DNA from: Nitrospinales bacterium
GTDB taxonomy: Bacteria; Nitrospinota; Nitrospinia; Nitrospinales; VA-1
Direction of reading: 5' to 3'
Length of the DNA: 64,000 bases
Assembly: GCA_047610985.1 (NCBI GenBank)
Contig: JBLFWU010000009.1
Span: 12,607 to 76,606 of the forward strand
Shown: positions 1 to 64,000 of the stretch, one piece after another
Position numbering within the stretch: the stretch's first letter is position 1
How the letters are laid out: each line of letters opens with the position of its first letter
Translations under genes and position numbers: made by a program
The notes under the pieces: generated by a model
Database searches by the model: none
Seen by the model: only the letters and a program-made list of their open reading frames with translations
What the model was told of the DNA's origin: nothing

Positions 1-77
1 TTAAAGAGCCGCTCAGGGCCAAAAACAATTTTTAAAGAAGCCAATCTATAATTTATCGAATAATCGGCGCGTTTTCT

Positions 78-1238
78 TTAGCTTTCTCTCCACGAGGACG
101 CAGTATTATTGAGGCTAACCGCTTTCACCAGGATTTTGATCACCGAATCCAACTCCGCTTTTGTAGTACTGCAACCTAAGCTGAAGCGAATAGAACTGTT
201 AATTTTGATATCAGGCAAACCCATAGCCTGCAAGACATGTGATGGCAATCCACTACCAGAACTGCAGGCAGAACCCGTTGACACCGCCACGCCTTCCATA
301 TCCATAGCAATCAAAAGCGTGTCCCCTTCCACACCTTCAAACCCCAAATTCAAAGTATTGGGCAAGCTATTTTGCATATCACCCAATAACTCGGCGCCAG
401 GGATCATTTCGCATACTTTATTATAAAAATAATCTTTCAATTCCGCGACCCGCGAAATTTCCAAGGTAGAAATTCTTTCAATAGCTATTTCACAGGCCTT
501 TCCAAAGCCAATTATACTGGCTACATTTTCTGTTCCCCCTCTTCTCTTCTTTTCCTGACTTCCACCACTGATCGGCGAGAAAAGAGCCGGCGTTCCTTTT
601 CTAAGGAATAAAGCCCCTACCCCCTTTGGACCATTAAACTTATGTGCGGAAATCGACAGCATGTCGACGGGATAATCTTTCAAGTCGAACTTTAACTTTG
701 CAACACTCTGCACGGCATCCGTATGGAATAAAACTCCCTTGCTCCGCGCCAATTCACTTACCTTTTTAATATCTTGTAAAACCCCGGTTTCGCTGTTCGC
801 ATGTTGCAGTGAGATTAAAGTGGTCGATTCAGTTATTTGCGATTCCAGGTCACCTATATCAATACGTCCAAACTGATCAACATCAAGATAGTGAACTTCG
901 ACCCCCTGCCCTTCCAATTGACGGCAGGGATTGAGTATCGAAGGATGCTCCGTTTTGCTGGTAATTATTTTTTTGCCTTTACCTTGAAGCGCGACACCTA
1001 AAAGCGCAAGGTTGTTTGCCTCGGTTCCACCACTGGTAAAGATGATTTCTGTAGAGCTGGCACCGATCAAACGAGCCACCTTTTCCCGCGCTTCATCCAA
1101 TTGAACTCTAGCTGAACGACCGAACGAATGAATGCTGGAAGGATTACCAAAATTGTCCCGCAAAGCAGGCAACATCGCATTCAAAACTTCAGGATGCAAC
1201 GGGGTCGTTGCATTATGATCGAGATAAATCTTTTCCAT
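78..1238 (-). CDS. nifS: cysteine desulfurase (class V aminotransferase, NifS/IscS type)
   Basis: 386-aa ORF. N-terminal YLDHNATTP, PLP-lysine motif SAHKFNGPKGVG and active-site Cys loop STGSACSSG. Confidence 0.9.
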   Translation of the reverse strand: MEKIYLDHNATTPLHPEVLNAMLPALRDNFGNPSSIHSFGRSARVQLDEAREKVARLIGASSTEIIFTSGGTEANNLALLGVALQGKGKKIITSKTEHPSILNPCRQLEGQGVEVHYLDVDQFGRIDIGDLESQITESTTLISLQHANSETGVLQDIKKVSELARSKGVLFHTDAVQSVAKLKFDLKDYPVDMLSISAHKFNGPKGVGALFLRKGTPALFSPISGGSQEKKRRGGTENVASIIGFGKACEIAIERISTLEISRVAELKDYFYNKVCEMIPGAELLGDMQNSLPNTLNLGFEGVEGDTLLIAMDMEGVAVSTGSACSSGSGLPSHVLQAMGLPDIKINSSIRFSLGCSTTKAELDSVIKILVKAVSLNNTASSWRES

Positions 1239-1292
1239 AATAACCCTACATTAGTAAACGAACAGGAAATATACAACAGAGGCTAACAAGAC

Positions 1293-2009
1293 CTAACCGG
1301 AGCTCTTTTTTCTAGCGGTTTCGTCAATCGAGGATGAGTCGGTAATGCCATTTTCTTTTAACGTTTCTTTCAACTGGCGAATTTCTTTTTGCATTTCTGG
1401 CAAGCGATCCAACATACATTCAATAGCCCTCGCAACCGGATCAGGAAAAGATTCGGTTTCATCATCGTCTTCTAAGTCAGAAGAGATGCCAGAGAAAACA
1501 ACTCGGCCGGGTACACCTATCACTGTCGAATATTCCGGGACATTCTGTAAAACCACCGAGCCAGATCCGATTTTAGTGTTGCAACCAATTTTAATAGGCC
1601 CAAGAATCTTGGCTCCGGCACCAATAACCACATCATTAGATATCGTTGGATGACGCTTTCCCCTTTTGGTAGCCAATCCCCCCAAAGTCACACCCTGATA
1701 GATGAAAACATTGTCTCCTACTTCAGATGTCTCTCCAATGACCACACCCATACCATGATCAATAAAAAACCGATTCCCAATAATAGCAGCCGGGTGTATT
1801 TCAATCCCAGTGAACCACCGGGAAAGTTGAGACAAAGCTCGGGCAATAAATTTAAACCCGATTCCCCAAAGCCAATGCGTTATTCGATAGGTCACCAGCG
1901 CATGAACGCCTGGATAAAGAATAAGAACCTCCAGCGCATTTCTTGCCGCCGGGTCTTTTTCCAGAGCAACCGCAATATCTTCTTTTATCTGCCGAAGCAT
2001 CATAGACAT
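1293..2009 (-). CDS. cysE: serine O-acetyltransferase
   Basis: 238 aa. N-terminal SATase helical region ([16 protein letters not shown]), then left-handed hexapeptide repeats ([41 protein letters not shown]). Confidence 0.9.
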
Positions 2010-2106
2010 ATAACCTGTTGTTAATCTTTATATTATAGCGCAGTCCAGCCCATACGCAATGCCTGCATATTTGGACAAGTGGAGATCTAAATGGCGGGGG
2101 AGAAAA

Positions 2107-2787
2107 CTATTTGTACATAAGAGATACTAATTGAGCGCGGGCATGCACTCGAAACTTGGAATAAACCTTTTTTAAATGGTCTTTTACTGTGTGTGGACTC
2201 AAATTAAGCTTCCTGGCAATTTCCTTGTCACTCAAACCTTCACAAATCAAGCGAGCCACATCGGCTTCCCTTTGAGTTAAGCCTGCCTCTTGCATTAAAA
2301 AGTGTATTTGTTTTTCAAGCTTGTCGTCTTCCTTGTGGCTAATCAAATCATCATTTTCTGTTTCAGCTTTATCAAACATTTTCAGATTCTCTCGCGCCCG
2401 ACTTGAAAGCGTTTTCAAGATCGCCATCAAAGTATCTGGATAGGAGGCCAATTTAGAATGGAACAAATCATGCGTTATTTCCAATAACTGGGTAACACCA
2501 GAAGACACCACCTTCGCAGAACGGGGCTTAGACTCGATCAAAGCCATCTCTCCCAGATACTCGCCCATACCCCGAAGAGCAATCTCCGTTTGATGTTTGA
2601 TTACAGTCAATCCACCTGAAAGAATGACAAACATGGAGTTGCCTTCTTCGCCATCTTCAAATAACACTTCTCCATCTTCCAAGTTCTTAAATAAACATTC
2701 GCTGGCAACAGAATCTAAAACATCCTCAGGAAGGTTTTTCAGGAAGTCAATTTTAGACAAAAAATCTAAATTTGTTAACTCAGACAC
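2107..2787 (-). CDS. transcriptional regulator, N-terminal cyclic-nucleotide-binding domain plus C-terminal LuxR/GerE HTH
   Basis: cNMP-binding beta-barrel with phosphate-binding cassette GEMALIESKPRSAKVV. C-terminal LTQREADVARLICEGLSDKEIARKLNLSPHTVKDHLKKVYSKF is a typical GerE-type HTH. Confidence 0.85.
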   Translation of the reverse strand: MSELTNLDFLSKIDFLKNLPEDVLDSVASECLFKNLEDGEVLFEDGEEGNSMFVILSGGLTVIKHQTEIALRGMGEYLGEMALIESKPRSAKVVSSGVTQLLEITHDLFHSKLASYPDTLMAILKTLSSRARENLKMFDKAETENDDLISHKEDDKLEKQIHFLMQEAGLTQREADVARLICEGLSDKEIARKLNLSPHTVKDHLKKVYSKFRVHARAQLVSLMYK

Positions 2788-2915
2788 TCAAGCACCATTA
2801 AGTAATTAACACCGAAAATTTTAAAACACATACTGAGGTTATACGAGCGGGATTATAGCATTTTTTTAGGGGTAGATATTTTGGCAAAAAATTATAATTG
2901 GGATTGCTGAACAAA

Positions 2916-4445
2916 TCACATTTTCAAACTAAAGCCAAACAAATAAATGTTTTGAGTAAAGTCAACAGACGTTAAATTAGAATTGCTCATGACTCGTTTC
3001 ACATTAATATTAACTTCAAGGGCATCAATAATTGACCGGCTTAAACTTAACTGAACCGTATGTTTTGCATCAAAACGTCGCTCGCCTATGCTGGGTGTAA
3101 CATTTTTATAATTTGAATAATTAAAGCTGTAGTTCAAGGTAGTTTTTAATTTTAAAGGACCAGGCAAACGCAACCCCGCACTTGCCGAATGGCCTAACAA
3201 ATCGAATCTAGGATCTTCTGTATCCCCCAAGTCTAAACCATAACGTACTAGAATATAAGCTTTGCTCTCCAAAAAAAAGAAAAACTGGCTTAAGCTCCAG
3301 GAATGATTTGTCCCATCGCGAGTATTACTGGATATGAAGTTTGTTTTGCTAAAAGAATAGCTGGCGAAGGTATAAAAGTTTGGAATCGGAATAAAACTGA
3401 TACGCGGATTAATATTATGCGTCGCAACAAAATCACTTCGATCAAGAAAGCTATAACTATAGCTATAACTTAGGTCGGCATCCCAATTTTCAAAAGAATA
3501 TGATGTAGAAGTGTTAAAGCTATGAGCCTGGTAATCAAATTCAGGAAGTTTATCCCAAAGGCTCTGAGAAAAATCATAACCAATTTCAAGGCTCGCCTTT
3601 TTACTACTATATAAACTTGCCCCCACACCCACATCATAGTTCAACGACATATCTTGTTCGTTTGATATCGTATCCTGTTCCACGATTGAGACATTGTCGT
3701 CGTACTGCCAGTTCACTCCAGCAGTGATCCACCATGGCTTATCATTGGCGGCTGCACTCCCCATTTGTTCGAGTAATTTTTTTGAATGTCTAGCCGTTTC
3801 GGTTTCAGGATCGTCTTCCAGCACCATCTCGAGGGCCAGTTTTGCATCTTCCTTTTCGTTCATTTCCATATACGCGATAGCAATTTGGAATAAAGCAGTC
3901 TGGTTGAGAGAAGGGTCCAGGCTCATAGCTGTTTGAAAGTTGATTAAAGAATCTTCAAATTTCTCCATTTGCTGCAGGGTGAGGCCTATAAATAAATACG
4001 CGGAAGCATTTTGTGGCTCTTCCTCCAATACCATTTCAAATTCTTTGATAGCCTCGGTATTGGATTTGTTCTTAAAGTAAGCAATCCCCAACTGCAGACG
4101 AGCGCCTTTATAATTTGGATTGAGCTCAAGAACTTTTTTAAACGTTACAATGGCTTCATTAAACTTTTCTGCCTTATTAAAGGTCAGTCCCTTAAAATAA
4201 TGAGCCTCAAGGTTGGTGGGGTCTTTTTCTAATAGCAGAGAAAATTCTCGCAAGGCCGGATCAAACTTTCCCTCATTATAAAATTGTAAACCACGAATAA
4301 GAGAGGGGGAATTTGCTTCTTCTGCTTGGACAGGATGCAACCATAGAAAAAGGGAAAGAAATAAGAAAAGAAAATATTTCAGCACAGTTACAAGCCCGTC
4401 TAAAGAAGAAAAAAAGATATTATCTGATTCCTGACTATTTTCCAA
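2916..4445 (-). CDS. outer-membrane protein, N-terminal TPR repeats plus C-terminal beta-barrel-like region
   Basis: 509 aa. Hydrophobic signal/anchor, about 5 TPR units (aa 50-230), then about 270 aa of alternating Y/S/N/D-rich amphipathic strands typical of an OM barrel. Confidence 0.6.
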   Translation of the reverse strand: MENSQESDNIFFSSLDGLVTVLKYFLFLFLSLFLWLHPVQAEEANSPSLIRGLQFYNEGKFDPALREFSLLLEKDPTNLEAHYFKGLTFNKAEKFNEAIVTFKKVLELNPNYKGARLQLGIAYFKNKSNTEAIKEFEMVLEEEPQNASAYLFIGLTLQQMEKFEDSLINFQTAMSLDPSLNQTALFQIAIAYMEMNEKEDAKLALEMVLEDDPETETARHSKKLLEQMGSAAANDKPWWITAGVNWQYDDNVSIVEQDTISNEQDMSLNYDVGVGASLYSSKKASLEIGYDFSQSLWDKLPEFDYQAHSFNTSTSYSFENWDADLSYSYSYSFLDRSDFVATHNINPRISFIPIPNFYTFASYSFSKTNFISSNTRDGTNHSWSLSQFFFFLESKAYILVRYGLDLGDTEDPRFDLLGHSASAGLRLPGPLKLKTTLNYSFNYSNYKNVTPSIGERRFDAKHTVQLSLSRSIIDALEVNINVKRVMSNSNLTSVDFTQNIYLFGFSLKM

Positions 4446-4501
4446 TAGTAATCAATAGGTTAAAACTTGATACTGCTTAATTATTAGACGTTTTTTAGCG
4501 G

Positions 4502-4515
4502 GTTGACGGGTCAAC
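4502..4515. promoter_or_regulatory. perfect palindrome GTTGAC-gg-GTCAAC, 57-70 nt upstream of the TPR/barrel gene start
   Basis: Read directly from the sequence. The 2-nt spacer is too short for a hairpin loop, so a dimeric protein-binding site is more plausible than an RNA structure. Confidence 0.3.
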
Positions 4516-4564
4516 ATCAGAACTTTTTAAGAAGATTTTTACCCCCCCCCATGGTTTTGGGAGA

Positions 4565-6706
4565 TCATTTTTCCTTTTCCTTCTTTTCCTTGTCTTTCTT
4601 TGCTGCATCGGCGGCGGCTTGGGCAACAGCTTGTGCAGCAGCATCGGCAGCAGCTTGCGCAGCAGCATCGGCAGCAGCTTGTGCAGCAGCATCGGCAGCG
4701 GCTTGCGCAGCAGCATCAGCAGCGGCTTGCGCAGCAGCATCAGCAGCGGCTTGCGCAGCAGCATCGGCAGCAGCTTGTGCAGCAGCATCGGCAGCGGCTT
4801 GTGCAGCAGCACCTTTGGCAGATTTGTCTGCAGCATCTTTCGCGGCTTTGTCGGCGGCACCTTTGGCAGATTTGTCTGCAGCATCTTTCGCGGCTTTGTC
4901 AGCTGCACCTTTGGCTGACTTGTCTGCAGCATCTTTCGCGGCTTTGTCGGCGACACCTTTGGCTGACTTGTCTGCAGCATCTTTCGCGGCTTTGTCAGCT
5001 GCACCTTTGGCTGACTTGTCTGCGACTTCTTTGGCTGACCTATTTGCCGAATCTTTTGCTACTTTCTTCGAAACATTTTTAACTACATCTTTCGTCGCGG
5101 CTTTGACCGTATCTTTTGAAACGGTCTTAACGGCATCATTGGTTGCTAACTTCACCACATCTTTCGTAGCAGTCTTAACAGATTCTTTTGAAACATTCTT
5201 AGCCGCTCCATTTGCTTGATCCTTCACCTGACTCTTTGTTGCTAATTTTGTGGGGGCTTTTATTGGACTCTGCTCAATATTGGTATTGGATCCCTTCTCC
5301 TGCTTGGCCGTAACGGGGTTTACAGAAACTTTTCCGTCTTGTTTGCTGGCGGGCTGGCTTTCACCATTTTCGTTAGTCGAATCCGATTCTTTTTTCGAAT
5401 TTTTCGGGTTTTGCGAATCTTTATTTTTTGCGTCTTTGAAAGAAGGAAAAGGAGATGTGTTCTTTGATGTCAATTTGGCTAATTTAAATCGAGGTTTCTG
5501 CACCGATTCTTTAGACACAACCTTATTTTTCGATGTTTTCTCAGCTTTCTTTAAGCTCACACCTCTTTCTTCTGCCAGTTTAAGAGATTTGCCCTTGCCT
5601 ACTTTAACTTCCTTGGCTCCTTTGGATCCTTTTTCCTTACTCCCTTTGCCTGCTTTTCCTTTGTCAGCTTTTCCCTTATCGCCCTTTCCTTTATTGCCTT
5701 TATCCTTATTTTTGCCATTACCGTTATTGCTCTTTTCTTTATCTTTACCGAAAGCGTTTCCGTTATTTGATTTAACAACGGCAGCCGCAACCCCTTTGGC
5801 AATTTCCTGAATCTGGCCTTTCGCTACAATTGCTTTTTTTCCAAGCCTTCCGTTGGCGAGCAAGGGTGCCGTTTCAATAGAACCCGATATACCAATAAAA
5901 GATGTCTTACCCAATTTATCGACCGTCACGACAAACTCTGTACCACGCACACCGGCTACAGCCGTTGGCGTTACCACTTTAAAGCTCGATCCTTTTGCTT
6001 TCCCTTTGGTAACGACAAAGCGAACGGTTCCCAAAGCCACATGGACTACGGTTTGCCTAAGATCTTTATCGGGGTCATAAATATGTTTTTTAATACTGAC
6101 ATTGGTTTTTTCTCCAAGTGTCAAGGTACTTTTATCATCAAAAGTAAAAGTGGCTTCAGAATCAGATTTGGTTTTTATCCGGTCATTCATAAAAACCGGC
6201 GAAGCCAGTTTCACATTTGACGAATTAACTTCTCCATCATGAAATTGAAGAATATTTCCTTCCGCTCCTGTTGCGATTCCGACATCAGCAGACCTCACAA
6301 CCCCCTGCTTTTTTAAAAACAATTTTTGCTCAAATAAATTTCTTCCAGGGGGTTCACCTGATAAAGCGTAGGTAAGACGAACAAATTCCTGCTCCGTCAA
6401 CACCCCTGTTGCATCTTTTTTACTCAGAACATTAAACCCACGAATTTTCAATATTCTGGAAGTCTTTGCAAAAAGTTGCTCAGGCGATAAATTGATATGA
6501 TTTTTAGGGAGAAAGGGGTGGTCGGGTTGGTTCTTGGCAATCATTGCTACGAAATCTGCTCTGTTAACCTGGGAATTATCAGGAGTGGCAGAAGTAAAAA
6601 CAAAAAAACAAAACACCAGCGCAACCCCTTTCAGGAAGCGGGATAAGAACAGTGTAATGTTTTTCGTATAAATTTCCATAACACTCAATATTAAAATGGA
6701 TTCCAA
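4565..6706 (-). CDS. FecR-domain envelope protein with a long Lys/Ala-rich repetitive C-terminal tail
   Basis: 713 aa. N-terminal hydrophobic segment; the start could be the internal Met at 6679. FecR-type signature ...VHVALGTVRFVV...FKVVTPTAVAGVRGTEFVV. The C-terminal ~350 aa are low complexity (K/N/G-rich, 11-mer-like KDxVK repeats, then the KGAADKAAKDAADKSA and AAQAAADA arrays). Confidence 0.75.
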   Translation of the reverse strand: MESILILSVMEIYTKNITLFLSRFLKGVALVFCFFVFTSATPDNSQVNRADFVAMIAKNQPDHPFLPKNHINLSPEQLFAKTSRILKIRGFNVLSKKDATGVLTEQEFVRLTYALSGEPPGRNLFEQKLFLKKQGVVRSADVGIATGAEGNILQFHDGEVNSSNVKLASPVFMNDRIKTKSDSEATFTFDDKSTLTLGEKTNVSIKKHIYDPDKDLRQTVVHVALGTVRFVVTKGKAKGSSFKVVTPTAVAGVRGTEFVVTVDKLGKTSFIGISGSIETAPLLANGRLGKKAIVAKGQIQEIAKGVAAAVVKSNNGNAFGKDKEKSNNGNGKNKDKGNKGKGDKGKADKGKAGKGSKEKGSKGAKEVKVGKGKSLKLAEERGVSLKKAEKTSKNKVVSKESVQKPRFKLAKLTSKNTSPFPSFKDAKNKDSQNPKNSKKESDSTNENGESQPASKQDGKVSVNPVTAKQEKGSNTNIEQSPIKAPTKLATKSQVKDQANGAAKNVSKESVKTATKDVVKLATNDAVKTVSKDTVKAATKDVVKNVSKKVAKDSANRSAKEVADKSAKGAADKAAKDAADKSAKGVADKAAKDAADKSAKGAADKAAKDAADKSAKGAADKAAKDAADKSAKGAAAQAAADAAAQAAADAAAQAAADAAAQAAADAAAQAAADAAAQAAADAAAQAAADAAAQAVAQAAADAAKKDKEKKEKEK
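4600..4810. repeat. in-frame 24-bp tandem repeat, about 8.5 copies (encodes AAQAAADA on the minus strand)
   Basis: Seven clean 24-bp units GCAGCATCGGCAGC(A/G)GCTTG(C/T)GCA span 4638-4805, plus a degenerate copy upstream. Variation between copies is limited to a few positions. Confidence 0.9.
4811..5030. repeat. in-frame 48-bp tandem repeat, about 4.5 copies (encodes KGAADKAAKDAADKSA on the minus strand)
   Basis: Unit ACCTTTGGC(A/T)GA(T/C)TTGTCTGCAGCATCTTTCGCGGCTTTGTC(G/A)GC(G/T)(G/A)C repeats at 4811, 4859, 4907 and 4955, with a partial copy from 5003. Confidence 0.9.
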
Positions 6707-6764
6707 AGGTTTCCAGGATAGAGTTACTTTCCATCCTTTTTACAGTGTTCCTCCAATTTGACTT

Positions 6765-6801
6765 AATAGCAACCCCCCGAACGGGGGGGGTTATTGCTAT
6801 T
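6765..6801 (-). terminator. GC-rich stem-loop about 100 nt downstream of the GGDEF/EAL gene stop
   Basis: AATAGCAACCCCCC-GAAC-GGGGGGGGTTATTGCTATT is a long imperfect hairpin with C6/G8 runs. No clear U-tract on either strand, so it is not a canonical intrinsic terminator. Confidence 0.35.
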
Positions 6802-6805
6802 AACT

Positions 6806-6849
6806 AAGTTGTGACGAAGGGGCACACAAAGTTGTGACAAAAGATCACA
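6806..6849. promoter_or_regulatory. direct repeat AAGTTGTGAC (x2, 23-bp pitch) with TGTGA/TCACA inverted half-sites, 100-140 nt upstream of the FecR-domain gene
   Basis: AAGTTGTGAC occurs at 6806-6815 and 6829-6838. The second copy forms TTGTGA-caaaaga-TCACAA (6833-6849). Confidence 0.35.
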
Positions 6850-6897
6850 AGTGTTCCATACCAGACTTACAAATCTGGGTGGAAACAAGAATCATCT

Positions 6898-8778
6898 CTA
6901 TATTAAATTATTCAATTGGAACTTCTTCAGAATAGGGCCAAGACTTTCGGAGGGTAAAGGTTTTTCTATAATATTTCCTTGAATTGCATCGCAGTTATGT
7001 TCGCAAAGGAAACCTTTTTGTTCTTCTGTTTCGACTCCTTGAGCGGTTGTTTTCAAATTTAGGCTTTTACCAATAGTAATAATTGCATTGGTTATGGTGT
7101 TATTGGGCCCCGTGAATAATCTATTCACCAAACCCCGGTCAATATTCAAGGAGTTTAAAGGCAAAGTTGCCAGGGTTTTAAGGGAAGACAAACCCATACT
7201 AAAATTATCAAGGGTAATTTTTGCTCCCATTTCACTAATTTCATTTATCTGCTTTTTTTGCTCCACCGAAGTTTTAACTAAATTAGTTTCGGAAATTTCA
7301 ACTTCAACAAATCCCGATAGAAGGCCTGATTTACTAATAAATTTATCCAGAGCTTGATAAAATTTGGGGTTCATCAGTTGACTGTTGGACAAATTAATTG
7401 CCAAAGGTAAGGGGGACAACCCTTCTTTTTTCCATGCTTCAATTTGTTTTAGAATATTTTCGAATACCCAATCACCAATGGGAAGCATCAACCCTTTTTC
7501 TTCTGCAAAGGGAATAAAGTCTCCTGGCATAATAAGACCCTTTTCAGGGTGGTTCCACCTGAGTAATACTTCCAGACTCTTACAAAGACCCGTTTTCGAG
7601 TCAACTCTAGGTTGATAATTTAAAACAAATGCATCATCTTCCAATGCCCTGTGCAAATCATTTTTGAGATCAAATCTTTTTTGAGCCACAGAGAGCATTT
7701 CAGGATCATGCATATTATAAGTATTTTTTTCCTGTGCCTTGGCTCGATACATAGCCGCATCTGCATTTTTATAAAGTGTTTCGACATCATTACCATCATT
7801 GGGGTAAACAGCTATTCCTATACTAAAACTAGTGTAAATTTCATGCTCATCAATTTGAAAAGCAGGCTTGAGAGTTTCTATTATTCTTTCTGCAAGTGCG
7901 GTTGAATAGTTCCCGTCTTTCAATCCACTCAACAGAACAACAAACTCATCGCCCCCTATCCTTGCAACGGTATCCTCGCCTCTCAATAATCCTGTCAAAC
8001 GATTAGCTACTTGTTTTAACAACTCATCTCCAACCGAATGCCCCAGAGTATCGTTAACCGATTTAAAGTCATCCATATCCAAAAATAGCAATGCAAACTT
8101 TTGTTTATTACGGTCAGAATAAGCAAGAGCCAATTGAATTCTGTCATTGATCATGTTGCGGTTCGGCAAATTGGTGAGAGGATCAAAAAAAGCCATTCGC
8201 TTCATTTTAGATTGCATCTGCCGGAATTCAGTAAGGTCTCGCACGATAGCAACTAGGGCGCTATCATCGCGCAAGATCATCAATCTCATCTTCACTTTTA
8301 CGGGGTAAACCGTTCCATCTTTTCTCTTTTGAAAAGCTTCAAAAACCTGAATTAATTTTTGCCCGTTAATGAGTTTCTGAGCATAGACATCAAACTCCAA
8401 GCGTGAATGATCTTCCCAAAATTCATAAAGCCCTCTCCCCTTAATATTTTCCTTCCTATAACCTATATTTGATGATGCAACAGAATTGGTTTGGGTAATT
8501 TTATAATCTTGGGGATCTATGATGTAAATCTCATTGGTGGTATCGTCAAGCACCTGTGACAATTGTTCTGCATTATCCTTAGCAAGAATAAGTTCGGCAT
8601 TCATCCCGTCGATAACATCCAGATCTTTTCGAGCTCTTTGTGAAAGCGTTTTTAGAAGGGCAAATAAGGATTGAGAATGGGCAGCAAATTCTTCCTGAAA
8701 CTTTTCTTCTGTAATTTCAAGTAACTGAGATTTCATTTCAGCACGAATGGTGGCAGATCTAGGCTCAGATTCTATCAC
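6898..8778 (-). CDS. PAS-GGDEF-EAL c-di-GMP signalling protein, 3' part of a gene interrupted inside its N-terminal cNMP-binding domain
   Basis: 626-aa ORF opening with IESEPRSATIRA, the second half of a cNMP phosphate-binding cassette. PAS region, intact GGDEF (RIGGDEFVV) with an RxxD I-site (RGED), then an EAL domain (EVLLRW) with substitutions at conserved catalytic positions. Confidence 0.85.
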   Translation of the reverse strand: MIESEPRSATIRAEMKSQLLEITEEKFQEEFAAHSQSLFALLKTLSQRARKDLDVIDGMNAELILAKDNAEQLSQVLDDTTNEIYIIDPQDYKITQTNSVASSNIGYRKENIKGRGLYEFWEDHSRLEFDVYAQKLINGQKLIQVFEAFQKRKDGTVYPVKVKMRLMILRDDSALVAIVRDLTEFRQMQSKMKRMAFFDPLTNLPNRNMINDRIQLALAYSDRNKQKFALLFLDMDDFKSVNDTLGHSVGDELLKQVANRLTGLLRGEDTVARIGGDEFVVLLSGLKDGNYSTALAERIIETLKPAFQIDEHEIYTSFSIGIAVYPNDGNDVETLYKNADAAMYRAKAQEKNTYNMHDPEMLSVAQKRFDLKNDLHRALEDDAFVLNYQPRVDSKTGLCKSLEVLLRWNHPEKGLIMPGDFIPFAEEKGLMLPIGDWVFENILKQIEAWKKEGLSPLPLAINLSNSQLMNPKFYQALDKFISKSGLLSGFVEVEISETNLVKTSVEQKKQINEISEMGAKITLDNFSMGLSSLKTLATLPLNSLNIDRGLVNRLFTGPNNTITNAIITIGKSLNLKTTAQGVETEEQKGFLCEHNCDAIQGNIIEKPLPSESLGPILKKFQLNNLI

Positions 8779-9041
8779 ACCATCTCACCTATATACTCAC
8801 TGGGCTTTCTTCTCGCTATCACCTTCTTTTCCTTATAAACCAGCATTTCTCCAGAAAGAATGATATACATGGCATCTGCAATATCGCCCTCTTCAAAAAG
8901 CACTTCATAAGGCTCAAGCGTAATTATTCTGGAAGAACGTGCCAGTTTTTCAAGGGTCTCTTCAGAGAAAAAGCCAAGAAAGTCCACATTCTTCAGTTGC
9001 GCTAAATTTTCCAATTTGTTCGTTGCAAGTTCTTCAGACAT
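8775..9041 (-). CDS. N-terminal fragment of a cyclic-nucleotide-binding domain, 5' part of the frameshifted gene above
   Basis: ORF ends ...PSEYIGEMV*, exactly where the paralog at 2107-2787 continues GEMALIESKPRS. The stop TGA overlaps the GTG of the downstream ORF (GTGA). Start chosen at MSEELATNK (9041); the track start is 9074. Confidence 0.7.
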   Translation of the reverse strand: MSEELATNKLENLAQLKNVDFLGFFSEETLEKLARSSRIITLEPYEVLFEEGDIADAMYIILSGEMLVYKEKKVIARRKPSEYIGEMV

Positions 9042-9286
9042 AAAACCCAGCTCGATATAGTGAATAAAAAACAAGTCTGATATAATTATTTTTTCATACA
9101 GCGTTGAGTATAATTTCTTTTATTGAAAAAAAAACCCCCACCCTTAGGGGGTAGTGATATTTACATTGTTTTAAAAGGACTTAACCTATTATTTGTTACA
9201 CAACATTTACATTATTCATCTTGCCTCCCTTCAAGAGCTTATCGAAACTCGAATAAAAACTATAAGTAAAGAGAGCGAAGAAGAAA

Positions 9287-11560
9287 TTGAATACAAAAAA
9301 TAAAGGATACTCCACTTATATTGCAGGTTTTACAATAACCCTGCTTTTAATATTTATATATGCAGTTTCTCCCACCGCATTAACTCGACTCGATTACCTT
9401 TTCCAAAACATTCATTTTCAATTACGCGGCCCTATTGAACCCTCTTCTAATATTGTTATCGCAGAAATTGATGAAAAAAGCATAGACACATTGGGTAGGT
9501 GGCCCTGGCCTAGATCCACTTTCGCAAAAATAACTGAAAACCTTTCAAATTTAAATGCCAGTGTCATCGCATTTGATGTCATATTTTCATCTCCTGAAAA
9601 AAATCCATTAGAAGATAATCTGATTGAACTGGAAGAAATGATTCCAGAAAGCATTCCGCAAAATTCTTCAGCAAAAAATTATTTAAAACAGCTCATAAAC
9701 CAAAGTAATCCTGATGAAATTTTTTCTAAAACTCTTTCTGATGGGAGTAATACGGTACTTGGATATTTTTTCCATTTTTCACCCGATGGCCTTGGCCAAC
9801 TTACAGAAGAGAAACGTCATCATTTTTTTGAAGATATAAAAAAATCGCAATTCAGAGGATTTTTAAAATCCCATTCCGATTTAGATATTTCTCACCTACT
9901 TTTTCCAAAAGTTTATGCTATCGAATCAAATCTGGCTTCTTTCTCTGATGCTGCATCTGGTTCTGGTTATTTCACTTTTAATGTTGACCTTGATGGAATG
10001 ATTCGACGTTTACCTTTAATCGTGCGTTATCACGATAGTATTACTAAAAAGGATTTTTATTTTCCACCACTCTCCTTACGAATACTCGAAACCTATTTAG
10101 AGGGAACATTGCTCTTTCGAGTCGGGGAAGCGGGGATGGAAGAAGTCATAATGGATTCTGATGAGTCCGTAATCATACCCACCAATCCCCAAGGCGAACT
10201 AGAAATTAACCATCTGGGGCCTCGAGGGACTTTTTCAAGCTTTTCTATCAGCGATCTTTTACAACCTGAAAAACAATCGAAACTAAAAGAAAAGATACAA
10301 GGAAATATTGTATTGATAGGGGCAACGGCAACGGCTCTTGAAGATTTAAGGTCTACGCCGTTCGACCCGGCTCTACCGGGAGTAGAAATCCATGCGACTA
10401 TTTTAGACAATTTTTTCAACAAATCGTTTCTGTCGCAAGCCTCCCCTCTCTACGATTTACTTTTAATTATTATTACGGGGATTTTATGCACCCTCATCTA
10501 TTCTCGAATCAAACCTTTTTCAGGCCTCATTTTCTGGGTTTTCAGCAGTCTCATGTTTTTCCTTTTTGGTCATTGGGTTTTTGTGGAAAAAGGTTTTTGG
10601 TTAACAGATATATATCCTTTTTTTACCAATACTAGTATCGCCGCCTTAATCATGATCAATCATTATATTCGCGAAGAAGAACAAACAAAATTTATCAAAG
10701 AAGTGTTTGGTCAATATCTTTCCCCAAGAGTGGTGAAAGATTTGCTAACAGACCCCTCAAGATTAAAGCTGGGTGGCGAGCAAAAAGAGCTTTCTGCATT
10801 CTTTACAGATCTTGCAAACTTCACAACTTTTTCAGAAAAACTTTCAGCGGAAGACCTGGTATCCCTTTTAAACAGCTATTTCACTGAAATGACGGATATA
10901 TTAATAAGAAATGATGGGACTCTGGACCGCTACGATGGAGATGCAATTAAAGCATTTTTTGGAGCTCCCATGTATTTCAAAGATCATGCCAAACGCGCCT
11001 GCTGGACTTGTATTGAAATGCAGGAAAGACTCAGTGAGCTTAGAAAAGAATATAAGCAACAGGGAAAACCAGAGTTGGTCATGCGAGTGGGTATCAACAC
11101 AGGGGAAATGGTTGTCGGTAACATTGGGTCAAGCACACGTATGAGCTACGGCATGAATGGCGACTCCGTCAATTTAGCTGCTCGCCTTGAAGGCGCAAAC
11201 AAACAATATGGTAGTTGCTCCCTCATTAGCGAATCCACTTACCAGCAAGCAAAAGAGTTTATAGAAGTAAGAGAACTCGATACCCTTCGCGTTGTTGGTC
11301 GTGCGACCCCTATAAAAATTTATGAATTATTAGGGAAGAAAGGCAGTGATAATTTCCCAATAGCCTTATCTGATTATTTGGAAGGGCTGGATAATTATAA
11401 AGCTCAGAATTGGCAGGACGCGATTAAAAACTTTCAAAAAGCCTTAAAGATTGACCCTGATGATGGCCCTTCAAACACCTATCTGGAGCGATGCAAGATA
11501 TTCATGAAATCACCTCCTGGAGAGGATTGGGACGGGATATTTAATTTAACCAAAAAGTAA
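9287..11560 (+). CDS. CHASE2 sensor-domain class III adenylate/guanylate cyclase with a C-terminal TPR
   Basis: 757 aa, TTG start. N-terminal TM, ~350-aa periplasmic CHASE2-like region (IDEKSIDTLGRWPWPRS), TM cluster at aa 390-460, and cyclase homology domain (SAFFTDLANFTTFSE...RYDGDAIKAFFGAP...VGINTGEMVVGNIGS). Confidence 0.85.
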   Translation: MNTKNKGYSTYIAGFTITLLLIFIYAVSPTALTRLDYLFQNIHFQLRGPIEPSSNIVIAEIDEKSIDTLGRWPWPRSTFAKITENLSNLNASVIAFDVIFSSPEKNPLEDNLIELEEMIPESIPQNSSAKNYLKQLINQSNPDEIFSKTLSDGSNTVLGYFFHFSPDGLGQLTEEKRHHFFEDIKKSQFRGFLKSHSDLDISHLLFPKVYAIESNLASFSDAASGSGYFTFNVDLDGMIRRLPLIVRYHDSITKKDFYFPPLSLRILETYLEGTLLFRVGEAGMEEVIMDSDESVIIPTNPQGELEINHLGPRGTFSSFSISDLLQPEKQSKLKEKIQGNIVLIGATATALEDLRSTPFDPALPGVEIHATILDNFFNKSFLSQASPLYDLLLIIITGILCTLIYSRIKPFSGLIFWVFSSLMFFLFGHWVFVEKGFWLTDIYPFFTNTSIAALIMINHYIREEEQTKFIKEVFGQYLSPRVVKDLLTDPSRLKLGGEQKELSAFFTDLANFTTFSEKLSAEDLVSLLNSYFTEMTDILIRNDGTLDRYDGDAIKAFFGAPMYFKDHAKRACWTCIEMQERLSELRKEYKQQGKPELVMRVGINTGEMVVGNIGSSTRMSYGMNGDSVNLAARLEGANKQYGSCSLISESTYQQAKEFIEVRELDTLRVVGRATPIKIYELLGKKGSDNFPIALSDYLEGLDNYKAQNWQDAIKNFQKALKIDPDDGPSNTYLERCKIFMKSPPGEDWDGIFNLTKK

Positions 11561-11574
11561 TATTTGATACACTT

Positions 11575-12366
11575 TCAGGAAGATTCTGGGGAGTCCGCTT
11601 CGATAGTACGTTGATATTCTTGCAAAATAGCATCCTGCGTTTTTTGATCGGCTGCCTTATAAATGCGGATGGTTTCAAAATGCTGGCCCTGCTGAATCCG
11701 CAATAATTTTAGTCGCATCAATTCAAGAATGGCTAGAAAGGTTACGATAACCTCCTGCTTGCTATTTAGAACTGTGAAAAATGAATCGAAAGTAACACTA
11801 TCCGACGAGTTTAAAATATCCAGAACATGTTGTATTCGATCGGTGACCGACATTTCGGTGATTTCAATTTCATAGTCTTTCTCAAAAGTTTTCGTATCTA
11901 AAATATTCTGATACGCTTTGAGAAGATCGAATACGGTTGCATCGACCAGTTCGCGATTTTCTGAGCTTTCCTCTATTTCAAGTTCACCGCCTCTGGAAAA
12001 AACCTGCTGCCGGTCGTGTTCTTTCATTCGCAGTTCAAATGCGGCATCACGATAACGTTGATATTCTCGCAAGCGGCGCATCAGTTCTGCGCGCGGGTCT
12101 TCCCCACCTTCAAACTCAGTTTCCTCATCGGTTTCCTGGGACGGTAATAATATTTTCGACTTGATCCGGGTTAGCTCTGCGGCCATTACCAGATACTCGC
12201 CCACCAGTTCCAAATTCATCTCCTGCATCATTTCCAGATATCGTAAATACTGTCGAGTGATTTCTGCAATGGAAATATCATAGATATCCATTTTCTGCTC
12301 TTTTAGCAGATGTAATAAAAGGTCCAGAGGGCCTTCAAAGATTTCGAGCTTGCATTGATAAGTCAT
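11575..12366 (-). CDS. scpA: segregation and condensation protein A
   Basis: 263 aa. The N-terminus FEGPLDLLLHLLKEQKMDIYDISIAEITRQYL is the classic ScpA signature. Confidence 0.9.
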   Translation of the reverse strand: MTYQCKLEIFEGPLDLLLHLLKEQKMDIYDISIAEITRQYLRYLEMMQEMNLELVGEYLVMAAELTRIKSKILLPSQETDEETEFEGGEDPRAELMRRLREYQRYRDAAFELRMKEHDRQQVFSRGGELEIEESSENRELVDATVFDLLKAYQNILDTKTFEKDYEIEITEMSVTDRIQHVLDILNSSDSVTFDSFFTVLNSKQEVIVTFLAILELMRLKLLRIQQGQHFETIRIYKAADQKTQDAILQEYQRTIEADSPESS

Positions 12367-12478
12367 TTAAATAAACCGAAAGGTGATAAAATTCGTTGCA
12401 TTATAAAAGGGTTCGTTTTCAAAAACACTTAAATTTCAAAGAAGGGACTGATCTTCCCTCTTCAACTTTGTAACTGGA

Positions 12479-13207
12479 TTAAATATCGCCCCATTTAGAT
12501 TGCAGTAACGACAAAACTACCAGCGGCGCGGTTTCTGCGCGCAATATTCTAGGGCCTAATCCTACTGTCTGAAAACCATGGCTACGGGCTGTCTCTACTT
12601 CTTCAATAGTGAAACCGCCCTCCGGGCCGATCAACACACTCACTGAAGATGGAGTTTTTTCTGGATTAATATCTTTCAAGCCTTTCTCACTTTCCAACTC
12701 CCAAAACATCAATTTCAAATCTGTCTCACTTCTCTGTTGGCAAAAAACATCTAGCTTAATAACACTTTCTGAAACGTTAGGGATCGAACTTCGGCCGCAT
12801 TGCTTGCAACTTTCTTCCGCGATTTTTTGCCAACGGGCAATCTTTTTATTACTGTCACTTTTCACCATCGTGCGTTCCGTCATTAATGGTGTGATCGTTT
12901 CGACACCCAGTTCGACCGACTTACGCAAAATAACATCAAACTTGTTTCCCTTTATTAAAGATTGGCCGAGGTGAATTTTTAAAGGTGATTCTGTATTCAC
13001 TTTTTCCGATGATATGATTTCACCTTTTACCAGTTGGGCTTTAACATCTGTAAGCTGCACTATAAAAAGAGAACTTTCCCCATCCAACACCTGAATTTTA
13101 TCCCCTATCTGTAACCGTAGAACGGTACGGATATGGCTGGCATCGGTGCCCGTGAGAACAACCGAATCCCCTGAGAAATTTTCATTACCCGCAAAAAAAC
13201 GATGCAT
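12479..13207 (-). CDS. rsmE: 16S rRNA (uracil1498-N3)-methyltransferase
   Basis: 242 aa. MHRFF start, PUA-like N-terminus, KSVELGVETITPLMTERT and C-terminal IGPEGGFT..E...LGPRILRAETAP. Confidence 0.9.
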   Translation of the reverse strand: MHRFFAGNENFSGDSVVLTGTDASHIRTVLRLQIGDKIQVLDGESSLFIVQLTDVKAQLVKGEIISSEKVNTESPLKIHLGQSLIKGNKFDVILRKSVELGVETITPLMTERTMVKSDSNKKIARWQKIAEESCKQCGRSSIPNVSESVIKLDVFCQQRSETDLKLMFWELESEKGLKDINPEKTPSSVSVLIGPEGGFTIEEVETARSHGFQTVGLGPRILRAETAPLVVLSLLQSKWGDI

Positions 13208-13936
13208 TTATTGTATCGCCAAATCGATTCGCAACAAGTCTTCCAGCGAATGCAATTCATAATCAGGGTTAATACCTGCAGGTAAACTCTTACCGCCCCT
13301 GTTCAACCATGCACTCTTCATCCCAACACCTTGCGCCCCTACTACATCCATAGAAATATTATCTCCAACAAAAAGAATTTCTTCCGGTTTCATACCCAAA
13401 TGGGTTAGGGCCAATTCAAATATCGAGGGATGCGGTTTTCGATAGGGTGTATCTGAAGAAAATATAGTAAATTCGAAGAAAGGTTTTAGCCCTGTTGCTT
13501 GCATTTCCTTTTCTTTCATAAATACTGGATTGGTGGTATTGGAAATAATTCCCATTCGCGCACCCATATTCTTAAAAGAGCTCAATACTGATACAACTTC
13601 TGGGTACACTTTTCTTTCCGAATAAACTTCCAGATAATAAACCTCTAAAAGTTTATTCAAATTGATATCCTCATTTAATGGAATTCCAAAATGGTTTATC
13701 AGTTTTTGTAGGGCCACTTCAAAACGGGCTTCTTGATTGGTGGTACGCGAGTTTTCGATCATAGGACGGAAAGTCTTTCTCGACTTATCAAGGAACTCTT
13801 CGAAATCGGGAAGAGAAATATTTTTTTGGCCTAAAAATGAAAATACTATTTTTAGTGGCTTACGATCATCTTCTTTACCGAGATCGACCAATGTATAAGC
13901 CCAGTCAAAGCCAATTGCTTTAAAAGGAAAATTCAT
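13208..13936 (-). CDS. HAD-superfamily hydrolase (haloacid dehalogenase-like subfamily)
   Basis: Motif I variant IGFDWAYTLVDL, motif II ISNT, motif IV VGDNISMDVVGA. Confidence 0.75.
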   Translation of the reverse strand: MNFPFKAIGFDWAYTLVDLGKEDDRKPLKIVFSFLGQKNISLPDFEEFLDKSRKTFRPMIENSRTTNQEARFEVALQKLINHFGIPLNEDINLNKLLEVYYLEVYSERKVYPEVVSVLSSFKNMGARMGIISNTTNPVFMKEKEMQATGLKPFFEFTIFSSDTPYRKPHPSIFELALTHLGMKPEEILFVGDNISMDVVGAQGVGMKSAWLNRGGKSLPAGINPDYELHSLEDLLRIDLAIQ

Positions 13937-14108
13937 TTCTTACCTATTGTTGTTGTCAATATAGAGGTAGGGTTTGGGGGAAGCATGGAACGGATAAAAA
14001 AGGCAATAAACATATATAAATCAAATGGGAAGCTCCCTAAAGGCCACTAGATTTACTCCCTGGTTTTTATCTCAATGAAAAACAAATGAATTGATTTTGA
14101 ATCTTGAC

Positions 14109-14137
14109 TTGACCTATTAACTGGCACACTCAATAAT
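14109..14137 (+). promoter_or_regulatory. candidate sigma70-type promoter for the DUF2284 gene
   Basis: TTGACC (14109-14114), 17-nt spacer, AATAAT (14132-14137). Confidence 0.4.
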
Positions 14138-14150
14138 ATTAACATAACCA

Positions 14151-14714
14151 GTGAATAAGAAAAAACGAAAGCCAATGATCCCCGATAATGTCAAATCATT
14201 TCCGAAAAGCGTTCGTTCCAATCAGGAACTAATTCAAGCAGCTCTGGACCTAGGTTGTACGAACGCTAAAGTGGTTTTGACCCATACCATTTCCATGGCC
14301 CATTGGGTTAACCTTCATTGCCAATTTGGTTGCTCACAATATGGCAAACTACTTACTTGCCCGCCTTGCACACCCGACACCGATGAAATGGCTGAAATTC
14401 TCACCGAATACGAAAAGGCTCTTCTCATCAATACAACTCCCAACGCAAATGTGCAGGAAATTGTTGTTCAACTGGAAAACAGCTTCAAACAAAAGGGATA
14501 TTTAAAAGCCTTTGCTCTTGGCGCACAGCCTTGCAACTTGTGCGATCCCTGCACTGTCTCAACCTTTTGCCAACATCCCGAAAAAGCTCGACCCACGCTA
14601 CAAGCCTGCGGAATCGATGTAAAAACTACCGTAGATCAAAATGGCTGGACTGACCTCGCCCTACAGAAACCCTGTTCCGAATCTCATACCATCGGGATGA
14701 TACTACTCAGCTGA
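14151..14714 (+). CDS. predicted metal-binding protein (DUF2284-like, Cys-rich)
   Basis: 187 aa. Cys cluster HCQFGCSQYGKLLTCPPCTP plus C-terminal CNLCDPC...C. GTG start; the ATG at 14175 is an alternative. Confidence 0.55.
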   Translation: MNKKKRKPMIPDNVKSFPKSVRSNQELIQAALDLGCTNAKVVLTHTISMAHWVNLHCQFGCSQYGKLLTCPPCTPDTDEMAEILTEYEKALLINTTPNANVQEIVVQLENSFKQKGYLKAFALGAQPCNLCDPCTVSTFCQHPEKARPTLQACGIDVKTTVDQNGWTDLALQKPCSESHTIGMILLS

Positions 14715-14893
14715 AACAAAATACTTCCAAAAAAATTTAGTTCAATTCCCATCCCCGCCCCCAAAACTCACTAGCTTTAAAGATTCTAACACCCATAAGC
14801 TGTTACTTCTAAAACGTTAAAACACTAATTTACAATCAATGAAAATATGGTTACAATCAAAATTCACCAATTCAATTTCAGAGGACTCAATAT

Positions 14894-15277
14894 ATGGAAT
14901 CCATTGAATCGCAGATGACAACTCCCGTAATAAGCATTTATTCTGAAGCTACTGCACAGGAAGCAGGCCAGCTTATGAAAGAAAAAAGAATCAGCTCTCT
15001 CCTGATAAAGGGATATGAAGGTTATGTGGGAATTGTTTCAGAAAGAGATTTAGTCTATCAAGTAGTTGGTGAGGGTTTGGACCCAAAAACCGTTCCTCTT
15101 TCTTCGATAATGTCAGAATCCATCTTATCTATAGAAAAAACAGCATCGAGTTCTGAAGCAAGCATTTTGATGTTGGAATACAAAATCAACCATCTTGCTA
15201 TTACCGAGAACGAAGAAATTGTAGGCATTTTATCTATCAAAGATTTGGTTCAGACTAAGGAAAAAAAATCTACCTAA
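14894..15277 (+). CDS. CBS-pair domain protein
   Basis: 127 aa. Two CBS repeats (ISSLLIKGYEGYVGIVSERDL; NHLAITENEEIVGILSIKDL). Confidence 0.85.
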   Translation: MESIESQMTTPVISIYSEATAQEAGQLMKEKRISSLLIKGYEGYVGIVSERDLVYQVVGEGLDPKTVPLSSIMSESILSIEKTASSSEASILMLEYKINHLAITENEEIVGILSIKDLVQTKEKKST

Positions 15278-15283
15278 GTAGTT

Positions 15284-16522
15284 TCATTTTTCTTTTTTGG
15301 GCCAGGACTGGATTACGTTCTTCCCAACCAATTCATTTAATTCCTGAAGATCATCTCTGTTAATCCCTAGGAAATAGAGAATTAGTTTAAGATCATGCAT
15401 GTTGATGCTGGCCTGCGCCTGACGCTGAACTATGGGTTTAGCATTAAAAGCAATGCCCAAACCTGCTCTTGCCAACATTTTAATATCGTTGGCGCCATCA
15501 CCAACCGCGACAACCTGCCGAAGTGAAAACCCTTCTCTTTCAGCCAAAGAAACTAGCGCTTTTTCTTTTCCTTGCGCATCAATAATTTCTCCCTGCAACT
15601 CTCCTGTGACGACACCATTCTCAATCTTAAGCTGATTGGCAATACCATAATCCAGTCCATAACGGCTACATAATTTTCCAATAAAATAGTCGAACCCACC
15701 GCTGACTAAAGCTATTTTATATCCCAAATGTTTCAAAATTCTAACTAGGTTTTCAGCGCCAGAAGTAAGCGGAAGGTTATCGGCAAGCTTTTCAAGCGCT
15801 TTTTCAGGGAGTCCTTTCAAAAAACCTACCCGCTCACGGAGTGCTGTTTTAAAATCTATTTCCCCATTCATGGCTTTGCGAGTAATCTCGGCCATTTTTT
15901 CTCCTTTACCTGCAAGCTTGCCCAACTCATCAATCACTTCGCATTGCAAAAAAGTCATATCGGCATCAAAAACAATCAACCTTTTATTGCGACGGAAATA
16001 GGTTTCTTCCTGCACGGCGATATCGATCCTATAATTTTCCTTGAAGCGCACCAATGCATTTAAAACGTCTTCTGTTGAATAAGCTTTACGCGTTCCAATT
16101 ACGAATTCAAGCACATGAATATCACCCGAATCCAACTGTTCAATCCTTAGGATATTGATATCAAGGTCGGCAAAAGTTTGGGTGATTTCCAAAAAAGCCG
16201 TTGAGGGAAAAGACTCACAAAGCAGGGTAACAACGGAACGGTGTGAATAAGAAGACTCAGACTGTGACTCTGACTTCCAAGGGTAGATTGCAATCTTTAG
16301 CCCTTTCTCCTCAGCATAGCCCGCCAAAGCTTCCTTTAAGGGTGGGATCAAACTCTCATCGTCTTCATCAAGTAAAATGGAAAGGTTGAGCATTCCGTTA
16401 AAAACAAATTGCTTGATATCCACAACATTCCAGCCAACCTTGACGATAAACTCAAGAGTCTCCGCCAGAATACCTGGTCTGTCGTGTGCCGAAATTTGGA
16501 TATGTAAAGAAGATTTGGACAT
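15284..16522 (-). CDS. serB: phosphoserine phosphatase with N-terminal ACT domains
   Basis: 412 aa. ACT-like N-terminus (ISAHDRPGILA), HAD motif I LIVFDADMTFLQCEVIDELG, and motif IV AVGDGANDIKML. Confidence 0.9.
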   Translation of the reverse strand: MSKSSLHIQISAHDRPGILAETLEFIVKVGWNVVDIKQFVFNGMLNLSILLDEDDESLIPPLKEALAGYAEEKGLKIAIYPWKSESQSESSYSHRSVVTLLCESFPSTAFLEITQTFADLDINILRIEQLDSGDIHVLEFVIGTRKAYSTEDVLNALVRFKENYRIDIAVQEETYFRRNKRLIVFDADMTFLQCEVIDELGKLAGKGEKMAEITRKAMNGEIDFKTALRERVGFLKGLPEKALEKLADNLPLTSGAENLVRILKHLGYKIALVSGGFDYFIGKLCSRYGLDYGIANQLKIENGVVTGELQGEIIDAQGKEKALVSLAEREGFSLRQVVAVGDGANDIKMLARAGLGIAFNAKPIVQRQAQASINMHDLKLILYFLGINRDDLQELNELVGKNVIQSWPKKEK

Positions 16523-16525
16523 TCG

Positions 16526-16981
16526 TTAACCTTGCGGCTTATACCGCCACCCTTCCCTTTTTTTACAGGTCCAACCATCATTAACTTGAAAGGTGGAAAG
16601 GCTTTCCAATGTTTGGGAACTAAACAATGCAACTACCCCCATACCTGCTATCGGATTATCTTTTAAATGCAAGCGTTTCAGTTTTCCAAGAAATTTTGCT
16701 TTTGCCAAAATCTCCAGTCCCTGATCGCTGATGCTATTTTTATTTAAATTTAAATATTGGATATTTTCAAGCAAAGGGCAATTCACCAAATCCTGAATAC
16801 CTTCGTCTCCCAGCTGATTGTCATCCAGATCAAGCCAGCTTACTTCATTCATTCTTGGTGATTCCCAAAGCAACCTGGCTTCTCCTGCGGTGAGGCCCTT
16901 GCCGCTCAGCATCAATTGATTACCTCGTAAGCGACCTTCAAAAATCATATCAACATTTTCAAACCTAGTTTCCTGAGACAT
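16526..16981 (-). CDS. cytoplasmic leucine-rich-repeat (RNI-like) protein
   Basis: 151 aa. LRR units LDLDDNQLGDEGIQDL, LNLNKNSISDQGLEIL, LHLKDNPIAGMG. No signal peptide. The stop lies 3 nt before the serB start. Confidence 0.7.
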   Translation of the reverse strand: MSQETRFENVDMIFEGRLRGNQLMLSGKGLTAGEARLLWESPRMNEVSWLDLDDNQLGDEGIQDLVNCPLLENIQYLNLNKNSISDQGLEILAKAKFLGKLKRLHLKDNPIAGMGVVALFSSQTLESLSTFQVNDGWTCKKREGWRYKPQG

Positions 16982-17061
16982 ACTGACCCCTCATATTTTA
17001 ATTCCCCGATATCGGGGCTGGGTGAAATCTATAACATGAATCGTCGCTGATCGGCAACTCG

Positions 17062-18348
17062 TCATTCTTTTTTACCTTGCTTTGGATCGTCAACGTATTT
17101 CCGGTTCTTTAAGGCTTTCGGCAGATAGTCCTGCTCAACAAAATTCCCTGGATAATCATGCGGGTATTTATAATCCACGCCATACCCATAGGCCGCCTTG
17201 GCATCTTGGTAATGCGTGTCCTTAAGATGGTCTGGAACCGGATAAGAGCGACCTTTATTTTGAATATCATCCAATGCTGCGTCAATCGCGCAAATTGCCG
17301 AATTGCTCTTGGGTGCTTGCGCAACATAGATAACCGCCTGTGCCAGATGTATGCGCGCCTCTGGGAGGCCCAACCTATCAATGGATTCTGCCGCTGCCAG
17401 AGATAATAATAGAGCTTGCGGATCAGCATTGCCAACGTCTTCTGCCGCAGTCACCAGCAAACGCCTTACTATAAACCTAGGATCTTCGCCTCCCGCTATC
17501 ATTTTTGCCAGCCAATAAATCGCTGCATCAGGATCAGATCCTCTTAGGCTCTTTTGAAAAGCCGAGGCGTGATCATAATGTTCCGTGCCTTTTTTATCAT
17601 AGAGGGTGGCGGCGCGCTGAATGATTCCTTCAACCCGTTCCAACGAAACTTTCGATTCCTTTTTTGACAAAACCACGTCGTGCACGGCTTCAAGAACATT
17701 CAAAGCGCAGCGTGCATCACCATTGGCATGACTGACTATCAACTCCCGAGCGTCCTCTTGCAGATTGATTGTGGATTCACCCAAACCATTTTCTTTATCG
17801 CTTACCGCACTTAAAATAATATTGCGGATAGATCCTCTATCCAAAGTTTCCAAGCGAAATATCTGACAACGCGATCGCAATGCTGGTATCACCTCGAAAG
17901 AGGGGTTTTCAGTAGTGCTACCAATTAATCTTATTGTTCCGTTTTCGACGAAAGGCAATACCGCATCCTGTTGTGCCTTGTTAAACCGATGAATTTCATC
18001 CAGAAATAAAATGGTTCTACTTCCCTTTGCCTTCCATATCTGGGTAGCAGATTGAACAACTTTTCTGATATCTGCAACGCCCGCATTCACCGCACTGATT
18101 TCATGAAACACGCTTTCAGTTAATTTTGCAGCAATCCTTGCCAATGTAGTTTTGCCAGAACCGGGAGGGCCCCAAAGTATAAATGAAAGACCGGATTCCG
18201 TTTCAACAAGCTCTCTTAAAGGCAGTCCTTTCCCTATTAAATGCTCCTGCCCAAAATATTTCTCCAGGCTATCCGGGCGCATTCGAGCTGCAAGTGGTTG
18301 CGGAGGAGAACTGTTCGGCAAACTCGTATATTCAGGAAATAATTCCAT
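17062..18348 (-). CDS. rarA: replication-associated recombination protein A (AAA+ ATPase)
   Basis: 428 aa. Walker [12 protein letters not shown], Walker B/sensor [16 protein letters not shown], and the MgsA C-terminal domain ([22 protein letters not shown]). Confidence 0.92.
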
Positions 18349-18678
18349 TTTCTCTTTTACTCAAAATTTTATAAAACCTAAGCACTGACAATGCCTTCTG
18401 CTTTGACTAGCATCGACTCATTACCTCGATAGTTCATCGGTTTAAAGAGCCCTCTGGTCCAAGGAACGGACACCTGATCTTAAAGGGAAAAAAGTTGCGG
18501 CCGCAGTCAATATAAGGAGCAAAGTATAACAAATCGGCACATCAATGCTGCCAATGGTTTTAAAAAGAAACCTTTTATTTAAATTCACATAAAGCGGTCG
18601 CGCTCCCAGCCTGAGACCCAATCCAGTTAAACCTCATATGAGAGCCAAATTTCAACAGGATAAAAATTCACCCAAAAA

Positions 18679-19710
18679 TCATTTCGAAGTTCGCCTTTCG
18701 CTCATTTCACGAACCCACTCCAGTAGCACAAAATCCATCCACCGCCGATCTCCATGAGGGGTCTGTTGCCGTGATATATAACCCATATGCCCTCCTCCTT
18801 GAGGCTGATAGATAGACACATGATTATTAACTGAAATATCTTTGAATACTTCCGGTGGCACAAATGGATCATCCAGAGAACAGAGAATCGATGTCGCCGT
18901 CTTTATATTTCCCAAGTAATGCTTACCGCTGCATTGGTCATAATAATCATCCAAATCTTTGTACCCTCCGGCAGGTGCGGTATAACTGGCATCAAAATTC
19001 CAGATCGTACTCAACTCCGGGTCTATTGCATTCGGGAATTTTTTCTTCAAAGCACGCATCTGATTTCCAATCAACCTCATATAATAACGGTTGAACAACC
19101 AACAAGAACGATGAGTAGATATAATATGACTGGCAACTCGCAAATCGACAGGTGGGTTTACTGCCATTGACCCTATCAGTCCTGGAGGGGTCGAACGACC
19201 CTCGCCTAAATATTTAAGTAGTATATTTCCACTTAAAGAAAAGCCGATTAAAAGCAGATGCGGATGACGTTGCGAAAAATAATCGATCATTTTAGCCAAG
19301 TCTTCGCTTGAACCACCATTCCACAAACTGGAACTCAGCCCCATCCCCGGGCCACTACCTCGCTGGTTGATTAAGATTACACCGTATCCCTGCAACCCAA
19401 GTTTTGCAGCAATACGTTTTATATAACCGGATTCTGAACAACCTCCCATACCATGCGCCAACAAGACCGTTGGTTTATCTTTATCCATTGCTTCGATTTC
19501 AAACGCAATGGATATGGCATCCACATCAAGGTTAATGGTATGAGAAATTTTTTCTGGAGAAAATTTGGGTTTACCGGGAAATTGCGATCCAATTATCGTC
19601 TGTAAGATGCCCCCACCAGAAGCAGGGACAAAAGTACTCATTAAATGGTCGATCTCCAAAAACATCCCCCCTCTGTGAGTATCGTTCAATAATTGAATGG
19701 AATTTTTCAT
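18679..19710 (-). CDS. alpha/beta-fold hydrolase (YheT-like)
   Basis: 343 aa. HGMGGCSESGY oxyanion region, GFSLSGN nucleophile elbow, C-terminal GGHMGY. Confidence 0.75.
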   Translation of the reverse strand: MKNSIQLLNDTHRGGMFLEIDHLMSTFVPASGGGILQTIIGSQFPGKPKFSPEKISHTINLDVDAISIAFEIEAMDKDKPTVLLAHGMGGCSESGYIKRIAAKLGLQGYGVILINQRGSGPGMGLSSSLWNGGSSEDLAKMIDYFSQRHPHLLLIGFSLSGNILLKYLGEGRSTPPGLIGSMAVNPPVDLRVASHIISTHRSCWLFNRYYMRLIGNQMRALKKKFPNAIDPELSTIWNFDASYTAPAGGYKDLDDYYDQCSGKHYLGNIKTATSILCSLDDPFVPPEVFKDISVNNHVSIYQPQGGGHMGYISRQQTPHGDRRWMDFVLLEWVREMSERRTSK

Positions 19711-19842
19711 ACGCCGAATGTATCCTTATAATAGGATGTTTTTCAGCTAAGGTTGACACTTTAGCAAGGTATTGATAGATTGCAAAATTCAACTTTTAAA
19801 AACCAAATCAACCTTGAACCAACCAAAAATCTAAGCTTTCTT

Positions 19843-21201
19843 ATGCGTTTTATTTCGTTAGTATCACTGGTTTTATTCCTACTTGCTCCTGTTGCAGAAG
19901 CTTCTTCTCCTTCCATCGAAGCCAATCTTCATTACCAAAAAGCCATGAAGCTAAGCCAACAAAGGTTGTGGAAGGATGCTATCCCCGAATTTATTAAAGC
20001 CGCTAAACTAGCACCTAAAGACGGCTTACTGCATGCGAATCTTGGTGTCGCATTAAGTCAAACAGGGATGCACAAAGAAGCGCTATTTTCGTTCGACAAA
20101 GCATTAAAACTTGGATATGAATCATCCGGACTTCGTTACAACCGTGGAGTTTCTTTTGCACATCTGAATTTGATAGATGAAGCCGTGACAGAACTGGAAA
20201 AAGCCTTGAACCTTGACCGAAGAATGGTGAAAGCGGAATACGATCTTGGTGTTTTATACAACCGGCAAGGCAACAGGAAAAAGGCTCAGGAGAAAGTAGA
20301 CACTCTGTTTAAACGTAACAACAAGCTGGCAAAAAAATTATTTGACCAATTAATACCCGATTATAAAGTCATCACAGTCGATAATGGAGGAACACTAAAA
20401 GGCCGCGTTTCGCTGACGGGTCGCATCCCAAGAGCCCGTTCTTTTCATCTAGTGCATGCCCCGAACATTGAATTTTGTTCACGGATTTCAGATGGTAAAG
20501 GTCATCGTTTTCTGTACGATTTTACGGTATCGCTAAACCGAGGCTTGAAAGATACGATCATTTCCTTAACAGATATTAAAAAAGGAAAACCGTTTCCACA
20601 AAAAATGCAAACCTTTAATATAGACCGCTGTCGAGCCAATAACTACATCATTGGTATCAAGAACAGCGAAAACATCCTCATCGAAAATACCGATCCGATC
20701 CAGCACGAGATCGCAACCTATGAAGTGAGAAATATCTACTCCGATCAGACTTCAAATCGTCCTGTCATTCCAAAGTCTAGCCAGGTCAGGGCGGCATTCG
20801 TTCGTCACGATGCTAATGAATTCACTATCAAATGCAATCTTCACCCATTCCTGCAAACTCACGGATATCTGGTGGATAACCCCTATTATACCGTAACTGA
20901 CTCAGGTGGAAATTTTTCAATTGAAAACATCCCCCCTGGAACTTACGAGGTCGTGGCCTGGCACACTTATATTCCTCAAAAAAAAGGTACAATAACCATC
21001 ACCTCTAAAGGTGAAACAGAGATTAATTTTGAATTTAATGGTGCGGATGAGAGAAGAAAACTATACCACGATGATATTAAGGGTTATCGATTCAACACTT
21101 GGTATGACAGTAAAGAGAATTTTTATGGAGGCCCAAGAATTGACGATCCCGTGGAAGTATTGCAGGCCTTCTGCGACAAAGACCATATTTGTTCTGAATA
21201 A
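19843..21201 (+). CDS. secreted TPR protein fused to a cupredoxin-like/Ig-like module (paralog 1 of 3)
   Basis: Start set at MRFISLVSLVLFLLAPVAEA (signal peptide); the track ORF starts at 19780. TPR units at aa ~30-170. The C-terminal module shares conserved blocks with the ORFs at 44662 and 47752: GT(L/I)KG, xEFCS, IDRC, DPIQHE, CNLHPFL, NPYYTVTDSGGNFSIENIPPGTYEVVAWH. Confidence 0.65.
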   Translation: MRFISLVSLVLFLLAPVAEASSPSIEANLHYQKAMKLSQQRLWKDAIPEFIKAAKLAPKDGLLHANLGVALSQTGMHKEALFSFDKALKLGYESSGLRYNRGVSFAHLNLIDEAVTELEKALNLDRRMVKAEYDLGVLYNRQGNRKKAQEKVDTLFKRNNKLAKKLFDQLIPDYKVITVDNGGTLKGRVSLTGRIPRARSFHLVHAPNIEFCSRISDGKGHRFLYDFTVSLNRGLKDTIISLTDIKKGKPFPQKMQTFNIDRCRANNYIIGIKNSENILIENTDPIQHEIATYEVRNIYSDQTSNRPVIPKSSQVRAAFVRHDANEFTIKCNLHPFLQTHGYLVDNPYYTVTDSGGNFSIENIPPGTYEVVAWHTYIPQKKGTITITSKGETEINFEFNGADERRKLYHDDIKGYRFNTWYDSKENFYGGPRIDDPVEVLQAFCDKDHICSE

Positions 21202-21208
21202 TTGTGAT

Positions 21209-21817
21209 TTAACTCGATTTTTTTACCACAACCGCATTTAGTTTATGCTCCTGCCGAGCTTGCTCGGCGGCTTTTTGCGCCGAAGCTTCATCAGCATACT
21301 TCCCCAGAAATACCCGATGCCATACGCCTCCATGATTCTGCAATTCTATTTTCATTAGATATGCATCGAACCCTTTCTTCTGCAATTTCATTTTTAAAAT
21401 ACTCGCCATTTTCACATCACGAAACGAACTGACCTGAACAACAAAGCGAGGCAGTATTGTCGATTTCTTTTCTTCTGCAACAATAGCTTTTATATTTTTT
21501 TTTGGCTCTAACTTGGCGGGTTCGATGATTTTACTGTGAGAACGTGCGGGCTTGGCAGGTAAAGAAACAGGAAGCATTTCACCATGTAAACCAACATACT
21601 TGGTCATGGTCTTATCCTTCAAAGTTTCAAAAAAAGTAAATTGGTGAGAAACAGGCCCCAAAGCTTCCGTTTTATTGACAATGGATTTTGGCTTTATCGC
21701 ACTAACTTTTTTGACAACAGAAGGGTTCCCCTGAAAAAAACTAGGCAACAGCTCATCATTAAAATAGATAACCGATGAGCATACCAATATAAAAATCGTA
21801 AGATAAAGGAGTCGCAT
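21209..21817 (-). CDS. SPOR-domain protein
   Basis: 202 aa. N-terminal TM. C-terminal SPOR: FVVQVSSFRDVKMASILKMKLQKKGFDAYLMK...WHRVFLGKYADEASAQKAAEQ. Confidence 0.8.
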   Translation of the reverse strand: MRLLYLTIFILVCSSVIYFNDELLPSFFQGNPSVVKKVSAIKPKSIVNKTEALGPVSHQFTFFETLKDKTMTKYVGLHGEMLPVSLPAKPARSHSKIIEPAKLEPKKNIKAIVAEEKKSTILPRFVVQVSSFRDVKMASILKMKLQKKGFDAYLMKIELQNHGGVWHRVFLGKYADEASAQKAAEQARQEHKLNAVVVKKSS

Positions 21818-21838
21818 ATTATCTGTTCGGAATCAGGC

Positions 21839-23503
21839 TTACATCTTTTCAGGCACTGAAATTCCCATTAGGTCGAACCCGTTTCTAATAGTTATTCTTA
21901 ATCCATCCAACAAATACAGGCGCGCCAGCGTTAGTGGAACGTCATCTGAAATGACCCTGTGGCGACTGTAATAACCATGGAAGCGCGATACCAGATCGAG
22001 CAGGTAATGTGAAATACGGTGAACTTCCAACGCGAGAGCACTTTTCTCTACAACTTCAGGAAATGCTAAAATCGCTTTTATTATTGAGAACTCTTCCTCC
22101 TCAACAAGCAGGGAGAGGTCGATGCTTCCATTTCCTGCAAATTGAATATCCTTTTCCTCAGCACCACGAAAAATGCTGCAAATTCTTGCATGTGCATATT
22201 GAATATAGAAAACCGGGTTTTCCGATGTCTCCTGTTTAGCCAGTTCCAGATCAAAATCTAAATGTGCATCAGAGCTTCGCATGAGAAAATAATAACGTGC
22301 CGCATCCACACCGACCTCGCTGACCACATCTGACAGTGTTTCAAACTCGCCGGAACGGGTAGACATAGCCACCTTTTCTCCGCCTCTGAGCAAACTGACA
22401 AACTGTATCAATAATATCTTAAAGATATTTTTGTCATATCCCATCGCCTGCAAGACGGCCTCCATACGCGGCACATAGCCATGATGGTCGGCACCCATGA
22501 GGTTGATGATTTTCTTAAAACCACGTTTAATTTTATTTTGATGGTAAGCAATGTCCGAGCAAAAATAAGTCTTTTCACCGGTTTTTTTAACAATCACGCG
22601 ATCTTTATCATCGTCAAAAGCAGATGATTTCAGCCATACAGCACCGTCTTTATCATAAACATGGCCTTCATTTCGCAACCATTCAATCGCACCTTCGACC
22701 GAGTTATCTTCATATAAAGATTGCTCACTGAACCAATTGTCAAAGGTCACACGAAAAGCAGAAAGATCTTTTTTGATCCCCTCCAGAATATTGTTCTTTG
22801 CGAGTTCTTTGAAAAAGGGAACACACTCACCTTCGGGTTTATCAAAATATTCCTTGCCATGTTGATCAATGGCCAGTTGTGCAATGCCTTTTATATACTC
22901 ACCACGATAATGATTTTCAGGGAATTCCGCATCATTTCCCAATAGTTCCAGGTAACGCAACCAGGTAGAACGCCCCAAAATATTCATCTGATTCCCTACA
23001 TCATTGATGTAGTATTCGGTTTTCAGATCATAGCCTGCTTTTTTCAGTATCCGCGCCAACGTGTCGCCAACAGCGGCACCCCTGCCATGACCAATATGCA
23101 AAGGACCGGTTGGATTCGCACTGACAAACTCGATCATCATTTTTGTTCCCTGCCCAACATTCGACTTTCCAAATTCAGTACGCTGCTCAACTGCATCAGT
23201 CAATCTATCTAGAAAAAACTTTCGCGACATATTTATATTCAGAAACCCAGGACCGGCAATTTCTACCGAGTCCAACCCTGCAGCTCCCTCTTCAATATGA
23301 TTTTCAATGATCTGAGCAATTACTTTAGGATTCTTACGTTCGCTACGTGCCAGAGTCATAGCGATATTGCATGCAAAATCGCCCATTTTTTCGTCCTTGG
23401 GTTTTTCAACAACAATATCGGGAGCATCAGCAAGTTCCAACTCACCGGCATCTTTTGCCTTATTTAAGGCGCATTCAATTATTTCTTTAATGGCTTTTTT
23501 CAT
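21839..23503 (-). CDS. argS: arginine--tRNA ligase
   Basis: 554 aa. Class I HIGH motif SANPTGPLHIGHGRGA, MSTRSG (KMSKS-equivalent), and the DALR anticodon-binding C-terminus. Confidence 0.95.
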   Translation of the reverse strand: MKKAIKEIIECALNKAKDAGELELADAPDIVVEKPKDEKMGDFACNIAMTLARSERKNPKVIAQIIENHIEEGAAGLDSVEIAGPGFLNINMSRKFFLDRLTDAVEQRTEFGKSNVGQGTKMMIEFVSANPTGPLHIGHGRGAAVGDTLARILKKAGYDLKTEYYINDVGNQMNILGRSTWLRYLELLGNDAEFPENHYRGEYIKGIAQLAIDQHGKEYFDKPEGECVPFFKELAKNNILEGIKKDLSAFRVTFDNWFSEQSLYEDNSVEGAIEWLRNEGHVYDKDGAVWLKSSAFDDDKDRVIVKKTGEKTYFCSDIAYHQNKIKRGFKKIINLMGADHHGYVPRMEAVLQAMGYDKNIFKILLIQFVSLLRGGEKVAMSTRSGEFETLSDVVSEVGVDAARYYFLMRSSDAHLDFDLELAKQETSENPVFYIQYAHARICSIFRGAEEKDIQFAGNGSIDLSLLVEEEEFSIIKAILAFPEVVEKSALALEVHRISHYLLDLVSRFHGYYSRHRVISDDVPLTLARLYLLDGLRITIRNGFDLMGISVPEKM

Positions 23504-23587
23504 GCCAGGGTTCTCAAAATTTTAAGGGTCTTTGAATTTGGGTGGGCTTGGTTTTTATTGAGGAGTACAAATAATCGATGTCGAATA

Positions 23588-23899
23588 TTATTTCGAGTTC
23601 CGGACCGATTCTATTTCCTTTTCCATTTCTTCTTCAAGAGACTTTTTATCGTCCCGGAATTGAGCTTCCAGAATCATTTTTGCATCTGCAACTTCTTCTG
23701 GGGGTACGCGGTCTGTAAGTTTGCGGACTTTATCCAGCATCGTCACATCGCGGTCAGCAATTTGCGCTGTAAAATCTACTCTGATTTCAGCGATTTGATC
23801 TTTTTGCTTTTTGGTCAGCTTTTTCTTGGATTTTAGCTCTGGAACAAGATCATCCGACCGCTCCAGACTCAACTCCATTGAACTTTTCAAGCCCGACAT
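23588..23899 (-). CDS. hypothetical charged coiled-coil protein
   Basis: 103-aa K/E-rich ORF with no recognisable motif. It is the only long ORF in the gap. Confidence 0.4.
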   Translation of the reverse strand: MSGLKSSMELSLERSDDLVPELKSKKKLTKKQKDQIAEIRVDFTAQIADRDVTMLDKVRKLTDRVPPEEVADAKMILEAQFRDDKKSLEEEMEKEIESVRNSK

Positions 23900-23998
23900 T
23901 TCAACACCTCCAATTAAACATAACTAATTAATTATAAAGGAATTGTGGGCAGGACTCAATAACTTTAAGAACAAGAAGTATCTAAAGATGAAGGAAAC

Positions 23999-24781
23999 TC
24001 AATTTCCTGAAAAGGTGGTGCGTACATCGAGGATTTTAAAACGGTGTGATTGGAAAATTCGGTTGTCTTGTTTCAACACTTGATCGATTTGATGAACCAG
24101 CCAGATATTGCCAAATTTTTTATACCGGTAGGTCGAAGTTTCCTTATATTCCAGCTCACCCATGATAAAACTGGATCGGCTTTCAGTGATGGCCCATTTT
24201 CCACTCACTTTTTCATAACGAAACAAACCATTCACTTTTCGCGGAGCAGAGCGTTGCTTAAACCGTATTTTATCGACCTTCAAATCGCTCATATTTACCA
24301 GCAAATTATAGCTTTCGACATGCTTCTCCATTGAATCAGTCTGATACAGTAACCTGGCCCAACCCCCAGCCATCTTTTTCATTGCACCGCGGTAATGAGC
24401 AAACTTCTGTTTTAGCTTTAAGGGAATGATCAGCTCGCCATAGTTTTTGATCTGGTTTTTTAGCTCAAACTTGCGATTTATTGAATAACCTCTGTCATCA
24501 CCTATCAGTTCAAAATCGCGTCTTCCGTTTGCTCCATCATTCTTCCATGTAAATTCAAACTCCGGGTTTCGTAAAAATTTCCCTGAACCCGATGCGACAT
24601 CCAATTGCTCCCACTGAACTCGAGCAGTAATTTTTTCCAACCCGTTATCATGTTGAGGATAATAGTAGCTCTGATCAAGCTTGGAGAGAACCTCATCTGC
24701 TTCAGATTGCGCCCAGACATTGCTGATTCCGATAAGACAGAAGAGTATTAAAACAGAAAACCTAAAGACTGGCATAAACAA
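23999..24781 (-). CDS. secreted hypothetical protein (beta-rich, possibly LolA-like fold)
   Basis: 260 aa with a signal peptide (ILFCLIGISNVWA/Q). The start abuts the stop of the upstream thioredoxin-like gene (0-nt gap), indicating an operon. Confidence 0.5.
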   Translation of the reverse strand: MFMPVFRFSVLILFCLIGISNVWAQSEADEVLSKLDQSYYYPQHDNGLEKITARVQWEQLDVASGSGKFLRNPEFEFTWKNDGANGRRDFELIGDDRGYSINRKFELKNQIKNYGELIIPLKLKQKFAHYRGAMKKMAGGWARLLYQTDSMEKHVESYNLLVNMSDLKVDKIRFKQRSAPRKVNGLFRYEKVSGKWAITESRSSFIMGELEYKETSTYRYKKFGNIWLVHQIDQVLKQDNRIFQSHRFKILDVRTTFSGN

Positions 24782-25390
24782 TTAGTTTTGTGGATGGGTA
24801 TTTTCAACTCGCATAGAAAGCTTTTCAGTTGTCAATTCAGCAAGAGAGCCTCCGCCCTTCAAAGATAGAAGCGCGTTTTGAGAAGCTAAACTATCCCAGC
24901 TTCGAGCCCCAGATACATATCCTCTGATCTTCCCATTACCATCGATTAAATAACTGGTGGGAAGACCCATTATATAATATTGCTTCCTTACTTTCTGATC
25001 AGGGTCACGAAGAATATGAAAATTCAATTTATTCTTATCGGCAAATTCAATAATCCGGTCTTCGTTCCACCTGTCAATGGATATGGCTACGATTTCTACA
25101 TCATGTTTTTTGAGGTCGGCGTAAAGATTCTGCATTGATGCCATCTCTTCAATACAGGCCGCACACCAAGTTGCCCAAAAATTAACTAAAACAATTTTAC
25201 CTTTAAAATCAGATAGTTGAGTAACACCCCCTCGAATATTATTCAACTTAAATCCTGGGGCGGATTTAGAAATTTTAGGTGCCACTATACCCATTTCTTC
25301 AAATAGCAATGGGTTAGCCGTAACCTGAATTGGCAACAGCAAGAGGAACAAAGCTAAAGCCAAAACCTTCAAACATGTCTGAGTTTTCAT
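24782..25390 (-). CDS. periplasmic thiol:disulfide oxidoreductase, TlpA/ResA-like
   Basis: 202 aa with a signal peptide. Thioredoxin fold with VNFWATWCAACIEEM (CxxC). Confidence 0.85.
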   Translation of the reverse strand: MKTQTCLKVLALALFLLLLPIQVTANPLLFEEMGIVAPKISKSAPGFKLNNIRGGVTQLSDFKGKIVLVNFWATWCAACIEEMASMQNLYADLKKHDVEIVAISIDRWNEDRIIEFADKNKLNFHILRDPDQKVRKQYYIMGLPTSYLIDGNGKIRGYVSGARSWDSLASQNALLSLKGGGSLAELTTEKLSMRVENTHPQN

Positions 25391-25403
25391 AACTGAAATC
25401 CTT

Positions 25404-25685
25404 TTATCTTGCGTTTCTATGCAAATAATCTCTGATCAGTTTTTTCTCATCTACAGGAAAAGGCAAATCCTTCTTTCCCATAAAAGACTCCATCATTACC
25501 AAAAGATGGTCCCACTGTTCTGCTGTATGTCGCTGTGGGGCCGGCAGCCCATGGCACTGGGTGCATGTTTCCAAATACAGCTTAGCGCCTGGGCTTTCCG
25601 GTTCCGGTATCGTTTGGGTCATTGAACAACCCGTCATACAAAACAAACCAACTATTAAAACCAATGTTGCAATGCGTCTCGCCAT
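25404..25685 (-). CDS. small monohaem c-type cytochrome, probable lipoprotein
   Basis: 93 aa. Signal peptide with lipobox-like MTGC, a single CTQCH haem-binding motif, and downstream Met residues as candidate axial ligands. Confidence 0.75.
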   Translation of the reverse strand: MARRIATLVLIVGLFCMTGCSMTQTIPEPESPGAKLYLETCTQCHGLPAPQRHTAEQWDHLLVMMESFMGKKDLPFPVDEKKLIRDYLHRNAR

Positions 25686-25690
25686 CTCGA

Positions 25691-26830
25691 CTAGAATCCC
25701 AACGCCTTGGGTGCACTGAAACCTTTATAACGACGGCTTTTCTTAGTTGGAACTTCTACGTAATAAGAAAGTCGAAGCATCCAGTCATCACGCAATTGCG
25801 GTCCGTTCAAATCTTGATGAATTGGCACTGTCGCAGTCAGCTCCAAGATATGCAATGGAATTGGCTGGAACTGGGCACCGAAACTAAGTGCCATTTTATG
25901 TCCACCATAATTATGCGGATCGAACAAAGGAGTAGTAAAACTACTAGTTGGACCACCATGCCCTTGACCCAAAACTCGCTGCTTATAAGGCTCACGATTA
26001 AATCTGCCCTCATACCAACCATTCAACTGTGTATGAAGCACCACTTTGTCATGAACCTGGCGCATGGCATAAAAGTCATAGCGAAATTCTTGACCGCGAT
26101 GGTAACCTTCGTCATTGTTGTAAACATGAGCCTCAATCTGCGTATTAAAACCATACCACCAAGGATCGTGCGACCCCTGATAAGCAAACCCAATAATAGG
26201 ATCAATAGTGCCGCTGCCCAGTTGCATTTTAAAAGGCAGGAGCGTGCCATTCTGCCCGGCAACTGTATTATTGGTGAATTTTTTATCGATGGCTCCGGTA
26301 GGAAGAGAAAGTCCAAATAGCATAGACATTTGTCGGGTGGGAACCAGATTGTCGTCCTTATAAAATCGATACTTACCTAAAACGGTAGTATCTCCCATAC
26401 CCGTGGACCTCATAGTGAAGTCATTCCCACTAGCAGCCCTTACTCTCATCTGCATATTATTTTCTTGGTAATTGGTCATTGCCATCACTGCAAAATCATC
26501 GGTAAACGAGTAGGCACCGCCTATCATCGTCATATACATCTGCATAGCTTCTGGTGCAGCCACAAAAGTGGTTCCATTTGGAGTCCCAACTAATGAGTTG
26601 GTATCAATATCAGTGGTTCCGTCTCTCAGGGGTCCCATCTCCATGAACATTCCGCTGATCTTAAAACGAAATTCATGAGTTTCAGGAATTCCTCCCCCCA
26701 TAAGATTAAGAGGCATGTTGCCGCCACAATGAGCGCAGCAAAGCCCCACATAAGCTTGGGCCGCAGTCATCCAGACCAAAACGATTAAACTAGAAAATAA
26801 AGCAATTAAGCCCGTTTTTTTCTTAAACAT
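25691..26830 (-). CDS. outer-membrane beta-barrel channel (MetA-pathway/'transporter' family-like), Met/His-rich
   Basis: 379 aa with a signal peptide. The mature N-terminus carries CCAHCGG. GMGDTTVLGKY...LSLPTG...LGSGTIDP blocks resemble the PF13557-type barrel. C-terminal Phe (…ALGF). Confidence 0.6.
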   Translation of the reverse strand: MFKKKTGLIALFSSLIVLVWMTAAQAYVGLCCAHCGGNMPLNLMGGGIPETHEFRFKISGMFMEMGPLRDGTTDIDTNSLVGTPNGTTFVAAPEAMQMYMTMIGGAYSFTDDFAVMAMTNYQENNMQMRVRAASGNDFTMRSTGMGDTTVLGKYRFYKDDNLVPTRQMSMLFGLSLPTGAIDKKFTNNTVAGQNGTLLPFKMQLGSGTIDPIIGFAYQGSHDPWWYGFNTQIEAHVYNNDEGYHRGQEFRYDFYAMRQVHDKVVLHTQLNGWYEGRFNREPYKQRVLGQGHGGPTSSFTTPLFDPHNYGGHKMALSFGAQFQPIPLHILELTATVPIHQDLNGPQLRDDWMLRLSYYVEVPTKKSRRYKGFSAPKALGF

Positions 26831-26955
26831 TTTTACCTCTACAAATTGAATTAATGAAATACGAAACAGAAAAATATGAGGGTAATTGATATTAAAAAAA
26901 GCTAACGCGCAATTCAGCAGGACGCAATTCAGCCCTTATTACCAATCAAAAAATG

Positions 26956-27375
26956 CTAGGAAAGTTGTGGGGGGTGCTCAATAGAGAGGGGGAAAAGACG
27001 GACTTTATAATCTATAAGAGGATAAAACGAATGCAATGCTAAATGATGAATAAACTCATCTTGAGCTAATTGAGAGAGGTCATTTCCAAAGGAAAACCCT
27101 TTTTGATGAGATGCACCCGGATGCGAACCACAATCCGCTCTAAATTCCGCAGACTTAGAATGATTTTTTTGGTGCGGACAATCTTGCTTGATTTGATGCA
27201 GGTGAGCATTCAATAAACAGTGCAGTGGTTTATCGGCACTGACCTTATCAAAAGGGGAAACTATCTGGTGATGAGAATGATGGTTACCTGATGCCTGTGC
27301 AAAAGACGCCAGCAAAAATACGACAGCGAAAACCAACGCTATCTGCAAACAAAATATTTTTGTAAAACGCCGCAT
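26956..27375 (-). CDS. secreted His/Cys-rich small protein, possible metal binder
   Basis: 139 aa with a signal peptide, then SGNHHSHHQ. Many further His (HLHQIKQDCPHQKNH, CGSHPGASH) and three Cys. Confidence 0.45.
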   Translation of the reverse strand: MRRFTKIFCLQIALVFAVVFLLASFAQASGNHHSHHQIVSPFDKVSADKPLHCLLNAHLHQIKQDCPHQKNHSKSAEFRADCGSHPGASHQKGFSFGNDLSQLAQDEFIHHLALHSFYPLIDYKVRLFPLSIEHPPQLS

Positions 27376-27633
27376 TTAAACACCACTAGATTCGACACAA
27401 GTAATACATCCTTATATATACTCTTTTAAAGGCAATTATCAACTGTTTTTCAAAGGGATAGCTAGGACTAATCCTACCTCAGACAATTCACACAACCATA
27501 AATATATAATAATTAAAGTTAACTAAACACACATAAATACATGAAATAAAACAAATTAATTAAAACACTACCAATTGAACACCCATTTAATTGTTTGTTT
27601 TGACTTTAGCCATTTGCTATCCTCTGCCTTGAT

Positions 27634-28365
27634 ATGCAAACACCTGACCGCAACACTCTTTTAAGAGAATTAAAAAATTACCTGTTACTTTTACAGGATG
27701 CTGGGTACTCAGAAATTCCCTGTGAAACAGAATTGTTTGCTAAAACTGTTTCACTAAAATCCACCATTTCCTCTCCCGTGAAAATTATGGCAAGTGGCAA
27801 AAAAGCAACTCAATTAGTACAGGTGCGTGAAGAGCTTGGAGACTGCACCCGATGCAAGTTATCCCAGGGCAGAAAAAATATCGTGTTTGGCTCCGGCAAT
27901 CCACAGGCAGATCTTGTTTTTGTCGGTGAAGGACCGGGTGCCGATGAGGATGAGCAGGGTCTGCCTTTTGTTGGCCGAGCGGGAAAAAAGCTGACCGAAA
28001 TAATCGAAAAGGGCATGAATCTCGATCGGGAAAAGGACACTTATATCTGTAACATTGTCAAATGTCGCCCTCCTGGCAACCGAGATCCCGAAAAAGAGGA
28101 AATCGTCGCATGCAACCCTTTCCTCATTCAACAACTAAAAGCGATTCAGCCGAAGGTGGTGGTTGCTTTGGGAAAACCCGCCGCATCGACCCTACTTGGA
28201 AGAAGTGTGCCGATCACTAAAGAACGTGGTACCTGGCATGATTATGAAGGATTCAAATTGATGCTCACCCTGCACCCGGCTTACCTATTACGCGCCTATA
28301 CCATTGAAAACCGTAAGGCAGTACATGACGACATGAAAAAAGTTTTGAAAGAGCTCGGTAAATGA
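27634..28365 (+). CDS. udg: uracil-DNA glycosylase, family 4
   Basis: 243 aa. CTRCKL Fe-S cysteines, GEGPGADEDEQGLPFVGRAGKKL motif, C-terminal HPAYLLR. Confidence 0.88.
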   Translation: MQTPDRNTLLRELKNYLLLLQDAGYSEIPCETELFAKTVSLKSTISSPVKIMASGKKATQLVQVREELGDCTRCKLSQGRKNIVFGSGNPQADLVFVGEGPGADEDEQGLPFVGRAGKKLTEIIEKGMNLDREKDTYICNIVKCRPPGNRDPEKEEIVACNPFLIQQLKAIQPKVVVALGKPAASTLLGRSVPITKERGTWHDYEGFKLMLTLHPAYLLRAYTIENRKAVHDDMKKVLKELGK

Positions 28366-29288
28366 GTCAAGAAAAGATAGCACTGCTAAAACAGAATATC
28401 GGAAAGGTTATTTTCGGCAAGGATGACATCATCGAATATGCCATCATCGCCCTACTTGCAAGAGGCCACCTGATTATCGAAGATGTGCCAGGAGTCGGTA
28501 AGAGTTCTCTAGCCCATTCTCTCGCAAGCTCACTGCATCTCGACTTCAAACGCATTCAATTTACCAACGACCTTTTGCCCGCCGATATCACCGGCGTCTC
28601 CATTTATGATCAGGAAGAGAAAAAGTTTCATTTCCAAAAAGGCCCGCTGTTCGCAAATATTGTTCTAGCCGATGAAATCAATCGCTCTACGCCGCGCACG
28701 CAAAGCGCGTTGCTTGAGGCCATGAATGAAAGGCAAATTTCAGCAGATAATACGACCTACAAACTCGAAGAACCTTTCATGGTTATCGCGACACAAAATC
28801 AGGTCGAAAGTCAGGGGACCTACCCTCTTCCCGAATCGCAACTGGATCGGTTCATGCTCTACGTTTCGATGGGCTATCCTTCTATAGAAGACGAGCGACG
28901 GCTCTTGAACACAGCTCGCCCAAGCCCTGCCAGCATAGATGCCCTTTTAAACAAAGAAGAGGTATTGCAGCTTCAGGCTCAAGTCGACCAAGTCAAAATC
29001 GAACCCCTCTTAACCGATTATATTTTAAATATCATCACCGCAACTCGTGACAATCCGCACCTTACTCTTGGGGTGAGTCCACGCGGTGGATTAATATTCC
29101 AGCAAGCCATTCGCGCTCGTGCATTTATTCATGGAAGGGATTACTGCACACCGGATGATGTGAAAATTTTAGCGGCTCCTGTTCTATGCCACCGTGTCAT
29201 TCCCGAGTCGCATAGCAATTCGCGAAGATTTGCTGACACCGCCACCATCATCGAGAAAATTCTTGAGCAATTAGCCGTACCCGTTTGA
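28362..29288 (+). CDS. MoxR-family AAA+ ATPase
   Basis: 308 aa. Walker A PGVGKSSLA and ADEINRSTPRTQSALLEAMNERQIS. The start overlaps the udg stop (ATGA). Confidence 0.9.
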   Translation: MSQEKIALLKQNIGKVIFGKDDIIEYAIIALLARGHLIIEDVPGVGKSSLAHSLASSLHLDFKRIQFTNDLLPADITGVSIYDQEEKKFHFQKGPLFANIVLADEINRSTPRTQSALLEAMNERQISADNTTYKLEEPFMVIATQNQVESQGTYPLPESQLDRFMLYVSMGYPSIEDERRLLNTARPSPASIDALLNKEEVLQLQAQVDQVKIEPLLTDYILNIITATRDNPHLTLGVSPRGGLIFQQAIRARAFIHGRDYCTPDDVKILAAPVLCHRVIPESHSNSRRFADTATIIEKILEQLAVPV

Positions 29289-29295
29289 GGGAACA

Positions 29296-30228
29296 ATGAA
29301 TAATTTTGTATACACCCTCACCCTGCGTAATCGAACCCTGTCCTTAACTCGGGAGGGTCTCGGATTCATCCTGCTTTTATTCGGTGTCGGGCTAGGTGCC
29401 ATCAATACGGGAAATAACCTTCTCTATCTTGTCCTCGCCATGTGTTGCAGTTTCATTGCTGTATCAGGGGTACTGTCTGAATTAAGTTTTAGAAACCTTG
29501 TAGTTAAGGCAAAGGGACCTGCACACCTTTACTGCAATGAAACGGGAACTCTGGATTTCAAGATAACCAATAGTAAAGCATGGTCACCTTCCTTTTCCAT
29601 CTATATTCTTCTTCCCAGCGATGGAAGATATTCATTAGAGCAACCGCCCTACTTCTTTTTTATCCCAGCTGGAGAGACACTAGAAAAATCGGCTCTTTTT
29701 TCTGGAAACAAAAGAGGCCCGCTACAGATAAACTCCTGCCTCCTGGCAACCCGGTTTCCTTTTGGTTTTTATTACAAAACGAAGACCATCCCCTTAAATA
29801 TGGACATGGTAATTTTCCCCACGCTACATCCGGTGCAATTACCACCCAAAAATGAGTCCATACAAGAAGGAGAAGGAACGTTACAAACAAGAGGAGAAGA
29901 GATTTATGCCGTTCGGGAGTTTCGCCCTGGCGATTCTTTGAACTCAGTCCATTGGAAATCGTCCGCTAAAACAGGAAACCTGCGCGTAAAAGAATTTCAG
30001 AGTACTAGCGAACAAAGCTATACCGTTTTTTTGAATGTCAAAGAACCCGGCAGCAATAAAACGGTGAAAGTGATTGAAGAAAGAGTCAGTAAAGCCGCAT
30101 CATTGATTTACCACCTGGTTCAAAGAGGCAATGAAGTGAGCCTTAAAACGGAGGAGATGCAAACTGAATTTGGAAAATCAGAATCGCATTTAAAGGATCT
30201 GATGTATCAGTTGGCTTTTATAGATTGA
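29296..30228 (+). CDS. DUF58-domain protein (MoxR partner)
   Basis: 310 aa. Two N-terminal TM helices and VREFRPGDSLNSVHWKSSAKTGNLRVKEF, the DUF58 hallmark. Confidence 0.85.
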   Translation: MNNFVYTLTLRNRTLSLTREGLGFILLLFGVGLGAINTGNNLLYLVLAMCCSFIAVSGVLSELSFRNLVVKAKGPAHLYCNETGTLDFKITNSKAWSPSFSIYILLPSDGRYSLEQPPYFFFIPAGETLEKSALFSGNKRGPLQINSCLLATRFPFGFYYKTKTIPLNMDMVIFPTLHPVQLPPKNESIQEGEGTLQTRGEEIYAVREFRPGDSLNSVHWKSSAKTGNLRVKEFQSTSEQSYTVFLNVKEPGSNKTVKVIEERVSKAASLIYHLVQRGNEVSLKTEEMQTEFGKSESHLKDLMYQLAFID

Positions 30229-30262
30229 ATTGAAAAGGATATAAGAGGGGCGAGGGAGAAAT

Positions 30263-30445
30263 TCAAGCTGCCAAATGTAAAAAACGATCTGCATCTTTTC
30301 TAGCAAAATCGTTCACAGCAGCCCTGAATTCCTTTTTGAATTTACCTCTTTTATACGCTTTTTTGTTATCCTGTATTTTTACATGATAACGCTTGCTTTG
30401 CAGTTGCTTCACAACTGTGTCGATGGGTTTCTTGATAATTTTCAT
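30263..30445 (-). CDS. small basic hypothetical protein
   Basis: 60 aa, Lys/Arg-rich. A strong AGGAGG lies 7-8 nt upstream of the ATG on the minus strand. Confidence 0.55.
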   Translation of the reverse strand: MKIIKKPIDTVVKQLQSKRYHVKIQDNKKAYKRGKFKKEFRAAVNDFARKDADRFLHLAA

Positions 30446-30516
30446 AAAACACCTCCTTTAAAGATAGTTGTATTAACATAATTATAACGGTCTATACCCA
30501 CAAACTCATAATTATT

Positions 30517-31278
30517 TTACCGCTTCAGGATACTTTGTGAAAAGTAGCGGGCGGGGATTTCAACATCAAAATCTATGACATCGAATTTATAGGTGGTTTG
30601 AGTGTTTTCTTTTAGCATATCCTTAAAAACCATTGTATGAGGGAACAAACGGTTATCAATTTTCTTATAATCCATATATAAAATTCTTTTAAGAATTTTT
30701 CCACTCTTCGCAAATCGCTCTTCTTTAAGCACTATCTTACTTATTGGATTGATCCAGGCCTTTCTTGTCTGGTAGGTCGATTTTTTATCGCGGGCCTGCA
30801 AATGTAAAACTGCGCATCTTTCTCCCTCAAACTCATCAAACTTTTCCAATGTAGCAGAGTAAGCTTGGCTCAATTTATGATCTTCCATCATATCTTCATA
30901 CGACAAATCACTGCCCATCATAGACTGCCTGAGCAAATGCCCAGCGATTAGGATTTTACGATCGGTTCGCGGGGTATACATCCAGAGTTTCCCGCCGATC
31001 TTAAGCATCTTGGTTCCTTTTTCACGAGCTGGCGATTTGTAATGGCTATAGGAACGTGTAGCACCTTCCATCCAGGAGTCCTGTGTCAGAGTCCGAACTT
31101 TTCGTCCATTATCAATAATCAGTCGTCCTGAAATAAATTTTTTATTTGCCCAAAGATTATCGTCCAACTGCTCTAACAGTTTTTGGGCATTTATTTCTTC
31201 TGCCATTCCCGAAGTGATCGAAACAAAACAAAGGGCCAGATAAGCAGCGAAAACAATTGAACATCTTTTAAAAATCAT
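30517..31278 (-). CDS. outer-membrane lipoprotein-sorting (LolA-like) periplasmic protein
   Basis: 253 aa with a signal peptide. Beta-rich with the G..W.Y.P pattern (IGGKLWMYTP) typical of the LolA-like/DUF4367 family. Its start overlaps the upstream permease stop. Confidence 0.65.
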   Translation of the reverse strand: MIFKRCSIVFAAYLALCFVSITSGMAEEINAQKLLEQLDDNLWANKKFISGRLIIDNGRKVRTLTQDSWMEGATRSYSHYKSPAREKGTKMLKIGGKLWMYTPRTDRKILIAGHLLRQSMMGSDLSYEDMMEDHKLSQAYSATLEKFDEFEGERCAVLHLQARDKKSTYQTRKAWINPISKIVLKEERFAKSGKILKRILYMDYKKIDNRLFPHTMVFKDMLKENTQTTYKFDVIDFDVEIPARYFSQSILKR

Positions 31279-32576
31279 CCAGCCTCCAATTCTCGAAACA
31301 AGTTAGCTTCAGATCTTTTGAAAATCGCAAGGCTCGCCACCAGAGTTCCTGCAACACTGGCAAAAATTCCAGGCAAAACAGCTTGCACAAAACCACCGAT
31401 AGTGAGTCTTGCTCGAACCACATCGTTGATCATCATCCCTGTTTGAGCAAAGTTATCACCCATATTAACCCCCACCTCTTGAAGATAAAATGTAAATGCA
31501 CCTCCAAAAATGGAACCCGCTATCGCTCCTAAAATTCCAACCACTAAACCTTCTATTCCCAATGTGAGTATCAGTTTCCAATGAGGTTCTCCAAATGCTA
31601 GCCGAAGTCCCATTTCACCATAACGATGAATTCCGCTTAAAATTCCAGCATTCCATAGAACTAGGATCATAAGAAAAGTAAAAATTCCTACCACAAACCC
31701 CTGTATGACGTGAAATTTATCAGCAATCGCTCCGATGTTCTGCTGGTCGCGAACGCTTAAGAGCAAGGGCTCGTCGTCTTTAGCCCAGCTATCTGGAGGC
31801 GATGCTATCCAGTGTTTTAAAGGCTCTTGCATGCTCCTCTTAACTTCTTCATAGTCTTCCAGAGAATATTGTGGCGGTAAAAACCCTAGCCAATCAGTAA
31901 TCATATCTTCCATATAAAAACTGTTTTGCGCATCTGAAATATCTATTAAAACCATTTTCTTATCCATTGCAGAAACGCCAAACTTGACCAAACCAATAAT
32001 TTGATAATTGTCCGCAACCATTCCACCGTCGAAAGATTGCCCTAGCACAGTGACAGACTGTCCCAAACCAACACCGAGTGTTTCTGCTAATTGATCTCCC
32101 ATCAACATTTCATTTGATGACTCGGGCAGTCTTCCGCTAACCAGAGACTCCTCCATTTTCATTCGCTTCAATTCAATAGAGCTTTTGGTTTTCAATTCAA
32201 GGGCCATACCTACGACAGGAGTTTGAGAAAGAGTCTCGCCGTTTTCATCAGGAACATCGAGAATAGCTCCCCATCGAATTCGAGGAAACCATTCAACCTG
32301 TTCTGGAGAGTTTTTTTTCAGCCAATCTCGGGTTTCTTTCTGACCAGCTAGAGATCGGTCAAGGGGGCGCAAATGTTCTTCTTCATAAAATGGTTTATTG
32401 ACCAAACGCAAATGCCCTGCATCAAGGTTCGCAGTCATATCAATCATACCCATGAAAACCCCTTCCATAAAACCCACCAAAGAAACCACTAATGCAACTC
32501 CTATGGTCACTACAGTAAACGGAAAAAGAAATCGGGATTTATCTCGCAAAACCCCACGAAGCAAAAAAGCTATCAT
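31275..32576 (-). CDS. ABC transporter permease, FtsX/MacB/LolE-like
   Basis: 433 aa. TM1, a ~250-aa periplasmic domain, then a C-terminal 3-TM FtsX bundle. Confidence 0.8.
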   Translation of the reverse strand: MIAFLLRGVLRDKSRFLFPFTVVTIGVALVVSLVGFMEGVFMGMIDMTANLDAGHLRLVNKPFYEEEHLRPLDRSLAGQKETRDWLKKNSPEQVEWFPRIRWGAILDVPDENGETLSQTPVVGMALELKTKSSIELKRMKMEESLVSGRLPESSNEMLMGDQLAETLGVGLGQSVTVLGQSFDGGMVADNYQIIGLVKFGVSAMDKKMVLIDISDAQNSFYMEDMITDWLGFLPPQYSLEDYEEVKRSMQEPLKHWIASPPDSWAKDDEPLLLSVRDQQNIGAIADKFHVIQGFVVGIFTFLMILVLWNAGILSGIHRYGEMGLRLAFGEPHWKLILTLGIEGLVVGILGAIAGSIFGGAFTFYLQEVGVNMGDNFAQTGMMINDVVRARLTIGGFVQAVLPGIFASVAGTLVASLAIFKRSEANLFRELEAG

Positions 32577-33742
32577 GTTATAGCCCTACCCCTAAGGGCT
32601 TGAGTCGGATCTAAACGAATAATTTTTTTCACCGGTATCCAGGCAGCCATCACGACTAGAAAAACAACTATGAGTAAAGAGTAAAAAATTTCTTTAGGTT
32701 GATAATCCGGATAGATGGTTTCCCTGATAGGAAAACTGGCTTCACTTAAATGAGTCACATCAAAACCCACACCTTGAAACCAAATGAAAAAAGGAACTCC
32801 CAATAAAGCGGCAACAATTAAAGCCCAAATGGCTGCCAAAGCACCTTCTAAAGTAAATATTCTTACAATTCTCATGGGCTCCATTCCCAAAGCCATTAGA
32901 GTTCCAATTTCTTTTTGTCGTTTAAAAATATTCAGTATCTGCGTATTAAAAACACTGGTGCAAACCAAGATCATTAGTATCGTCCACAGGATTTTGGAAT
33001 TCATTCTATCCTGTTTTAACAGGGCTAAAAGGTCTGCCATAAGTGCTTCCACAGCTTGGAATTCAAACCCTTCAATAGGCCCAATATAATCCCGAACCGC
33101 CACCCAACTCACTTCCCCTTGTCTATCAGTCATAGATCGCAAATGATCCAGACGTAACCACACAACCCCATCATCAACACGCGGATTAACCATGTCCCCC
33201 ACATCCACAATAAGAATATCTTGGGCATCGACTGCACCCGACCTATCGCGCCATTTAAGTGTAAGGGTATCGCCTTTTTTCAAGTGTGCCTTCCGAGCCA
33301 TTTTTACCCCTACCACTCCCGGAATAACATCTTCAATTTGTTCGCCATATTTTTTCAAGTTATCCAAAGGTAAATTCAATAGGGATTGCTTCATTGAAAT
33401 CCCACGAATTTGAACTGGATAAAGTCTACGGTTGGGATAAAGCTGTCCCTGTTGAATCAAAACCTCTGCTTTGTCTTCATCAGCTAATCGTAAAAGAGAT
33501 TCGGCAGGTTTCAATGTGTGGTCTTCCCACTCGGTAGGAGAAAGAATATCAAATCCGGGAGCTCGGTAATGCCCTCCCCCTACATCCGTAGCAACTAGAT
33601 TTCGGGTGGCTTGCGCCTGAAATCCATTCAACAAAGAAAGCATGAATATCAATGAAATAATTGATAGAGCGGTCACCAGCACATTGAGGAATGCACGCAT
33701 ACCTTGCCGATAAAAGTTTTTCCTGGCAATGTCCCAGTTCAT
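32573..33742 (-). CDS. ABC transporter permease, FtsX/MacB/LolC-like
   Basis: 389 aa with the same topology. FKRQKEIGTLMALGM motif. ATGA-type overlap with the next gene. Confidence 0.8.
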   Translation of the reverse strand: MNWDIARKNFYRQGMRAFLNVLVTALSIISLIFMLSLLNGFQAQATRNLVATDVGGGHYRAPGFDILSPTEWEDHTLKPAESLLRLADEDKAEVLIQQGQLYPNRRLYPVQIRGISMKQSLLNLPLDNLKKYGEQIEDVIPGVVGVKMARKAHLKKGDTLTLKWRDRSGAVDAQDILIVDVGDMVNPRVDDGVVWLRLDHLRSMTDRQGEVSWVAVRDYIGPIEGFEFQAVEALMADLLALLKQDRMNSKILWTILMILVCTSVFNTQILNIFKRQKEIGTLMALGMEPMRIVRIFTLEGALAAIWALIVAALLGVPFFIWFQGVGFDVTHLSEASFPIRETIYPDYQPKEIFYSLLIVVFLVVMAAWIPVKKIIRLDPTQALRGRAIT

Positions 33743-33744
33743 TT

Positions 33745-34449
33745 CTATACTGTCCCGTTTATATTATTCTTGTCTGAAACAATGCGTCCATCTTCCAACT
33801 TAACCTCGCGGCGTACATAGCGGGTCACCTTTTCATCATGCGTAGAAAAAATAACTGCGGCCTGATATTGCTGATTCAGCTTTCGCATCAATTCCAGAAT
33901 TTGCAAAGAGTTTTCCGTGTCCAGATTTGCTGTCGGCTCATCAGCAAGAATTATAAGAGGATCTTTTACCAAAGCCCGTGCAATGGCAACACGCTGTGAT
34001 TGCCCACCCGATAATTGCGCAGGCCTTTTTTTCACTTGATCCGTGAGTCCCACCTTAGCTACGATTTCCATAACACGATCACGAACATCTTTCTCTTTAT
34101 CCCCGTTCAGTAAAAGAGGGAATAAAATATTTTCATAGACAGAATAAACAGGTAGCAAGTTATAGGTCTGGAATATGAAGCCAATATTTTCTCTTCTATA
34201 TTCAGCCATTTGTTCGCGACTCATAGAAGACAGACTTTTCTCTTTAAAAAATATTTTCCCGGTGGTAGGGATATCCAACCCTCCAATAAGGTTCAGCAAA
34301 GTAGTTTTACCAGACCCCGAAGGACCTACAAAAGACATGAAGGCACCTCTGTTGATTTCAAGACTCACATCATGCAAAGCGGTAAAGTTTTCTTCACCGA
34401 CTTTGAATACTTTTGAGACCTCGTTCAATGCGATTAGTTTATTATCCAT
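33745..34449 (-). CDS. ABC transporter ATP-binding protein (LolD/MacB-type)
   Basis: 234 aa. Walker [13 protein letters not shown], signature [15 protein letters not shown], Walker B ILADEPT. Confidence 0.92.
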
Positions 34450-34461
34450 ACCTACACCGAT

Positions 34462-35622
34462 CTAAAAATAATTTATTAACGTCAATCCCATTACAGATTC
34501 CGTTCCATTGAATGTAGCCGATCGTCTATGCAGCCTGCCGTCTTTTCTTCCTTCCGTAATATTACCACCCACTCTACCGTGTAGATAAAGAAACAAGGAT
34601 TCAGTAACGGAATATTCGATTTGTGGAATCACTTGAAAGCTTTTATCGCGCAAATCATAGAGACTAAAAACTTGCCATCTAATATCTATACCCACAGGTT
34701 GATCCATTGAAAACCCAATTTGCTGGATGGTTCTTTGCCCCTTAGGGTCCGTAAGAGTAAAGTTCTTCTCTCGTGTGGTAAAAAAGTATTCCATGAGAAC
34801 ATGGAGTCCTTCCCCAAAGTTAAAAGTATAATCCACACCTAAAACAGTATCAAAACGAAGGGCTGAAGAAGATTGTAATTCGATATCCATTCGACTTTCA
34901 CTCCAGAACCCAATTTCCATCTCACCCTTAAGGTGGTAACCCAGTTGAATCATTTCCTGATCAAAATCCGCTAAATCTTTTAGATCAGTTCGAGGATGGT
35001 ATTGCAATACAACCCCGACCTCCATATCTGCTATCAGCGTTTCACCACGCAAACCGGTGATAAAAGAGCTATTTTTTTTAGCCGGTACCAACCAACCTTC
35101 CAGGAAAGAAGATGGCGTGACAAACCATGTAGATCGGAAACCATCAGCACCACGAGTTAGCGGAACGACACCCGTAACATCCCTTGTATCAAAAAATCCC
35201 AGAGGTCTGAAAATGGTTCCAGCTCCAAAAAGAATTTTTTGCCGCCCTCCTCTGATTTTAAAATTTCCGCTGTCCAAGCGAAGCCATGCACGAAAAAAAT
35301 CCACATTAGTTTCAGGGCGAAGTCGCGACTGCACACTGGGGCCATCCACTTGTTTTACATCACCGGTCAACTCATAATCTAATTGCCATACTTCGCCCTG
35401 CCAGGCATTCCCTAAAACCCCCAGGCGCAATTCTGCTTCACTATCAAAATCTTTTAAGTCGGATGGAACTTCAAAAACATAAGAACTTCCTACCGCAGCT
35501 CGCCCCTCCAGTCGGCTATCAAAGCCTTCAACGAGTTGCGGGGCAGAAACACATAAAACCAACATCAACCAAAAGCGAGTCAAAATCAAATTGGGCATTG
35601 CGATCAATTCAATTACCTGCAA
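34462..35622 (-). CDS. hypothetical outer-membrane beta-barrel protein
   Basis: 386 aa with a signal peptide; the start could be the Met at 35598. Alternating amphipathic strands and a C-terminal aromatic residue (…LINYF). Confidence 0.5.
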   Translation of the reverse strand: MQVIELIAMPNLILTRFWLMLVLCVSAPQLVEGFDSRLEGRAAVGSSYVFEVPSDLKDFDSEAELRLGVLGNAWQGEVWQLDYELTGDVKQVDGPSVQSRLRPETNVDFFRAWLRLDSGNFKIRGGRQKILFGAGTIFRPLGFFDTRDVTGVVPLTRGADGFRSTWFVTPSSFLEGWLVPAKKNSSFITGLRGETLIADMEVGVVLQYHPRTDLKDLADFDQEMIQLGYHLKGEMEIGFWSESRMDIELQSSSALRFDTVLGVDYTFNFGEGLHVLMEYFFTTREKNFTLTDPKGQRTIQQIGFSMDQPVGIDIRWQVFSLYDLRDKSFQVIPQIEYSVTESLFLYLHGRVGGNITEGRKDGRLHRRSATFNGTESVMGLTLINYF

Positions 35623-36769
35623 GGTGGTTTAAGATGTTTTCACTGATTGTCTTCCAGTTAAACTTTTCCAACACCGCCCTGCGCCCATTTTCACCGCAAG
35701 ATCTCATTCTCTCAGGATTATTCAATAAGGATAATACAGTCGCTGTCCACACCTTAGGATCGGTTGACGAAACAACCTCTCCCATATCATGAGCCTGAAA
35801 AATCTTATCCAATCCACCCAGGGCACTTGCAATAACGGGTTTTCCACACGCCATATATTCAAATAATTTTAAGGGAGACAGTCCGGTATGTGGGGAGCGT
35901 TCATCAAAAAAAGGTGCCAAACAAATATCTGCCGCATTGATGAATTCAGGCATCTCTGCAAGCGGTCGGCGACCACAAAAGATAACATTATCCTTAATAC
36001 CTAGAGCATCAACCCGTACTCGCAATCCTGCAGTGAGCTCACCCTCCCCCACCAATAACAATTTAATATTTAAATTGCTATCGATCAGGTCAGGCATTAT
36101 CTCAATCAATTCAAGAATTCCATGCCACCTCTTGAATCCTCCCATAAAAAGAAGATATTTTGCGTTGGCGCTCAACCCCAATTGATCTCTGCAGGAACTT
36201 TGATCCATAGGGTAAAAAATATTCTCATCGGCACCATTAGAAACTACCAAAAATAGTTTTGGGTCAAGACTGTATTCCTTACAGAGAAAATCTCTGATAT
36301 GCGTGGTTGGCACCACCCAAAAATCAGGAAATCGATAACAAATCCACTCCATAATTCGAGTCACAGAAGTGATCCATCCTGAAGCTTGACTCATTTTCAG
36401 TTCGATCAATGGCAACCCATTCACTTCAATGGCGTATCGAAATCTGAATATCACTTTTAACCAGGTCGCCCACCATTCAAGGGATTGTTGCCGGGTATAA
36501 ATAGCATCCGGTTTATTTGTCAAACAATAATATAAAAGATATAAAAAGAGGACTGCGTGAAATGAAAAATAAGTAAATGCAGGATTGCGGATGAGCACCG
36601 GTACTTTAACAATAGAAACTCCCGGTATTTTTCGGGTTGCCCCCAGATCAGGAATGAAGAGAACAGTTTCGTGTCCATTTGAGGCAAACTGCTTACAAGT
36701 TTCAAGAACGTGGCGAGCGCCTGCGTCATTGCCCTCAATATCTATTCTGGCAAAATAAAAAATTCGCAT
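35609..36769 (-). CDS. glycosyltransferase family 4 (GT-B)
   Basis: 386 aa. C-terminal E-x7-E region GLSPLKLFEYMACGKPVIAS. Confidence 0.85.
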   Translation of the reverse strand: MRIFYFARIDIEGNDAGARHVLETCKQFASNGHETVLFIPDLGATRKIPGVSIVKVPVLIRNPAFTYFSFHAVLFLYLLYYCLTNKPDAIYTRQQSLEWWATWLKVIFRFRYAIEVNGLPLIELKMSQASGWITSVTRIMEWICYRFPDFWVVPTTHIRDFLCKEYSLDPKLFLVVSNGADENIFYPMDQSSCRDQLGLSANAKYLLFMGGFKRWHGILELIEIMPDLIDSNLNIKLLLVGEGELTAGLRVRVDALGIKDNVIFCGRRPLAEMPEFINAADICLAPFFDERSPHTGLSPLKLFEYMACGKPVIASALGGLDKIFQAHDMGEVVSSTDPKVWTATVLSLLNNPERMRSCGENGRRAVLEKFNWKTISENILNHLAGN

Positions 36770-36790
36770 TTGATCAGGAGAACCGAGCCA

Positions 36791-38167
36791 TCATGCAATC
36801 AATTCGGCGAAAAAATTCTTATCCATTTCCGTGGATAAATGACTGTTATGCCACAGCAAGGTAAAATCACCTCCGTACGCCAAAGACTTTTGTTTTAGTG
36901 ACAGTATTAAGTTCATCGCTTTATCACTGTAGCCGAGTCCCATATAACGATCTGCCAAAACTGAGCATTCCATCAGCACGAGAGGCCGTTGTTTTAAAGT
37001 TAATGGTTTCATTTTTTTCCAACTCCACATCGTAAATGGACGTGAGGTTCCATAACGAAATCCAGGTCGGTCTGCAAACGCGCCTGTTGTATCGTATTCG
37101 TAACCCGATGCATCGATATGGTCAGGGGTCTGAGACACATCCCATCTTAAATAGTGCTGTCGGTTTCCTTTTGCGCTTGCGTTTATTCCCAGCTTATCAC
37201 ACGTATCAATAAGTCTTTGCCGCTCACTTTCTAGTTGTCTCCTGTCCTGATAGCTATTGAAGCTGGCATGCGTACCAATCTCATGGCCACGATCAGCAAT
37301 TCGATGCATCAAGTCTTGTATTCTTGGTTCAGAAATTTTGTAACATCCATCCATTATTTTCGAGGAATGATCAACGATGAAATAGAAAGCAGCCTGATGT
37401 CCAAATCTCTCACAAGTATCCATATACCAGTCAAAAGTATTGAACGGATCATATTTAAAATTGCCGCGCTGAGTCGAAACATAATTTTGAAAACGCTGAC
37501 GAGCCAATCCAACGTTACGCCTTTTGAAAACATCAACCGCTAATCCTTTAGCCAGTCTCAGAGAGGTCTTAGTCGAACAGTCATAAGGAGCATCAACGTC
37601 ACAACTGATCCTTAATTTTCCTTGACGTGCTTTCCGTTCTAACGCAGGCCACAGATGCTTCATGCATGCCCATAGAGTTTCTACATATTCATCTACAATG
37701 GGCCTTTCAAGCAATCCTGATCTACACGCAAGTGAGGCGGTTGCAGGGAAGCGGTCATATTTATCACGTTCTTTTATAACCATCTCTTCATATCGAGAAA
37801 GGAAGTAAAACGCCGTTCCAAAGATATCGATATGACAATCAATCCGATTTGATTCAACATCTATTTTTGGCGAACCAAACACAACTGGTAGCAATGGGTC
37901 TGTCAACGAAACAGACAAACCAGACTTTGATGCATCCCATGTAGCAAGAGGAGTTTTCATCATGGGTTCTTTAATAAGCCAACTTCCCTGTAACTGGGGG
38001 AACAAGCTATCGGAAAGGTCAAGTCGCTTGCCATTCAACTGTAAGAAATACCCCTTTCCTATGTTGGGTCGAGAAATATATTCAATGCCAAGGAATTCTC
38101 CGAATATAACGGACAATATCCAATCAACAGCTTCACTCTGGATTTTAGGGTGATGTATTTCCAGCAA
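36791..38167 (-). CDS. polysaccharide deacetylase-like (CE4-type) protein with an N-terminal extension
   Basis: 458 aa. SCDVDAPYD (TFDD-like motif 1), GHEIGTHASF (CE4 motif 2), and WHNSHL near the C-terminus. Confidence 0.55.
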   Translation of the reverse strand: MLEIHHPKIQSEAVDWILSVIFGEFLGIEYISRPNIGKGYFLQLNGKRLDLSDSLFPQLQGSWLIKEPMMKTPLATWDASKSGLSVSLTDPLLPVVFGSPKIDVESNRIDCHIDIFGTAFYFLSRYEEMVIKERDKYDRFPATASLACRSGLLERPIVDEYVETLWACMKHLWPALERKARQGKLRISCDVDAPYDCSTKTSLRLAKGLAVDVFKRRNVGLARQRFQNYVSTQRGNFKYDPFNTFDWYMDTCERFGHQAAFYFIVDHSSKIMDGCYKISEPRIQDLMHRIADRGHEIGTHASFNSYQDRRQLESERQRLIDTCDKLGINASAKGNRQHYLRWDVSQTPDHIDASGYEYDTTGAFADRPGFRYGTSRPFTMWSWKKMKPLTLKQRPLVLMECSVLADRYMGLGYSDKAMNLILSLKQKSLAYGGDFTLLWHNSHLSTEMDKNFFAELIA

Positions 38168-38191
38168 TTTAAAACTCGTTTAGGAAAAGGT

Positions 38192-39121
38192 TTAAGACTT
38201 CTTTCGCAAAACCACATGGATACCATATTCATGAGGTACAGGTGGGTTAGTCAAAGCATAATATAATGTTAAAAAATAGCGCTTAATCTTTGTCCAAAAA
38301 GAGGGAAGCCTGTAATTTTCCACATCGAATAATCGAGTAACCGGTGATGATCCTAAATATGCCAACATACGAATATAGCCACTGGTCAATCTCCCCGCTG
38401 TTAAAACGTTGACTTCAACTTCTGCCAAACTGGAAAACTCTTTTTGCCAAAATTCAGGATGAAAAAGATTAACAAGGTCAGGCGGTGGAGTGTTCAACCA
38501 TATTCGCCCTAAAAAGTCACAACTCATTCTATTTGGCGCATTGAAAACAAGTATCCCACCTGGCTTGAGCAAACCAACCAGCTCTTTTGTCATTTCAACA
38601 GGTGAAGCCACACAGCCAATTGTGCCAACGTGATAAATCACATCGTATGGCGCTTCCACCTTAATTCTTGTATCATCAGGAAGACAAAAATGATCTCCAA
38701 AACTTTTAATCGCAGCCGCGACAGCTGTGGGAGAAATATCCACACCCAACACATTCCGGTCATTAGCTAAAAACCAAGCCGCCAGATAGCCCTGGGAACA
38801 ACCAATTTCAAGAAACTTACGCGCGTTGGGCAATGCATCCACCGTTTCAATAATAAAAGAGTTGGCGAGCTTTTTAGCTAATAACGATTTTGCGTTAACA
38901 ACATCGCCGTTACTCAGCAAATCAGCTATCTGTTTTTTTATATTTTCTTGATAAAGATACTTGGTGGATTGACTGTGAAGTTTCTCATGCGCATTTACAT
39001 CATGAGGTGCAAACCGTGAAAGACAGGCATCACAATCAAAAACATCTACGCCATAATCCAAATAAGGGCGGTAGTTGCTCACGAGCTTTGTGTTGGATGC
39101 GCCACATACCTGACATTCCAT
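38192..39121 (-). CDS. class I SAM-dependent methyltransferase with an N-terminal Zn-ribbon
   Basis: 309 aa. CQVCG...CDAC ribbon, SAM motif I FLEIGCSQGYLA, post-I DVIYHVG. Confidence 0.8.
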   Translation of the reverse strand: MECQVCGASNTKLVSNYRPYLDYGVDVFDCDACLSRFAPHDVNAHEKLHSQSTKYLYQENIKKQIADLLSNGDVVNAKSLLAKKLANSFIIETVDALPNARKFLEIGCSQGYLAAWFLANDRNVLGVDISPTAVAAAIKSFGDHFCLPDDTRIKVEAPYDVIYHVGTIGCVASPVEMTKELVGLLKPGGILVFNAPNRMSCDFLGRIWLNTPPPDLVNLFHPEFWQKEFSSLAEVEVNVLTAGRLTSGYIRMLAYLGSSPVTRLFDVENYRLPSFWTKIKRYFLTLYYALTNPPVPHEYGIHVVLRKKS

Positions 39122-39124
39122 ATT

Positions 39125-40345
39125 TTACCCCTTAAGCAACTTGCAGAATAGTCTGGCGTTTTCTACGGACTGCTCACTGACTTCATTTTGATATTTTTTG
39201 ATCATCACGCCTAATTGATCTTTATGCGTATTAATTTTTTCAAGCATTCTTGCAATAACCTCGCTACTGCTATTTTCTTCAAGCACATATTCTTCCATTC
39301 CATAACAGCGCATTAAATCTCGATATTTGGAGTGCCATGATATTGAAATAGCTGGCACACATGATGACAGTGCCGCAACTACACTGTGATATCTTGCTCC
39401 CACATGAAACTCGACATTAGAAATAATTGATTTTAGCTCTTTCGGAGATAAATTTTCGTCAACGATCATTACATTGAGGTCAGAGGTTGCACTCACCACA
39501 AGTCTAGCAACTGCAAGGTCGCACACACGGGGATCAAGCTGAGCAGGGCGATACGTATGAGGAATCAGAAACACTGAATAATCCATGCTTACCAAAATCC
39601 TAACGACAGACAATAACTGAGTAATGTGTTGATTTTCTCCATTTATCATTCCAGCTCGCGAGTACAACACCGCACTGGGTGACAAACTAACGACAGGTCG
39701 CATTGCAGAATATTTTTCAGAAAGATATGTCGCGCCCCATTCTTTGTCAAAAGGTAAAGTTACCGCTACATCTGGAAAGCTTATGGCATCTGCTTCAGGT
39801 AACAGTTTTCTAACCTCATCCCGGCAATCATTTCCACGACAAAATATTTTATTTTGCCGTCGCAAATCTAGTCGAGCAAAAAATCTTACATATTTAGTAG
39901 AGAAAGGGCCATAGCTTTGTGTCCATGCAAACATTGAACGACATGCCAGCTTGGAAATAAAAAAATCTTGAACACGAGTTGACCCAATCATAGATAAAAA
40001 GGTACCCGGCCCTGATGGTGGGCCTGTGTAACAAATGGCTGACATTTGTATCAAGGCATCACACCCTTTTAAAGTAGACCACCATATTTTAAGTTGCTGA
40101 AATCGCCCAGAAGCAAAACAAAACGGTGGCACAATATTATGGAGGCTGATATTTTTTACGATCTCCACACCATACTTCTCAGCCCACTCCTGTTCATAAG
40201 GCCATTCTTTATTATCTCCGGGAACTGAAAAAACAAATTCCGCATCAGGAACATACTGCCGTAGCCGACTCATCAAAGACAAAGCCAATGCGGGTCCACC
40301 CTTGTTGCCCTGCATGCAAAGACCTGACACAAAATAACGAGACAT
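39125..40345 (-). CDS. polysaccharide pyruvyl transferase family protein
   Basis: 406 aa. VGARYHSVVAALSSCVPAISISWHSKY resembles the conserved RxH...P.i.i.Y..K block of PS_pyruv_trans. Confidence 0.6.
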   Translation of the reverse strand: MSRYFVSGLCMQGNKGGPALALSLMSRLRQYVPDAEFVFSVPGDNKEWPYEQEWAEKYGVEIVKNISLHNIVPPFCFASGRFQQLKIWWSTLKGCDALIQMSAICYTGPPSGPGTFLSMIGSTRVQDFFISKLACRSMFAWTQSYGPFSTKYVRFFARLDLRRQNKIFCRGNDCRDEVRKLLPEADAISFPDVAVTLPFDKEWGATYLSEKYSAMRPVVSLSPSAVLYSRAGMINGENQHITQLLSVVRILVSMDYSVFLIPHTYRPAQLDPRVCDLAVARLVVSATSDLNVMIVDENLSPKELKSIISNVEFHVGARYHSVVAALSSCVPAISISWHSKYRDLMRCYGMEEYVLEENSSSEVIARMLEKINTHKDQLGVMIKKYQNEVSEQSVENARLFCKLLKG

Positions 40346-40348
40346 GAA

Positions 40349-41686
40349 TTACTTTCTCAGAGAAATAATATCGCGCAAAAGATGCAATAGTAGCAAAGGA
40401 TGTCTCGCCACCGTTAAAGCCCGATACAACTTAAAATGTTTTTTACGGACAACCCCTCTAAAAAAAGTTTCAACATTAAATCGCAAACGATCTAAGAACG
40501 AAACCGAAACAAAATCATCAGAATCATTAAATTTATACTGCGGTGAAGTATTTCCGTCTTCTCTTAACTGCTGATTTATTTTTCTGGCAATGGTATCAAA
40601 AACAAGGTTTCTACTTTGACTTTCGATCAAATCTTCAAACGATGAAGGTTCCAGATTAATCTGGCCCGAATTCTCCAGCTCCCGCACCATATTTTCACCG
40701 ACACTTGTGCGAGCAACCACCACACTGATCTTTTTTGTGCTCGTTTTACCGAGCCACGCATCCCCAACAGCAACATCTGCCAACATATTTAAATGATCTT
40801 CACAACCTCGACATCGAAGTCGATTGTAATCTGTAGAAAAACTTGAGCGGTAGTCTATGCGTTCTTGCGCTGACTTAAAGTCTCGCCTATCAAATAACAA
40901 CTCCTTATCCTGTGTTATCAGCTTCAATTTCCCAACCCGGTCCCCTCCTCTGTATCGAGCATCCACAATCGGTTCCGATATCTTTTTGTATTTAGCAAAA
41001 GCAGAAAGTGAATGATGACTGAACATCCAGCCGCATATTAACCCGGCTATGACTTCAATATTTTTAGATAGGTTTTTCTCGTATGTAGAAATATATTGAA
41101 GAATCCCTGCCAACTGACATGGAATAGCGACGAGCATTACAGGTCTCTCTGCCATACGAATCAGATCAATGGCACCTGCAAAGCTGGTAGAGTGATAAAT
41201 GGAGCCTGGAACGAACTTCAAATCTTCTATATGGGTTAAAAGTCTAGGTTTTAACTTGTCATCAACGGGATCTATGGCAAGGCATACTACAGGCCTATTC
41301 AATTTAAGTGAATTCGCCACCATTGCCCGTAAAATGCCGCCCGAACTTGAAACCCCATCATCTCTGTAATTCGCAGACCACCCAAGCTGGACAGAGCGAA
41401 CCCATCCATCACGTGACGGGTTTGAATCATCTGGGTCACCACGATTGATCATGGCCCTTGCTTTAACAAAATCTATTGAAATACTTGGGCACACATTATC
41501 GCAAGGCTTATCACATCCATCACAGCACTCTGGCGCAACAATCTCTGCTTCAAAAGCACCGTGTAAGCTATTGAATGTAGACCGAACATTATCTGGAGGA
41601 CAAGCCGATATACAAGCCCCGCAAGCTATACATTGATCATCTGCGATTACGCGACTTATTAAAGGCGCAGTTATTTTTTCAGACAT
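40349..41686 (-). CDS. FrhB-like (coenzyme F420 hydrogenase/dehydrogenase beta-subunit family) Fe-S flavoprotein
   Basis: 445 aa. Two ferredoxin-type Cys clusters (CIACGACISACP; CDGCDKPCDNVCP), SSSGGILRAM and VAIPCQLAGIL blocks typical of the FrhB N/C domains. Confidence 0.7.
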   Translation of the reverse strand: MSEKITAPLISRVIADDQCIACGACISACPPDNVRSTFNSLHGAFEAEIVAPECCDGCDKPCDNVCPSISIDFVKARAMINRGDPDDSNPSRDGWVRSVQLGWSANYRDDGVSSSGGILRAMVANSLKLNRPVVCLAIDPVDDKLKPRLLTHIEDLKFVPGSIYHSTSFAGAIDLIRMAERPVMLVAIPCQLAGILQYISTYEKNLSKNIEVIAGLICGWMFSHHSLSAFAKYKKISEPIVDARYRGGDRVGKLKLITQDKELLFDRRDFKSAQERIDYRSSFSTDYNRLRCRGCEDHLNMLADVAVGDAWLGKTSTKKISVVVARTSVGENMVRELENSGQINLEPSSFEDLIESQSRNLVFDTIARKINQQLREDGNTSPQYKFNDSDDFVSVSFLDRLRFNVETFFRGVVRKKHFKLYRALTVARHPLLLLHLLRDIISLRK

Positions 41687-42912
41687 ATCAAATTCAAGTA
41701 AAATAAGATTCCATAACTAACAAGAAATACAAGTGACAAATAAAAAATCAATACATGAAGTTCTCCACCCGCTTTAGAAAAAAGGATAATCAGCAATATT
41801 GTTACGACCAGCTTTATTGCATCTAAGTAAAATTTCCATATTTGCTTTTTGTGGACAATCAGGTGAGTTAAAGGTTGAACAATAATCATCCCGACTAGCA
41901 TCGGAGCCAGAGCCATAAGAATATCTCCAGCACCAGCCCACTGAGCCTCACCAAGAACCGGCCCTACGAATAAAGGCCCAGACACACATAATAACACTAC
42001 GGGAATCGCAGCTAAGATTAATAACTTTGTAGATTTGAGAAATAAACTCTTAAGCTTTACAATGTCTGTTTTTACCAGTTGAGCCGCTTCAGCCCAAAAA
42101 CTTTGGCTCAAGGCACTTGTCAATAATCCAATGGGTGTGATAGCCAATCGATACATCAATGCATACCAACCTACTTCTTTGGCACTGTAATACTGGACAA
42201 GCAACAGAGGAATAGCAGCCAGGCTTGCAACATTAACAACAGCAACCATTGTCGATGAAGTAGACTCCCACCAATATCGGGCTATACCCACTTTGATTCG
42301 ATTCAAAGAAAGTCTGGCAAATGAACGTTTCAAATTTTGAGCACCGCTAACCAATAGCCCCATACCCACCCACACCGAGATCACAGAACTTCCAATTAAT
42401 CCCCAGGCTCCTAGCCCAGTATATCCTCCAACTATATTTAGCCCCGTTCCCGTAAAACTCTGCGTAATTCGTACAGACGCTACTTTTGACAATTCTGCCT
42501 GACGCACATACCAACAATGCATGAGTTCATGAAGACCACCACCTAGAATTATCACCGGAAGAAATAATAATAGAGGACCAAGCACATCAAACCCTTTCCA
42601 AAAAGTCCACTGCTCAGCCCAATTCCAAAGAACAAAAAATGTAGCGACTGAAAAAAACAATAATGCAACGATCCCAAATAGCAACAGCACCGCTGCTAAA
42701 GTTTTGGATGAAGTGTTTGGAACAGACCAGTCAAAACGCCAGGATGAAAATGCAAGTAAGAGACTGACCGCAGCAGAGAAAAGAGCCAAGGCACCAAAAT
42801 CTTCAGGAGTATATAAACGTGCCAACAAAGGCGCAGCCAATAGAGGCAATAACTGAGCCAACATATTTGCCTTCGCTATCTTAAAAAAATTTGAGCGGAA
42901 CCGAGTGTCCAT
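41671..42912 (-). CDS. oligosaccharide flippase (Wzx/MOP-family polysaccharide biosynthesis protein)
   Basis: 413 aa with about 12 predicted TM helices. N-terminus ...LLARLYTPEDFGALALF is typical of the family. 16-nt overlap with the next gene. Confidence 0.7.
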   Translation of the reverse strand: MDTRFRSNFFKIAKANMLAQLLPLLAAPLLARLYTPEDFGALALFSAAVSLLLAFSSWRFDWSVPNTSSKTLAAVLLLFGIVALLFFSVATFFVLWNWAEQWTFWKGFDVLGPLLLFLPVIILGGGLHELMHCWYVRQAELSKVASVRITQSFTGTGLNIVGGYTGLGAWGLIGSSVISVWVGMGLLVSGAQNLKRSFARLSLNRIKVGIARYWWESTSSTMVAVVNVASLAAIPLLLVQYYSAKEVGWYALMYRLAITPIGLLTSALSQSFWAEAAQLVKTDIVKLKSLFLKSTKLLILAAIPVVLLCVSGPLFVGPVLGEAQWAGAGDILMALAPMLVGMIIVQPLTHLIVHKKQIWKFYLDAIKLVVTILLIILFSKAGGELHVLIFYLSLVFLVSYGILFYLNLICLKK

Positions 42913-43002
42913 ATCTATACAAAAATCGATTTCAAGGAGTTGGAACCTTACGGTTTCCAGGAAGGAGGTCGATTATAAACAGACCTGTCTTGCAAATAAT
43001 TT

Positions 43003-43719
43003 TTAAGAAGATTCCCAAGATTCTTTAACAATTTTCCAGCGATCCCCTTCATTTTTCCAAATGAGAACCTTCTTGCCGATATCAGAAATTCGATCTGACT
43101 TATAGTTCTGGGTAAAAGACATCTCCACCGCATCATCTGCGCGAAGGATTTGAATATCACTGACTTCAATCGAAACGCCAGAACTACTGCCAAACGCTTT
43201 TCGGCGTTGAGCTTCCCAGTTTTCTTGGGGTCTTTTAGAATCTTTAAAATCCTTCGAATAAAAGGATAGGTAGGAGTTTATTTTTTGAGCTTCCCAAGCT
43301 TTAAGCCAAATTAAAAACTGAGAGACCACGACATCTACCGAATCAATCGGTTCCTCTAAATCGGGAGGCATCTCATCGGAAACTAAAGCGATAGCGGTTA
43401 TTCCCTGTGCATTTTTTAGATCCAGCACCACTTGATCGGCCTCTTCCTTAGAGGGGTAGGGCCCTACACGAGTTTTATACCATTCGGACTCCTCGTCGCT
43501 TACTATAAAGGGAGTGTAGCCCTTCTTCTTAATTTTGTTTATAAAGTCCTGAGCATTTTCCTGTTTTTTAAAGGAACCCAGTTGCACAACCCAGCCATTA
43601 TCGATCGTGTTAGCAAATGCGATTCCAAAAGATAAAAACCACCCTATCAGAAACAACACAAACATTCTTTTGCAGAAATTTTTAATTTTCGATGGGCCTG
43701 GAACGGGAGTCATGAACAC
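43003..43719 (-). CDS. SPOR-domain protein with a C-terminal NTF2/SnoaL-like domain
   Basis: 238 aa. SPOR: WVVQLGSFKKQENAQDFINKIKKKGYTPFIV...YKTRVGPYPSKEEADQV. The C-terminus resembles a Cds6/DUF4440-type NTF2 fold. Confidence 0.7.
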   Translation of the reverse strand: MFMTPVPGPSKIKNFCKRMFVLFLIGWFLSFGIAFANTIDNGWVVQLGSFKKQENAQDFINKIKKKGYTPFIVSDEESEWYKTRVGPYPSKEEADQVVLDLKNAQGITAIALVSDEMPPDLEEPIDSVDVVVSQFLIWLKAWEAQKINSYLSFYSKDFKDSKRPQENWEAQRRKAFGSSSGVSIEVSDIQILRADDAVEMSFTQNYKSDRISDIGKKVLIWKNEGDRWKIVKESWESS

Positions 43720-43740
43720 CCCAATAGTTATTGCGCTAAA

Positions 43741-44226
43741 TTAAAGCATCTTTTTCAAATACGGTACCAACTGGTCAGCGCTAACACCGGGTGCCCGGGC
43801 ACTGAGAATACCCTCTTTATCAATGATCAGCACTGTTGGCATTTCTCTTTGAAAATAGTTCTGATAAAAAGATTTAACGGGATCCAGCAAATAAGGAAAA
43901 CGGACCTTCTCAGGAAACTTGGAAAGATAATCAGCAACCGCTTCTTTTGAGTCACCATTGGTATTTATTCCAACAATAGCCAACTGCTCCTCATTGAGCT
44001 GATCACGCACCTTGTTAAATTCCATCGCTTGATTCATGCAGGGAACACAGATATGGAACATGCCTATCAATACTACTTTGCCCTTCATATCGGAGAGCGA
44101 TATCTGCTTGCCATCCAAGGTTTTTAATGAAAAATCCGGAGCCTTGTCGCCAGGGCCAGGAGCACCTGCAAATGCAAGTTCAGCCATAAATACCAATAAA
44201 AAGACTAGCGGCAATACTTTTCGCAT
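43741..44226 (-). CDS. periplasmic thioredoxin-like protein (TlpA/redoxin family)
   Basis: Start set at MRKVLPLVFLLVFMAELAFA (signal peptide); the track start is 44271. CxxC motif FHICVPCMNQ in a redoxin fold. Confidence 0.8.
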   Translation of the reverse strand: MRKVLPLVFLLVFMAELAFAGAPGPGDKAPDFSLKTLDGKQISLSDMKGKVVLIGMFHICVPCMNQAMEFNKVRDQLNEEQLAIVGINTNGDSKEAVADYLSKFPEKVRFPYLLDPVKSFYQNYFQREMPTVLIIDKEGILSARAPGVSADQLVPYLKKML

Positions 44227-44661
44227 TTTTAGCACGACAAACTCCAATTGAGGGAATATTTCAAGAAACAAAAAGGTCTAACAAAAGCTGGGTTTCATTT
44301 AATACTATATTTTAGATCAATGGGGAGAAATTTAAAAGTAATATGATTTTTGTATGGATAAACATACGAGCAATATTAACTTGTTAAAATTAAGATTCAA
44401 ATTCGAAAAACTAGCATTAATTTGTAGCCAAACTCATCCTTGACTTGGCCTTGAATTTATAATAAAAAAAGGAGTAACCCTTTTATTCTACAGGGGTTTT
44501 ACAAGAAAGCTCAGGCTGGATTTCTGTCTAGGGCCTTTTTCGGCAAAGACCTCCTAAGCCATTATTTTATGAAGGTTTAGGGTTATTCATGGATTGAAAG
44601 ACAAAATATATATATTTTTCAAATTGCTCCCCCAACGCGCTAACAATTGAGGCTCTTAAGA

Positions 44662-45510
44662 ATGAAAAAAAATCTATGGCTTGCCGCATCAGTATTTTCA
44701 ATATTTTCCATTGCAATAAATGCATGGGCTTATCAGGAAATAGAAGTAAATAACGGGGGAACAATAAAGGGCAAAACCACCTTAATTGGAAAGATGCCCT
44801 TTCCACGAATTTATCACCTTATTCTATTTCCGAATATTGATATGTGTGCCGAGGTAGATACCGATGATGAGATGAACCGAGTTCTTGATGATTTTAAAGT
44901 TTCTGCCGATGGCGGATTCAAAGATGTGGTTATCACTCTGAAACATGTAGAAGCTGGTAAGCCGTTTAATAAAGAGCCTATTATGATTACTTCGGAAAAC
45001 TGTAAATTTCTTCCTGATGTCAATATCATTCGTCAAGATGAGGAGTTTAAGGTCGACAATCTGGATGCAGTTATGCATAACAGTCAGGTCTACCAGAAAG
45101 AAAGAGGAAAGATTCTTTTAAATATCCCGATCCCTGCAGAAGAAGTTTCTAATGGTAAGATACACTTCAAAAAACACTATAAAATAATGCAGATGATCTG
45201 CGGTATGCACGAGTTCATGCAATCATGGGGTTACCGCGTACAAAATCCTTATTACGCGCAAACTCCCATTGACGGAAATTTCATCATAGAGAATATCCCT
45301 CCGGGAGAATATGAAGTGACGGCTTGGCATTATTTAATGAAAAGACAAACCCGAAAAATTATAGTCGCAACCGGGAAAACCATTGATTTGAACTTTGAAT
45401 TCGATGCCGACAAAGTAGTACGCCCTTTCTATGAAACTATAAAATCTGGAAGAATCAAAAAAGATGCTGTTATCCCTGGAACCGCAAAAGGTAAAGAAAT
45501 GGGGCGGTAA
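44662..45510 (+). CDS. secreted cupredoxin-like/Ig-like protein (paralog 2 of 3)
   Basis: Start at MKKNLWLAAS (GAGG 9 nt upstream); the track start is 44647. Signal peptide. Conserved blocks GTIKG, DMCAE, ENCKF, DAVMHNSQVY, ICGMHEFM (C-x2-H-x2-M), NPYYAQTPIDGNFIIENIPPGEYEVTAWH. Confidence 0.7.
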   Translation: MKKNLWLAASVFSIFSIAINAWAYQEIEVNNGGTIKGKTTLIGKMPFPRIYHLILFPNIDMCAEVDTDDEMNRVLDDFKVSADGGFKDVVITLKHVEAGKPFNKEPIMITSENCKFLPDVNIIRQDEEFKVDNLDAVMHNSQVYQKERGKILLNIPIPAEEVSNGKIHFKKHYKIMQMICGMHEFMQSWGYRVQNPYYAQTPIDGNFIIENIPPGEYEVTAWHYLMKRQTRKIIVATGKTIDLNFEFDADKVVRPFYETIKSGRIKKDAVIPGTAKGKEMGR

Positions 45511-47418
45511 TTGACAGCACAACCCAAATCTCGACTCCACTCTGGTTTGTATTTGCTTGTAGCCGTTTTCCTTCTGGCTACCCCGTATACAACTTGGGGT
45601 TTTTCTGCGCCGACCTCTAAAGACACACCAGAGGCCATCACCCTTGACAACAAAAAAGTCTTATTAAAAGACTTGAAGAACCCCCTCCCCTCCAGCCCAG
45701 AGATTGTCAAAGAAGGCGGAGAAATTTACATCAAAAACTGTTTCCTCTGCCACGGCGACCTATTGGATGGAAAAGGAATTTTTGGCGAGAGTTTTTTTCC
45801 CTCGCCAGCCAGCTTTATCCAAAAAGACTCTGTTGTTTCTAAAACTCCTGCTTATGCATTCTGGAGAATAATGAAAGGCGGGAAAGGACTACCAAAAATA
45901 TTCGCACCCTGGAACTCCGCGATGCCTTCATGGGAAGGTGTTTTAACTGAAGTAGAAGTTTGGAAAACGATTCACTACATAAACGAAACAGTAAAAGAGC
46001 GCAGCCAAGCTCCCTCAAAAAACCATGAGCCGTCTTTAAAACGTGGCAAACAAATCTATTTAAAAAAATGTGCCTTCTGCCACGGAGAAAAAGGCAAAGG
46101 CGATGGTCCCTCTGCAGAATACAGCTTGCCACAACCTAGGAACCTGACCAAAGGGCATATCAAGATTCGCTCAACCTCATTTGGCAAGATACCTACTGAC
46201 AAAGACCTGTTTAATGCCATCACTCATGGAATGCGCGGAACCACCATGCCCGGTTGGAAACATCTCTCGGAAAGCGATAGACAAAGTCTGGTTATCTACA
46301 TCAAGTCATTATCGAAAAAATTTGAGAAGTTCCAGAAGCGCGGCAAAAAACATAAGATCGTAAACGTCCCAAAACCTCCTACATTTTCTTTGGAAGGTGT
46401 GAAGCGCGGCAAAAAATCCTTTATGATAAATTGTTCAGGTTGTCATGGAGTTAAAGGCAGGGGCGATGGAGTTACCACCACTCGCATTGTAGACTATTCA
46501 TCGAATGCCATCTGGCCAAGAAACCTCAGTGAACCATGGAACTTTCGAAGAGGCGCAACTCGAGAAGATGTCTTCTTAACATTACGGACCGGGCTTTCAA
46601 CCACCGCAATGCCAAAGTTTTCTCCACGGGTGTTCAAAGACAAGGAAATCTGGGACATCGTAGATTTCATTTGTACTCTTGGCTCACCCAAGAAGCGGCA
46701 AGTAAAACCCGTGATCCTGGCTATGAAAGTCAACGGGCCTTTATCTATCGACCTCAATGCTTCATTTTGGAAAAAAACGCAATCATTTAACATCCCATTA
46801 GGTGGACAGATTTTACAAAAGCCAAAATCCTATTTTCCAACAGTAAAAAACTTGACGATTCGAGCCGCCTACAATGATAAAGAAATCGCTTTCAATATTA
46901 AGTGGGACGACCCTTCTTATGATCCCGCTCTTCTAGAAAGAAATAAGGTTGAGGCATCGCCGACGCCACCATTGCCGGATCATTTAAAGGGGGGAAAAGA
47001 GGAAAAAGCTATTGAACCTGTGATTCCAGAATTCCCAGATGCTTTTGCACTGCAGTTTCCCGTTAATCTGGACACTCAAAAACCCTACTTCCTAAATGGT
47101 GACCCTGAGCACCCAGTAAACTTATGGAAGTGGACTTCATCAGATAATAAAGTTCTTGAATGGAATGCTACCGGATTAAAAAAATGGTCGCTACAAGACG
47201 ACCTGAGTCAGGTAGTTAAGGCTCAAGCAAATTATAAGTTTGGTAGATACTCTTTAGTAGTAAAGCGCAAACGAAGGGTCATCCACGAAAAAATAGACAT
47301 CCAATTCCAAGCGGGAAAACCTATCCCTATTGCTTTCAATATCTGGGATGGTTACCAAGGTGAAACAGATACTAAAAAATCAATTTCAAGTTGGTTTGAA
47401 TTGCAATTCGCTGAGTAA
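45511..47418 (+). CDS. trihaem c-type cytochrome fused to a C-terminal EB_dh/DOMON-like (putative haem-b-binding) domain
   Basis: 635 aa. TTG start directly after the upstream TAA. Signal peptide. CFLCH (45739-45753), CAFCH (46069-46083), CSGCH (46432-46446). The C-terminal ~230 aa carry NLTIRAAYNDKEIAFNIKWDD, FPDAFALQFPV and VNLWKW blocks resembling the ethylbenzene-dehydrogenase gamma-subunit family. Confidence 0.75.
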   Translation: MTAQPKSRLHSGLYLLVAVFLLATPYTTWGFSAPTSKDTPEAITLDNKKVLLKDLKNPLPSSPEIVKEGGEIYIKNCFLCHGDLLDGKGIFGESFFPSPASFIQKDSVVSKTPAYAFWRIMKGGKGLPKIFAPWNSAMPSWEGVLTEVEVWKTIHYINETVKERSQAPSKNHEPSLKRGKQIYLKKCAFCHGEKGKGDGPSAEYSLPQPRNLTKGHIKIRSTSFGKIPTDKDLFNAITHGMRGTTMPGWKHLSESDRQSLVIYIKSLSKKFEKFQKRGKKHKIVNVPKPPTFSLEGVKRGKKSFMINCSGCHGVKGRGDGVTTTRIVDYSSNAIWPRNLSEPWNFRRGATREDVFLTLRTGLSTTAMPKFSPRVFKDKEIWDIVDFICTLGSPKKRQVKPVILAMKVNGPLSIDLNASFWKKTQSFNIPLGGQILQKPKSYFPTVKNLTIRAAYNDKEIAFNIKWDDPSYDPALLERNKVEASPTPPLPDHLKGGKEEKAIEPVIPEFPDAFALQFPVNLDTQKPYFLNGDPEHPVNLWKWTSSDNKVLEWNATGLKKWSLQDDLSQVVKAQANYKFGRYSLVVKRKRRVIHEKIDIQFQAGKPIPIAFNIWDGYQGETDTKKSISSWFELQFAE

Positions 47419-47696
47419 CAGATAATCTCACCCCAGCATCGACTTCTTATTACATCATCGCGCCATCAACTTGATGCCAGCGTAGTATTTTTAGGTTTGT
47501 ATTAAACGGGGCTATCAATACGTTCCATTTAATCCTTCAGCACGTCATCGTGAACGACCGGAGGGAGTGCGGCGAACCAGACGCAATCGTACTCCACTTT
47601 ATTTTTGGTAGAGGCAGACCCTAATTTGTTCTGAGATTGTCCGAACTCTATCCCTGAGGAGGGTAAATTTTAGGGATGGGGTCACCCGCATCAGGC

Positions 47697-47737
47697 AAAA
47701 AAAAAGCAGCACCGGAACCGAAGTTCCGGTGCTGCTT
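47697..47737 (-). terminator. rho-independent terminator of the cupredoxin-like gene at 47752-48558
   Basis: On the minus strand: GCAGCACCGGAAC-TTCG-GTTCCGGTGCTGC (13-bp perfect stem, UUCG loop) followed by T9. Confidence 0.9.
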
Positions 47738-47751
47738 GATTGAAACGCTTT

Positions 47752-48558
47752 TTACTTAGCTGCCAGGGTGAAGTCAGCTTTAGCTGCACCAGCAGCCACT
47801 GTTACTTCCTGGGTTGATTCACCTACATAAGGCTGCCATGCGGTAACTTTATATTTACCAGCAGGAACGCCGTCAATTGTGAAAGCACCATCAGCTCCCG
47901 TAATTGCGTAGTAAGGGTTCCAAACAATGCGTGCATCGGCTTCCATGAAGTTATGCTGATCGCACTGCAAAAAGAAATGCTTATCTTTGCTAGACTTTAG
48001 ACGACCGATATTTTTGGACACTTCCGCAACATCACCCTCATTTGGAAGAGGCTTGTTGAACAATGTTTTACGACTTGCACCAACAACGGAATACCCATGT
48101 GGGTTATGCAAAATATTTGCATCGTTATTCTTTACGGTAAGAACTCCACCCGATTTCTTTTCAGCCTTGGTAGGCTTGCGAATAACCAACATTTTCTGAA
48201 CAATGTCGCATTTCGTGAAATCGTAAGCAGCTTTACCAGCATCACCCCAAGGCTTGCCACCGTCAATCTTTTCGATAAATACGACTGCGTCTTTCAGCTT
48301 GCCGCCAGCAGCTGACACTTTTACACGAGGGCGGATTCCATCTTTAGCATCCGGATGCGTGGTGCAGAACTCAACGTTCTTACCTTTTGATAAATCTTCC
48401 ATGATCGGAGCCATCGCAGCACCCTTTAACATGACTGTTCCAGTAATGCTACCCGCACCTGCTGTGCCTTCTGCATAACCTTTTTTCTTGGCGAAACTCG
48501 TAGAAGCTAGTGCCAATGAAAAGGCAACAACCATTACACTAAATACAATCTTTCTCAT
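47752..48558 (-). CDS. secreted cupredoxin-like/Ig-like protein (paralog 3 of 3)
   Basis: 268 aa with a signal peptide (LALASTSFA). AGGAGG RBS. Blocks SITGT, VEFCTT, FTKCD, ANILHNPHGY, LQCDQHNFM (C-x2-H-x2-M), NPYYAITGADGAFTIDGVPAGKYKVTAWQ. It has its own terminator. Confidence 0.75.
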   Translation of the reverse strand: MRKIVFSVMVVAFSLALASTSFAKKKGYAEGTAGAGSITGTVMLKGAAMAPIMEDLSKGKNVEFCTTHPDAKDGIRPRVKVSAAGGKLKDAVVFIEKIDGGKPWGDAGKAAYDFTKCDIVQKMLVIRKPTKAEKKSGGVLTVKNNDANILHNPHGYSVVGASRKTLFNKPLPNEGDVAEVSKNIGRLKSSKDKHFFLQCDQHNFMEADARIVWNPYYAITGADGAFTIDGVPAGKYKVTAWQPYVGESTQEVTVAAGAAKADFTLAAK

Positions 48559-48691
48559 TCTTTTCTTCCTCCTTTAGGAAATCAAAAAATATACACTACA
48601 CACATTTGAAGTGATTGAACACAAATTCGATGAAAAACCGCGCACTACAGAATTGCGGGATTCTATCATAAAAGGAAGGTACTTATAACGT

Positions 48692-48730
48692 AAAAAAGGG
48701 GCCCCATCAAGGGGCCCCTTTCACTTTTTT
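48692..48730. terminator. bidirectional rho-independent terminator downstream of the giant multicopper oxidase gene
   Basis: AAAGGGGCCCC-atcaa-GGGGCCCCTTT hairpin flanked by A6 upstream and T6 downstream, so it has a U-tract on both strands. Confidence 0.85.
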
Positions 48731-48754
48731 GCAATAAATGCCAAAAATCGATGC

Positions 48755-51700
48755 TTATCTCATCGAGAGCCGGTCATCCTCAGCTTTTGAGGCAGATTTC
48801 TCTTCCTCAGAAGGCTGAGATGCAGTTTTCACACCCTTTGGTGTAACCTTGCCAAGCGGCAGGATAGAACGGTCACCTGAAGATAGAACCTTAAAGTAAC
48901 CCCACTGACCCGCTTGTTGATAAGGTGTACGAGCGTTAAACCACAAGTACGTACCAGGGTTCTTGTACGTGCCGCCAGCATTGAAGAAGGCTTGAATGTA
49001 CTCGCCTGCTCCAAATTGCTCGGTGTCAATCATATCAGAGCCTTCCTGATCCATATGACGCCTCCACTGATGGCCATCCAAATTGAACATCTGGTTTTGT
49101 TCGTTATGAGCACCAAAAATATTGATCATAACCCTATCTCCTGCATGGGCTTTCAGAGTCGGTGTTGCAGGATCTTGATCTGCAGCAACACAAGCTGTGA
49201 ACATGTTACCAAGTTCACAACCCTCGTCTTCCCGATAGAGCCAAGGCTCCAGGCGATAGTTAACCCCTGTCAGGCCCGCTACGTTTTGCAGGTAAGGCAT
49301 GAAAGATGTACCAATGATATTGTCTTCATCCTGGAAATACAGTGCAAAATCCCTGTAGTTCTCAATGTTAGCGTTTTCAGGATAAGACTTGTCGATGATA
49401 ACGTCCGCTTTCCAAGAATTACCGAGAGAAATATCTTTCCCGGTTTCAGGATCGCGATACACCGAACCACGTGGGCCGATGATGATACCACCGAACATAC
49501 CATCGCGTAAGTTGGTCGTCAGGTTACCAAAGTCCCAAATCAATGAACCATTGATTTTGAAACCTGGATCTGCGTAGAACTCGTAGTTCTTCGATTTACC
49601 CGGAGCCACCGTCTGGTCGCCTGGGTTATTCCCAACGTTGATACCCTGAGAAGTCAGAGGATCAAACGCAATGTTGTTAAGATGCATTGAAGCATTGCCC
49701 GCTTTCAAGCGATTGGTCAATTTGATTTTGATACAATCGCCAATGTTGGCGTGCAAGGTCAACGGATGCGGCATATGCCCATCTGCTGCGGCTTGCTTGG
49801 CTTCACCTTCGAGAGCATAGATTTTGCCCGCTGCATTAGCGAGTAATAACTTACGCTCAAAGTCGACCTCGATTTCACCTTCGGTATTGGCGTTGAAGTT
49901 CAACTCTTTATCAATCGCTACAACACTGAAGCTTTTAACCGGTGAGCCTTTCGGACAAAGAACTTTCTTAACTTTTTTCTTAAATTCTTCATTACCCGGA
50001 AGCACTTTCAGGTCTTTTTGCAATTCATCGTGTACACGGATGATGCCCCACTCTCCTTCTGACAACTTTGAAGTTCTGCCGTCGTAGTAGAGATAGTCAC
50101 CTGCCATGCCCTGATAACCACCAGCAGTGGTTGCCAAGTCATAACGTTCCGCAATACCAATATGAATCGTATTGGTAACACGTGAATCTTTGTCGTAACG
50201 CTCAGGGCGGTAGCCATGACCGGATACAACAAAGGTGTGTGTTTCATTTTGCATACCATGAAGGAGACGGAAAACAATATTGTCTCCTACATAAGCACGT
50301 AACATTGGTGTTGCAGGCTCTCCGTGCACTTTACTATCGAACAACCTGGACGCGTCTTTATTATTCAAAAGACGTGAAGCCAAGGAAGCAGCACGGAAGT
50401 TGAACCCACCGCCGGTTGTATGCGTTCCGCCATTGAGATGCGGGAAAGCAACTTCCAGCATATCCGAAGGCATCTGGAAAGAAATCGACTGACCGGCAGC
50501 AATCGCGTTTTCACGTGTCAGCCCCGCTGGATTTCCTGCTGTAACCAGCTGTGCCGTATGAGGAACAGTGTCATGTAACTGCGCAACAAGTTCGCGGAAG
50601 CTACCATTTCGGCTATATGCGAAAGGTTCGGTTCCATGAATATCGGCAACTGGACCACTGCGGATCTCCTCACCGGTTTGCGGGTCATGATAAGTAGAAC
50701 CCCAAGGCTCAACAATAGTAGATCCGATTCCGCCATGCGGCCAGGTGGTCGCACCAAACGCATGATCGTGCCAGAAAACCAATCCAACATCTGCATCTAC
50801 CCACCATCGGTAACGCACATACTCGGTGGTTATAATCTGGTTAGCTGCATGAGCATGAGTCATACCCTCACTAAAGGTGATGGTGTACTTACCATCTTTA
50901 GCTTCACCTTTGTTTGGGTCAGGTGTGATGTTAGTGATCCAGCGCGCGTCTTTACCGTTAGGAACTTCGACACCAACAATGATATCAGCTCCAACATGGT
51001 AAGTCGGCGAACCTTTAGCCATTTGAAGCTCGACCTTCGTGTCGCCTGGCTTCGTCGCCTTCAACAACTTGGCGTTCATCGGCATCGGCATACTGACATG
51101 ATGACCGTCTTTCATCTTCTTAGTGAACTGCGTGTAAGACCTCATGGACTGGTCATATGAGAAACCAGTGATAACTCCATCTGAAGCCTGATTGTCGAAC
51201 TGGAAGAAATGCGGATGGATATTCACCTTAGACATTTGGAAGTTGGTGAAATCATCATCATCCCACTCACTGGTCAACAACACATCAACACAGTCATAAA
51301 CGTTGGCACGAATGACCAGAGGAATAGCCCTTTTAGGATCAGCTTTAACCTCAGCCATCTCTTCATCGATCACATAGATCAAGCCATACTTATCCACTAC
51401 AGGTGGCGTCTTGCCCACCGCCGGTGAAAGCTCAATCGGAGTGTTGATAAAATGTAGATTGTATTGTTTACGTCCTGCTCCTGGAGGACAAAGGCTCCAT
51501 CGCCCCTGCTCACCTGGTTTTGCAGGTGCACTGCTTTCAACATTGATTCCAGATCGACCACTACCAGATTCGGAACCTGTAATGATGTCTGCATCCGGTC
51601 TCATATGGAAAGGCTCCAACCAAGGAGCTCCACCATGGTGTCGAGCAAATGGAACACGCTTACCAAAATGCGGATTCAAATGCGGCCATGCAAGTTTACC

Positions 51701-53704
51701 GTGTTGATCAAACATGATCGGATGTCTCTTGCCTGGATGTGGAGATTTATACTTAGGCCATTCAATTATAGATTCTCGTTCAGAGAGTACCTGATTGCCT
51801 TTCCAGTCGTAATCCCATACAGAGCCATCATAGGCCTTAATCTGTTTGATTGGATCATCATAATGACCAGGCTGTCCCTTTGGAGGAAGCATGTACTTAA
51901 CCCAGTCTTTGATGTTAACGGTTGGATCCTCTTTCGACCAATCGCTTTTACCTTTATCAACAATATGAAACTTCTTGCCAAACCAGTCCATGGTTCTACC
52001 AACCAGTTTGTCTGAAGTTTGTCCATGAGGAATGCGTCCCACACGATCAGGAAGCTCCTTCAATGGACGCATAACATCGGTACTACCTGTTGGATAATTA
52101 CCGTCCTGTAGAACGTTATAAACTCTCCAATATCCCCACATGCCTGCAACATAGTGATGCGCTACATGACAATGGAAAAGAAAGTCACCTGCTAAACGCT
52201 GACAAAGACCAGACCCACATTCAGTCTCGAGATCCACAACTTCAGATGGACCAATAACTTTAACGTCAACACGGTCGGTCGTAGTACGAACAACAGGGTA
52301 CTTGACGGGACCATCATAAGCCGCACTGATGAGGTTGGCGATTTGCACTTCCCGTTTCGGGGAACGCGTCCAACGAATGGTTCCACCATGTGGATGATGT
52401 GAATGAAACACTTCACCACCACCATGAATCAAACGGAATTTTGCAGGATCACCCAGATAAGAACGGGGAATCGTGGTCGGTGCATCTCCGAAAGTATAAG
52501 AACTATATGCCAGTGACTCATCTTCAAAATGAAACTTCTTTTCCTGAATTGCCAGATTGTTGATACCAAATGGTTCAGAACGAAAGTTCAATGCTCTTGC
52601 AGAAGGACGATAAGCGTCTGTCTGCGGATCGCGCTGAGGAATCATTTCACCATGACGATTCAAGGGACGAAAAGATTCGTCACCGACTTCGTGATAAATC
52701 AAACCAAATTCACGAAAATCTCTTTCATCATCATTAACGATCATGGCCATCCAGCCGCTTTCCAGCGGGCCACCGGTCCATGGATCGACATAACGAGAAC
52801 CTTTAGGCTCTACAACCATCGCGCCGATCAAACCGAGAGAAGAAGGATCACGACCTGCATGGTTTTGAATCATGTGTCCGCCTTCTTGCTCATCAATAGG
52901 AATGTACCACTCGTATTCCTGCGTTTCACCAGCAGGAACTATTGCACCAGGTGTAGCAGCCGTATCAGGCTGACCTGTAGAGCTGATGATCATTGCAGAA
53001 CCGTTTACCTGAAAGCCTGCATCTTCATCTTCTAATTGGTTCGTGAATTTAATACGTAAGCAGTCGCCTTGATTCGCACGAATCATAAACGGTTGAATAG
53101 CATCTCCCTGAAGTCCGTTAGAAACGGCACCAGGGTCCAACGCGTCTTCACGAGCTGCTGCATTCTTTTCTTCTTCAGCTCGAACTTTATCAATGTCCTT
53201 ATCCAGAACATACATATAGCCCGGATAGTAATCGCCCCATTGGTTCAGGGTGATTTCGACGTTAATAGCTGAGACTTCGTAGGTTTTTGTAGAGGCGTTG
53301 CTCGGACAATGTGCACCTCTGTATACCTTGGCCGCAGCTTCTGTCGGTCCAAGCAAATAACTTTGACCTAATTGATGTCCCGCCCAGGAATCGTGGAATC
53401 CGCCGCCTGAAGATGCGGGACTCGCGTGTTCCTTAAGCTTTGATTTTAACTGATCCATAACCTTCATAAAGGTTTGGTCCAGTTTTTCTTGGCTACCTTC
53501 CAGCCCACTCATAACATCTTCATGCTCGAGTTGCTGATCAAGTTTTTTCAGCCAATTGGGTCTGTCAACTGCTGCGTTGCCAGAGTCATGACCGTCATGC
53601 GAATGGTCGGTCGAAATTGCACTAGCGGGAACAGAAAGTCCCAGGGTCAAAAAAACGACCGCAAGCGCATACAAGCTTTTCCACCCTTTTTTGACACGAA
53701 TCAT
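48755..53704 (-). CDS. giant secreted multicopper oxidase, six cupredoxin-like domains
   Basis: 1649 aa, AGGAGG RBS, Sec signal peptide (…SVPASA), His-rich mature N-terminus STDHSHDGHD. Type-1/trinuclear signature FHCHVAHHYVAGM (aa 510-522, nt 52139-52177) preceded by FHSHHPHG (aa 433-440). NIHPHF (aa 828-833) and FWHDHA (aa 977-982) lie downstream. Internal repeats include IRANQGDCLRIKFTN / LHANIGDCIKIKLTN and LHGMQNETHTFVVSGHGYR / FGAHNEQNQMFNLDGHQWR. Confidence 0.85.
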   Translation of the reverse strand: MIRVKKGWKSLYALAVVFLTLGLSVPASAISTDHSHDGHDSGNAAVDRPNWLKKLDQQLEHEDVMSGLEGSQEKLDQTFMKVMDQLKSKLKEHASPASSGGGFHDSWAGHQLGQSYLLGPTEAAAKVYRGAHCPSNASTKTYEVSAINVEITLNQWGDYYPGYMYVLDKDIDKVRAEEEKNAAAREDALDPGAVSNGLQGDAIQPFMIRANQGDCLRIKFTNQLEDEDAGFQVNGSAMIISSTGQPDTAATPGAIVPAGETQEYEWYIPIDEQEGGHMIQNHAGRDPSSLGLIGAMVVEPKGSRYVDPWTGGPLESGWMAMIVNDDERDFREFGLIYHEVGDESFRPLNRHGEMIPQRDPQTDAYRPSARALNFRSEPFGINNLAIQEKKFHFEDESLAYSSYTFGDAPTTIPRSYLGDPAKFRLIHGGGEVFHSHHPHGGTIRWTRSPKREVQIANLISAAYDGPVKYPVVRTTTDRVDVKVIGPSEVVDLETECGSGLCQRLAGDFLFHCHVAHHYVAGMWGYWRVYNVLQDGNYPTGSTDVMRPLKELPDRVGRIPHGQTSDKLVGRTMDWFGKKFHIVDKGKSDWSKEDPTVNIKDWVKYMLPPKGQPGHYDDPIKQIKAYDGSVWDYDWKGNQVLSERESIIEWPKYKSPHPGKRHPIMFDQHGKLAWPHLNPHFGKRVPFARHHGGAPWLEPFHMRPDADIITGSESGSGRSGINVESSAPAKPGEQGRWSLCPPGAGRKQYNLHFINTPIELSPAVGKTPPVVDKYGLIYVIDEEMAEVKADPKRAIPLVIRANVYDCVDVLLTSEWDDDDFTNFQMSKVNIHPHFFQFDNQASDGVITGFSYDQSMRSYTQFTKKMKDGHHVSMPMPMNAKLLKATKPGDTKVELQMAKGSPTYHVGADIIVGVEVPNGKDARWITNITPDPNKGEAKDGKYTITFSEGMTHAHAANQIITTEYVRYRWWVDADVGLVFWHDHAFGATTWPHGGIGSTIVEPWGSTYHDPQTGEEIRSGPVADIHGTEPFAYSRNGSFRELVAQLHDTVPHTAQLVTAGNPAGLTRENAIAAGQSISFQMPSDMLEVAFPHLNGGTHTTGGGFNFRAASLASRLLNNKDASRLFDSKVHGEPATPMLRAYVGDNIVFRLLHGMQNETHTFVVSGHGYRPERYDKDSRVTNTIHIGIAERYDLATTAGGYQGMAGDYLYYDGRTSKLSEGEWGIIRVHDELQKDLKVLPGNEEFKKKVKKVLCPKGSPVKSFSVVAIDKELNFNANTEGEIEVDFERKLLLANAAGKIYALEGEAKQAAADGHMPHPLTLHANIGDCIKIKLTNRLKAGNASMHLNNIAFDPLTSQGINVGNNPGDQTVAPGKSKNYEFYADPGFKINGSLIWDFGNLTTNLRDGMFGGIIIGPRGSVYRDPETGKDISLGNSWKADVIIDKSYPENANIENYRDFALYFQDEDNIIGTSFMPYLQNVAGLTGVNYRLEPWLYREDEGCELGNMFTACVAADQDPATPTLKAHAGDRVMINIFGAHNEQNQMFNLDGHQWRRHMDQEGSDMIDTEQFGAGEYIQAFFNAGGTYKNPGTYLWFNARTPYQQAGQWGYFKVLSSGDRSILPLGKVTPKGVKTASQPSEEEKSASKAEDDRLSMR

Positions 53705-53919
53705 TATCTACCTCCTAGTAGAGCGTCTAAAAATGGACAATAAAAAACAGTAATACGTAATATATTTCTTCTAATTATTGTGTGGCCCCATCCATCCTTT
53801 TTGGCGGGCTACAATCTATTAACCTATTACAATCAAAGGCTTATGTATAACATTAAAAAAAAACGAAACAATCCCTACAGATAAAGACCCTATATTTCGG
53901 GTGGGCAACTTTAACAAAT

Positions 53920-55224
53920 TTAATTTTCCCTTACAAGCCCCAAGTTGATTTTTTTATCGTCCCTCAAAACCAGTAGAAAAACAGAGCCACCTTTAGTCAC
54001 CCCGCTCAAAATACTCTCGAATTCATGTTGATTTTTCACCGTTTCTCCATTGACCGCCAAAATCTGGTCACCAACTTGTACGCCTTTTATTTCGGCATAA
54101 CTTCCTAGCTTTACAGTAGCTACTTTTGGGTTATTTTCAGCAAGAGGATCATCTGTTACCGAAAAGCCCAAAGATGAGGGGTCGCTGGGAGTCAAAGAGG
54201 CCAAAAGGCTGGTTTTCTTTTTCTTCGATTCAAGTTTCACAGGAACTGTCTTACCTTTGCCGTTTCTCAGAATATCCAGGTTAATGGTTTGTCCAGGAGT
54301 GATTGTGCCAATAATGCGGATCAGGGTATTGGGTGAGTCAACAACTGCGCCTCCAATTTTCAAAATAATATCCCCCACTTTCAATCCCGCTTGATGAGCC
54401 GGATCGCCTTCAAAAACAGAAGTGACGACAACGCCTTTCTTACTACCTTTTATTTCAGTCATCTCTTCGGGTAGCGGATCAATACCCACACCCAGCCAAC
54501 CGCGGTGCACTTCTCCGTGCTCCACCAATTGAGCAACAATATGCGAAACCATATTTGATGGGATGGAAAAACCAATGCTTTGCGCATAATTGATGATAGC
54601 GGTATTGATACCAATAACTTCACCTTTGATATTCAGTAACGGACCACCGCTATTCCCAGGGTTGATCGAAGCATCGGTTTGGATGAAATCTTCATATCGA
54701 GAGAGGTTGACGTTCTCTCTTTTTAATCCACTGACAATTCCAAAGGTTGTCGTATCGTTCAGCCCATAAGGATTGCCCACCGCCACTACCAATTGCCCTA
54801 TTCTGACCTTACTGGAATCTGCAAACTTTACCGCCGTCAGCGGCTGCGCGGATTCGACTTGCACCACAGCGAGATCAGTATCTTCATCAGCACCTAAAAC
54901 TTCACCGACAATCTTACTACCATCTTTAAATGTCACCAGTATCTTCAGGACATTACGCACTACATGGCTGTTAGTAACGATCAATCCTTTTTTTGCATTG
55001 AAGATAACACCCGCTCCTGCATTTGCAGGTCGACCTTTCCTAGGTAACCCCTGCCCCACAGCGCCTTTTGCAATATAGGGAGAAAGACTGACCACTGCCG
55101 GCCGAACTTTATCCGCCAACGCCACAAGCTCCTGCTCAACCTGCTCCAAAATTCCCGCACTGCTGGATTGCGCCAGTAGCAGGAAAATTATAATTGCGCA
55201 GACTTTTATAAGCGGATTGTTCAT
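53920..55224 (-). CDS. htrA: periplasmic serine endoprotease HtrA/DegP/DegQ family, two PDZ domains
   Basis: 434 aa with a signal peptide. Catalytic triad context TNSHVV, DLAVV, GNSGGPLL, followed by two PDZ segments. Confidence 0.92.
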   Translation of the reverse strand: MNNPLIKVCAIIIFLLLAQSSSAGILEQVEQELVALADKVRPAVVSLSPYIAKGAVGQGLPRKGRPANAGAGVIFNAKKGLIVTNSHVVRNVLKILVTFKDGSKIVGEVLGADEDTDLAVVQVESAQPLTAVKFADSSKVRIGQLVVAVGNPYGLNDTTTFGIVSGLKRENVNLSRYEDFIQTDASINPGNSGGPLLNIKGEVIGINTAIINYAQSIGFSIPSNMVSHIVAQLVEHGEVHRGWLGVGIDPLPEEMTEIKGSKKGVVVTSVFEGDPAHQAGLKVGDIILKIGGAVVDSPNTLIRIIGTITPGQTINLDILRNGKGKTVPVKLESKKKKTSLLASLTPSDPSSLGFSVTDDPLAENNPKVATVKLGSYAEIKGVQVGDQILAVNGETVKNQHEFESILSGVTKGGSVFLLVLRDDKKINLGLVREN

Positions 55225-55370
55225 AAATTATTTGGAGAGAAAGTAAGTGAGTGGGTTTCGAAGAAAAGCATTTTCGAATCCGTACTTGATTTTTCAATTA
55301 GGTCGTGAAAAAGTAACTACTTAGCGTTTTTATATAAACTATCCCTTTAACTGTCAAGCAGAACTGAATT

Positions 55371-56081
55371 ATGACTATATCCTCTAAAGACCTCGAAACC
55401 AAATCGGCAGAAGAACTGATCCAATGGGCTATGGACGAATATGGCTTGAAAGCCGGCCTCGCTTGCAGTTTTGGTATGGAAGACATGGTTCTCATAGATA
55501 TGATCGCCAAACTCAAAGGCCCGATCACCATCTTCACTCTCGATACAGGTCGTCTGCATGAGGAAACCTACGAAATAATGGAACGTGTGAGGTCGCATTA
55601 CGGACTGGAAATCAAAACCTATTTCCCGGACTGCAAAAAGGTAGAAAAACTAGTGCGAGGAAAAGGCTTCTTTTCCTTTAAAGAGAGTATTGAGAATCGG
55701 AAAGAGTGCTGCGCGATTAGAAAGATTGAACCTTTAAATCGTGCACTAGCCGAACTCGATGCCTGGGTCACGGGGTTAAGAAGAGACCAAGCGGTTACTC
55801 GCACCGAGACGCCAAAGGTTATAGAGGATTCCGATCACCCGCCTCTTATAAAAATAAACCCTCTCGCAGACTGGTCGCAAGAGCAGGTAGAGTCTTATAT
55901 CGAAAAACATAAAGTTCCTGTCAATGCTTTACATAAAAAGAATTATCCCAGTATAGGCTGTGCTCCCTGTACCCGCTCTATCGAGCCAGGCGAAGATATT
56001 CGTGCTGGAAGATGGTGGTGGGAAAACCCCGAACATAAAGAGTGCGGCCTTCACCGTGGGCCAACAGCTGGGGGCAACTAG
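55371..56081 (+). CDS. cysH: assimilatory adenylyl-sulfate (APS)/PAPS reductase, Fe-S type
   Basis: 236 aa. PP-loop-like region, KECCAIRK plus GCAPCT (the CC...CxxC cluster typical of APS-specific enzymes), and the C-terminal ECGLH motif. Confidence 0.88.
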   Translation: MTISSKDLETKSAEELIQWAMDEYGLKAGLACSFGMEDMVLIDMIAKLKGPITIFTLDTGRLHEETYEIMERVRSHYGLEIKTYFPDCKKVEKLVRGKGFFSFKESIENRKECCAIRKIEPLNRALAELDAWVTGLRRDQAVTRTETPKVIEDSDHPPLIKINPLADWSQEQVESYIEKHKVPVNALHKKNYPSIGCAPCTRSIEPGEDIRAGRWWWENPEHKECGLHRGPTAGGN

Positions 56082-56161
56082 CTGAGCAGGCACAGCAACC
56101 TAAAGTTTATACTTTCTAATTGATACAATTCCCTCAAAGCTTCTGGCTTCTTAATATTTCT

Positions 56162-56839
56162 CTATTTGAGTCCAGCATCACGCTGGTGTATGTAGTCTGG
56201 GATATTCGAAAACACAGAAACTATAAAAGGCACAACCTGCTGAACCGCTTTTCGAATGGTTTGTACCAAACTTGTTTTTTCCATAGATTTCAATTCTGCC
56301 AACTGGCGTTCTGCCTCCTTAAAAATAAGTGGCAAAACCTCGATAGACATCACAGCTATTTGAAGAATCTCTTTTAATTTTCTCCCCAATTTGCCCTTAA
56401 AGAATATCAAGCTGTCCAATCCAGTCAAAAAATCAGAGGTGGTTTTTATCAACACCGTTGAAAACAGCACGACAATAACCAACCGGGAACAAGACTCTAT
56501 AGCAAGGACCAAGCCTTCTACTGAAATGTTGAAGGGTATCCATGCAGGTAAATCCACAAAATAGCCGGGGGTAAACAGCAATGGGAAAATAATGACTGCA
56601 ATGAAAAACCAGGTTAACTTCCGCAACGTCAAATAAATTTCACGACCTGAAATATTTGCTGTCCATGCCAGACCAAACCCCAGCAATGTTAAAACAGCAA
56701 GCAAAGCTCCATCACTCATCCCGGAAAGCCCAAGAAATACCAGTGTCCCACAAATTTTATAATCGGCCCTCATTCGGTGAATGTAAGTTGAGCCCGGAAC
56801 AAAACCACCCGCAATTGGAGAAAACAGTTTTTTGCTCAT
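56162..56839 (-). CDS. energy-coupling-factor transporter transmembrane subunit (EcfT/CbiQ-like)
   Basis: Start set at MSKKLFSP; the track start 56881 would overlap the divergent HD gene. GFVPGSTYIHRMRADYKI resembles the EcfT N-terminal motif. 5-6 TM helices. Confidence 0.55.
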   Translation of the reverse strand: MSKKLFSPIAGGFVPGSTYIHRMRADYKICGTLVFLGLSGMSDGALLAVLTLLGFGLAWTANISGREIYLTLRKLTWFFIAVIIFPLLFTPGYFVDLPAWIPFNISVEGLVLAIESCSRLVIVVLFSTVLIKTTSDFLTGLDSLIFFKGKLGRKLKEILQIAVMSIEVLPLIFKEAERQLAELKSMEKTSLVQTIRKAVQQVVPFIVSVFSNIPDYIHQRDAGLK

Positions 56840-56937
56840 CTTTTCGCGATCTTTAGAAAATAAACACTTCCTGAATGCCACTTGAACCCCGGCTCAGGTT
56901 ATGGAATGATTATGAATCTACTAAAATAAATATATAT

Positions 56938-57588
56938 ATGACTTCTTCCATTATAAATAAAACTTGTGCGTTTGTAGAAAATAAACTTGCCGGTGATGGA
57001 TCGGGGCACGATTGGTGGCATATTTATCGCGTCTGGATGATTGCAAAAACAATCGCAGCTGAAGAACAAGCAGATATGCAGACCGTTGAGTTAGGTGCCC
57101 TGCTTCATGACATTGCCGATTGGAAATTCCACAATGGTGACGATTCGAAAGGCCCTACTGTTGCCCGGGAATTTCTAAACAATAACACTGCCGATCCTAT
57201 ATTAACGGAATCTGTTGTAGATATAGTATCCACGGTTTCATACAAAGGTGCCGGAGTCGCCACTCCTATGAAAACTCTCGAAGGGAAAATTGTGCAGGAT
57301 GCAGACCGCCTCGATGCAATTGGTGCTTTAGGGATAGCGCGCACCTTTGCCTATGGCGGATATAAAAATCGTTTAATATATCATCCCGATGAAAAACCTG
57401 TCCTTCACCAAAGTTTCGATGATTACAAAAAGAACGAAGGACACACCATCAACCATTTTCACGAAAAACTACTTTTGTTGAAAGATCGGATGAATACAAA
57501 AACGGGCAAACGGATGGCTGAAGGACGCCACCAGTTCATGCAAAATTTCCTCGACCAATTTTATAGAGAGTGGGATGGCATTGCTTGA
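56938..57588 (+). CDS. HD-domain metal-dependent phosphohydrolase (YedJ-like)
   Basis: Start at MTSSIINK; the track start is 56875. H...HD motif (WWHIYRV...LLHDIAD) and DADRLDAIGA. Confidence 0.8.
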   Translation: MTSSIINKTCAFVENKLAGDGSGHDWWHIYRVWMIAKTIAAEEQADMQTVELGALLHDIADWKFHNGDDSKGPTVAREFLNNNTADPILTESVVDIVSTVSYKGAGVATPMKTLEGKIVQDADRLDAIGALGIARTFAYGGYKNRLIYHPDEKPVLHQSFDDYKKNEGHTINHFHEKLLLLKDRMNTKTGKRMAEGRHQFMQNFLDQFYREWDGIA

Positions 57589-58393
57589 AACATTGCATAA
57601 ATCGGCAGACCTCATAAGAAACTGCAAGCGCATGTTGTTATTAACCAGCGCGGGTATGAGTGCCGACTCCAATATTCCGACATTTAGAGATAAAGATGGC
57701 TACTGGAAAAACTTCCCTCCCTTTAAAGAAAAAAATCTGGAGGCACAAGATTTAGCCAGTCCCTGGGCATTTCGCAATGAACTTCCCCATGCCTGGGCGT
57801 TTTATGAATGGCGCCGGCGAAACGCTAATGAGAACCAGCCGCATGAAGGCTATCGAATTATCAATAAATGGTTTGAAAAATGCGATGGGTTTATCCACAC
57901 CACCAACACAGATGGCCTACACCTGATGTCGGGTTGCGACAAAGATAGAATTCTGGAAGCTCACGGTTCCATGTGGCGTCTTCAATGCCTCGACACCTGC
58001 ACACACCAGTATTGGGACGATGTATCTGTGCCGCTATGCAACCTGGACAACGAAACCATGCGCGCCTCCAATTTTCCTAAATGTATTCATTGTCATAGCA
58101 TTGCGCGTCCGCATATTTTGATGTTTGACGACGGCGAATACACAGGCCACCCGGAACAGGGAATCAATTTCAGAAACTTTATACAGGAGTCGGTGGACTT
58201 GGCAATTCTAGTAGGAAGTTCTGGAGCCGTGCCGACCAATGATTATATAGCCCTTCACCTGATAGAAGGAGGAACTAAGGTTATCAATATTAACTTGGAC
58301 TCCTCTTGCAATCAAATTGTTAACACGGACTTATTTATTAAAATGAAAGGCAAAGACGCTTTTGTCGAGTTGAACCAAATAGCCTTTGGGTAG
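57575..58393 (+). CDS. cobB: SIR2-family NAD-dependent protein deacylase
   Basis: 272 aa. TSAGMSADSNIPTFRDKDGYW, TTNTDGLH, catalytic EAHGS, a 4-Cys Zn ribbon (CLDTC...CIHC), RPHILMFDD. 14-nt overlap with the HD gene. Confidence 0.85.
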   Translation: MALLETLHKSADLIRNCKRMLLLTSAGMSADSNIPTFRDKDGYWKNFPPFKEKNLEAQDLASPWAFRNELPHAWAFYEWRRRNANENQPHEGYRIINKWFEKCDGFIHTTNTDGLHLMSGCDKDRILEAHGSMWRLQCLDTCTHQYWDDVSVPLCNLDNETMRASNFPKCIHCHSIARPHILMFDDGEYTGHPEQGINFRNFIQESVDLAILVGSSGAVPTNDYIALHLIEGGTKVININLDSSCNQIVNTDLFIKMKGKDAFVELNQIAFG

Positions 58394-58542
58394 CCGCCCA
58401 AAATCCTGAACAAACGAGGCAATATTTATATTCTCACAGGATCAAGAAGTATAGTATCCTCAACGCAGTCTTAACCTATACAAACAAGATCGGCCTTTAG
58501 ATCTGCAAACCTGTTTTCCGTACTAATCTAAGGAGTTTGAAA

Positions 58543-59178
58543 ATGCGAATCGTGCTTTTGACGTTGGTGGTTTTATTTACCCAGGCGGTTCCCTCTTTTG
58601 CAAAATGTAGCCAAAAAGAAATTTGCTCCATGATGCAGAAAATGGATCACTTCTCTATACTTAATGCCTGCCCAAATTCGGCAGCCATGCTAAAAGAATG
58701 TAGAAAGGTTTCCGATGAAACTTTACCTGATCTCCCTGCTCCCGCATTTATTGATAATGGCGATGAAACTGTTACAGATACGGTCAACAAGCTCCGCTGG
58801 ATCAAAAAGGGCTTAGTAAAAAAAATAAAACTTAAGGATGCTTTAATCTTTGCTGAAAATGAAAGTTTTGCAGGAAGCTCAGATTGGCGTCTCCCGACCC
58901 TGCCGGAATTAAAAACACTCATCTATAGTGAACGAACAATAAATGCCAGCGGTAGGAAAGCCTGGATTAATCCGATTTTTGATGATGGCCTCGGGCATTA
59001 CTACTGGACTACGACTACTTGTGACCAACTTTCCTGGATAAAAGACCGATATCAGAAGAAGATGTGCCAACAAGGTGAAACGGCAGCTTGGATGGTTCAT
59101 TTCAACGTCAATGCAATTTTATGGTTTCACGTGACACAGGAAAAACCCAATGTCTGGCTGGTGCAAAACGTCGAATAA
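58543..59178 (+). CDS. secreted DUF1566 (Lcl C-terminal-like) domain protein
   Basis: AGGAG lies 7 nt upstream of the ATG at 58543. Signal peptide. The SDWRLPTLPELKTL motif is characteristic of DUF1566. Confidence 0.7.
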   Translation: MRIVLLTLVVLFTQAVPSFAKCSQKEICSMMQKMDHFSILNACPNSAAMLKECRKVSDETLPDLPAPAFIDNGDETVTDTVNKLRWIKKGLVKKIKLKDALIFAENESFAGSSDWRLPTLPELKTLIYSERTINASGRKAWINPIFDDGLGHYYWTTTTCDQLSWIKDRYQKKMCQQGETAAWMVHFNVNAILWFHVTQEKPNVWLVQNVE

Positions 59179-59344
59179 CAAAATCACTTCGCAGTTATAT
59201 TTTTAGCATTTTTCTGCCCCACCTCATTTCCGAGGAAAGCGCAACGCTGAAAAAACCATGCGCAAAAAAAAGAATCCATCCCCCCTCTATTTTCATCCAC
59301 AATGAGACAAAGCAAGCTTCTTTAATTATGAACTGTGAAACTCA

Positions 59345-60799
59345 TTGACCAATTGCCAAAACCTGAACTTTAAAAATCGTTTTATCGATCTGGGCCCCGA
59401 TTTCTATCAGGAAAAACAACCCGACCCTGTAACCGACCCTTATCTGGTAGACTACTCTCCATCGGCAGGACAGTTAATCGATCTCCCTGAAGGGGGTGGA
59501 GAAAATTTTCTAGCAAATTTCAGCGGCAATCAGCCAATGAAAGCTGCCCAGCCATTGGCTATGGCATACTCCGGTCACCAGTTCGGGTCTTATAATCCCA
59601 AATTGGGAGATGGCCGAGGTCTCTTGCTAGGAGAAGTTTTAAATAAAGAAAATATAAGTTGGGACGTTCATCTTAAAGGTGCCGGGCCAACCCGATTCGC
59701 TAGAGGATTCGATGGGAGAGCCACACTGCAATCTTCTATCCGCGAACATCTGGGAAGCGAAGCTTTGAACGGATTGGGAATTCCCACAACCCGCTCTCTG
59801 GCAGTGATCGGCATTCGCGAACTCATCTATAGACAGAAACCAGAATTGGCAGCCATTTTAGTGCGGGTAGCCGACTGCCACATTCGTTTTGGCAGCTTCG
59901 AGTTTTTCCATTATACAAAGCAACCCAAAAATGTCGAACGTCTGACAGATTTTGCCATCGAACATTATCATAGTGATATTTGCAATGAACCTGATCGGTA
60001 TCGAATTTTCTTCAAAAGAGTTTTAACCCTTACCGCAAAATTAATTTCTAAATGGCAATCGGTTGGCTTTGTTCACGGAGTTATGAATACCGACAATATG
60101 ACGATAACGGGTACAACATTTGACTACGGCCCTTATGGTTTTATGGACGGTTTTAATACTCGGTACACTCCCAATTCATCGGATACTCATGGGCGATACG
60201 CTTATCAGCAACAGGCCGAAATCGGCTTTTGGAACCTGAACAAATTGGCAGAAACATTGACACCTCTAGTGGGAGCAGACGAACTGCAAGAAGAAATCAA
60301 ACAATACCAACCTATATTCAATGGGTTTTACCAGGAAGAAATGGGACGCAAACTTGGGATATCGATTCTCGATTCGGAGTTCAGCGAATTGACGCAGGAA
60401 ATGCTCCAACTGTTACAAAGTCAGCAACTGGACTACTCAAATTTTTTCCGCGACCTTGCAAGTTATCCAAGCGCAATGAATTATGGTGTTGAATTCCGTT
60501 CATGGCTAGACCGCTACGTAAAGCTTTGCGATCGAGAAAGCATCAGTCATGATGAACGCAAAAGTAAAATGGATGCCGTTAACCCAAAATTTATTTTAAG
60601 GAATCATCTGGTTCAACGAGCCCTGGAAAAAGCGTTAAAAGAAGCTGACTTTTCAGAAGTGACCCGACTACGAATTCTTCTGGAAAATCCATTTGAAGAT
60701 CGCCCAGAGCTTTTTAAAGAATACAATATAGACGCTGATTTTTATTCTCAGGATACGCCGCAAGAGTATCTTGGTCGTCAAACCAGTTGCTCCGCATAA
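59345..60799 (+). CDS. selO: protein adenylyltransferase SelO (YdiU family)
   Basis: 484 aa, TTG start. YSGHQFGSYNPKLGDGRGLLLGEV, LKGAGPT, GVMNTDNM pseudokinase-fold motifs. C-terminal …TSCSA. Confidence 0.92.
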   Translation: MTNCQNLNFKNRFIDLGPDFYQEKQPDPVTDPYLVDYSPSAGQLIDLPEGGGENFLANFSGNQPMKAAQPLAMAYSGHQFGSYNPKLGDGRGLLLGEVLNKENISWDVHLKGAGPTRFARGFDGRATLQSSIREHLGSEALNGLGIPTTRSLAVIGIRELIYRQKPELAAILVRVADCHIRFGSFEFFHYTKQPKNVERLTDFAIEHYHSDICNEPDRYRIFFKRVLTLTAKLISKWQSVGFVHGVMNTDNMTITGTTFDYGPYGFMDGFNTRYTPNSSDTHGRYAYQQQAEIGFWNLNKLAETLTPLVGADELQEEIKQYQPIFNGFYQEEMGRKLGISILDSEFSELTQEMLQLLQSQQLDYSNFFRDLASYPSAMNYGVEFRSWLDRYVKLCDRESISHDERKSKMDAVNPKFILRNHLVQRALEKALKEADFSEVTRLRILLENPFEDRPELFKEYNIDADFYSQDTPQEYLGRQTSCSA

Positions 60800-60828
60800 T
60801 GCCACTTAACTAGAAAGGAAACCCAAGA

Positions 60829-61059
60829 ATGATTTTACTTGATGGAGAAATAACTGAAGTAACGACTCCGCCCAACAAGGCAGACCAATTTAGAGAGTTG
60901 ACCATCTGGGTTCCTGAGACCGGAGAACATATCGAGTTGACCTGTTTTATTCATGAGCTTCAGAAAGCCGGACTGGAAGAAGGCAGTAAAATATCCATCA
61001 AAATCGAAAAGAAATTTGATGTTGATGCCCTCACTCGCGACCTTCTCAAACCGCAATAG
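60829..61059 (+). CDS. hypothetical small protein
   Basis: 76 aa with AAAGGA upstream. No recognisable motif. Confidence 0.4.
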   Translation: MILLDGEITEVTTPPNKADQFRELTIWVPETGEHIELTCFIHELQKAGLEEGSKISIKIEKKFDVDALTRDLLKPQ

Positions 61060-61127
61060 GCTAGCAATTATTTTTGCGTCTGATAACATAGAGATATAAA
61101 CCAACATTGTATGCATCTTCCTCGGCC

Positions 61128-62141
61128 ATGAAAAGAATCAAAGACCTGGGTGAATTCGGGTTGATTGACCGTTTATCCAGAAACTTCAAGCATCACTTTA
61201 GCAACACGGTTCTACCGCTTGGTGATGACTGCGCCGCTTATTCAGCAAGTTCATCAAAAAACCAGCTCGTCTCTACGGATGCATTGGTAGAAAATATTCA
61301 CTTCAAACTCTCAACCATCTCGGCAGAGCAGTTAGGTAAAAAAGCCATTGCGGTCAACATAAGTGATATCGCAGCAATGGGGGGAACCCCGACACGAATT
61401 TTAATAACGTTGGGGATATCCAAAAAAAATTCAGCTTCGTTTCTCGACCAATTGTATAAAGGAATCCATAAAACTTGCGAGCTTTACAATATTGAACTTT
61501 TTGGTGGAGATACAGTTTCATCGCCAAATTGCTTTTTTATTAACGTCACGATAATTGGCGAGACAAAAAAAGGAAAGCTTTTCACTCGAAAAGGTGCAAA
61601 AAAAGGAGACCTTATTTTTACGACCGGGACATTGGGAGACTCGAGTCTGGGGTTAAAAATACAATCTGGCAAAAAATGGAAGTGCTCTGCAAAATCAAAA
61701 AAGTATCTTCTTGAAAAACATCTCACTCCCATTCCACGATTAAAAGAAAGTCAATTGCTGGCACGATCCACCAGCAAAATAAATTCCATGATAGACATCA
61801 GTGATGGACTCGTGCAAGACCTGCATCATATCTGCAAACAATCTGGAGCTGGGGCTTTAATATTTGAAGAGAAACTACCGCAATCGCCTGCATTTTCAAA
61901 AGTTTGTTCAGATAACAGCTTAAACCCTGAACCTTTCATTTTGAACGGTGGTGAAGATTATGAATTACTATTTACTTTACCAGCCGATGGTGTTAAAAAT
62001 TTATATAGGCAGTTTGAAAAGGCCGAAGCACTTGTGACACATATTGGGGAGATCACTCAACCGTCCGAAAAAGTTTCTCTTTTAAAGAAAAATGGAAAAA
62101 GAGAAATTCTCCGCCAAGCATCCGGTTTCAATCATTTTTAA
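61128..62141 (+). CDS. thiL: thiamine-monophosphate kinase
   Basis: Start at MKRIKDLGEFGLIDRL; the track start is 61107. GDDCA, NISDIAAMGGTP, GGDT and ISDGLVQDL are PurM-superfamily motifs. Confidence 0.9.
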   Translation: MKRIKDLGEFGLIDRLSRNFKHHFSNTVLPLGDDCAAYSASSSKNQLVSTDALVENIHFKLSTISAEQLGKKAIAVNISDIAAMGGTPTRILITLGISKKNSASFLDQLYKGIHKTCELYNIELFGGDTVSSPNCFFINVTIIGETKKGKLFTRKGAKKGDLIFTTGTLGDSSLGLKIQSGKKWKCSAKSKKYLLEKHLTPIPRLKESQLLARSTSKINSMIDISDGLVQDLHHICKQSGAGALIFEEKLPQSPAFSKVCSDNSLNPEPFILNGGEDYELLFTLPADGVKNLYRQFEKAEALVTHIGEITQPSEKVSLLKKNGKREILRQASGFNHF

Positions 62142-62228
62142 TAACGCCGGTTACAATAAATTGCCCCTATCGAGATTCATATAATTCGATATACAAGTGC
62201 CAGCCAAACTTGAGGTTTCTTAAAAACT

Positions 62229-63542
62229 TTGGACGACTCATTATTTCCGCGGTCGCTATTACTCCTATTTTTGTTTTCTTGCTCAGCCTTTTTTTCAGCG
62301 TGCGAAGTCGCTTTTTTTTCACTCAATCCTCTTCAGCAAAGAGAGATGGAAGAAAAAAAAGGACGTTCCGGTCGTCTGGTTCATTCCCTCCTGCAAAAAC
62401 CACGTGAACTGCTGATCACTATTTATATCGGTAACGAACTGGTCAACATTGGTATTTCTGTTGTCATCACCTCCATCACGATTTCCATGTTTGGCAATAT
62501 CGGTGTAGGAATTGCCATTGGTGTTGGCACCCTGCTACTCCTTTTCCTTGGCGAAATTGTACCTAAAAGTATTTCCCTGAAATATGCACAACCCTACGCT
62601 CTGTTTGCAGCGTTTCCTCTAAAAGCATTTGCTAATATCGTTCAGCCTGCGCAAAAACTATTCAACTCCTGGACGGAAAAAATAATGCGCTCCATTGGCA
62701 TTTTGACTCATTCCGAAAAAGAATCCTCCATATCTGACGAAGAATTCCGAACTATGGTGCAGGTTGGCGAAGGCGAAGGTGTTATCGACTCCGATGAAAG
62801 AGATTTGATTCAAAAGGCCATAGAATTTGGAGAAACAACCGTGGGCGAAGTTATGACACCCAAAATTGATATGTTCACAGTAAATATCATTGATAGCCTT
62901 GATGAGATTCTTCCCAGAATTGTTGCGAATTGTTATTCCAGAGTCCCAGTGTATGGAAATGATGATGAAGAAATTTTGGGTATTCTTTTTACCAAAGACC
63001 TGACACGCCTCAAACATTTACCACGAGAAAAGGTGAATTTAAAAGGCATACTTCACCCCGCTGTTGTTGTTCCAAAAACCAAAATGATTAAAGAGATGCT
63101 CGAAGAATTCAGGAAATTAAAGAGGCATATGGCAATAGTCCTGGATGAGTACGGAAGCGTATGTGGCCTCGTGACTCTGGAAGATATCATTGAAGAATTG
63201 GTCGGCGAAATTGACAGTGAAATGCGAAGAGATGAGCAGCCACTATCAGAAATCAACGAAAATCAATTCAGAATTTCAGGGGCCTACAACCTTGCTGAAT
63301 TCAATGATTTTTTCAAAAGCGAATTACCAGAAGAAGATTATGATACTGTAGGCGGCTTGGTTTTTGGACTGTTTGGAAGAATTCCCCGATCAGGAGAATC
63401 AACAACTGTGGATCACTTCAAATTCCGTGTGGAAAAAATGAAGGGTTCAAGAATTCTTAACCTTCACTTAACCCTCCTCAAACGATCGGGCACATCACCT
63501 TTGCCTGCTGAGTCAGAACCTATTAAGAGCGTAACAACATAA
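62229..63542 (+). CDS. CNNM/TlyC-family hemolysin-like protein (DUF21-CBS pair-CorC_HlyC)
   Basis: 437 aa, TTG start. DUF21 TM domain (GEIVPKSISLKY), CBS pair (VMTPKIDM..., ILGILFTKDL), and CorC C-terminus (DYDTVGGLVFGLFGRIP). Confidence 0.88.
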   Translation: MDDSLFPRSLLLLFLFSCSAFFSACEVAFFSLNPLQQREMEEKKGRSGRLVHSLLQKPRELLITIYIGNELVNIGISVVITSITISMFGNIGVGIAIGVGTLLLLFLGEIVPKSISLKYAQPYALFAAFPLKAFANIVQPAQKLFNSWTEKIMRSIGILTHSEKESSISDEEFRTMVQVGEGEGVIDSDERDLIQKAIEFGETTVGEVMTPKIDMFTVNIIDSLDEILPRIVANCYSRVPVYGNDDEEILGILFTKDLTRLKHLPREKVNLKGILHPAVVVPKTKMIKEMLEEFRKLKRHMAIVLDEYGSVCGLVTLEDIIEELVGEIDSEMRRDEQPLSEINENQFRISGAYNLAEFNDFFKSELPEEDYDTVGGLVFGLFGRIPRSGESTTVDHFKFRVEKMKGSRILNLHLTLLKRSGTSPLPAESEPIKSVTT

Positions 63543-64000
63543 TGGATCCTGCAACCACAATCTTTTGGGTACTGCTCGCTGTAATTTTAGAGGCATTTTT
63601 TTCTGGCTCTGAAATTGGAATGGTTTCAGTCAATCGGATTAAAATGAAGCAGCTGGCAGAAGAAGGAAATTCTGCCGCACAATCCGTTTTATCTCTTCTG
63701 GACGATCCCGAAAAACTTTTCACAACAACATCGCTGGGCACCAACCTCGCAATGATGACTAGCACGGCTATATTCACCGCATTCATGGTTTCTCAATTTG
63801 GTGCCTTCGGAGAATGGATGGCTATGGTGATTATTTTTCCTCTCGTATTTTTTGGCGGAGAAATCATTCCTAAGGTAATTTTTCAGAATCGCGCTGACAG
63901 CATCATGTTGATAATGATCTATCCCTTGAATCTTTTTTATAAGATCATGAGCCCTTTTATCAACTGGCTATCGAAAACATCGCAAAGCCTAACCAGCCGA
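63542..64000 (+). CDS. second CNNM/DUF21-family protein, 5' part (runs off the window)
   Basis: Not in the ORF track. My own translation from the ATG overlapping the upstream stop (TAATG) gives MDPATTIFWVLLAVILEAFFSGSEIGMVSVNRIKMKQLAEEGN...GGEIIPKVIFQNRAD, open to the window end (153 codons). Confidence 0.8.
   Translation, partial: MDPATTIFWVLLAVILEAFFSGSEIGMVSVNRIKMKQLAEEGNSAAQSVLSLLDDPEKLFTTTSLGTNLAMMTSTAIFTAFMVSQFGAFGEWMAMVIIFPLVFFGGEIIPKVIFQNRADSIMLIMIYPLNLFYKIMSPFINWLSKTSQSLTSR

Follow-up and report, generated by a model that had tools for sequence, protein, structure and literature searches.

A CHASE2 cyclase locus of Nitrospinales with a FecR-domain protein and a Slam-like TPR-barrel protein as putative envelope partners

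Gene content of the locus

The window analysed here is a stretch of 64,000 nucleotides from a Nitrospinales bacterium, a marine nitrite-oxidiser of the Nitrospinaceae whose genome is available as a metagenome assembly of 131 contigs. Five ORFs that an initial annotation had described as a second-messenger island were found at the positions given there and with the domains named there according to Pfam, the exception being a cNMP-PAS-GGDEF-EAL gene that proved to be interrupted.

The gene located at 9287..11560 (+ strand) encodes an inner-membrane protein of 757 aa that carries a CHASE2 receptor domain (Pfam, 6.7e-53), a class III nucleotidyl cyclase domain (Guanylate_cyc, 1.8e-21) and one C-terminal TPR. 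Both metal Asp residues of the catalytic site, as well as its Asn and its Arg, are kept in an alignment to CyaB and Cya2; the cyclase fused to CHASE2 is predicted to be catalytically competent, as in modules of the NsrA-CyaK type. In class III cyclases, a Lys/Asp(Thr) pair specifies ATP and a Glu/Cys(Gly) pair specifies GTP. At these positions, this genus has R-G, the orthologues from other genera have K-G and the paralogues have K-T or Q-S. As the Gly is that of the guanylate cyclase Cya2 and the basic residue that of adenylate cyclases, the R-G pair does not by itself tell whether ATP or GTP would be the substrate.

The protein of 713 aa encoded at 4565..6706 (- strand) is predicted to be exported by Sec. 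It consists of a cleavable signal peptide, a small helical domain, a FecR beta-domain (Pfam FecR, 6.7e-15) and a disordered low-complexity tail of ~385 aa rich in Ala and Lys. Residues 31-340 were modelled by AlphaFold2 with a pLDDT of 86, and Foldseek relates the FecR domain to BDI_1681 (4M0N) and PupR (6OVK), two anti-sigma factors whose periplasmic domains match it with E values of 2e-6 to 1e-5. No PDB sequence match was obtained for the helical domain; a Foldseek match to 5IX9 was rejected as its identity because it involves a beta-sandwich that is part of the FecR beta-domain. In-frame tandem repeat arrays at 4622..5023 (- strand; 24 bp x 7.9 and 48 bp x 4.8 according to Tandem Repeats Finder) encode the last part of the tail, and 65 orthologues have hypervariable tails that are basic and of low complexity. 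The best NCBIfam match of the protein is the Leptospira 'surface adhesin Lsa33'. Neither this protein nor ten Nitrospinota orthologues carry the C-terminal 8-strand barrel (TbpBBD / lipoprotein C) or TbpB-like domain of Slam cargo, weak C-terminal matches to TbpB_B_D and FHBP_C being found only in the homologue from Paracoccus. The features of FecIR-type systems are also absent, i.e. an anti-sigma domain in the protein and a sigma factor or TonB-dependent receptor among its neighbours.

The adjoining gene at 2916..4445 (- strand) encodes an outer-membrane protein of 509 aa with a signal peptide, a periplasmic TPR domain of 12 helices and a C-terminal part of ~270 aa modelled as a 14-strand barrel (AlphaFold2, mean pLDDT 88.8), which is the predicted architecture of the SlipAM/DUF560 proteins. 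Its Foldseek matches include BcsC, CymA, OmpG and FadL, the best one over the whole protein being E. coli BcsC. The Pfam profile TPR_Slam (PF24575) matches the protein above its cut-off (39.5 bits versus 35.2). The barrel itself gives no match to SlipAM (PF04575, cut-off 22 bits) at E <= 1 but directly matches, at E values of 1e-62 to 1e-9, relatives that pass this threshold. Indeed, the homologues P0018, P0022, P0024 and P0027 reach 23-30 bits, the orthologous TPR-barrel proteins encoded beside FecR and CHASE2 genes in other genera 24-30 bits and the barrel-only paralogues 38-54 bits. The EpsL and BBP2_2 matches of the barrel are weak, and BBP2_2 aligns only over the final ~70 positions of its profile, in contrast to SlipAM, which is matched over its full length.

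The last gene of the island, located at 2107..2787 (- strand), encodes a putative transcription factor made of a cNMP-binding domain (Pfam, 1.2e-14) and a LuxR/GerE helix-turn-helix (3.6e-17). Its phosphate-binding cassette, GEMALIESKPRSA, is intact, and three congeners encode a syntenic protein with 83-93% identity. The cyclase gene is separated from the divergent cNMP-GGDEF gene by an intergenic region (9075..9286) harbouring a GC hairpin and a T9 run at 9134-9152 on the - strand; an Rfam scan of positions 1-13000, including this region, gave nothing above threshold.

The c-di-GMP genes and the cyclic-nucleotide output

The cNMP-PAS-GGDEF-EAL gene (6898..9074, - strand), which had been described as a single frame from 6898 to 9041, is actually split into two frames, 8775-9074 and 6898-8778. 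The cause is the loss of 1 nt at about 8776-8778, beside a short G run, which interrupts the cNMP domain in its phosphate-binding cassette (GEMV* / VIESEPRSATIR); the gene is intact in three congeners, where it encodes 717-739 aa. The GGDEF A-site and the RxxD I-site are themselves preserved, but the frameshift lies upstream of them, in the cNMP domain, and the gene lacks the uninterrupted reading frame of an active diguanylate cyclase. The EAL domain displays EVL, DNFSMGLSS, NID and QGVE in place of EAL, DDFG(T/A)GYSS, KID and EGVE. Three of its catalytic residues are thus replaced (DNF for DDF, N for K in KID, QGVE for EGVE), and the domain is degenerate rather than an active phosphodiesterase. 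As this degeneracy is also present in the congeners, the intact form found in relatives would synthesize c-di-GMP rather than degrade it. The gene at 6898..9074 has thus probably become a pseudogene; its intact form would be a diguanylate cyclase under cNMP control.

A second gene of this branch is missing. At the junction located at 11561..11575, the three congeners hold a 2.2-kb gene of the phosphodiesterase type (cNMP/PAS/GGDDF/intact EAL) that, according to blastn and tblastn comparisons, is cleanly deleted here and has no copy elsewhere in the assembly. In relatives, the two proteins share the same cNMP-PAS head and display reciprocal catalytic degeneracy. The split of the GGDEF gene could be explained by an assembly or sequencing error, in which case the cascade would be intact in the organism; a single missing base beside a short G run in a metagenome assembly of 131 contigs is what such an error might look like. 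However, the gene for the antagonistic phosphodiesterase has also gone from the same island, by a clean 2.2-kb deletion, which fits a real loss of the c-di-GMP branch and makes an error the less probable, although still quite conceivable, explanation.

These data modify the output that had been proposed, i.e. a cascade from cNMP to c-di-GMP. The cascade is supported for the relatives but is broken in this genome, where the gene of the c-di-GMP enzyme is frameshifted and that of its partner deleted. The cNMP-binding domains of the two effectors, described as close paralogs, are only 41-44% identical, and a domain encoded on another contig (C91) is nearer to that of the GGDEF protein (48%) than that of the LuxR-type regulator is. 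Synteny is what suggests that both effectors read the output of a single cyclase: cNMP-binding effectors are encoded beside the cyclase in every lineage examined. The genome also encodes three class III cyclases and ~19 cNMP-domain matches, so the wiring is not exclusive.

Linkage of CHASE2, FecR and TPR-barrel genes

The association of the cyclase gene with its two envelope neighbours extends far beyond this genome. Orthologues of the cyclase (48-89% identity) are accompanied by both the FecR and the TPR-barrel gene in the same genus, in four further genera of the family and in a second family of the order, with varied gene orders and orientations. Among 92 Nitrospinota genomes, a FecR domain is encoded within 10 kb of 69 of the 135 CHASE2 matches, ~2.65 being expected by chance (not corrected for phylogeny). 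At the genome level, 58 genomes encode both domains, 4 only CHASE2, 5 only FecR and 25 neither (Fisher p = 1e-13, likewise uncorrected for phylogeny). Chance adjacency is rejected by clustering so far beyond the expected counts. The barrels show the same trend, 40 of 64 barrel matches having a FecR domain within 5 kb and 32 a CHASE2 domain within 10 kb (again without phylogenetic correction). The link of the cyclase with its two envelope neighbours is thus real. Furthermore, in Nitrohelix, a paralogous cyclase is accompanied by a FecR protein of its own and by a barrel matching SlipAM at 41 bits. A narrow alignment of the barrel retrieved only 10 related loci, all from Nitrospinota.

The association has limits. 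About half of the CHASE2 matches have no nearby FecR match. Distant barrel-only homologues, P0024 from Hyphomicrobiales and P0026, have neither CHASE2 nor FecR neighbours, so the association does not cover the barrel family as a whole. Pairs of barrel and FecR genes are also found, in the most distant class of Nitrospinota, on (short) contigs that show no CHASE2 match, which suggests that the pair may have its own function.

Related arrangements are found in other phyla. In Paracoccus-type alphaproteobacteria (three records), an operon encodes a TPR protein, a FecR protein and a CHASE2 cyclase, with a divergent cNMP-patatin gene. The TPR protein shows a weak profile-profile match to the window barrel (probability 56%, E 1e-4, 249 columns), and the single sequence has no significant match to the barrel profile. 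In Rhizobium sp. BG4 and in the nsrA-cyaK locus of S. meliloti, FecR, TPR and barrel modules are fused in a protein of ~1200 aa encoded directly upstream of the CHASE2 cyclase gene. The NsrA barrel has no detectable sequence similarity to the window barrel profile (hhalign probability 0.2%); the argument drawn from the fusion is therefore one of architecture, not of orthology. The idea that the FecR-domain and TPR-barrel proteins form an envelope input device for CHASE2 is supported by these data, since the two are conserved partners in Nitrospinota and in Paracoccus-type alphaproteobacteria and are fused in rhizobia.

A putative trans-envelope sensor

Gene content, folds, catalytic motifs, the intact phosphate-binding cassettes of the cNMP domains, conserved linkage, the rhizobial fusion and the genetics of S. 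meliloti NsrA together favour the interpretation that the locus encodes a split counterpart of the NsrA-CyaK module, signalling from the envelope to the cytoplasm through a cyclic nucleotide; we give this interpretation a probability of about 0.6. FecR, TPR and barrel are encoded beside the cyclase as in the known system, here by two genes. The CHASE2 domain of the inner-membrane cyclase would face the periplasm. Its input partners would be the secreted protein with the FecR fold, through which FecR and PupR bind the periplasmic portion of their outer-membrane partners, and the outer-membrane protein of the locus, with its periplasmic TPR domain and 14-strand barrel of the Slam family. In the path that we infer, where the cue, all contacts between the proteins and the direction of the signal are conjectural, the barrel and TPR domain would transmit a cue from the outer membrane or from outside it to the FecR-domain protein, which would in turn act on CHASE2 and alter cyclase activity. 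The resulting cNMP would be read by the cNMP-LuxR transcription factor and, in relatives, also by the antagonistic c-di-GMP pair (active GGDEF/dead EAL versus GGDDF/intact EAL). As the GGDEF member is frameshifted and the EAL member deleted in this genome, only the transcriptional branch would be left.

An envelope input of this kind has been described before. Genetic work in S. meliloti shows that CHASE2 cyclases, including CyaK, depend on NsrA to perceive their signal (PMC7529298, PMC13001267), and a uL2 protein signal acts through NsrA-CyaK, so the earlier statement that the ligand of CHASE2 domains is unknown is partly outdated. The NsrA - CyaK/CyaD1/CyaD2 - Clr system (Tian 2012; Garnerone 2018; PMC7529298) and the system considered here share a class III cyclase with a CHASE2 domain in the inner membrane, modules of the FecR, TPR and outer-membrane barrel types (directly upstream of cyaK in rhizobia, beside the cyclase here) and a cNMP-binding transcription factor as output, of the Crp type in S. 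meliloti and of the cNMP + LuxR/GerE type here. However, the requirement of the outer-membrane component for perception is known only for S. meliloti (PMC7529298), the FecR and TPR-barrel proteins are here two polypeptides, the barrel is a 14-strand one of SlipAM/DUF560 type without detectable similarity to the ~600-aa NsrA barrel, and the relatives add a cNMP-controlled DGC/PDE pair. The FecA-FecR-FecI and PupB-PupR systems also have a FecR-fold periplasmic domain (Foldseek 6OVK, 4M0N), which there contacts an outer-membrane protein and relays the signal inward. By contrast, the present locus lacks the anti-sigma N-terminal domain, the membrane anchor, the ECF sigma factor and a nearby TonB-dependent transducer, and its output would be a cyclic nucleotide.

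The similarity to Slam/type 11 systems (Neisseria Slam1/2, Xenorhabdus NilB and HrpB; PF04575, PF24575) raises another interpretation, which we regard as unlikely: the TPR-barrel protein would be a translocon moving the FecR protein or its basic tail to the surface as an adhesin or coat, the cyclase and cNMP regulators merely controlling this pair or being co-inherited with it. Both systems have an N-terminal periplasmic TPR domain, a 14-strand barrel and a Sec-exported partner encoded by the adjoining gene. They differ in that the partner found here combines a FecR domain with a basic disordered tail, whereas known cargo ends in an 8-strand barrel, in that no TonB-dependent receptor is present and in that the pair is linked to a cyclase. 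The TPR_Slam match above cut-off, the orthologues beside FecR and CHASE2 that pass the SlipAM cut-off, the tighter pairing of the barrel with FecR than with CHASE2, even without CHASE2 in one class, the weak TbpB_B_D and FHBP_C matches in Paracoccus, a mark of Slam cargo, the Lsa33 match and the repeat-driven hypervariable tail, which suggests surface exposure, all favour secretion. However, the window barrel is below the SlipAM threshold, and neither its partner nor the ten Nitrospinota relatives of the latter carry a C-terminal 8-strand barrel or a TbpB-like domain. Secretion also leaves unexplained the rhizobial fusion, in which FecR is N-terminal to the barrel, and the genetics of NsrA. 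As it is compatible with a split NsrA-CyaK-type sensor, it does not exclude the latter. A very improbable alternative makes the TPR-barrel protein a BcsC/PgaA-like exopolysaccharide porin acting under island-made c-di-GMP, next to an unrelated FecR protein. BcsC is indeed the top Foldseek match, EpsL and BBP2_2 match weakly and c-di-GMP enzymes are found in the island; nevertheless, this reading was rejected, as the barrel has 14 strands rather than 16 and the island carries no synthase or glycosyltransferase gene. Furthermore, SlipAM matches over its full length, unlike BBP2_2, and the barrel tracks FecR and CHASE2 rather than c-di-GMP genes.

Within the split sensor, a bolder and rather doubtful proposal is that a branch of the Slam/type 11 family was recruited for signalling. 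The barrel would hold or thread the FecR protein, with the tail at the surface and the FecR head in the periplasm against CHASE2, giving a three-piece trans-envelope receptor of which NsrA would be the fused form. If so, this would provide a general input mechanism for CHASE2 receptors and a non-secretory role for type 11 systems. No link of the SlipAM/DUF560 family to CHASE2 or FecR-domain partners, nor any cross-citation between the CHASE2 signalling and type 11 secretion literatures joined here, was found in the searched literature. The T11SS papers do not mention cyclases or CHASE2, name FecR only as an iron-sensing regulator and surveyed Proteobacteria, whereas the present system belongs to Nitrospinota (PMC12282271, PMC8406197). 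A cluster of CHASE2 cyclase, FecR and TPR genes has been noted in passing in Campylobacterota (PMC9239204), as has a Burkholderia BiofilmReg operon in which a LysM-FecR protein is encoded beside a CHASE2 kinase (PMC5192318). Both share with the present locus the adjacency of CHASE2 receptor and FecR-domain genes, and Campylobacterota also the TPR, but their accessory genes differ (cAMP phosphodiesterase; LysM domain, histidine kinase and response regulator) and neither report links the Slam family to the cluster.

CHASE2 is among the commonest extracytoplasmic sensor domains of bacteria and its inputs are known for one system only, NsrA-CyaK. In Nitrospinota and Alphaproteobacteria, CHASE2 appears with two regular partners, a barrel of the Slam family and a secreted protein with a FecR domain, similar clusters being those reported for Campylobacterota, and the FecR protein, barrel and CHASE2 cyclase constitute a concrete three-protein set to reconstitute. 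For the Nitrospinaceae, key marine nitrite oxidisers, the locus points to a control of transcription by cyclic nucleotides in response to signals sensed at the envelope, a control that in relatives would extend to c-di-GMP.

The c-di-GMP branch itself has a counterpart in Bdellovibrio, where Bd1971 is a cAMP-sensing EAL phosphodiesterase (PMC6717892). In both cases, an N-terminal cNMP-binding domain would control a c-di-GMP enzyme, two messenger systems thus converging. Here, however, the architecture is cNMP-PAS-GGDEF-EAL and the two paralogues display reciprocal degeneracy; both are lost in this genome, which appears as a natural loss of the c-di-GMP branch with retention of the sensor and the transcription factor.

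Gene content and conservation of the CHASE2 locus

The source genome of the window is metagenome-assembled (3.05 Mb, 131 contigs, 92% complete). Five island genes were established by ORF listing and Pfam. Four lie on the minus strand and encode a cNMP-binding LuxR/GerE regulator (2107-2787), a TPR protein whose C-terminal ~270 aa are unannotated (2916-4445), a FecR-domain protein that carries a signal peptide and a long tail rich in Ala and Lys (4565-6706) and a cNMP-PAS-GGDEF-EAL protein (6898-9074). The fifth, divergent to the others on the plus strand, encodes a CHASE2 class III cyclase (9287-11560). The island is flanked by nifS/cysE on one side and scpA/rsmE on the other, and its synteny is kept in three congeners. 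All the genes described in the initial annotation are thus present, but this description had to be corrected for one gene, which is broken, for the EAL domain, which is degenerate, and for the paralogy drawn between the cNMP-binding domains.

Aligned with CyaB of P. aeruginosa and Cya2 of Synechocystis, the cyclase keeps the two Asp that bind metal and, for the transition state, its Asn and Arg. At the positions that specify the substrate, this genus has the pair R-G, orthologues from other genera have K-G, and the phylum's two groups of paralogous CHASE2 cyclases have K-T or Q-S; the R-G pair does not identify the nucleotide used by the cyclase. The replacement of the purine-specifying Lys by Arg (residue in LDRYDGD), paired with Gly, is found in 4/4 genomes of the genus. 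The window genome encodes three class III cyclases and displays about 19 cNMP-domain matches. Its second CHASE2 cyclase, of K-T type, starts right at one end of a contig of 8.5 kb (C89:7-2244), and the whole assembly holds a single FecR-domain match.

Thirty-eight CHASE2 cyclase loci were taken from 40 related genomes, and these loci were searched with the proteins of the window. FecR and TPR-barrel genes adjoin cyclase orthologues (48–89% identity) in the same genus, in four other genera of the family and in another family of the order, in varying order and orientation. The barrel lacks TPR in one locus and the FecR gene is duplicated in two; a paralogous cyclase frequently has a FecR gene of its own that is more distant. 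Counts from 92 Nitrospinota genomes, which are phylogenetically non-independent yet cover at least three cyclase paralogue groups, place a FecR-domain match at most 10 kb from 69 of the 135 CHASE2 matches (2.65 expected), give 58 genomes with both families, four with CHASE2 only, five with FecR only and 25 with neither (Fisher p = 1e-13), and place FecR within 5 kb of 40/64 barrel matches and CHASE2 within 10 kb of 32/64. As the most distant Nitrospinota class carries barrel-FecR pairs with no CHASE2 on the contig, this pair looks like the core unit. Candidatus Nitrohelix possesses a second module (locus L044, 7056-11374) in which a CHASE2 cyclase of K-T type goes with a FecR protein of 253 aa and a SlipAM protein that consists of the barrel only (41 bits). 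A Wzy_C (O-antigen-ligase-like) membrane protein is also encoded there.

The FecR-domain protein and its barrel partner

The AlphaFold2 model of the TPR-barrel protein, built with 27 homologues (mean pLDDT 88.8), has one helix for the signal peptide, 12 for the TPR domain and a barrel of 14 strands. Foldseek matches its overall TPR-plus-barrel shape to BcsC, and the 14-strand barrels CymA, OmpG and FadL also match. The protein scores 39.5 bits with TPR_Slam, above the Pfam cut-off of 35.2, and does not reach that of the Pfam SlipAM/DUF560 barrel model. This latter cut-off is passed by four homologues (P0018, P0022, P0024 and P0027), P0018 matching across the full model length. In a six-frame scan of the 92 Nitrospinota genomes, other-genus orthologous TPR-barrels beside FecR and CHASE2 score 24–30 bits with SlipAM, and barrel-only paralogues 38–54 bits. 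Because homologues, orthologues and barrel-only paralogues match SlipAM, the window barrel is a predicted member of the Slam/type 11 secretion superfamily, though itself short of the SlipAM model.

Residues 31-340 of the FecR protein (window 5687-6616) adopt a confident fold (pLDDT 86, pTM 0.76) made of a small helical domain, without PDB match, and a beta-domain that structurally resembles the periplasmic part of two anti-sigma factors, BDI_1681 and PupR. The PupR domain was crystallised within a complex, its partner being PupB, an outer-membrane transducer, through its signalling domain. The FecR protein of the window is devoid of anti-sigma domain, membrane anchor and TbpB-like C-terminal barrel, and no sigma factor or TonB-dependent receptor is encoded nearby. 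About 67 residues of its model also superpose on RIN, the periplasmic plug domain of an ice-binding adhesin from Marinomonas (5IX9; TM 0.78, rmsd 1.5 Å); since RIN is a beta-sandwich, this match probably falls in the beta-domain of the model. Arrays of almost perfect 24-bp and 48-bp repeats encode part of the tail. Among 65 orthologues the tail measures between about 70 and 390 aa and is hypervariable, low-complexity, mostly basic and often ended by GKGKGK.

A proposed variant of the NsrA-CyaK principle

Related arrangements are found in other phyla. Among plasmids, the best match is Paracoccus aminophilus pAMI5, with an operon encoding a TPR protein (474 aa), a FecR protein (655 aa) and a CHASE2 cyclase, and a divergent gene encoding a cNMP-binding patatin phospholipase; this arrangement recurs in two more alphaproteobacterial records. 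The TPR protein of Paracoccus, in its C-terminal half, weakly matches the Nitrospinota barrel profile (249 columns, probability 56%, E 1e-4), and TbpB_B_D and FHBP_C weakly match the C-terminus of the Paracoccus FecR protein. The Leisingera locus has a gene for a small FecR protein ahead of the CHASE2 cyclase gene, with a Crp/Fnr regulator adjoining. Rhizobium sp. BG4 encodes, immediately 5' of a CHASE2 cyclase, a 1213-aa protein in which FecR (63-157) and TPR (415-530) are followed by an extended C-terminal region. On pSymB of S. meliloti, the FecR, TPR and barrel modules that lie upstream of cyaK are those of nsrA. The fusion in rhizobia suggests, by a Rosetta-stone argument, that the FecR and TPR-barrel proteins of the window work together. 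The NsrA and window barrels share no sequence similarity. Another CHASE2 setting, on Sphingobium plasmid pTomTYG71a (3177-10916), includes a CHAT-domain protein, a CHASE2-like protein and a ShlB-type 'heme:hemopexin-binding protein', with no annotated FecR protein.

CyaK perceives a proteinaceous signal (ribosomal protein uL2) only with the outer-membrane protein NsrA, and the cAMP of this pathway is read by Clr (PMC7529298, PMC13001267). [quoted passage not shown] The proposal that the FecR and TPR-barrel proteins constitute an envelope input device for the cyclase survives the refutation set for it, a lack of conserved synteny, because synteny is conserved; such a device is nonetheless a variation on the NsrA-CyaK principle, which is already known, and not a discovery. 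Unlike in NsrA, FecR and TPR-barrel are separate proteins in the window. This split architecture, the Slam/DUF560 assignment of the barrel and the hypervariable basic tail of its FecR partner are new relative to the searchable literature, in which papers on type 11 secretion mention neither cyclases nor CHASE2 and name FecR only as an iron-sensing regulator. The barrel may export the FecR protein, anchor it or only signal to it.

Probable decay of the c-di-GMP genes, and intergenic features

In the window, the cNMP-PAS-GGDEF-EAL gene is split into two overlapping frames: the upstream one terminates at ...YIGEMV* and the downstream one resumes at VIESEPRSATIR, within the phosphate-binding cassette of the cNMP domain. 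The window reads ATGG-TGTGAT where congeners read ATGGG(N)TTGAT (GEMGLIESEPRSA), so that one base is missing, and the congener genes are unbroken (717–739 aa). Compared by alignment with MucR and MorA, both active enzymes, the EAL domain shows three changed catalytic positions (DNFSMG vs DDFGTG, NID vs KID, QGVE vs EGVE), a degeneracy common to window and congeners; the GGDEF motif and RxxD I-site are unaltered. As EAL catalytic residues are replaced and the GGDEF motif and I-site intact, the unbroken protein is predicted to be a cNMP-controlled diguanylate cyclase and not a bifunctional enzyme; Bd1971 provides a structural precedent for a c-di-GMP enzyme under cNMP control (PMC6717892).

Between cyclase and scpA, three congeners carry a paralogue that shares the cNMP-PAS head but has GGDDF and an EAL domain intact throughout (L021 12781-14946, L022 12135-14249, L023 15262-17406). 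This gene is cleanly missing from the window (11561-11575, junction near 11575), with no copy elsewhere in the assembly. From sequence, the window genome thus appears to have lost both members of a reciprocal DGC/PDE pair, and this double loss favours a real pseudogene over an assembly error as the explanation of the frameshift. The reciprocal cNMP-controlled pair of congeners and its loss in the window are also new relative to the searchable literature.

About 60 nt 5' of the cNMP-GGDEF start, a strong GC hairpin followed by T9 (9134-9152, minus strand), with no gene upstream on this strand and no Rfam family match, may act as an attenuator in the leader or as a terminator in both directions. 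In the gap that separates the GGDEF-EAL stop from the start of the FecR gene (6773-6792, 6806-6849), candidate terminator and operator sites are provided by a C8/G8 hairpin nested in a longer inverted repeat and by GTCACAACTT boxes that recur. Finally, a C9 run (coding strand G9) at 4542-4550, 15 nt past the FecR gene stop, is adjoined by a GTTGAC-GG-GTCAAC palindrome; this 9-nt homopolymer is prone to slippage.

Follow-up and report, generated by a model that had tools for sequence, protein, structure and literature searches.

An MnxG-like Multicopper Oxidase and Its Cupredoxin Neighbours in a Nitrospinaceae Bacterium: A Candidate Periplasmic Copper-Oxidase Module

Layout of the Locus

The window analysed here is a 64,000-nt stretch of DNA of an uncultured Nitrospinaceae bacterium. 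A sequence-only reading of it had singled out six genes as a redox island. All six ORFs are present at the coordinates given there, with the domains ascribed to them, and the island is arranged as follows.

43741–44226, − strand: TlpA/ResA-like periplasmic thiol:disulfide oxidoreductase (CVPC motif; Pfam Redoxin/AhpC-TSA)
44662–45510, + strand: parA, predicted secreted amicyanin-like type-1 cupredoxin with a transthyretin-like (CarboxypepD_reg) domain, clade I
45511–47418, + strand: trihaem cytochrome c fused to an EB_dh (NxrC-like) domain (Pfam Cytochrome_CBB3 and EB_dh)
47704–47737, no strand assigned: strong hairpin terminator between the convergent cytochrome and parB genes (15-bp stem with 9 GC pairs, then a T-run)
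47752–48558, − strand: parB, predicted secreted amicyanin-like type-1 cupredoxin with a transthyretin-like domain, clade II
48692–48721, − strand: intrinsic-terminator-like hairpin directly 3′ of the multicopper oxidase (MCO) stop codon (AAAGGGGCCCC-TTGAT-GGGGCCCCTTT and a T-run)
48755–53704, − strand: MCO, a 1649-aa six-domain MnxG-like multicopper oxidase (Cu-oxidase_3; MnxG match)
53920–55224, − strand: HtrA/DegP-family periplasmic serine protease (Trypsin_2 and two PDZ domains)

The parA and cytochrome genes lie on the + strand and the other four on the − strand; TlpA and parA are divergent. The N-termini of all six proteins are hydrophobic and signal-like, as judged by eye from the translations. 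The TlpA-like ORF can be extended to a TTG at 44271, and the parA ORF is open from a TTG at 44647. The flanks of the island are unrelated housekeeping genes. As claimed earlier, the rest of the window lacks a haem-copper oxidase, a bc1 complex and a molybdoenzyme; it also holds no NXR, no copper efflux or sensor genes, and no outer-membrane cytochrome or porin.

The TAA stop of parA is followed directly by the TTG start of the cytochrome gene, confirming the 0-nt gap, and the two genes are predicted to be translationally coupled. The strong RBS attributed to parB is AAAGGAGG, and its own terminator is the 15-bp-stem hairpin, read from 47737 to 47704. MCO and parB are parted by the second, terminator-like hairpin, and their co-transcription is not required. 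Since this hairpin follows the MCO stop, parB probably has its own promoter or is reached by attenuated read-through.

The Multicopper Oxidase

All four MCO motifs (HxH, HxH, HxxHxH and HCHxxxHxxxxM) are present. The ligands, H434xxH437xH439, H511-C512-H513-x3-H517-x4-M522, H830xH832 and H979xH981, are invariant in 81 of 81 homologues, and the protein is predicted to carry a single type-1 Cu site and a single trinuclear Cu site. Pfam Cu-oxidase_3 matches in three stretches (67.2 bits, cutoff 21; E 2e-18). In a phmmer search, MnxG (PDB 9bxa_A) matches in six stretches with an E-value of 2e-98 and is the sole strong PDB relative, other PDB sequence matches being marginal (E about 7e-4). H517 aligns to residue 340 of the Mnx 'H340A' structure. 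In a structure model that is only moderately confident (pLDDT 67.6), residues 125–1260 match 9bxa_A (Foldseek E 1.5e-45, TMq 0.48), and ceruloplasmin is the second-best fold match (E 6e-15). The sequence-only reading had allowed that the MCO might prove to be an ordinary CueO/laccase-type enzyme. The MnxG match argues for a relative of MnxG instead: no CueO or laccase family match was found in family and PDB sequence searches, and the homologue consensus has no conserved Met-rich segment.

MnxG is the Mn(II)-oxidising MCO of the Bacillus sp. PL-12 Mnx complex (MnxG with MnxE3F3; PDB 9bxa). The two oxidases have in common six cupredoxin domains and a type-1 HCHxxxHxxxxM motif in the second domain. 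However, their identity is only about 20%, and the window MCO reaches 109 bits against a cutoff of 3100 in the NCBIfam MnxG equivalog model NF041487. It is also longer (1649 versus 1227 residues), with large inserts at about 556–728 and 850–960. Mnx is located on the spore surface, whereas the window MCO is predicted to undergo periplasmic Sec export, and its neighbours are 27–30 kDa cupredoxin-transthyretin proteins rather than MnxE/F. Because the MCO is homologous to MnxG, Mn(II) is favoured as a substrate and is the leading candidate suggested by sequence. A literature search found no biochemical characterisation of Nitrospinota or Nitrospirota homologues.

The Cupredoxins parA and parB

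parA and parB are 28–29% identical. Their putative Cu ligands, H144/C185/H188/M191 in parA and H151/C199/H202/M205 in parB, fall in invariant alignment columns, and the set His/Cys-x2-His-x2-Met is invariant across 110–120 sequences. An extra Cys pair, C65/C117, is also invariant. No curated cupredoxin HMM of Pfam or NCBIfam covers the par proteins; only the C-terminal CarboxypepD_reg/fn3_3 is detected (for parB, Pfam CarboxypepD_reg at 35.5 bits against a cutoff of 32.3), and the public database name is 'carboxypeptidase regulatory-like domain protein'. Neither parA nor parB has a significant PDB sequence match, the chains of 9bxa included. An AF2 model of parB (pLDDT 93.6, pTM 0.86) nevertheless matches amicyanin, the best fold match, and the NirK cupredoxin domain (Foldseek prob 1.0, TMt 0.58). 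Azurin and pseudoazurin are also found with prob 1.0; across the cupredoxin matches, E-values run from 3e-4 to 1e-2 and TMt reaches up to 0.64. The description 'cupredoxin-like' is thus upheld by invariant ligands and a predicted fold, though the domain is invisible to Pfam, and both proteins are predicted to be type-1 cupredoxins.

Amicyanin, the electron acceptor of methylamine dehydrogenase, has the cupredoxin fold and short C-x2-H-x2-M loop of the par proteins. In contrast to it, the par proteins, larger by a factor of about 2.5, carry a transthyretin-like domain at the C-terminus as well as C65/C117, and lack a Pfam cupredoxin match; identity is 15–18%. The two-domain par architecture is that of a large family, with 453 representatives at E<1e-30, some of which are giant proteins of many repeated CarboxypepD_reg domains. 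The family includes stand-alone genes in unrelated contexts.

The Trihaem Cytochrome

The cytochrome has three CxxCH motifs with a conserved distal Met, and in Pfam it matches Cytochrome_CBB3 (E 2e-33) and, at 76.1 bits (cutoff 33.3), EB_dh. For its dihaem part, chain B of 6h5l, an HAO-like complex of Kuenenia, is a match (E 1e-38). [quoted passage not shown] The window cytochrome is an ortholog of N. gracilis NITGRv1_620040 (alt_nxrC4), a 642-aa protein to which it is 48% identical. Unlike NxrC, it is not encoded beside NxrAB; N. gracilis alt_NxrC4 also lies outside any nxrABC operon. The window protein falls below the cutoff of TIGR03477, the haem b subunit of type II DMSO reductases (107 bits against 169.85). 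The axial haem b ligands are a Met and a Lys, M108 and K201 in EbdC. In the window protein, the Lys position is kept (K623), but the Met position is Asn529, which is invariant in 10 orthologues.

Conservation of the Gene Neighbourhood

A par gene on the same strand, within 2.5 kb downstream, accompanies 39 of 43 Nitrospirota and 20 of 33 Nitrospinota MCO genes; the exceptions are mostly tandem MCO copies or short contigs. In a neighbour-joining (NJ) tree, the par proteins form two clades (98.5% bootstrap), both of which accompany MCO in both phyla. parA falls in clade I together with the MCO-adjacent Nitrospirota copies, which are located directly after MCO.

The trihaem/EB_dh gene behaves differently. 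It lies within 10 kb of MCO at 12 of 22 Nitrospinota loci versus 0 of 28 Nitrospirota loci, and among the 17 Nitrospirota loci that were read, no c-type cytochrome occurs in the conserved block directly downstream of MCO. The TlpA gene keeps its place beside parA/par3 in Nitrospinaceae loci, and HtrA is found upstream of MCO only in Nitrospinaceae. The links of cytochrome, HtrA and TlpA to MCO are confined to Nitrospinaceae, where the flanking genes CysH, HD and SIR2, which are unrelated to the island, are equally syntenic. Of the grouping first proposed, then, MCO with par stands, in two phyla and beyond chance, whereas for TlpA and HtrA a non-chance linkage is not demonstrable. The sequence-only reading had put forward a hypothetical electron path from a reductant via haem c and type-1 Cu to the MCO and O2; the haem c step of this path is weakly suggested. 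The tie between cytochrome and MCO is an indirect one, as it runs through the coupled parA, a member of the MCO-adjacent Nitrospirota cupredoxin clade. In other Nitrospinaceae, an additional trihaem cytochrome comes directly after an MCO copy.

TlpA and HtrA

The TlpA-like protein matches Pfam AhpC-TSA (72 bits) and Redoxin (69 bits) with E-values of 1e-19 to 1e-20, and its NCBIfam ResA/TlpA matches are below the equivalog cutoffs. HtrA is likewise below the cutoff of TIGR02037 (376.8 bits against 416.2).

TlpA-type proteins help assemble periplasmic copper sites. Together with ceruloplasmin as second-best fold match of the MCO, and with a stand-alone par-like gene elsewhere that has a YHS metal-binding gene close by, this could be taken to indicate copper or iron homeostasis, with the MCO as a CueO/ceruloplasmin-like cuprous or ferrous oxidase and par, TlpA and HtrA as an envelope copper-stress set. 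We consider this very unlikely, given that the CueO/laccase searches, the consensus and the window lack the family match, Met-rich segment and copper efflux or sensor genes mentioned above. The very high abundance of the MCO in situ (PMC9477243) is also unusual for a homeostasis enzyme.

Prior Description and Published Data

The island had been proposed as an undescribed system, which it is not. The orthologous cluster of N. gracilis 3/211, NITGRv1_620035–620040 and neighbours, was annotated and discussed in 2013 (PMC3578206), and the MCO protein was later quantified in the ocean (PMC9477243). The gene order CysH, HtrA, MCO, parB, trihaem/EB_dh alt_NxrC4, parA, TlpA is common to both, with identities of 78% for MCO and 48% for alt_NxrC4. 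Of the two, only the N. gracilis cluster includes a third cupredoxin, par3, of 233 aa, and a trihaem cytochrome of 424 aa, the latter placed between parB and alt_NxrC4; no remnants of either are left in the window. Other Nitrospinaceae, unlike the window, have a tandem second MCO. What is added here to the known cluster is an MnxG-like MCO with invariant ligands, the cupredoxin identity of par, and the MCO–par linkage in two phyla.

Lücker et al. (2013) named the trihaem/EB_dh protein alt_NxrC4, placed the cupredoxin-like proteins and MCO in the NXR-associated gene set, and annotated the MCO as a 'possible manganese oxidase', with a proposed role in defence against ROS (PMC3578206). In an alternative that builds on this proposal, the MCO would be a stand-alone Mn(II) oxidase making periplasmic Mn(III)/MnO2 against superoxide and peroxide; par would provide structural or copper-delivery accessories, and the trihaem/EB_dh protein would be a neighbour serving NXR electron transfer. 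The 2013 proposal drew on N. gracilis, which has neither SOD nor catalase (PMC3578206), and in oxygenated waters the MCO protein co-varies with catalase (r=0.64; PMC9477243). MnxG is also the closest characterised relative of the MCO, and the cytochrome, annotated as alt_NxrC4, has no linkage to MCO outside Nitrospinaceae. However, the type-1 ligand set of par is complete, invariant and of redox rather than chaperone type, par is unrelated to MnxE/F, and identity to MnxG is only about 20%. Homology does not reveal which substrates an MCO accepts, as published work also states. We regard the stand-alone oxidase as a possibility of some weight, though a doubtful one.

In Pacific metaproteomes (Saunders 2022), the MCO is the second most abundant Nitrospinae oxidoreductase, after NXR, and in low-oxygen waters it co-occurs with NxrA (r=0.64) and peaks at the oxycline (PMC9477243). 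This co-occurrence, the NXR-associated gene set of Lücker et al. (2013; PMC3578206), and the homology of the EB_dh domain to NxrC and EbdC are consistent with a nitrite-linked chain from NXR through alt_NxrC4 (haem b/c) and par to MCO, the last acting as a non-pumping, possibly high-affinity O2 sink or scavenger. The coupling of parA to the cytochrome, the clade of parA, and the extra trihaem cytochrome after MCO in other Nitrospinaceae point the same way. Yet the window holds no NXR, Nitrospirota loci have no cytochrome near MCO, the haem b Met ligand is absent, and the path would give no proton-motive force. Moreover, Manganitrophaceae, which are Mn(II)-oxidising chemolithoautotrophs according to Yu et al., keep MCO and par. 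A nitrite-linked chain is quite unlikely.

Proposed Model

On balance, and by a little more than even chance, we favour the proposal that the island represents, in Nitrospinaceae, an ancient copper-oxidase module of the periplasm that is common to Nitrospinota and Nitrospirota and consists of MCO and cupredoxin partners. Published data are also in its favour: besides the 2013 description of the N. gracilis cluster and the high protein abundance in the ocean, MCO and the CarboxypepD_reg family are both multi-copy core gene clusters of Manganitrophaceae, and in strain Mn1 under Mn-oxidising conditions MCO expression is at the 95th percentile. Gene content, fold, ligand conservation and synteny are observed; from them we infer the par–MCO interaction, the direction of electron flow and the primary reductant. 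Judged by its sequence, the MCO is best read as an MnxG-type oxidase that reduces O2 and has cupredoxins as dedicated partners. The Sec-exported MCO would accept single electrons at the type-1 Cu of domain 2 (C512/H517/M522) and reduce O2 to water at the trinuclear Cu cluster, which this domain would share with the next one. The par cupredoxins of the two old clades most likely exchange electrons with the MCO or dock onto it. The trihaem/EB_dh protein, soluble or anchored and coupled to parA, could join the copper module to haem-based periplasmic carriers, and it is plausible that TlpA and HtrA assist in the maturation and quality control of the Sec-exported metalloproteins of the island. Counted against the proposal are the terminator-like hairpin between MCO and parB, the large par family with its stand-alone members, and the Asn at the haem b Met position. 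The missing cytochrome beside MCO in Nitrospirota, the equal synteny of unrelated neighbours in Nitrospinaceae, the low MnxG equivalog score, the lack of an MnxE/F-like partner and the moderate confidence of the MCO model count against it as well.

The rusticyanin/cytochrome c chain of Fe(II) oxidisers and the MofA/MofC system, in which a blue-copper carrier and a c-type cytochrome likewise work with an oxidase in the periplasm, resemble the island. The homology found here is limited to generic cupredoxin and cytochrome folds.

Periplasmic O2 reduction conserves no energy, so that a respiratory role of the MCO is not obvious. An unlikely extension is that, rather than being a dead-end oxidase that reduces O2, the MCO would be the place where electrons enter or leave a copper-based wire in the periplasm. 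In one direction, the MCO would oxidise Mn(II) or another metal and pass electrons, instead of to O2, to the par cupredoxins and, in Nitrospinaceae, on to trihaem alt_NxrC4. If so, this would supply the energy-conserving route that, according to Yu et al. (2022), MCO-based Mn lithotrophy in Manganitrophaceae would need. In the other, the MCO would be a cupredoxin:O2 oxidoreductase draining electrons that come from NXR when O2 is very low. In either case, MCO and the two-clade cupredoxins would form a new type of respiratory component in nitrite-, ammonia- and manganese-oxidising Nitrospirota and Nitrospinota.

The MCO family belongs to the core gene content of both comammox and canonical Nitrospira, as well as of Ca. 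Manganitrophus, a manganese chemolithoautotroph, and ocean nitrite oxidation is carried out mostly by Nitrospinae. The role of the MCO would bear on marine Mn and N cycling. The two-clade cupredoxins, the parA–trihaem coupling and the invariant MCO ligands provide concrete partners for deciding between Mn oxidation, O2 scavenging and ROS defence.

As a minor observation, the stand-alone par-like gene found elsewhere lies two genes from the YHS metal-binding gene.

Layout of the Island and Flanking Genes

The sequence-only reading had placed six genes in the island, 43741–55224, and the ORF calls and domain matches confirm all six, as follows.

43741–44226, minus strand: TlpA-like protein; Redoxin/AhpC-TSA, with a CVPC motif
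44662–45510, plus strand: parA, the clade I cupredoxin-like paralog; Pfam matches only a C-terminal fn3_3/CarboxypepD_reg
45511–47418, plus strand: cytEB, trihaem cytochrome c plus EB_dh; three c-type cytochrome stretches, EB_dh at 76 bits
47752–48558, minus strand: parB, the clade II cupredoxin-like paralog; CarboxypepD_reg at 35.5 bits
48755–53704, minus strand: MCO, the multicopper oxidase of 1649 aa; Cu-oxidase_3 in three stretches
53920–55224, minus strand: HtrA; Trypsin_2 and two PDZ domains

Thus only the parA-cytEB pair lies on the plus strand. Further details of that reading also hold. The parA stop codon directly abuts the TTG start of cytEB; parB has its own ribosome-binding site (AAAGGAGG) and a terminator, a hairpin with a 15-bp stem; and neither a haem-copper oxidase nor a bc1 complex nor a molybdoenzyme is encoded in the window. 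Outside the island, the window holds housekeeping genes. A second terminator-like hairpin is found immediately 3′ of the MCO stop codon, so that the MCO and parB may form separate transcription units. The flanks are unrelated, with a polysaccharide-biosynthesis/ABC cluster at 30.5–43 kb and CysH, HD, SIR2, Lcl_C and SelO genes at 55–61 kb. Rfam and tRNA scans across the window gave no match. A second TlpA/redoxin-like ORF, at 24782–25390 on the minus strand, has 27% identity to the island TlpA (E 8e-13).

The island is real and coherent. The claim that it is an undescribed system fails, since the orthologous cluster of N. gracilis is described in Lücker et al. 2013 (PMC3578206), and the island is therefore not new as a discovery. 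Its value lies in the functional question and in a sharpened partner hypothesis.

The Oxidase

Homologues with 97–98% identity to the MCO are found in marine metagenomes and one Nitrospinota MAG. Identity is 78% for N. gracilis 3/211, 80% for Ca. Nitrohelix, 76% for Ca. Nitronauta, and 53–59% for Ca. Manganitrophus and many Nitrospirota. At least 592 relatives turned up when GTDB was scanned with one genome taken per species. The 78 best loci belong without exception to Nitrospinota or Nitrospirota; among them are Nitrospira lenta, a comammox MAG of clade B, and Manganitrophaceae that carry two copies.

Among proteins of solved structure, only MnxG from the Mnx complex of Bacillus is a strong relative (9bxa_A; six stretches in phmmer, E 2e-98). 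Foldseek with an AlphaFold model of residues 125–1260 likewise ranks 9bxa_A first, at E 1.5e-45 over 1150 columns, with ceruloplasmin far behind at 6e-15. Because the mean pLDDT of this model is only 67.6, a moderate confidence, it served for the global fold match and not for site geometry. Two narrower identities were rejected: the MnxG equivalog, at 109 bits against an NCBIfam cutoff of 3100, and CueO/laccase, for which there are merely marginal two-domain-laccase matches (E ~7e-4).

The motifs H434xxH437xH439, H511-C512-H513-x3-H517-x4-M522, H830xH832 and H979xH981 are invariant in 81 of 81 aligned homologues. No second HCH motif was found in the MCO, and thus a single T1 Cu site and a single trinuclear cluster are predicted. 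In the alignment to the deposited Mnx structure ‘H340A’, H517 falls on position 340, which puts the T1 site where MnxG has it. Invariant Cys pairs recur along the chain (C133/C215, C739/C805, C1250/C1324) and mark a threefold repeat of a two-domain unit; self-BLAST of the MCO gave no internal matches, and the repeat is visible only through the Cys pairs and the MnxG alignment.

The N-terminus carries a Sec-like rather than a Tat-like signal. The mature protein opens with a His-rich stretch, STDHSHDGHD (residues ~31–40, window 53590–53615); a region predicted to be helical then leads up to domain 1. Within the stretch, H36 is conserved in 50 of 81 homologues. The stretch may be a metal-capture tail.

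The Cupredoxin-like Paralogs

In databases, the par proteins are named solely ‘carboxypeptidase regulatory-like domain-containing’. The view that they are cupredoxin-like is upheld by invariant ligands and by the predicted parB fold. ParA and parB share 28–29% identity. Invariant across 110–120 par homologues are a single His, a loop of the form Cys-x2-His-x2-Met, a further Cys pair and one Asp; the ligands are spaced as in amicyanin. The parB model is confident (pLDDT 93.6, pTM 0.86). Its N-terminal domain matches amicyanin, the NirK cupredoxin domain, a Nitrosopumilus cupredoxin and azurin loop variants in Foldseek, and its C-terminal domain matches carboxypeptidase-D/rhamnogalacturonan-lyase β-sandwiches. 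An assignment as MnxE/F-like subunits was rejected: parA and parB are unrelated to MnxE/F of the Mnx complex, and neither matches a PDB sequence.

A neighbour-joining tree of 48 sequences (200 bootstrap replicates) divides the family into two deep clades with 98.5% bootstrap. Clade I comprises Nitrospinaceae parA and, from Manganitrophaceae/Nitrospiria and Nitrospira, the copies that immediately follow the MCO. Clade II comprises parB of Nitrospinaceae, the third of the Nitrospira copies, and par3, a third copy found elsewhere in Nitrospinaceae. A conserved C-terminal tail (consensus RPxYExxxxxR) is present in clade I, at residues ~250–282 of parA (window 45409–45507) and in the Nitrospirota copies, and is absent from parB and other clade II proteins.

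The cupredoxin plus transthyretin-like architecture is widespread, with 453 representatives at E<1e-30, some of them giant many-repeat CarboxypepD_reg proteins. Some two-domain par-like genes stand alone with no MCO nearby (L081, L082 and the representative search), one of them two genes from a YHS-domain gene. The window itself has a third paralog of 473 aa (19780–21201, plus strand), in which N-terminal TPR repeats are fused to the cupredoxin and transthyretin-like module. It has 34.5% identity to parA (E 1e-44) and 25% to parB, and keeps the T1 His/Cys/His with the axial Met replaced by Leu (‘CNLHPFL’).

Conservation of the MCO–Cupredoxin Module

The MCO and cupredoxin genes prove to be syntenic in related genomes. 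In Nitrospirota, 39 of 43 evaluable MCO genes are followed on their own strand by a par gene no more than 2.5 kb downstream, and in Nitrospinota 20 of 33 are. Those lacking one are mostly one member of a tandem MCO pair, on short contigs, or three class-level outliers. Since clades I and II accompany the MCO in both phyla, gene order and phylogeny argue for an ancestral module of the MCO and two cupredoxins. The best-supported reading is a periplasmic oxidase of the MnxG type that reduces O2 and has T1 cupredoxins as dedicated partners; what it oxidises and which way the electrons flow we infer.

The Nitrospinaceae order is CysH, HtrA, MCO1, parB, optionally MCO2 and cyt3 (a separate trihaem cytochrome), cytEB, parA, optionally par3, and TlpA. 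CysH, cytEB, parA and par3 point one way and the others the opposite way. N. gracilis has this layout without MCO2. In many Nitrospinaceae the giant MCO gene occurs two or three times in tandem (MCO1-parB-MCO2; L005, L006, L008, L012, L023, L045, L047). Directly 3′ of MCO2 is the ~420-aa cyt3 in L006, L008, L023 and L045, and a second parB in L005 and L012. In the window lineage, MCO2, cyt3 and par3 were lost or never present; the intergenic regions of the window show no cyt3 or par3 remnants.

In the Nitrospira loci read, the block 3′ of the MCO contains par copies, a 232-aa protein of unknown family and a HEAT-repeat protein (~462 aa). The latter two lie between par copies in the Pfam-checked loci among L059, L069, L072, L075, L076 and L078, and the remaining loci have ORFs of comparable size at that position. 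An O-methyltransferase (two loci) or a DUF420 protein (one locus) follows the block. No CxxCH motif is present in any of these proteins in the loci read. Single loci have an FGE-sulfatase-like or a DUF255 thioredoxin-like gene nearby.

The Trihaem Cytochrome and Alternative Roles

CytEB is the ortholog, at 48% identity, of the 642-aa N. gracilis protein NITGRv1_620040. Its three CxxCH motifs and distal Met residues are all conserved, and residues 177–395 match the dihaem subunit of an HAO-like complex from Kuenenia (6h5l chain B, E 1e-38). The EB_dh domain can be aligned to EbdC and Kuenenia NxrC. We take the haem-b axial ligands at the aligned positions of the EbdC structure to be Met and Lys. 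In cytEB, by contrast, the Met position is Asn, as in all ten orthologues (N529, in ‘FLNG’, window 47095–47100 region), whereas the Lys (K623) is kept.

The proposed cytochrome–MCO neighbourhood is conserved in part: 12 of 22 Nitrospinota loci have the cytochrome no more than 10 kb from the MCO, but none of 28 Nitrospirota loci does. Because unrelated flanking genes are equally syntenic within the family, the conserved position of HtrA, TlpA and the cytochrome at that level is weak functional evidence. In L002, L011 and L044, relatives at 86% identity, a 6–8 kb insertion lies between parB and the cytochrome-parA pair, and so the two halves of the island are separable. In one rival reading, the MCO is a stand-alone Mn oxidase for ROS defence and the neighbouring cytochrome is unrelated. 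Lücker et al. 2013 (PMC3578206) annotated NITGRv1_620037, the MCO of N. gracilis, as a ‘possible manganese oxidase’, likened it to MnxG of Bacillus SG-1, and proposed Mn(III)-based ROS defence; their figure also places it among NXR-associated genes, with an alternative NxrC and two cupredoxin-like proteins. In Pacific metaproteomes, the putative Nitrospinae ‘MnxG’ is the second most abundant Nitrospinae oxidoreductase, peaks at the oxycline, and covaries with NxrA in the north or KatG in the south (Saunders et al. 2022, PMC9477243). Further rivals are a drain of electrons from NXR to O2, and metal homeostasis. Under the preferred reading, an oxidase with cupredoxin partners, one partner in Nitrospinaceae, parA, would be coupled to the trihaem NxrC-like protein. 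Par-family members were also sought among the cupredoxin-like proteins of the Kuenenia NXR cluster; a profile search of 1.84 billion proteins, cluster names and two context look-ups gave only unnamed or Nitrospira members, and contexts that were unrelated.

Expression in Manganitrophaceae

Every Manganitrophaceae genome has two novel MCOs, and Mn lithotrophy through them would need a periplasmic electron carrier (Yu et al. 2022). In Table S6 of that study (PMC9040806), a CarboxypepD_reg family is a further multi-copy core cluster, and one MCO copy ranks at the 95th percentile of expression and swings 60-fold between samples. In replicate Mn-oxidising cultures of Ca. Manganitrophus noduliformans Mn1 (Ga0306812_1011759 and _1011761), the MCO copy goes from ~35 to ~2200 expression units, and a sigma-54 activator two genes away goes in step from 39 to 920 (PMC9040806). 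This joint movement suggests that the Mn1 MCO copy is under inducible regulation.

Follow-up and report, generated by a model that had tools for sequence, protein, structure and literature searches.

The trihaem cytochrome c–EB_dh fusion gene analysed here lies in a 64,000-nucleotide stretch of DNA (the window) from a Nitrospinaceae nitrite oxidiser, and the protein it encodes has been known since 2013 as "alternative NxrC4" (Lücker et al., PMC3578206). It is ordinary in marine Nitrospina genomes, and the 2013 annotation rules out a categorically new fusion. Our best explanation, to which we assign a probability of about 0.7, is that the protein is the Nitrospinales-wide orthologue of alt_NxrC4 and that it would serve in the periplasm, together with a cupredoxin, as a soluble electron carrier of high potential.

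Nitrospinaceae make much of the nitrate in the ocean. Several of their genera have no terminal oxidase that has been recognised (PMC13768755), and the alt_NxrC proteins are standing candidates for the missing link by which electrons leave the periplasmic NXR. The fusion adds no new kind of protein, but it provides constraints that are useful for purification: the genetic coupling of the alt_NxrC4 paralogue is with a blue copper protein rather than with nxr, a haem b of the canonical Met/Lys type is impossible in it, and its membrane-bound relatives accompany cytochrome bd-like oxidases also outside nitrite oxidisers.

Domain composition of the fusion protein

The sequence-only reading had proposed a fusion of three c-type haem motifs to an EB_dh/DOMON-like domain, and profile and fold comparisons bear this out. 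All six strings that it quoted are present in the protein: CFLCHGDLLDGKG (aa 77-89), CAFCHGEKGKGDG (aa 187-199) and CSGCHGVKGRGDG (aa 308-320), followed by NLTIRAAYNDKEIAFNIKWDD (aa 447-467), FPDAFALQFPV (aa 508-518) and VNLWKW (aa 536-541). Three stretches match Cytochrome_CBB3 (Pfam PF13442; E 2.4e-33, 114.7 bits), Cytochrom_C (Pfam) also matches (E 2.7e-28), and EB_dh (PF09459) matches over profile positions 1-236 with an E-value of 5.5e-21 and 76.1 bits, against a cut-off of 33.3. These matches are far beyond chance. Each of the three cytochrome domains combines a CxxCH motif, a distal Met and a profile match, as class I c-type cytochromes do, and the haem-c ligands (C77/C80/H81/M138, C187/C190/H191/M246 and C308/C311/H312/M367) are all invariant in the alignment, proteobacterial relatives included.

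The EB_dh domain contains a family-specific insertion with an invariant S-P-x-P-P-L-P (aa 483-489). Comparison of an AlphaFold2 model of the fusion (pLDDT 78.9) by Foldseek points to the EbdC/NxrC-type beta-sandwich fold for this domain: the model matches EbdC (2ivf_C; E 9e-14, TM 0.80 on target) and Kuenenia NxrC (7b04 chain O; E 2.5e-11), as well as the Kuenenia dihaem cytochrome Kustc0457 (6h5l_B; E 2e-13, TM 0.82). With the profile of type II DMSO-reductase gamma subunits, TIGR03477, the fusion scores 107 bits, below the cut-off of 169.85, and with the EbdC equivalog NF042980 it scores 36.8 against a cut-off of 400. A Kyte-Doolittle scan found no transmembrane segment in the fusion, and because there is no hydrophobic segment beyond the putative signal peptide, we read the protein as soluble and periplasmic. 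It is very basic, with a pI of about 9.6 and a net charge of +32. The coordinates of the features discussed here are collected in Table 1.

Table 1. Features of the trihaem cytochrome c–EB_dh locus (window coordinates)
Feature	Position	Strand	Details
TlpA/ResA-type thioredoxin-like protein	43741..44271	-	Pfam AhpC-TSA E 4.5e-20, Redoxin E 6.4e-19
cup287, secreted type-1 copper cupredoxin domain then CarboxypepD_reg-like beta-sandwich (predicted)	44647..45510	+	Operon gene 1
Trihaem cytochrome c–EB_dh fusion gene	45511..47418	+	635 aa, TTG start
Putative Sec signal peptide	45511..45603	+	aa 1-31, MTAQPKSRLHSGLYLLVAVFLLATPYTTWG/F; read from sequence, cleavage site inferred
Cytochrome c domain 1	45688..46005	+	CxxCH aa 77-81, distal Met138; Pfam
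Cytochrome c domains 2 + 3	46036..46680	+	CxxCH aa 187-191 and 308-312; distal Met246 and Met367
EB_dh/DOMON domain	46759..47382	+	aa 417-624; PF09459, EbdC fold match
Asn529, at haem-b Met-ligand position	47095..47097	+	EbdC Met108, Kuenenia NxrC Met155; HMMER alignments
Lys623, at haem-b Lys-ligand position	47377..47379	+	EbdC Lys201, Kuenenia NxrC Lys305; HMMER alignments
Intrinsic terminator of the convergent MCO-cupredoxin transcript	47704..47737	-	15-bp stem then seven T
cup268, second cupredoxin paralogue, downstream of MCO	47752..48558	-	Loop CDQHNFM; Pfam, alignment
MnxG-like multicopper oxidase (MCO)	48755..53704	-	1649 aa; Cu-oxidase_3 (Pfam), MnxG (NCBIfam) E 7.6e-32 but far under its cut-off

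Distribution and orthology

The fusion has 628 homologues at E <= 0.001. Among the 120 of these that were listed, every one has the cytochrome c domains, and the EB_dh domain is missing only from a partial record of 390 aa; those listed with a source name come from Nitrospina, Nitrospinaceae or Nitromaritima. Full-length orthologues sharing 46-91% identity occur across four families (f1-f4), and the fusion is found in nearly every genome of the order, a distribution that the MnxG-like MCO shares. For N. gracilis, Table S1 of PMC3578206 gives alt_nxrC4 (NITGRv1_620040) as a gene for a 642-aa protein with three haem c and an EB_dh domain; its locus tag is three away from that of the MCO gene and five away from that of cysH (PMC3578206). 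The gene order around the fusion is the same, and the neighbouring MCO is orthologous to NITGRv1_620037 of the same table. Judged by its architecture, length and synteny and by the Nitrospina-wide series of homologues, the fusion is the orthologue of alt_NxrC4 of Nitrospina gracilis 3/211, and it has the traits of that group: three haem c plus EB_dh in about 640 aa, predicted solubility, and a position in the vicinity of MCO and cysH.

The distant proteobacterial relatives carry a membrane anchor, and their operons also encode a cytochrome bd-like oxidase and an AioAB/IdrAB-like enzyme. In a tree, the EB_dh domains fall into three clades, namely a Met/Lys clade (NxrC, C3, C74 and C75), the Nitrospinota trihaem proteins and the proteobacterial proteins, whose branching order is unresolved. 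Together with a cluster on contig C64 of the genome itself, these operons place alt_NxrC1, the membrane-anchored haem-c/EB_dh protein found with cytochrome bd-like oxidases, as a paralogue of the soluble fusion.

The cupredoxin gene upstream and other neighbours

The TAA stop codon of cup287 (45508-45510) directly abuts the TTG start of the fusion gene, no terminator was found between the two genes, and cup287 lies directly 5' of the fusion in every locus whose contig includes the upstream flank, with the exception of two (L062 and L065). We regard the two genes as a predicted two-gene operon, cup287 then fusion. A promoter scan of the locus gave no more promoter-like sites than shuffled sequence.

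That the abutting upstream gene is cupredoxin-like had been suggested from the sequence, and this identification was confirmed. The putative copper ligands H144/C185/H188/M191, with the C-x2-H-x2-M arrangement of amicyanin, are invariant in 18 cupredoxin members of 22-79% identity, and Foldseek matches the AlphaFold2 model of cup287 (pLDDT 83.7) to amicyanin, the type-1 copper domain of NirK and plastocyanin (E 1e-5 to 1e-3). With the His, Cys, His and Met ligands and the fold of a type-1 cupredoxin, cup287 is predicted to bind copper. The distant relatives in proteobacteria likewise have members of this cupredoxin family in their operons.

The thioredoxin-like gene on the other side of cup287 is divergent from the cupredoxin-cytochrome operon, a position that it keeps in nearly all Nitrospinota loci, and its product is likely a maturation helper. 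Downstream, the fusion gene faces the convergent MCO unit, which includes cup268; this second cupredoxin shares about 29% identity and the invariant ligands with cup287. The sequence-only reading had noted this convergence, which is present here, but in related loci the linkage is frequent rather than obligatory. The MCO is a frequent neighbour of the fusion gene and a candidate functional partner.

The haem-b ligand positions of the EB_dh domain

A check of the EB_dh domain for conserved Met and Lys ligands of haem b had been proposed, and only the second was found. Our assignment of these positions is based on sequence and profile alignments, with the axial ligand numbering of EbdC and Kuenenia NxrC taken from PMC8387239. 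Lys623 is invariant in one alignment and is replaced by Met in four of about 65 Nitrospinota loci (L057, L063, L065 and L074). [quoted passage not shown] The genome encodes five EB_dh paralogues detectable with PF09459, the fusion included, and the other four have kept the Met ligand. Because this Met is replaced by Asn, a canonical haem b is not assured in the fusion. The EB_dh region has a single Met, which is not conserved. We also considered His491 and His534 as substitute distal ligands and rejected both because these positions vary: two members have Ser or Glu in place of H491, and several have Arg, Asn or Trp in place of H534.

It is possible, though we hold it only tentatively, that the EB_dh domain is haem-free, in which case the fusion would be a trihaem cytochrome c with a non-redox DOMON-type docking or ligand-binding domain. 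Besides the lost Met, for which the domain has no conserved His or Met elsewhere as a substitute, this view draws on relatives that lack a plausible ligand at either position (L/Q in Rhodobacteraceae, R/T and F/R in one locus each). Moreover, of the 150 cluster representatives (50% identity) nearest to the EB_dh domain, only 11 have Met/Lys and many have F/R, L/R or G/R, so that haem loss seems to be common in cytochrome-fused EB_dh domains. The DOMON superfamily also includes sugar-binding CBM9 modules, which are seen among the Foldseek matches. Several observations argue in the opposite direction. Firstly, Lys623 is replaced only by Met, which is also a haem ligand, in the four Nitrospinota loci. 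Secondly, the basic residue aligned with Arg113 of EbdC and a Lys of NxrC is kept, mostly as H534, and presumably contacts a haem propionate. Thirdly, the proteobacterial relatives have His at both ligand positions, a coupled His/His pair. The position of Lys623 behaves like that of a haem ligand: most Nitrospinota have K there, four have M, and proteobacteria have H. On balance, we lean somewhat towards the view that the EB_dh domain binds haem b; if it does, the coordination would differ from that in EbdC and NxrC.

Proposed role in electron transfer

The data are best accommodated by the view that the fusion is an electron carrier working with the cupredoxin. The Sec-exported, soluble and basic fusion would reside in the periplasm of the nitrite oxidiser, where cup287 and the fusion most likely form a redox pair. 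This pair would be a high-potential electron-transfer module that links a donor in the periplasm, NXR being the most plausible one, to copper or oxidase acceptors. The earlier idea of a wire from a periplasmic donor to the copper proteins is plausible in outline. The cofactor content, the partners and the direction of electron flow are what we infer from the sequences and models.

An alternative is that the fusion is the dedicated redox partner of the MnxG-like MCO, the cupredoxins and the cytochrome either feeding the MCO, which would then be a periplasmic O2-reducing oxidase, or draining electrons from its substrate. Both genes are distributed over families f1-f4 and absent from the other orders of the class, the two are found together in about 47 high-quality genomes (tally of our tables), the genes are convergent neighbours in most long loci, and there is one cupredoxin paralogue per unit. 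The charges of the cytochrome (+32) and the MCO (-46) are complementary as well, which is weak evidence. However, the shared distribution may reflect shared ancestry, and the association is not strict: in three loci (L026, L062 and L074) the adjacency is disrupted or not seen within 10 kb, other loci have up to about 8 kb inserted, the MCO is missing from one genome with the cytochrome (G039), and the cytochrome is missing from one genome with the MCO (G017). In addition, proteobacterial relatives of the cytochrome and cupredoxin occur without any MCO, and MCOs normally draw electrons directly from their own substrates. We consider such a dedicated partnership unlikely.

Slightly less probable still is that the fusion is an alternative gamma subunit of NXR, as proposed by Lücker et al. 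in 2013, with its EB_dh domain docking on NxrB in the place of NxrC and its c haems carrying the electrons of nitrite onward. The EB_dh domain is homologous to NxrC and EbdC, the fusion is found in nitrite oxidisers, for which this role has been proposed (PMC3578206, PMC8026999), and it is present in all single-contig genomes with NxrA. The genomic context, on the other hand, speaks against such a subunit. A PF00384 profile search of the genome gave four matches, on contigs C2, C19, C7 and C6, and none on C9, the contig of the window; the absence of a molybdoenzyme from the neighbourhood, stated in the sequence-only reading, thus extends to the whole contig, and the fusion gene is not accompanied by genes for Mo-bisPGD alpha and Fe-S beta subunits. 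An enzyme of the type II DMSO-reductase family does exist elsewhere in the genome in the form of NxrABC, encoded on C6, but there nxrAB is directly followed by its own NxrC with a Met/Lys-type motif, the Met of which is absent in the fusion. Linkage to nxr genes was found in none of 80 related loci, the linkage being to the cupredoxin instead, and the proteobacterial relatives adjoin an AioAB/IdrAB-like enzyme, not NXR. Furthermore, one genome (G001) has NxrA (61% identity) without a trihaem orthologue, two others (G017 and G101) likewise have NxrA and lack the orthologue, and an NxrA-sized Mo enzyme is missing from three genomes that have the orthologue (G052, G090 and G091, the last of which is a chromosome in one contig). 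It should be noted that NxrA was detected in 55 of 120 genomes, and that metagenome-assembled genomes often lack nxr genes, which are known to be missed in binning (PMC13768755), so absences of NxrA are weak evidence.

Finally, we regard as very improbable a Lys-ligated haem b in the invariant Asn/Lys pocket with an open or weakly occupied sixth site, which would make the module a periplasmic catalytic or ligand-binding oxidoreductase, perhaps working with the MnxG-like oxidase, with O2, H2O2, NO or nitrite as examples of candidate substrates.

Comparison with known systems

The closest known counterpart of the fusion is alt_NxrC4 of N. gracilis. The two proteins have similar lengths (635 and 642 aa), are both predicted to be periplasmic and soluble, and share the MCO/cysH neighbourhood; there is no substantive difference between them, the window gene coming from another Nitrospinaceae genus.

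With the EbdC/NxrC gamma subunits the fusion shares the EB_dh fold, PF09459, the position of the Lys ligand and the basic residue before the PVNxW strand. It differs from them in the three attached cytochrome c domains, in the Asn that replaces Met, in the SPxPPLP insertion of about 25 aa, in a score that stays below the TIGR03477 cut-off, and in not being encoded with Mo-bisPGD alpha and beta subunits.

Cytochrome c domains and an EB_dh-like domain are also the building blocks of alt_NxrC1 and alt_NxrC_2, which in Nitrospina, Nitrospira and anammox bacteria are the membrane modules of gene clusters for cytochrome bd-like oxidases (PMC3578206, PMC6606698, PMC8026999). Unlike these proteins, which have a membrane anchor and whose genes lie next to a bd-like oxidase, the fusion is unanchored and its gene adjoins that of a cupredoxin. 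The genome analysed here has its own alt_NxrC1-type copy on contig C64, split into ORFs of 324 and 588 aa with 27-48% identity to the fusion.

The cupredoxin cup287 resembles amicyanin and other small blue copper proteins in its C-x2-H-x2-M loop, the upstream His and the cupredoxin fold. Unlike amicyanin, it has about 260 aa in its mature form, with an extra N-terminal strand region and a C-terminal CarboxypepD_reg-like sandwich, and its lineage has a conserved basic tail that amicyanin lacks.

The second half of the cytochrome part has its nearest structural counterpart in a dihaem electron-transfer module, Kustc0457 (6h5l_B), which matches aa 177-395 of the fusion in sequence with an E-value of 1.1e-38, and in fold with a TM of 0.82 at 34% identity. 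Kustc0457 is a stand-alone protein of 226 aa and the partner of the octahaem HAO-like Kustc0458, whereas in the fusion the dihaem module is part of a four-domain protein.

Architecture and fold of the trihaem fusion

The sequence-only reading had described a fusion of three c-type haem motifs to an EB_dh/DOMON-like domain with no molybdoenzyme nearby, and this observation is confirmed. All the motifs quoted are present in the ORF, and profile searches recovered both the three cytochrome c domains (PF13442, E 2.4e-33 in three stretches; PF00034, E 2.7e-28) and a full-length EB_dh domain (PF09459) at residues 417-624 (E 5.5e-21; 76.1 bits against a gathering score of 33.3). In sequence comparisons, residues 177-395 resemble the Kuenenia dihaem cytochrome Kustc0457 (6h5l_B, E 1.1e-38), and the C-terminal domain resembles EbdC (2ivf_C) and Kuenenia NxrC (7b04_C). 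The same trio heads the Foldseek matches of an AlphaFold2 model made from 24 input sequences (pLDDT 78.9), with TM scores of 0.80 to EbdC and 0.82 to Kustc0457; next come CBM9 modules and the cytochrome domains of cellobiose dehydrogenases, that is, the DOMON superfamily. The N-terminus is signal-peptide-like, and a hydrophobicity scan found no further hydrophobic segment. Finally, the window's contig, C9, holds no molybdopterin enzyme; the four PF00384 matches of the genome lie on contigs C2, C19, C7 and C6. The overall interpretation of the fusion, as a wire between a periplasmic donor and copper proteins, is supported in part.

Features of the trihaem locus, of the same genome and of related loci
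Feature	Location	Strand	Remark
cup287, partner gene upstream of the cytochrome	44647-45510	+
Trihaem EB_dh cytochrome	45511-47418	+	635 aa, TTG start; EB_dh paralogue of the window
cup268, cupredoxin-like gene	47752-48558	-
MCO, giant MnxG-like multicopper oxidase	48755-53704	-
HtrA	53920-55224
cysH	55371-56081
EB_dh paralogue	C6		NxrC
EB_dh paralogue	C3		stand-alone, 269 aa
EB_dh paralogues, two	C74 and C75		dihaem fusions
Short cupredoxin paralogue	L040:8313-9026; L050:8368-9066; L056:8330-9034; L059:8328-9074
Proteobacterial operon, 1			cytochrome bd-like oxidase subunit I
Proteobacterial operon, 2			cytochrome c
Proteobacterial operon, 3			membrane-anchored trihaem EB_dh protein
Proteobacterial operon, 4			two MauG/CCP-like dihaem peroxidases
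Proteobacterial operon, 5			AioB-like Rieske subunit; TIGR02694, 116.9 bits vs cut-off 95.65
Proteobacterial operon, 6			AioA-like Mo subunit; TIGR02693, 408.5 vs 359

Five EB_dh paralogues were found with PF09459 in the genome (3.05 Mb, 131 contigs, 92% complete). A more divergent relative, split into two ORFs, lies on contig C64, where it follows a cytochrome bd-like oxidase and a dihaem cytochrome; the cluster (C64:10005-15741) is the one known from the literature as 'alt_NxrC1 / bd-like oxidase'. The 324-aa ORF of the relative comprises a membrane domain and cytochrome c domain 1 (48% identical to residues 66-156 of the window protein), and its 588-aa ORF has two CxxCH motifs, an EB_dh-like domain that PF09459 did not detect and a C-terminal helix (27% identity). 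The ligand positions of this copy are Phe and Met.

Haem b ligand positions

The ligands of the haem b of EbdC are Met108 and Lys201, a numbering that agrees with the residue count in our alignments. In Kuenenia NxrC they are Met155 and Lys305, 'as in EBDH' (PMC8387239). Only half of this pair was recovered in the trihaem protein: the Lys corresponds to Lys623 in alignments of single sequences and of profiles, but Asn529 stands at the position of the Met. This Asn is invariant, reading FLNG in every Nitrospinota locus readable there, down to 46% overall identity, and the single Met in the EB_dh region is not conserved; the four other EB_dh paralogues of the genome retain Met at this position. 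Lys623 is invariant in our alignment of trihaem orthologues (A1), and in four Nitrospinota loci (L057, L063, L065 and L074; K/R-M-[TSA]-[VI]-SSWF), in which Asn529 is unchanged, it is replaced by Met. As this is a swap between two haem-ligating residues, it can be argued that the position still ligates haem. The proteobacterial relatives have His at both positions, except for Rhodobacteraceae (Leu/Gln). Because the Lys623 position varies between Lys, Met and His, as a haem ligand would, it appears probable from the alignments that the EB_dh domain of the fusion binds a haem b, with non-canonical coordination.

We also surveyed the best 150 of 766 EB_dh clusters at 50% identity (E <= 0.001; representatives P0121-P0270), most of which have two CxxCH motifs. 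In this alignment, whose register was checked on the query and the His/His group only, the Met/Lys pair occurs in 11 of the 150, and many pairs (F/R, L/R, G/R) are unable to ligate haem. Since Met/Lys is rare and non-ligating pairs are many, haem loss seems to be common in cytochrome-fused EB_dh domains. The axial positions are extremely variable among these 150, where M/R, L/M, M/M, M/C, M/H, H/H and N/K are also found.

The cupredoxin partner

The upstream gene, cup287, had been read as cupredoxin-like and as translationally abutted to the cytochrome gene, and both statements proved correct. Its TAA stop is followed immediately by the TTG start of the cytochrome gene, a G-rich stretch lies just upstream of this start, and a terminator scan found no terminator between the two genes. 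Pfam detected only a C-terminal CarboxypepD_reg-like domain in cup287. In an alignment of 18 family members (22-79% identity), comprising the window's two copies, Nitrospinota orthologues and members from Alpha- and Gammaproteobacteria and Nitrospirota, the copper ligands H144, C185, H188 and M191 are invariant, with an amicyanin-like C-x2-H-x2-M loop, as are C119, D140, N145 and N159. Furthermore, the AF2 model of cup287 (pLDDT 83.7) matches the type-1 copper domain of NirK, amicyanin, plastocyanin and CuA domains.

In the Nitrospinota loci covered, a cup287 orthologue lies directly upstream of the cytochrome gene whenever the contig includes the upstream flank, with two exceptions: L062 has no cupredoxin copy within 10 kb of the cytochrome, and the sole cupredoxin match in L065 is the paralogue that accompanies the MCO downstream. 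Nearly all of these loci also have a divergently transcribed gene for a TlpA-like thioredoxin. Residues 253-287 of cup287 (45403-45510) form a conserved basic C-terminal tail with the pattern RPFYETIKSGRIKKDAV.PGTAKGKE.GR, modelled with low confidence; it is confined to the cup287 lineage, being absent from cup268 and the proteobacterial copies, and is possibly a peptide by which cup287 docks on the cytochrome.

The family has further members. A third cupredoxin/CarboxypepD_reg protein of the window (19780-21201, plus strand, 473 aa), in which these domains are fused to a TPR region at the N-terminus, is 35% identical to cup287 over residues 29-269. In several other Nitrospinota, the cup287 orthologue is itself directly preceded by a gene for a short cupredoxin of about 230 aa (loop CDLH[SDH]WM), so that the operon has three genes; the window lacks this gene at the corresponding place. 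A small separate contig of the genome (C123:675-1493) carries a second cup268-like gene, 64% identical, with a gene for a monohaem cytochrome c after it.

Association with the multicopper oxidase

The convergence of the cytochrome gene on the MCO unit, noted for the window, was borne out in relatives: in most long loci an MCO (75-98% identity), accompanied by a cupredoxin paralogue of its own, faces the cytochrome, sometimes with inserted genes of up to about 8 kb in between. No MCO was found within 10 kb of the cytochrome in L026, L062 and L074. In the window, the convergent genes are separated by 333 nt (47419-47751), in which the only clear signal is a strong minus-strand terminator (47737-47704); the terminator scan of this gap found no comparable plus-strand terminator after the cytochrome gene.

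Among 120 Nitrospinota species genomes, with the orthologue counted at full length and 46-91% identity, cytochrome and MCO are each present in nearly all genomes of the four families of the window's order, and in none of the class's other orders, which have dihaem relatives or none. The exceptions among high-quality genomes are G101 (neither), G039 (cytochrome only) and G017 (MCO only). Such co-occurrence would fit a functional link, but it can be accounted for just as well by common descent. The net charges of the mature cytochrome (+32, pI 9.6) and the MCO (-46) are at most a weak hint of docking. A second giant MCO copy (84% identity) is encoded elsewhere in the genome (C48:16462-21471), and many Nitrospinales genomes have two copies, often in tandem.

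Possible roles: electron carrier or subunit of nitrite oxidoreductase

[quoted passage not shown] In addition, the fusion has lost the Met ligand. Distributions also disagree: G001, from another order, has NxrA (61% identity) without trihaem protein or MCO, and G017 and G101 have NxrA without the trihaem orthologue; conversely, G091 (single-contig chromosome CP070799, locus L062), G090 and G052 have the orthologue and no NxrA-sized Mo enzyme. NxrA was detected in 55 of the 120 genomes and nxr genes are known to be hard to bin (PMC13768755), so such absences are weak evidence; these three Nitrospinaceae could represent a lineage that does not oxidise nitrite, or the absence could be due to an assembly gap. 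The MCO of G091 is cut down to a 321-aa fragment, and no cupredoxin lies beside the cytochrome in this genome. Based on the mismatched distributions, the separate NxrC and the lost Met, we rank this alternative below the more general reading of a periplasmic electron carrier paired with a cupredoxin.

As such a carrier, the protein would be exported by Sec and, after haem attachment, would hold an intramolecular chain of three c haems with His/Met ligation, possibly joined by one haem b with a Lys ligand, on which the co-translated type-1 copper protein would dock to exchange electrons. NXR would be the obvious upstream donor in this organism, the nitrite/nitrate potential being about +420 to +430 mV (PMC3578206, PMC8387239), and the MCO, the bd-like oxidase complex and other oxidases are candidate acceptors.

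Distant relatives and comparison with known systems

Marine Hyphomicrobiales, Anderseniella, Rhodobacteraceae, Gammaproteobacteria and a Nitrospirota MAG encode full-length relatives with 30-34% identity. These combine three CxxCH motifs and an EB_dh domain with three helices at the N-terminus and one transmembrane helix at the C-terminus. Every proteobacterial locus that is long enough shows the same six-part gene order, exemplified by an Anderseniella MAG (L081:7020-20818) and repeated in L084, L086, L088, L090, L092 and L093. In alphaproteobacterial loci, genes for a HEAT-repeat protein and a cup287-family cupredoxin lie downstream of the operon; in gammaproteobacterial ones they lie upstream of it, on the other strand. 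The wider family thus travels with a molybdoenzyme of the arsenite-oxidase/iodate-reductase family, always together with a bd-like oxidase. This speaks for a general role of haem-c/EB_dh proteins in connecting high-potential enzymes of the periplasm to bd-like membrane complexes. The Nitrospinales protein would be a soluble derivative in which the cupredoxin partner has been retained.

The proteobacterial operon resembles iodate reductase clusters (idrABP1P2), here coupled to a bd-like oxidase module; one published Idr account describes the genes around idr as poorly conserved and does not mention such coupling. Named homologues of the Nitrospinales protein, among the matches listed, are all from Nitrospina, Nitrospinaceae, Nitrospinota or Ca. 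Nitromaritima; 119 of 120 share its domain set, the exception being a partial record, and some already bear the names 'Triheme cytochrome c' or 'DMSO reductase family type II enzyme heme b subunit'. In the genome paper of N. gracilis (Lücker et al., PMC3578206), alt_NxrC4 is listed, three locus tags from a 1634-aa multicopper oxidase (NITGRv1_620037) and five from APS reductase (NITGRv1_620035), and the window has the same gene order: cysH, HtrA, MCO, cupredoxin-like gene, cytochrome. Homologues of all N. gracilis NxrC candidates were reported in two further Nitrospinae (Mueller et al. 2020, PMC8026999). The trihaem EB_dh fusion is therefore a protein type already annotated and discussed, known as alt_NxrC4, to which our analysis adds the replacement of Met by an invariant Asn, a nearly obligatory pairing with a cupredoxin, a distribution shared with the MCO at the level of the order, and proteobacterial operons that include both a bd-like oxidase and an Aio/Idr-like enzyme.
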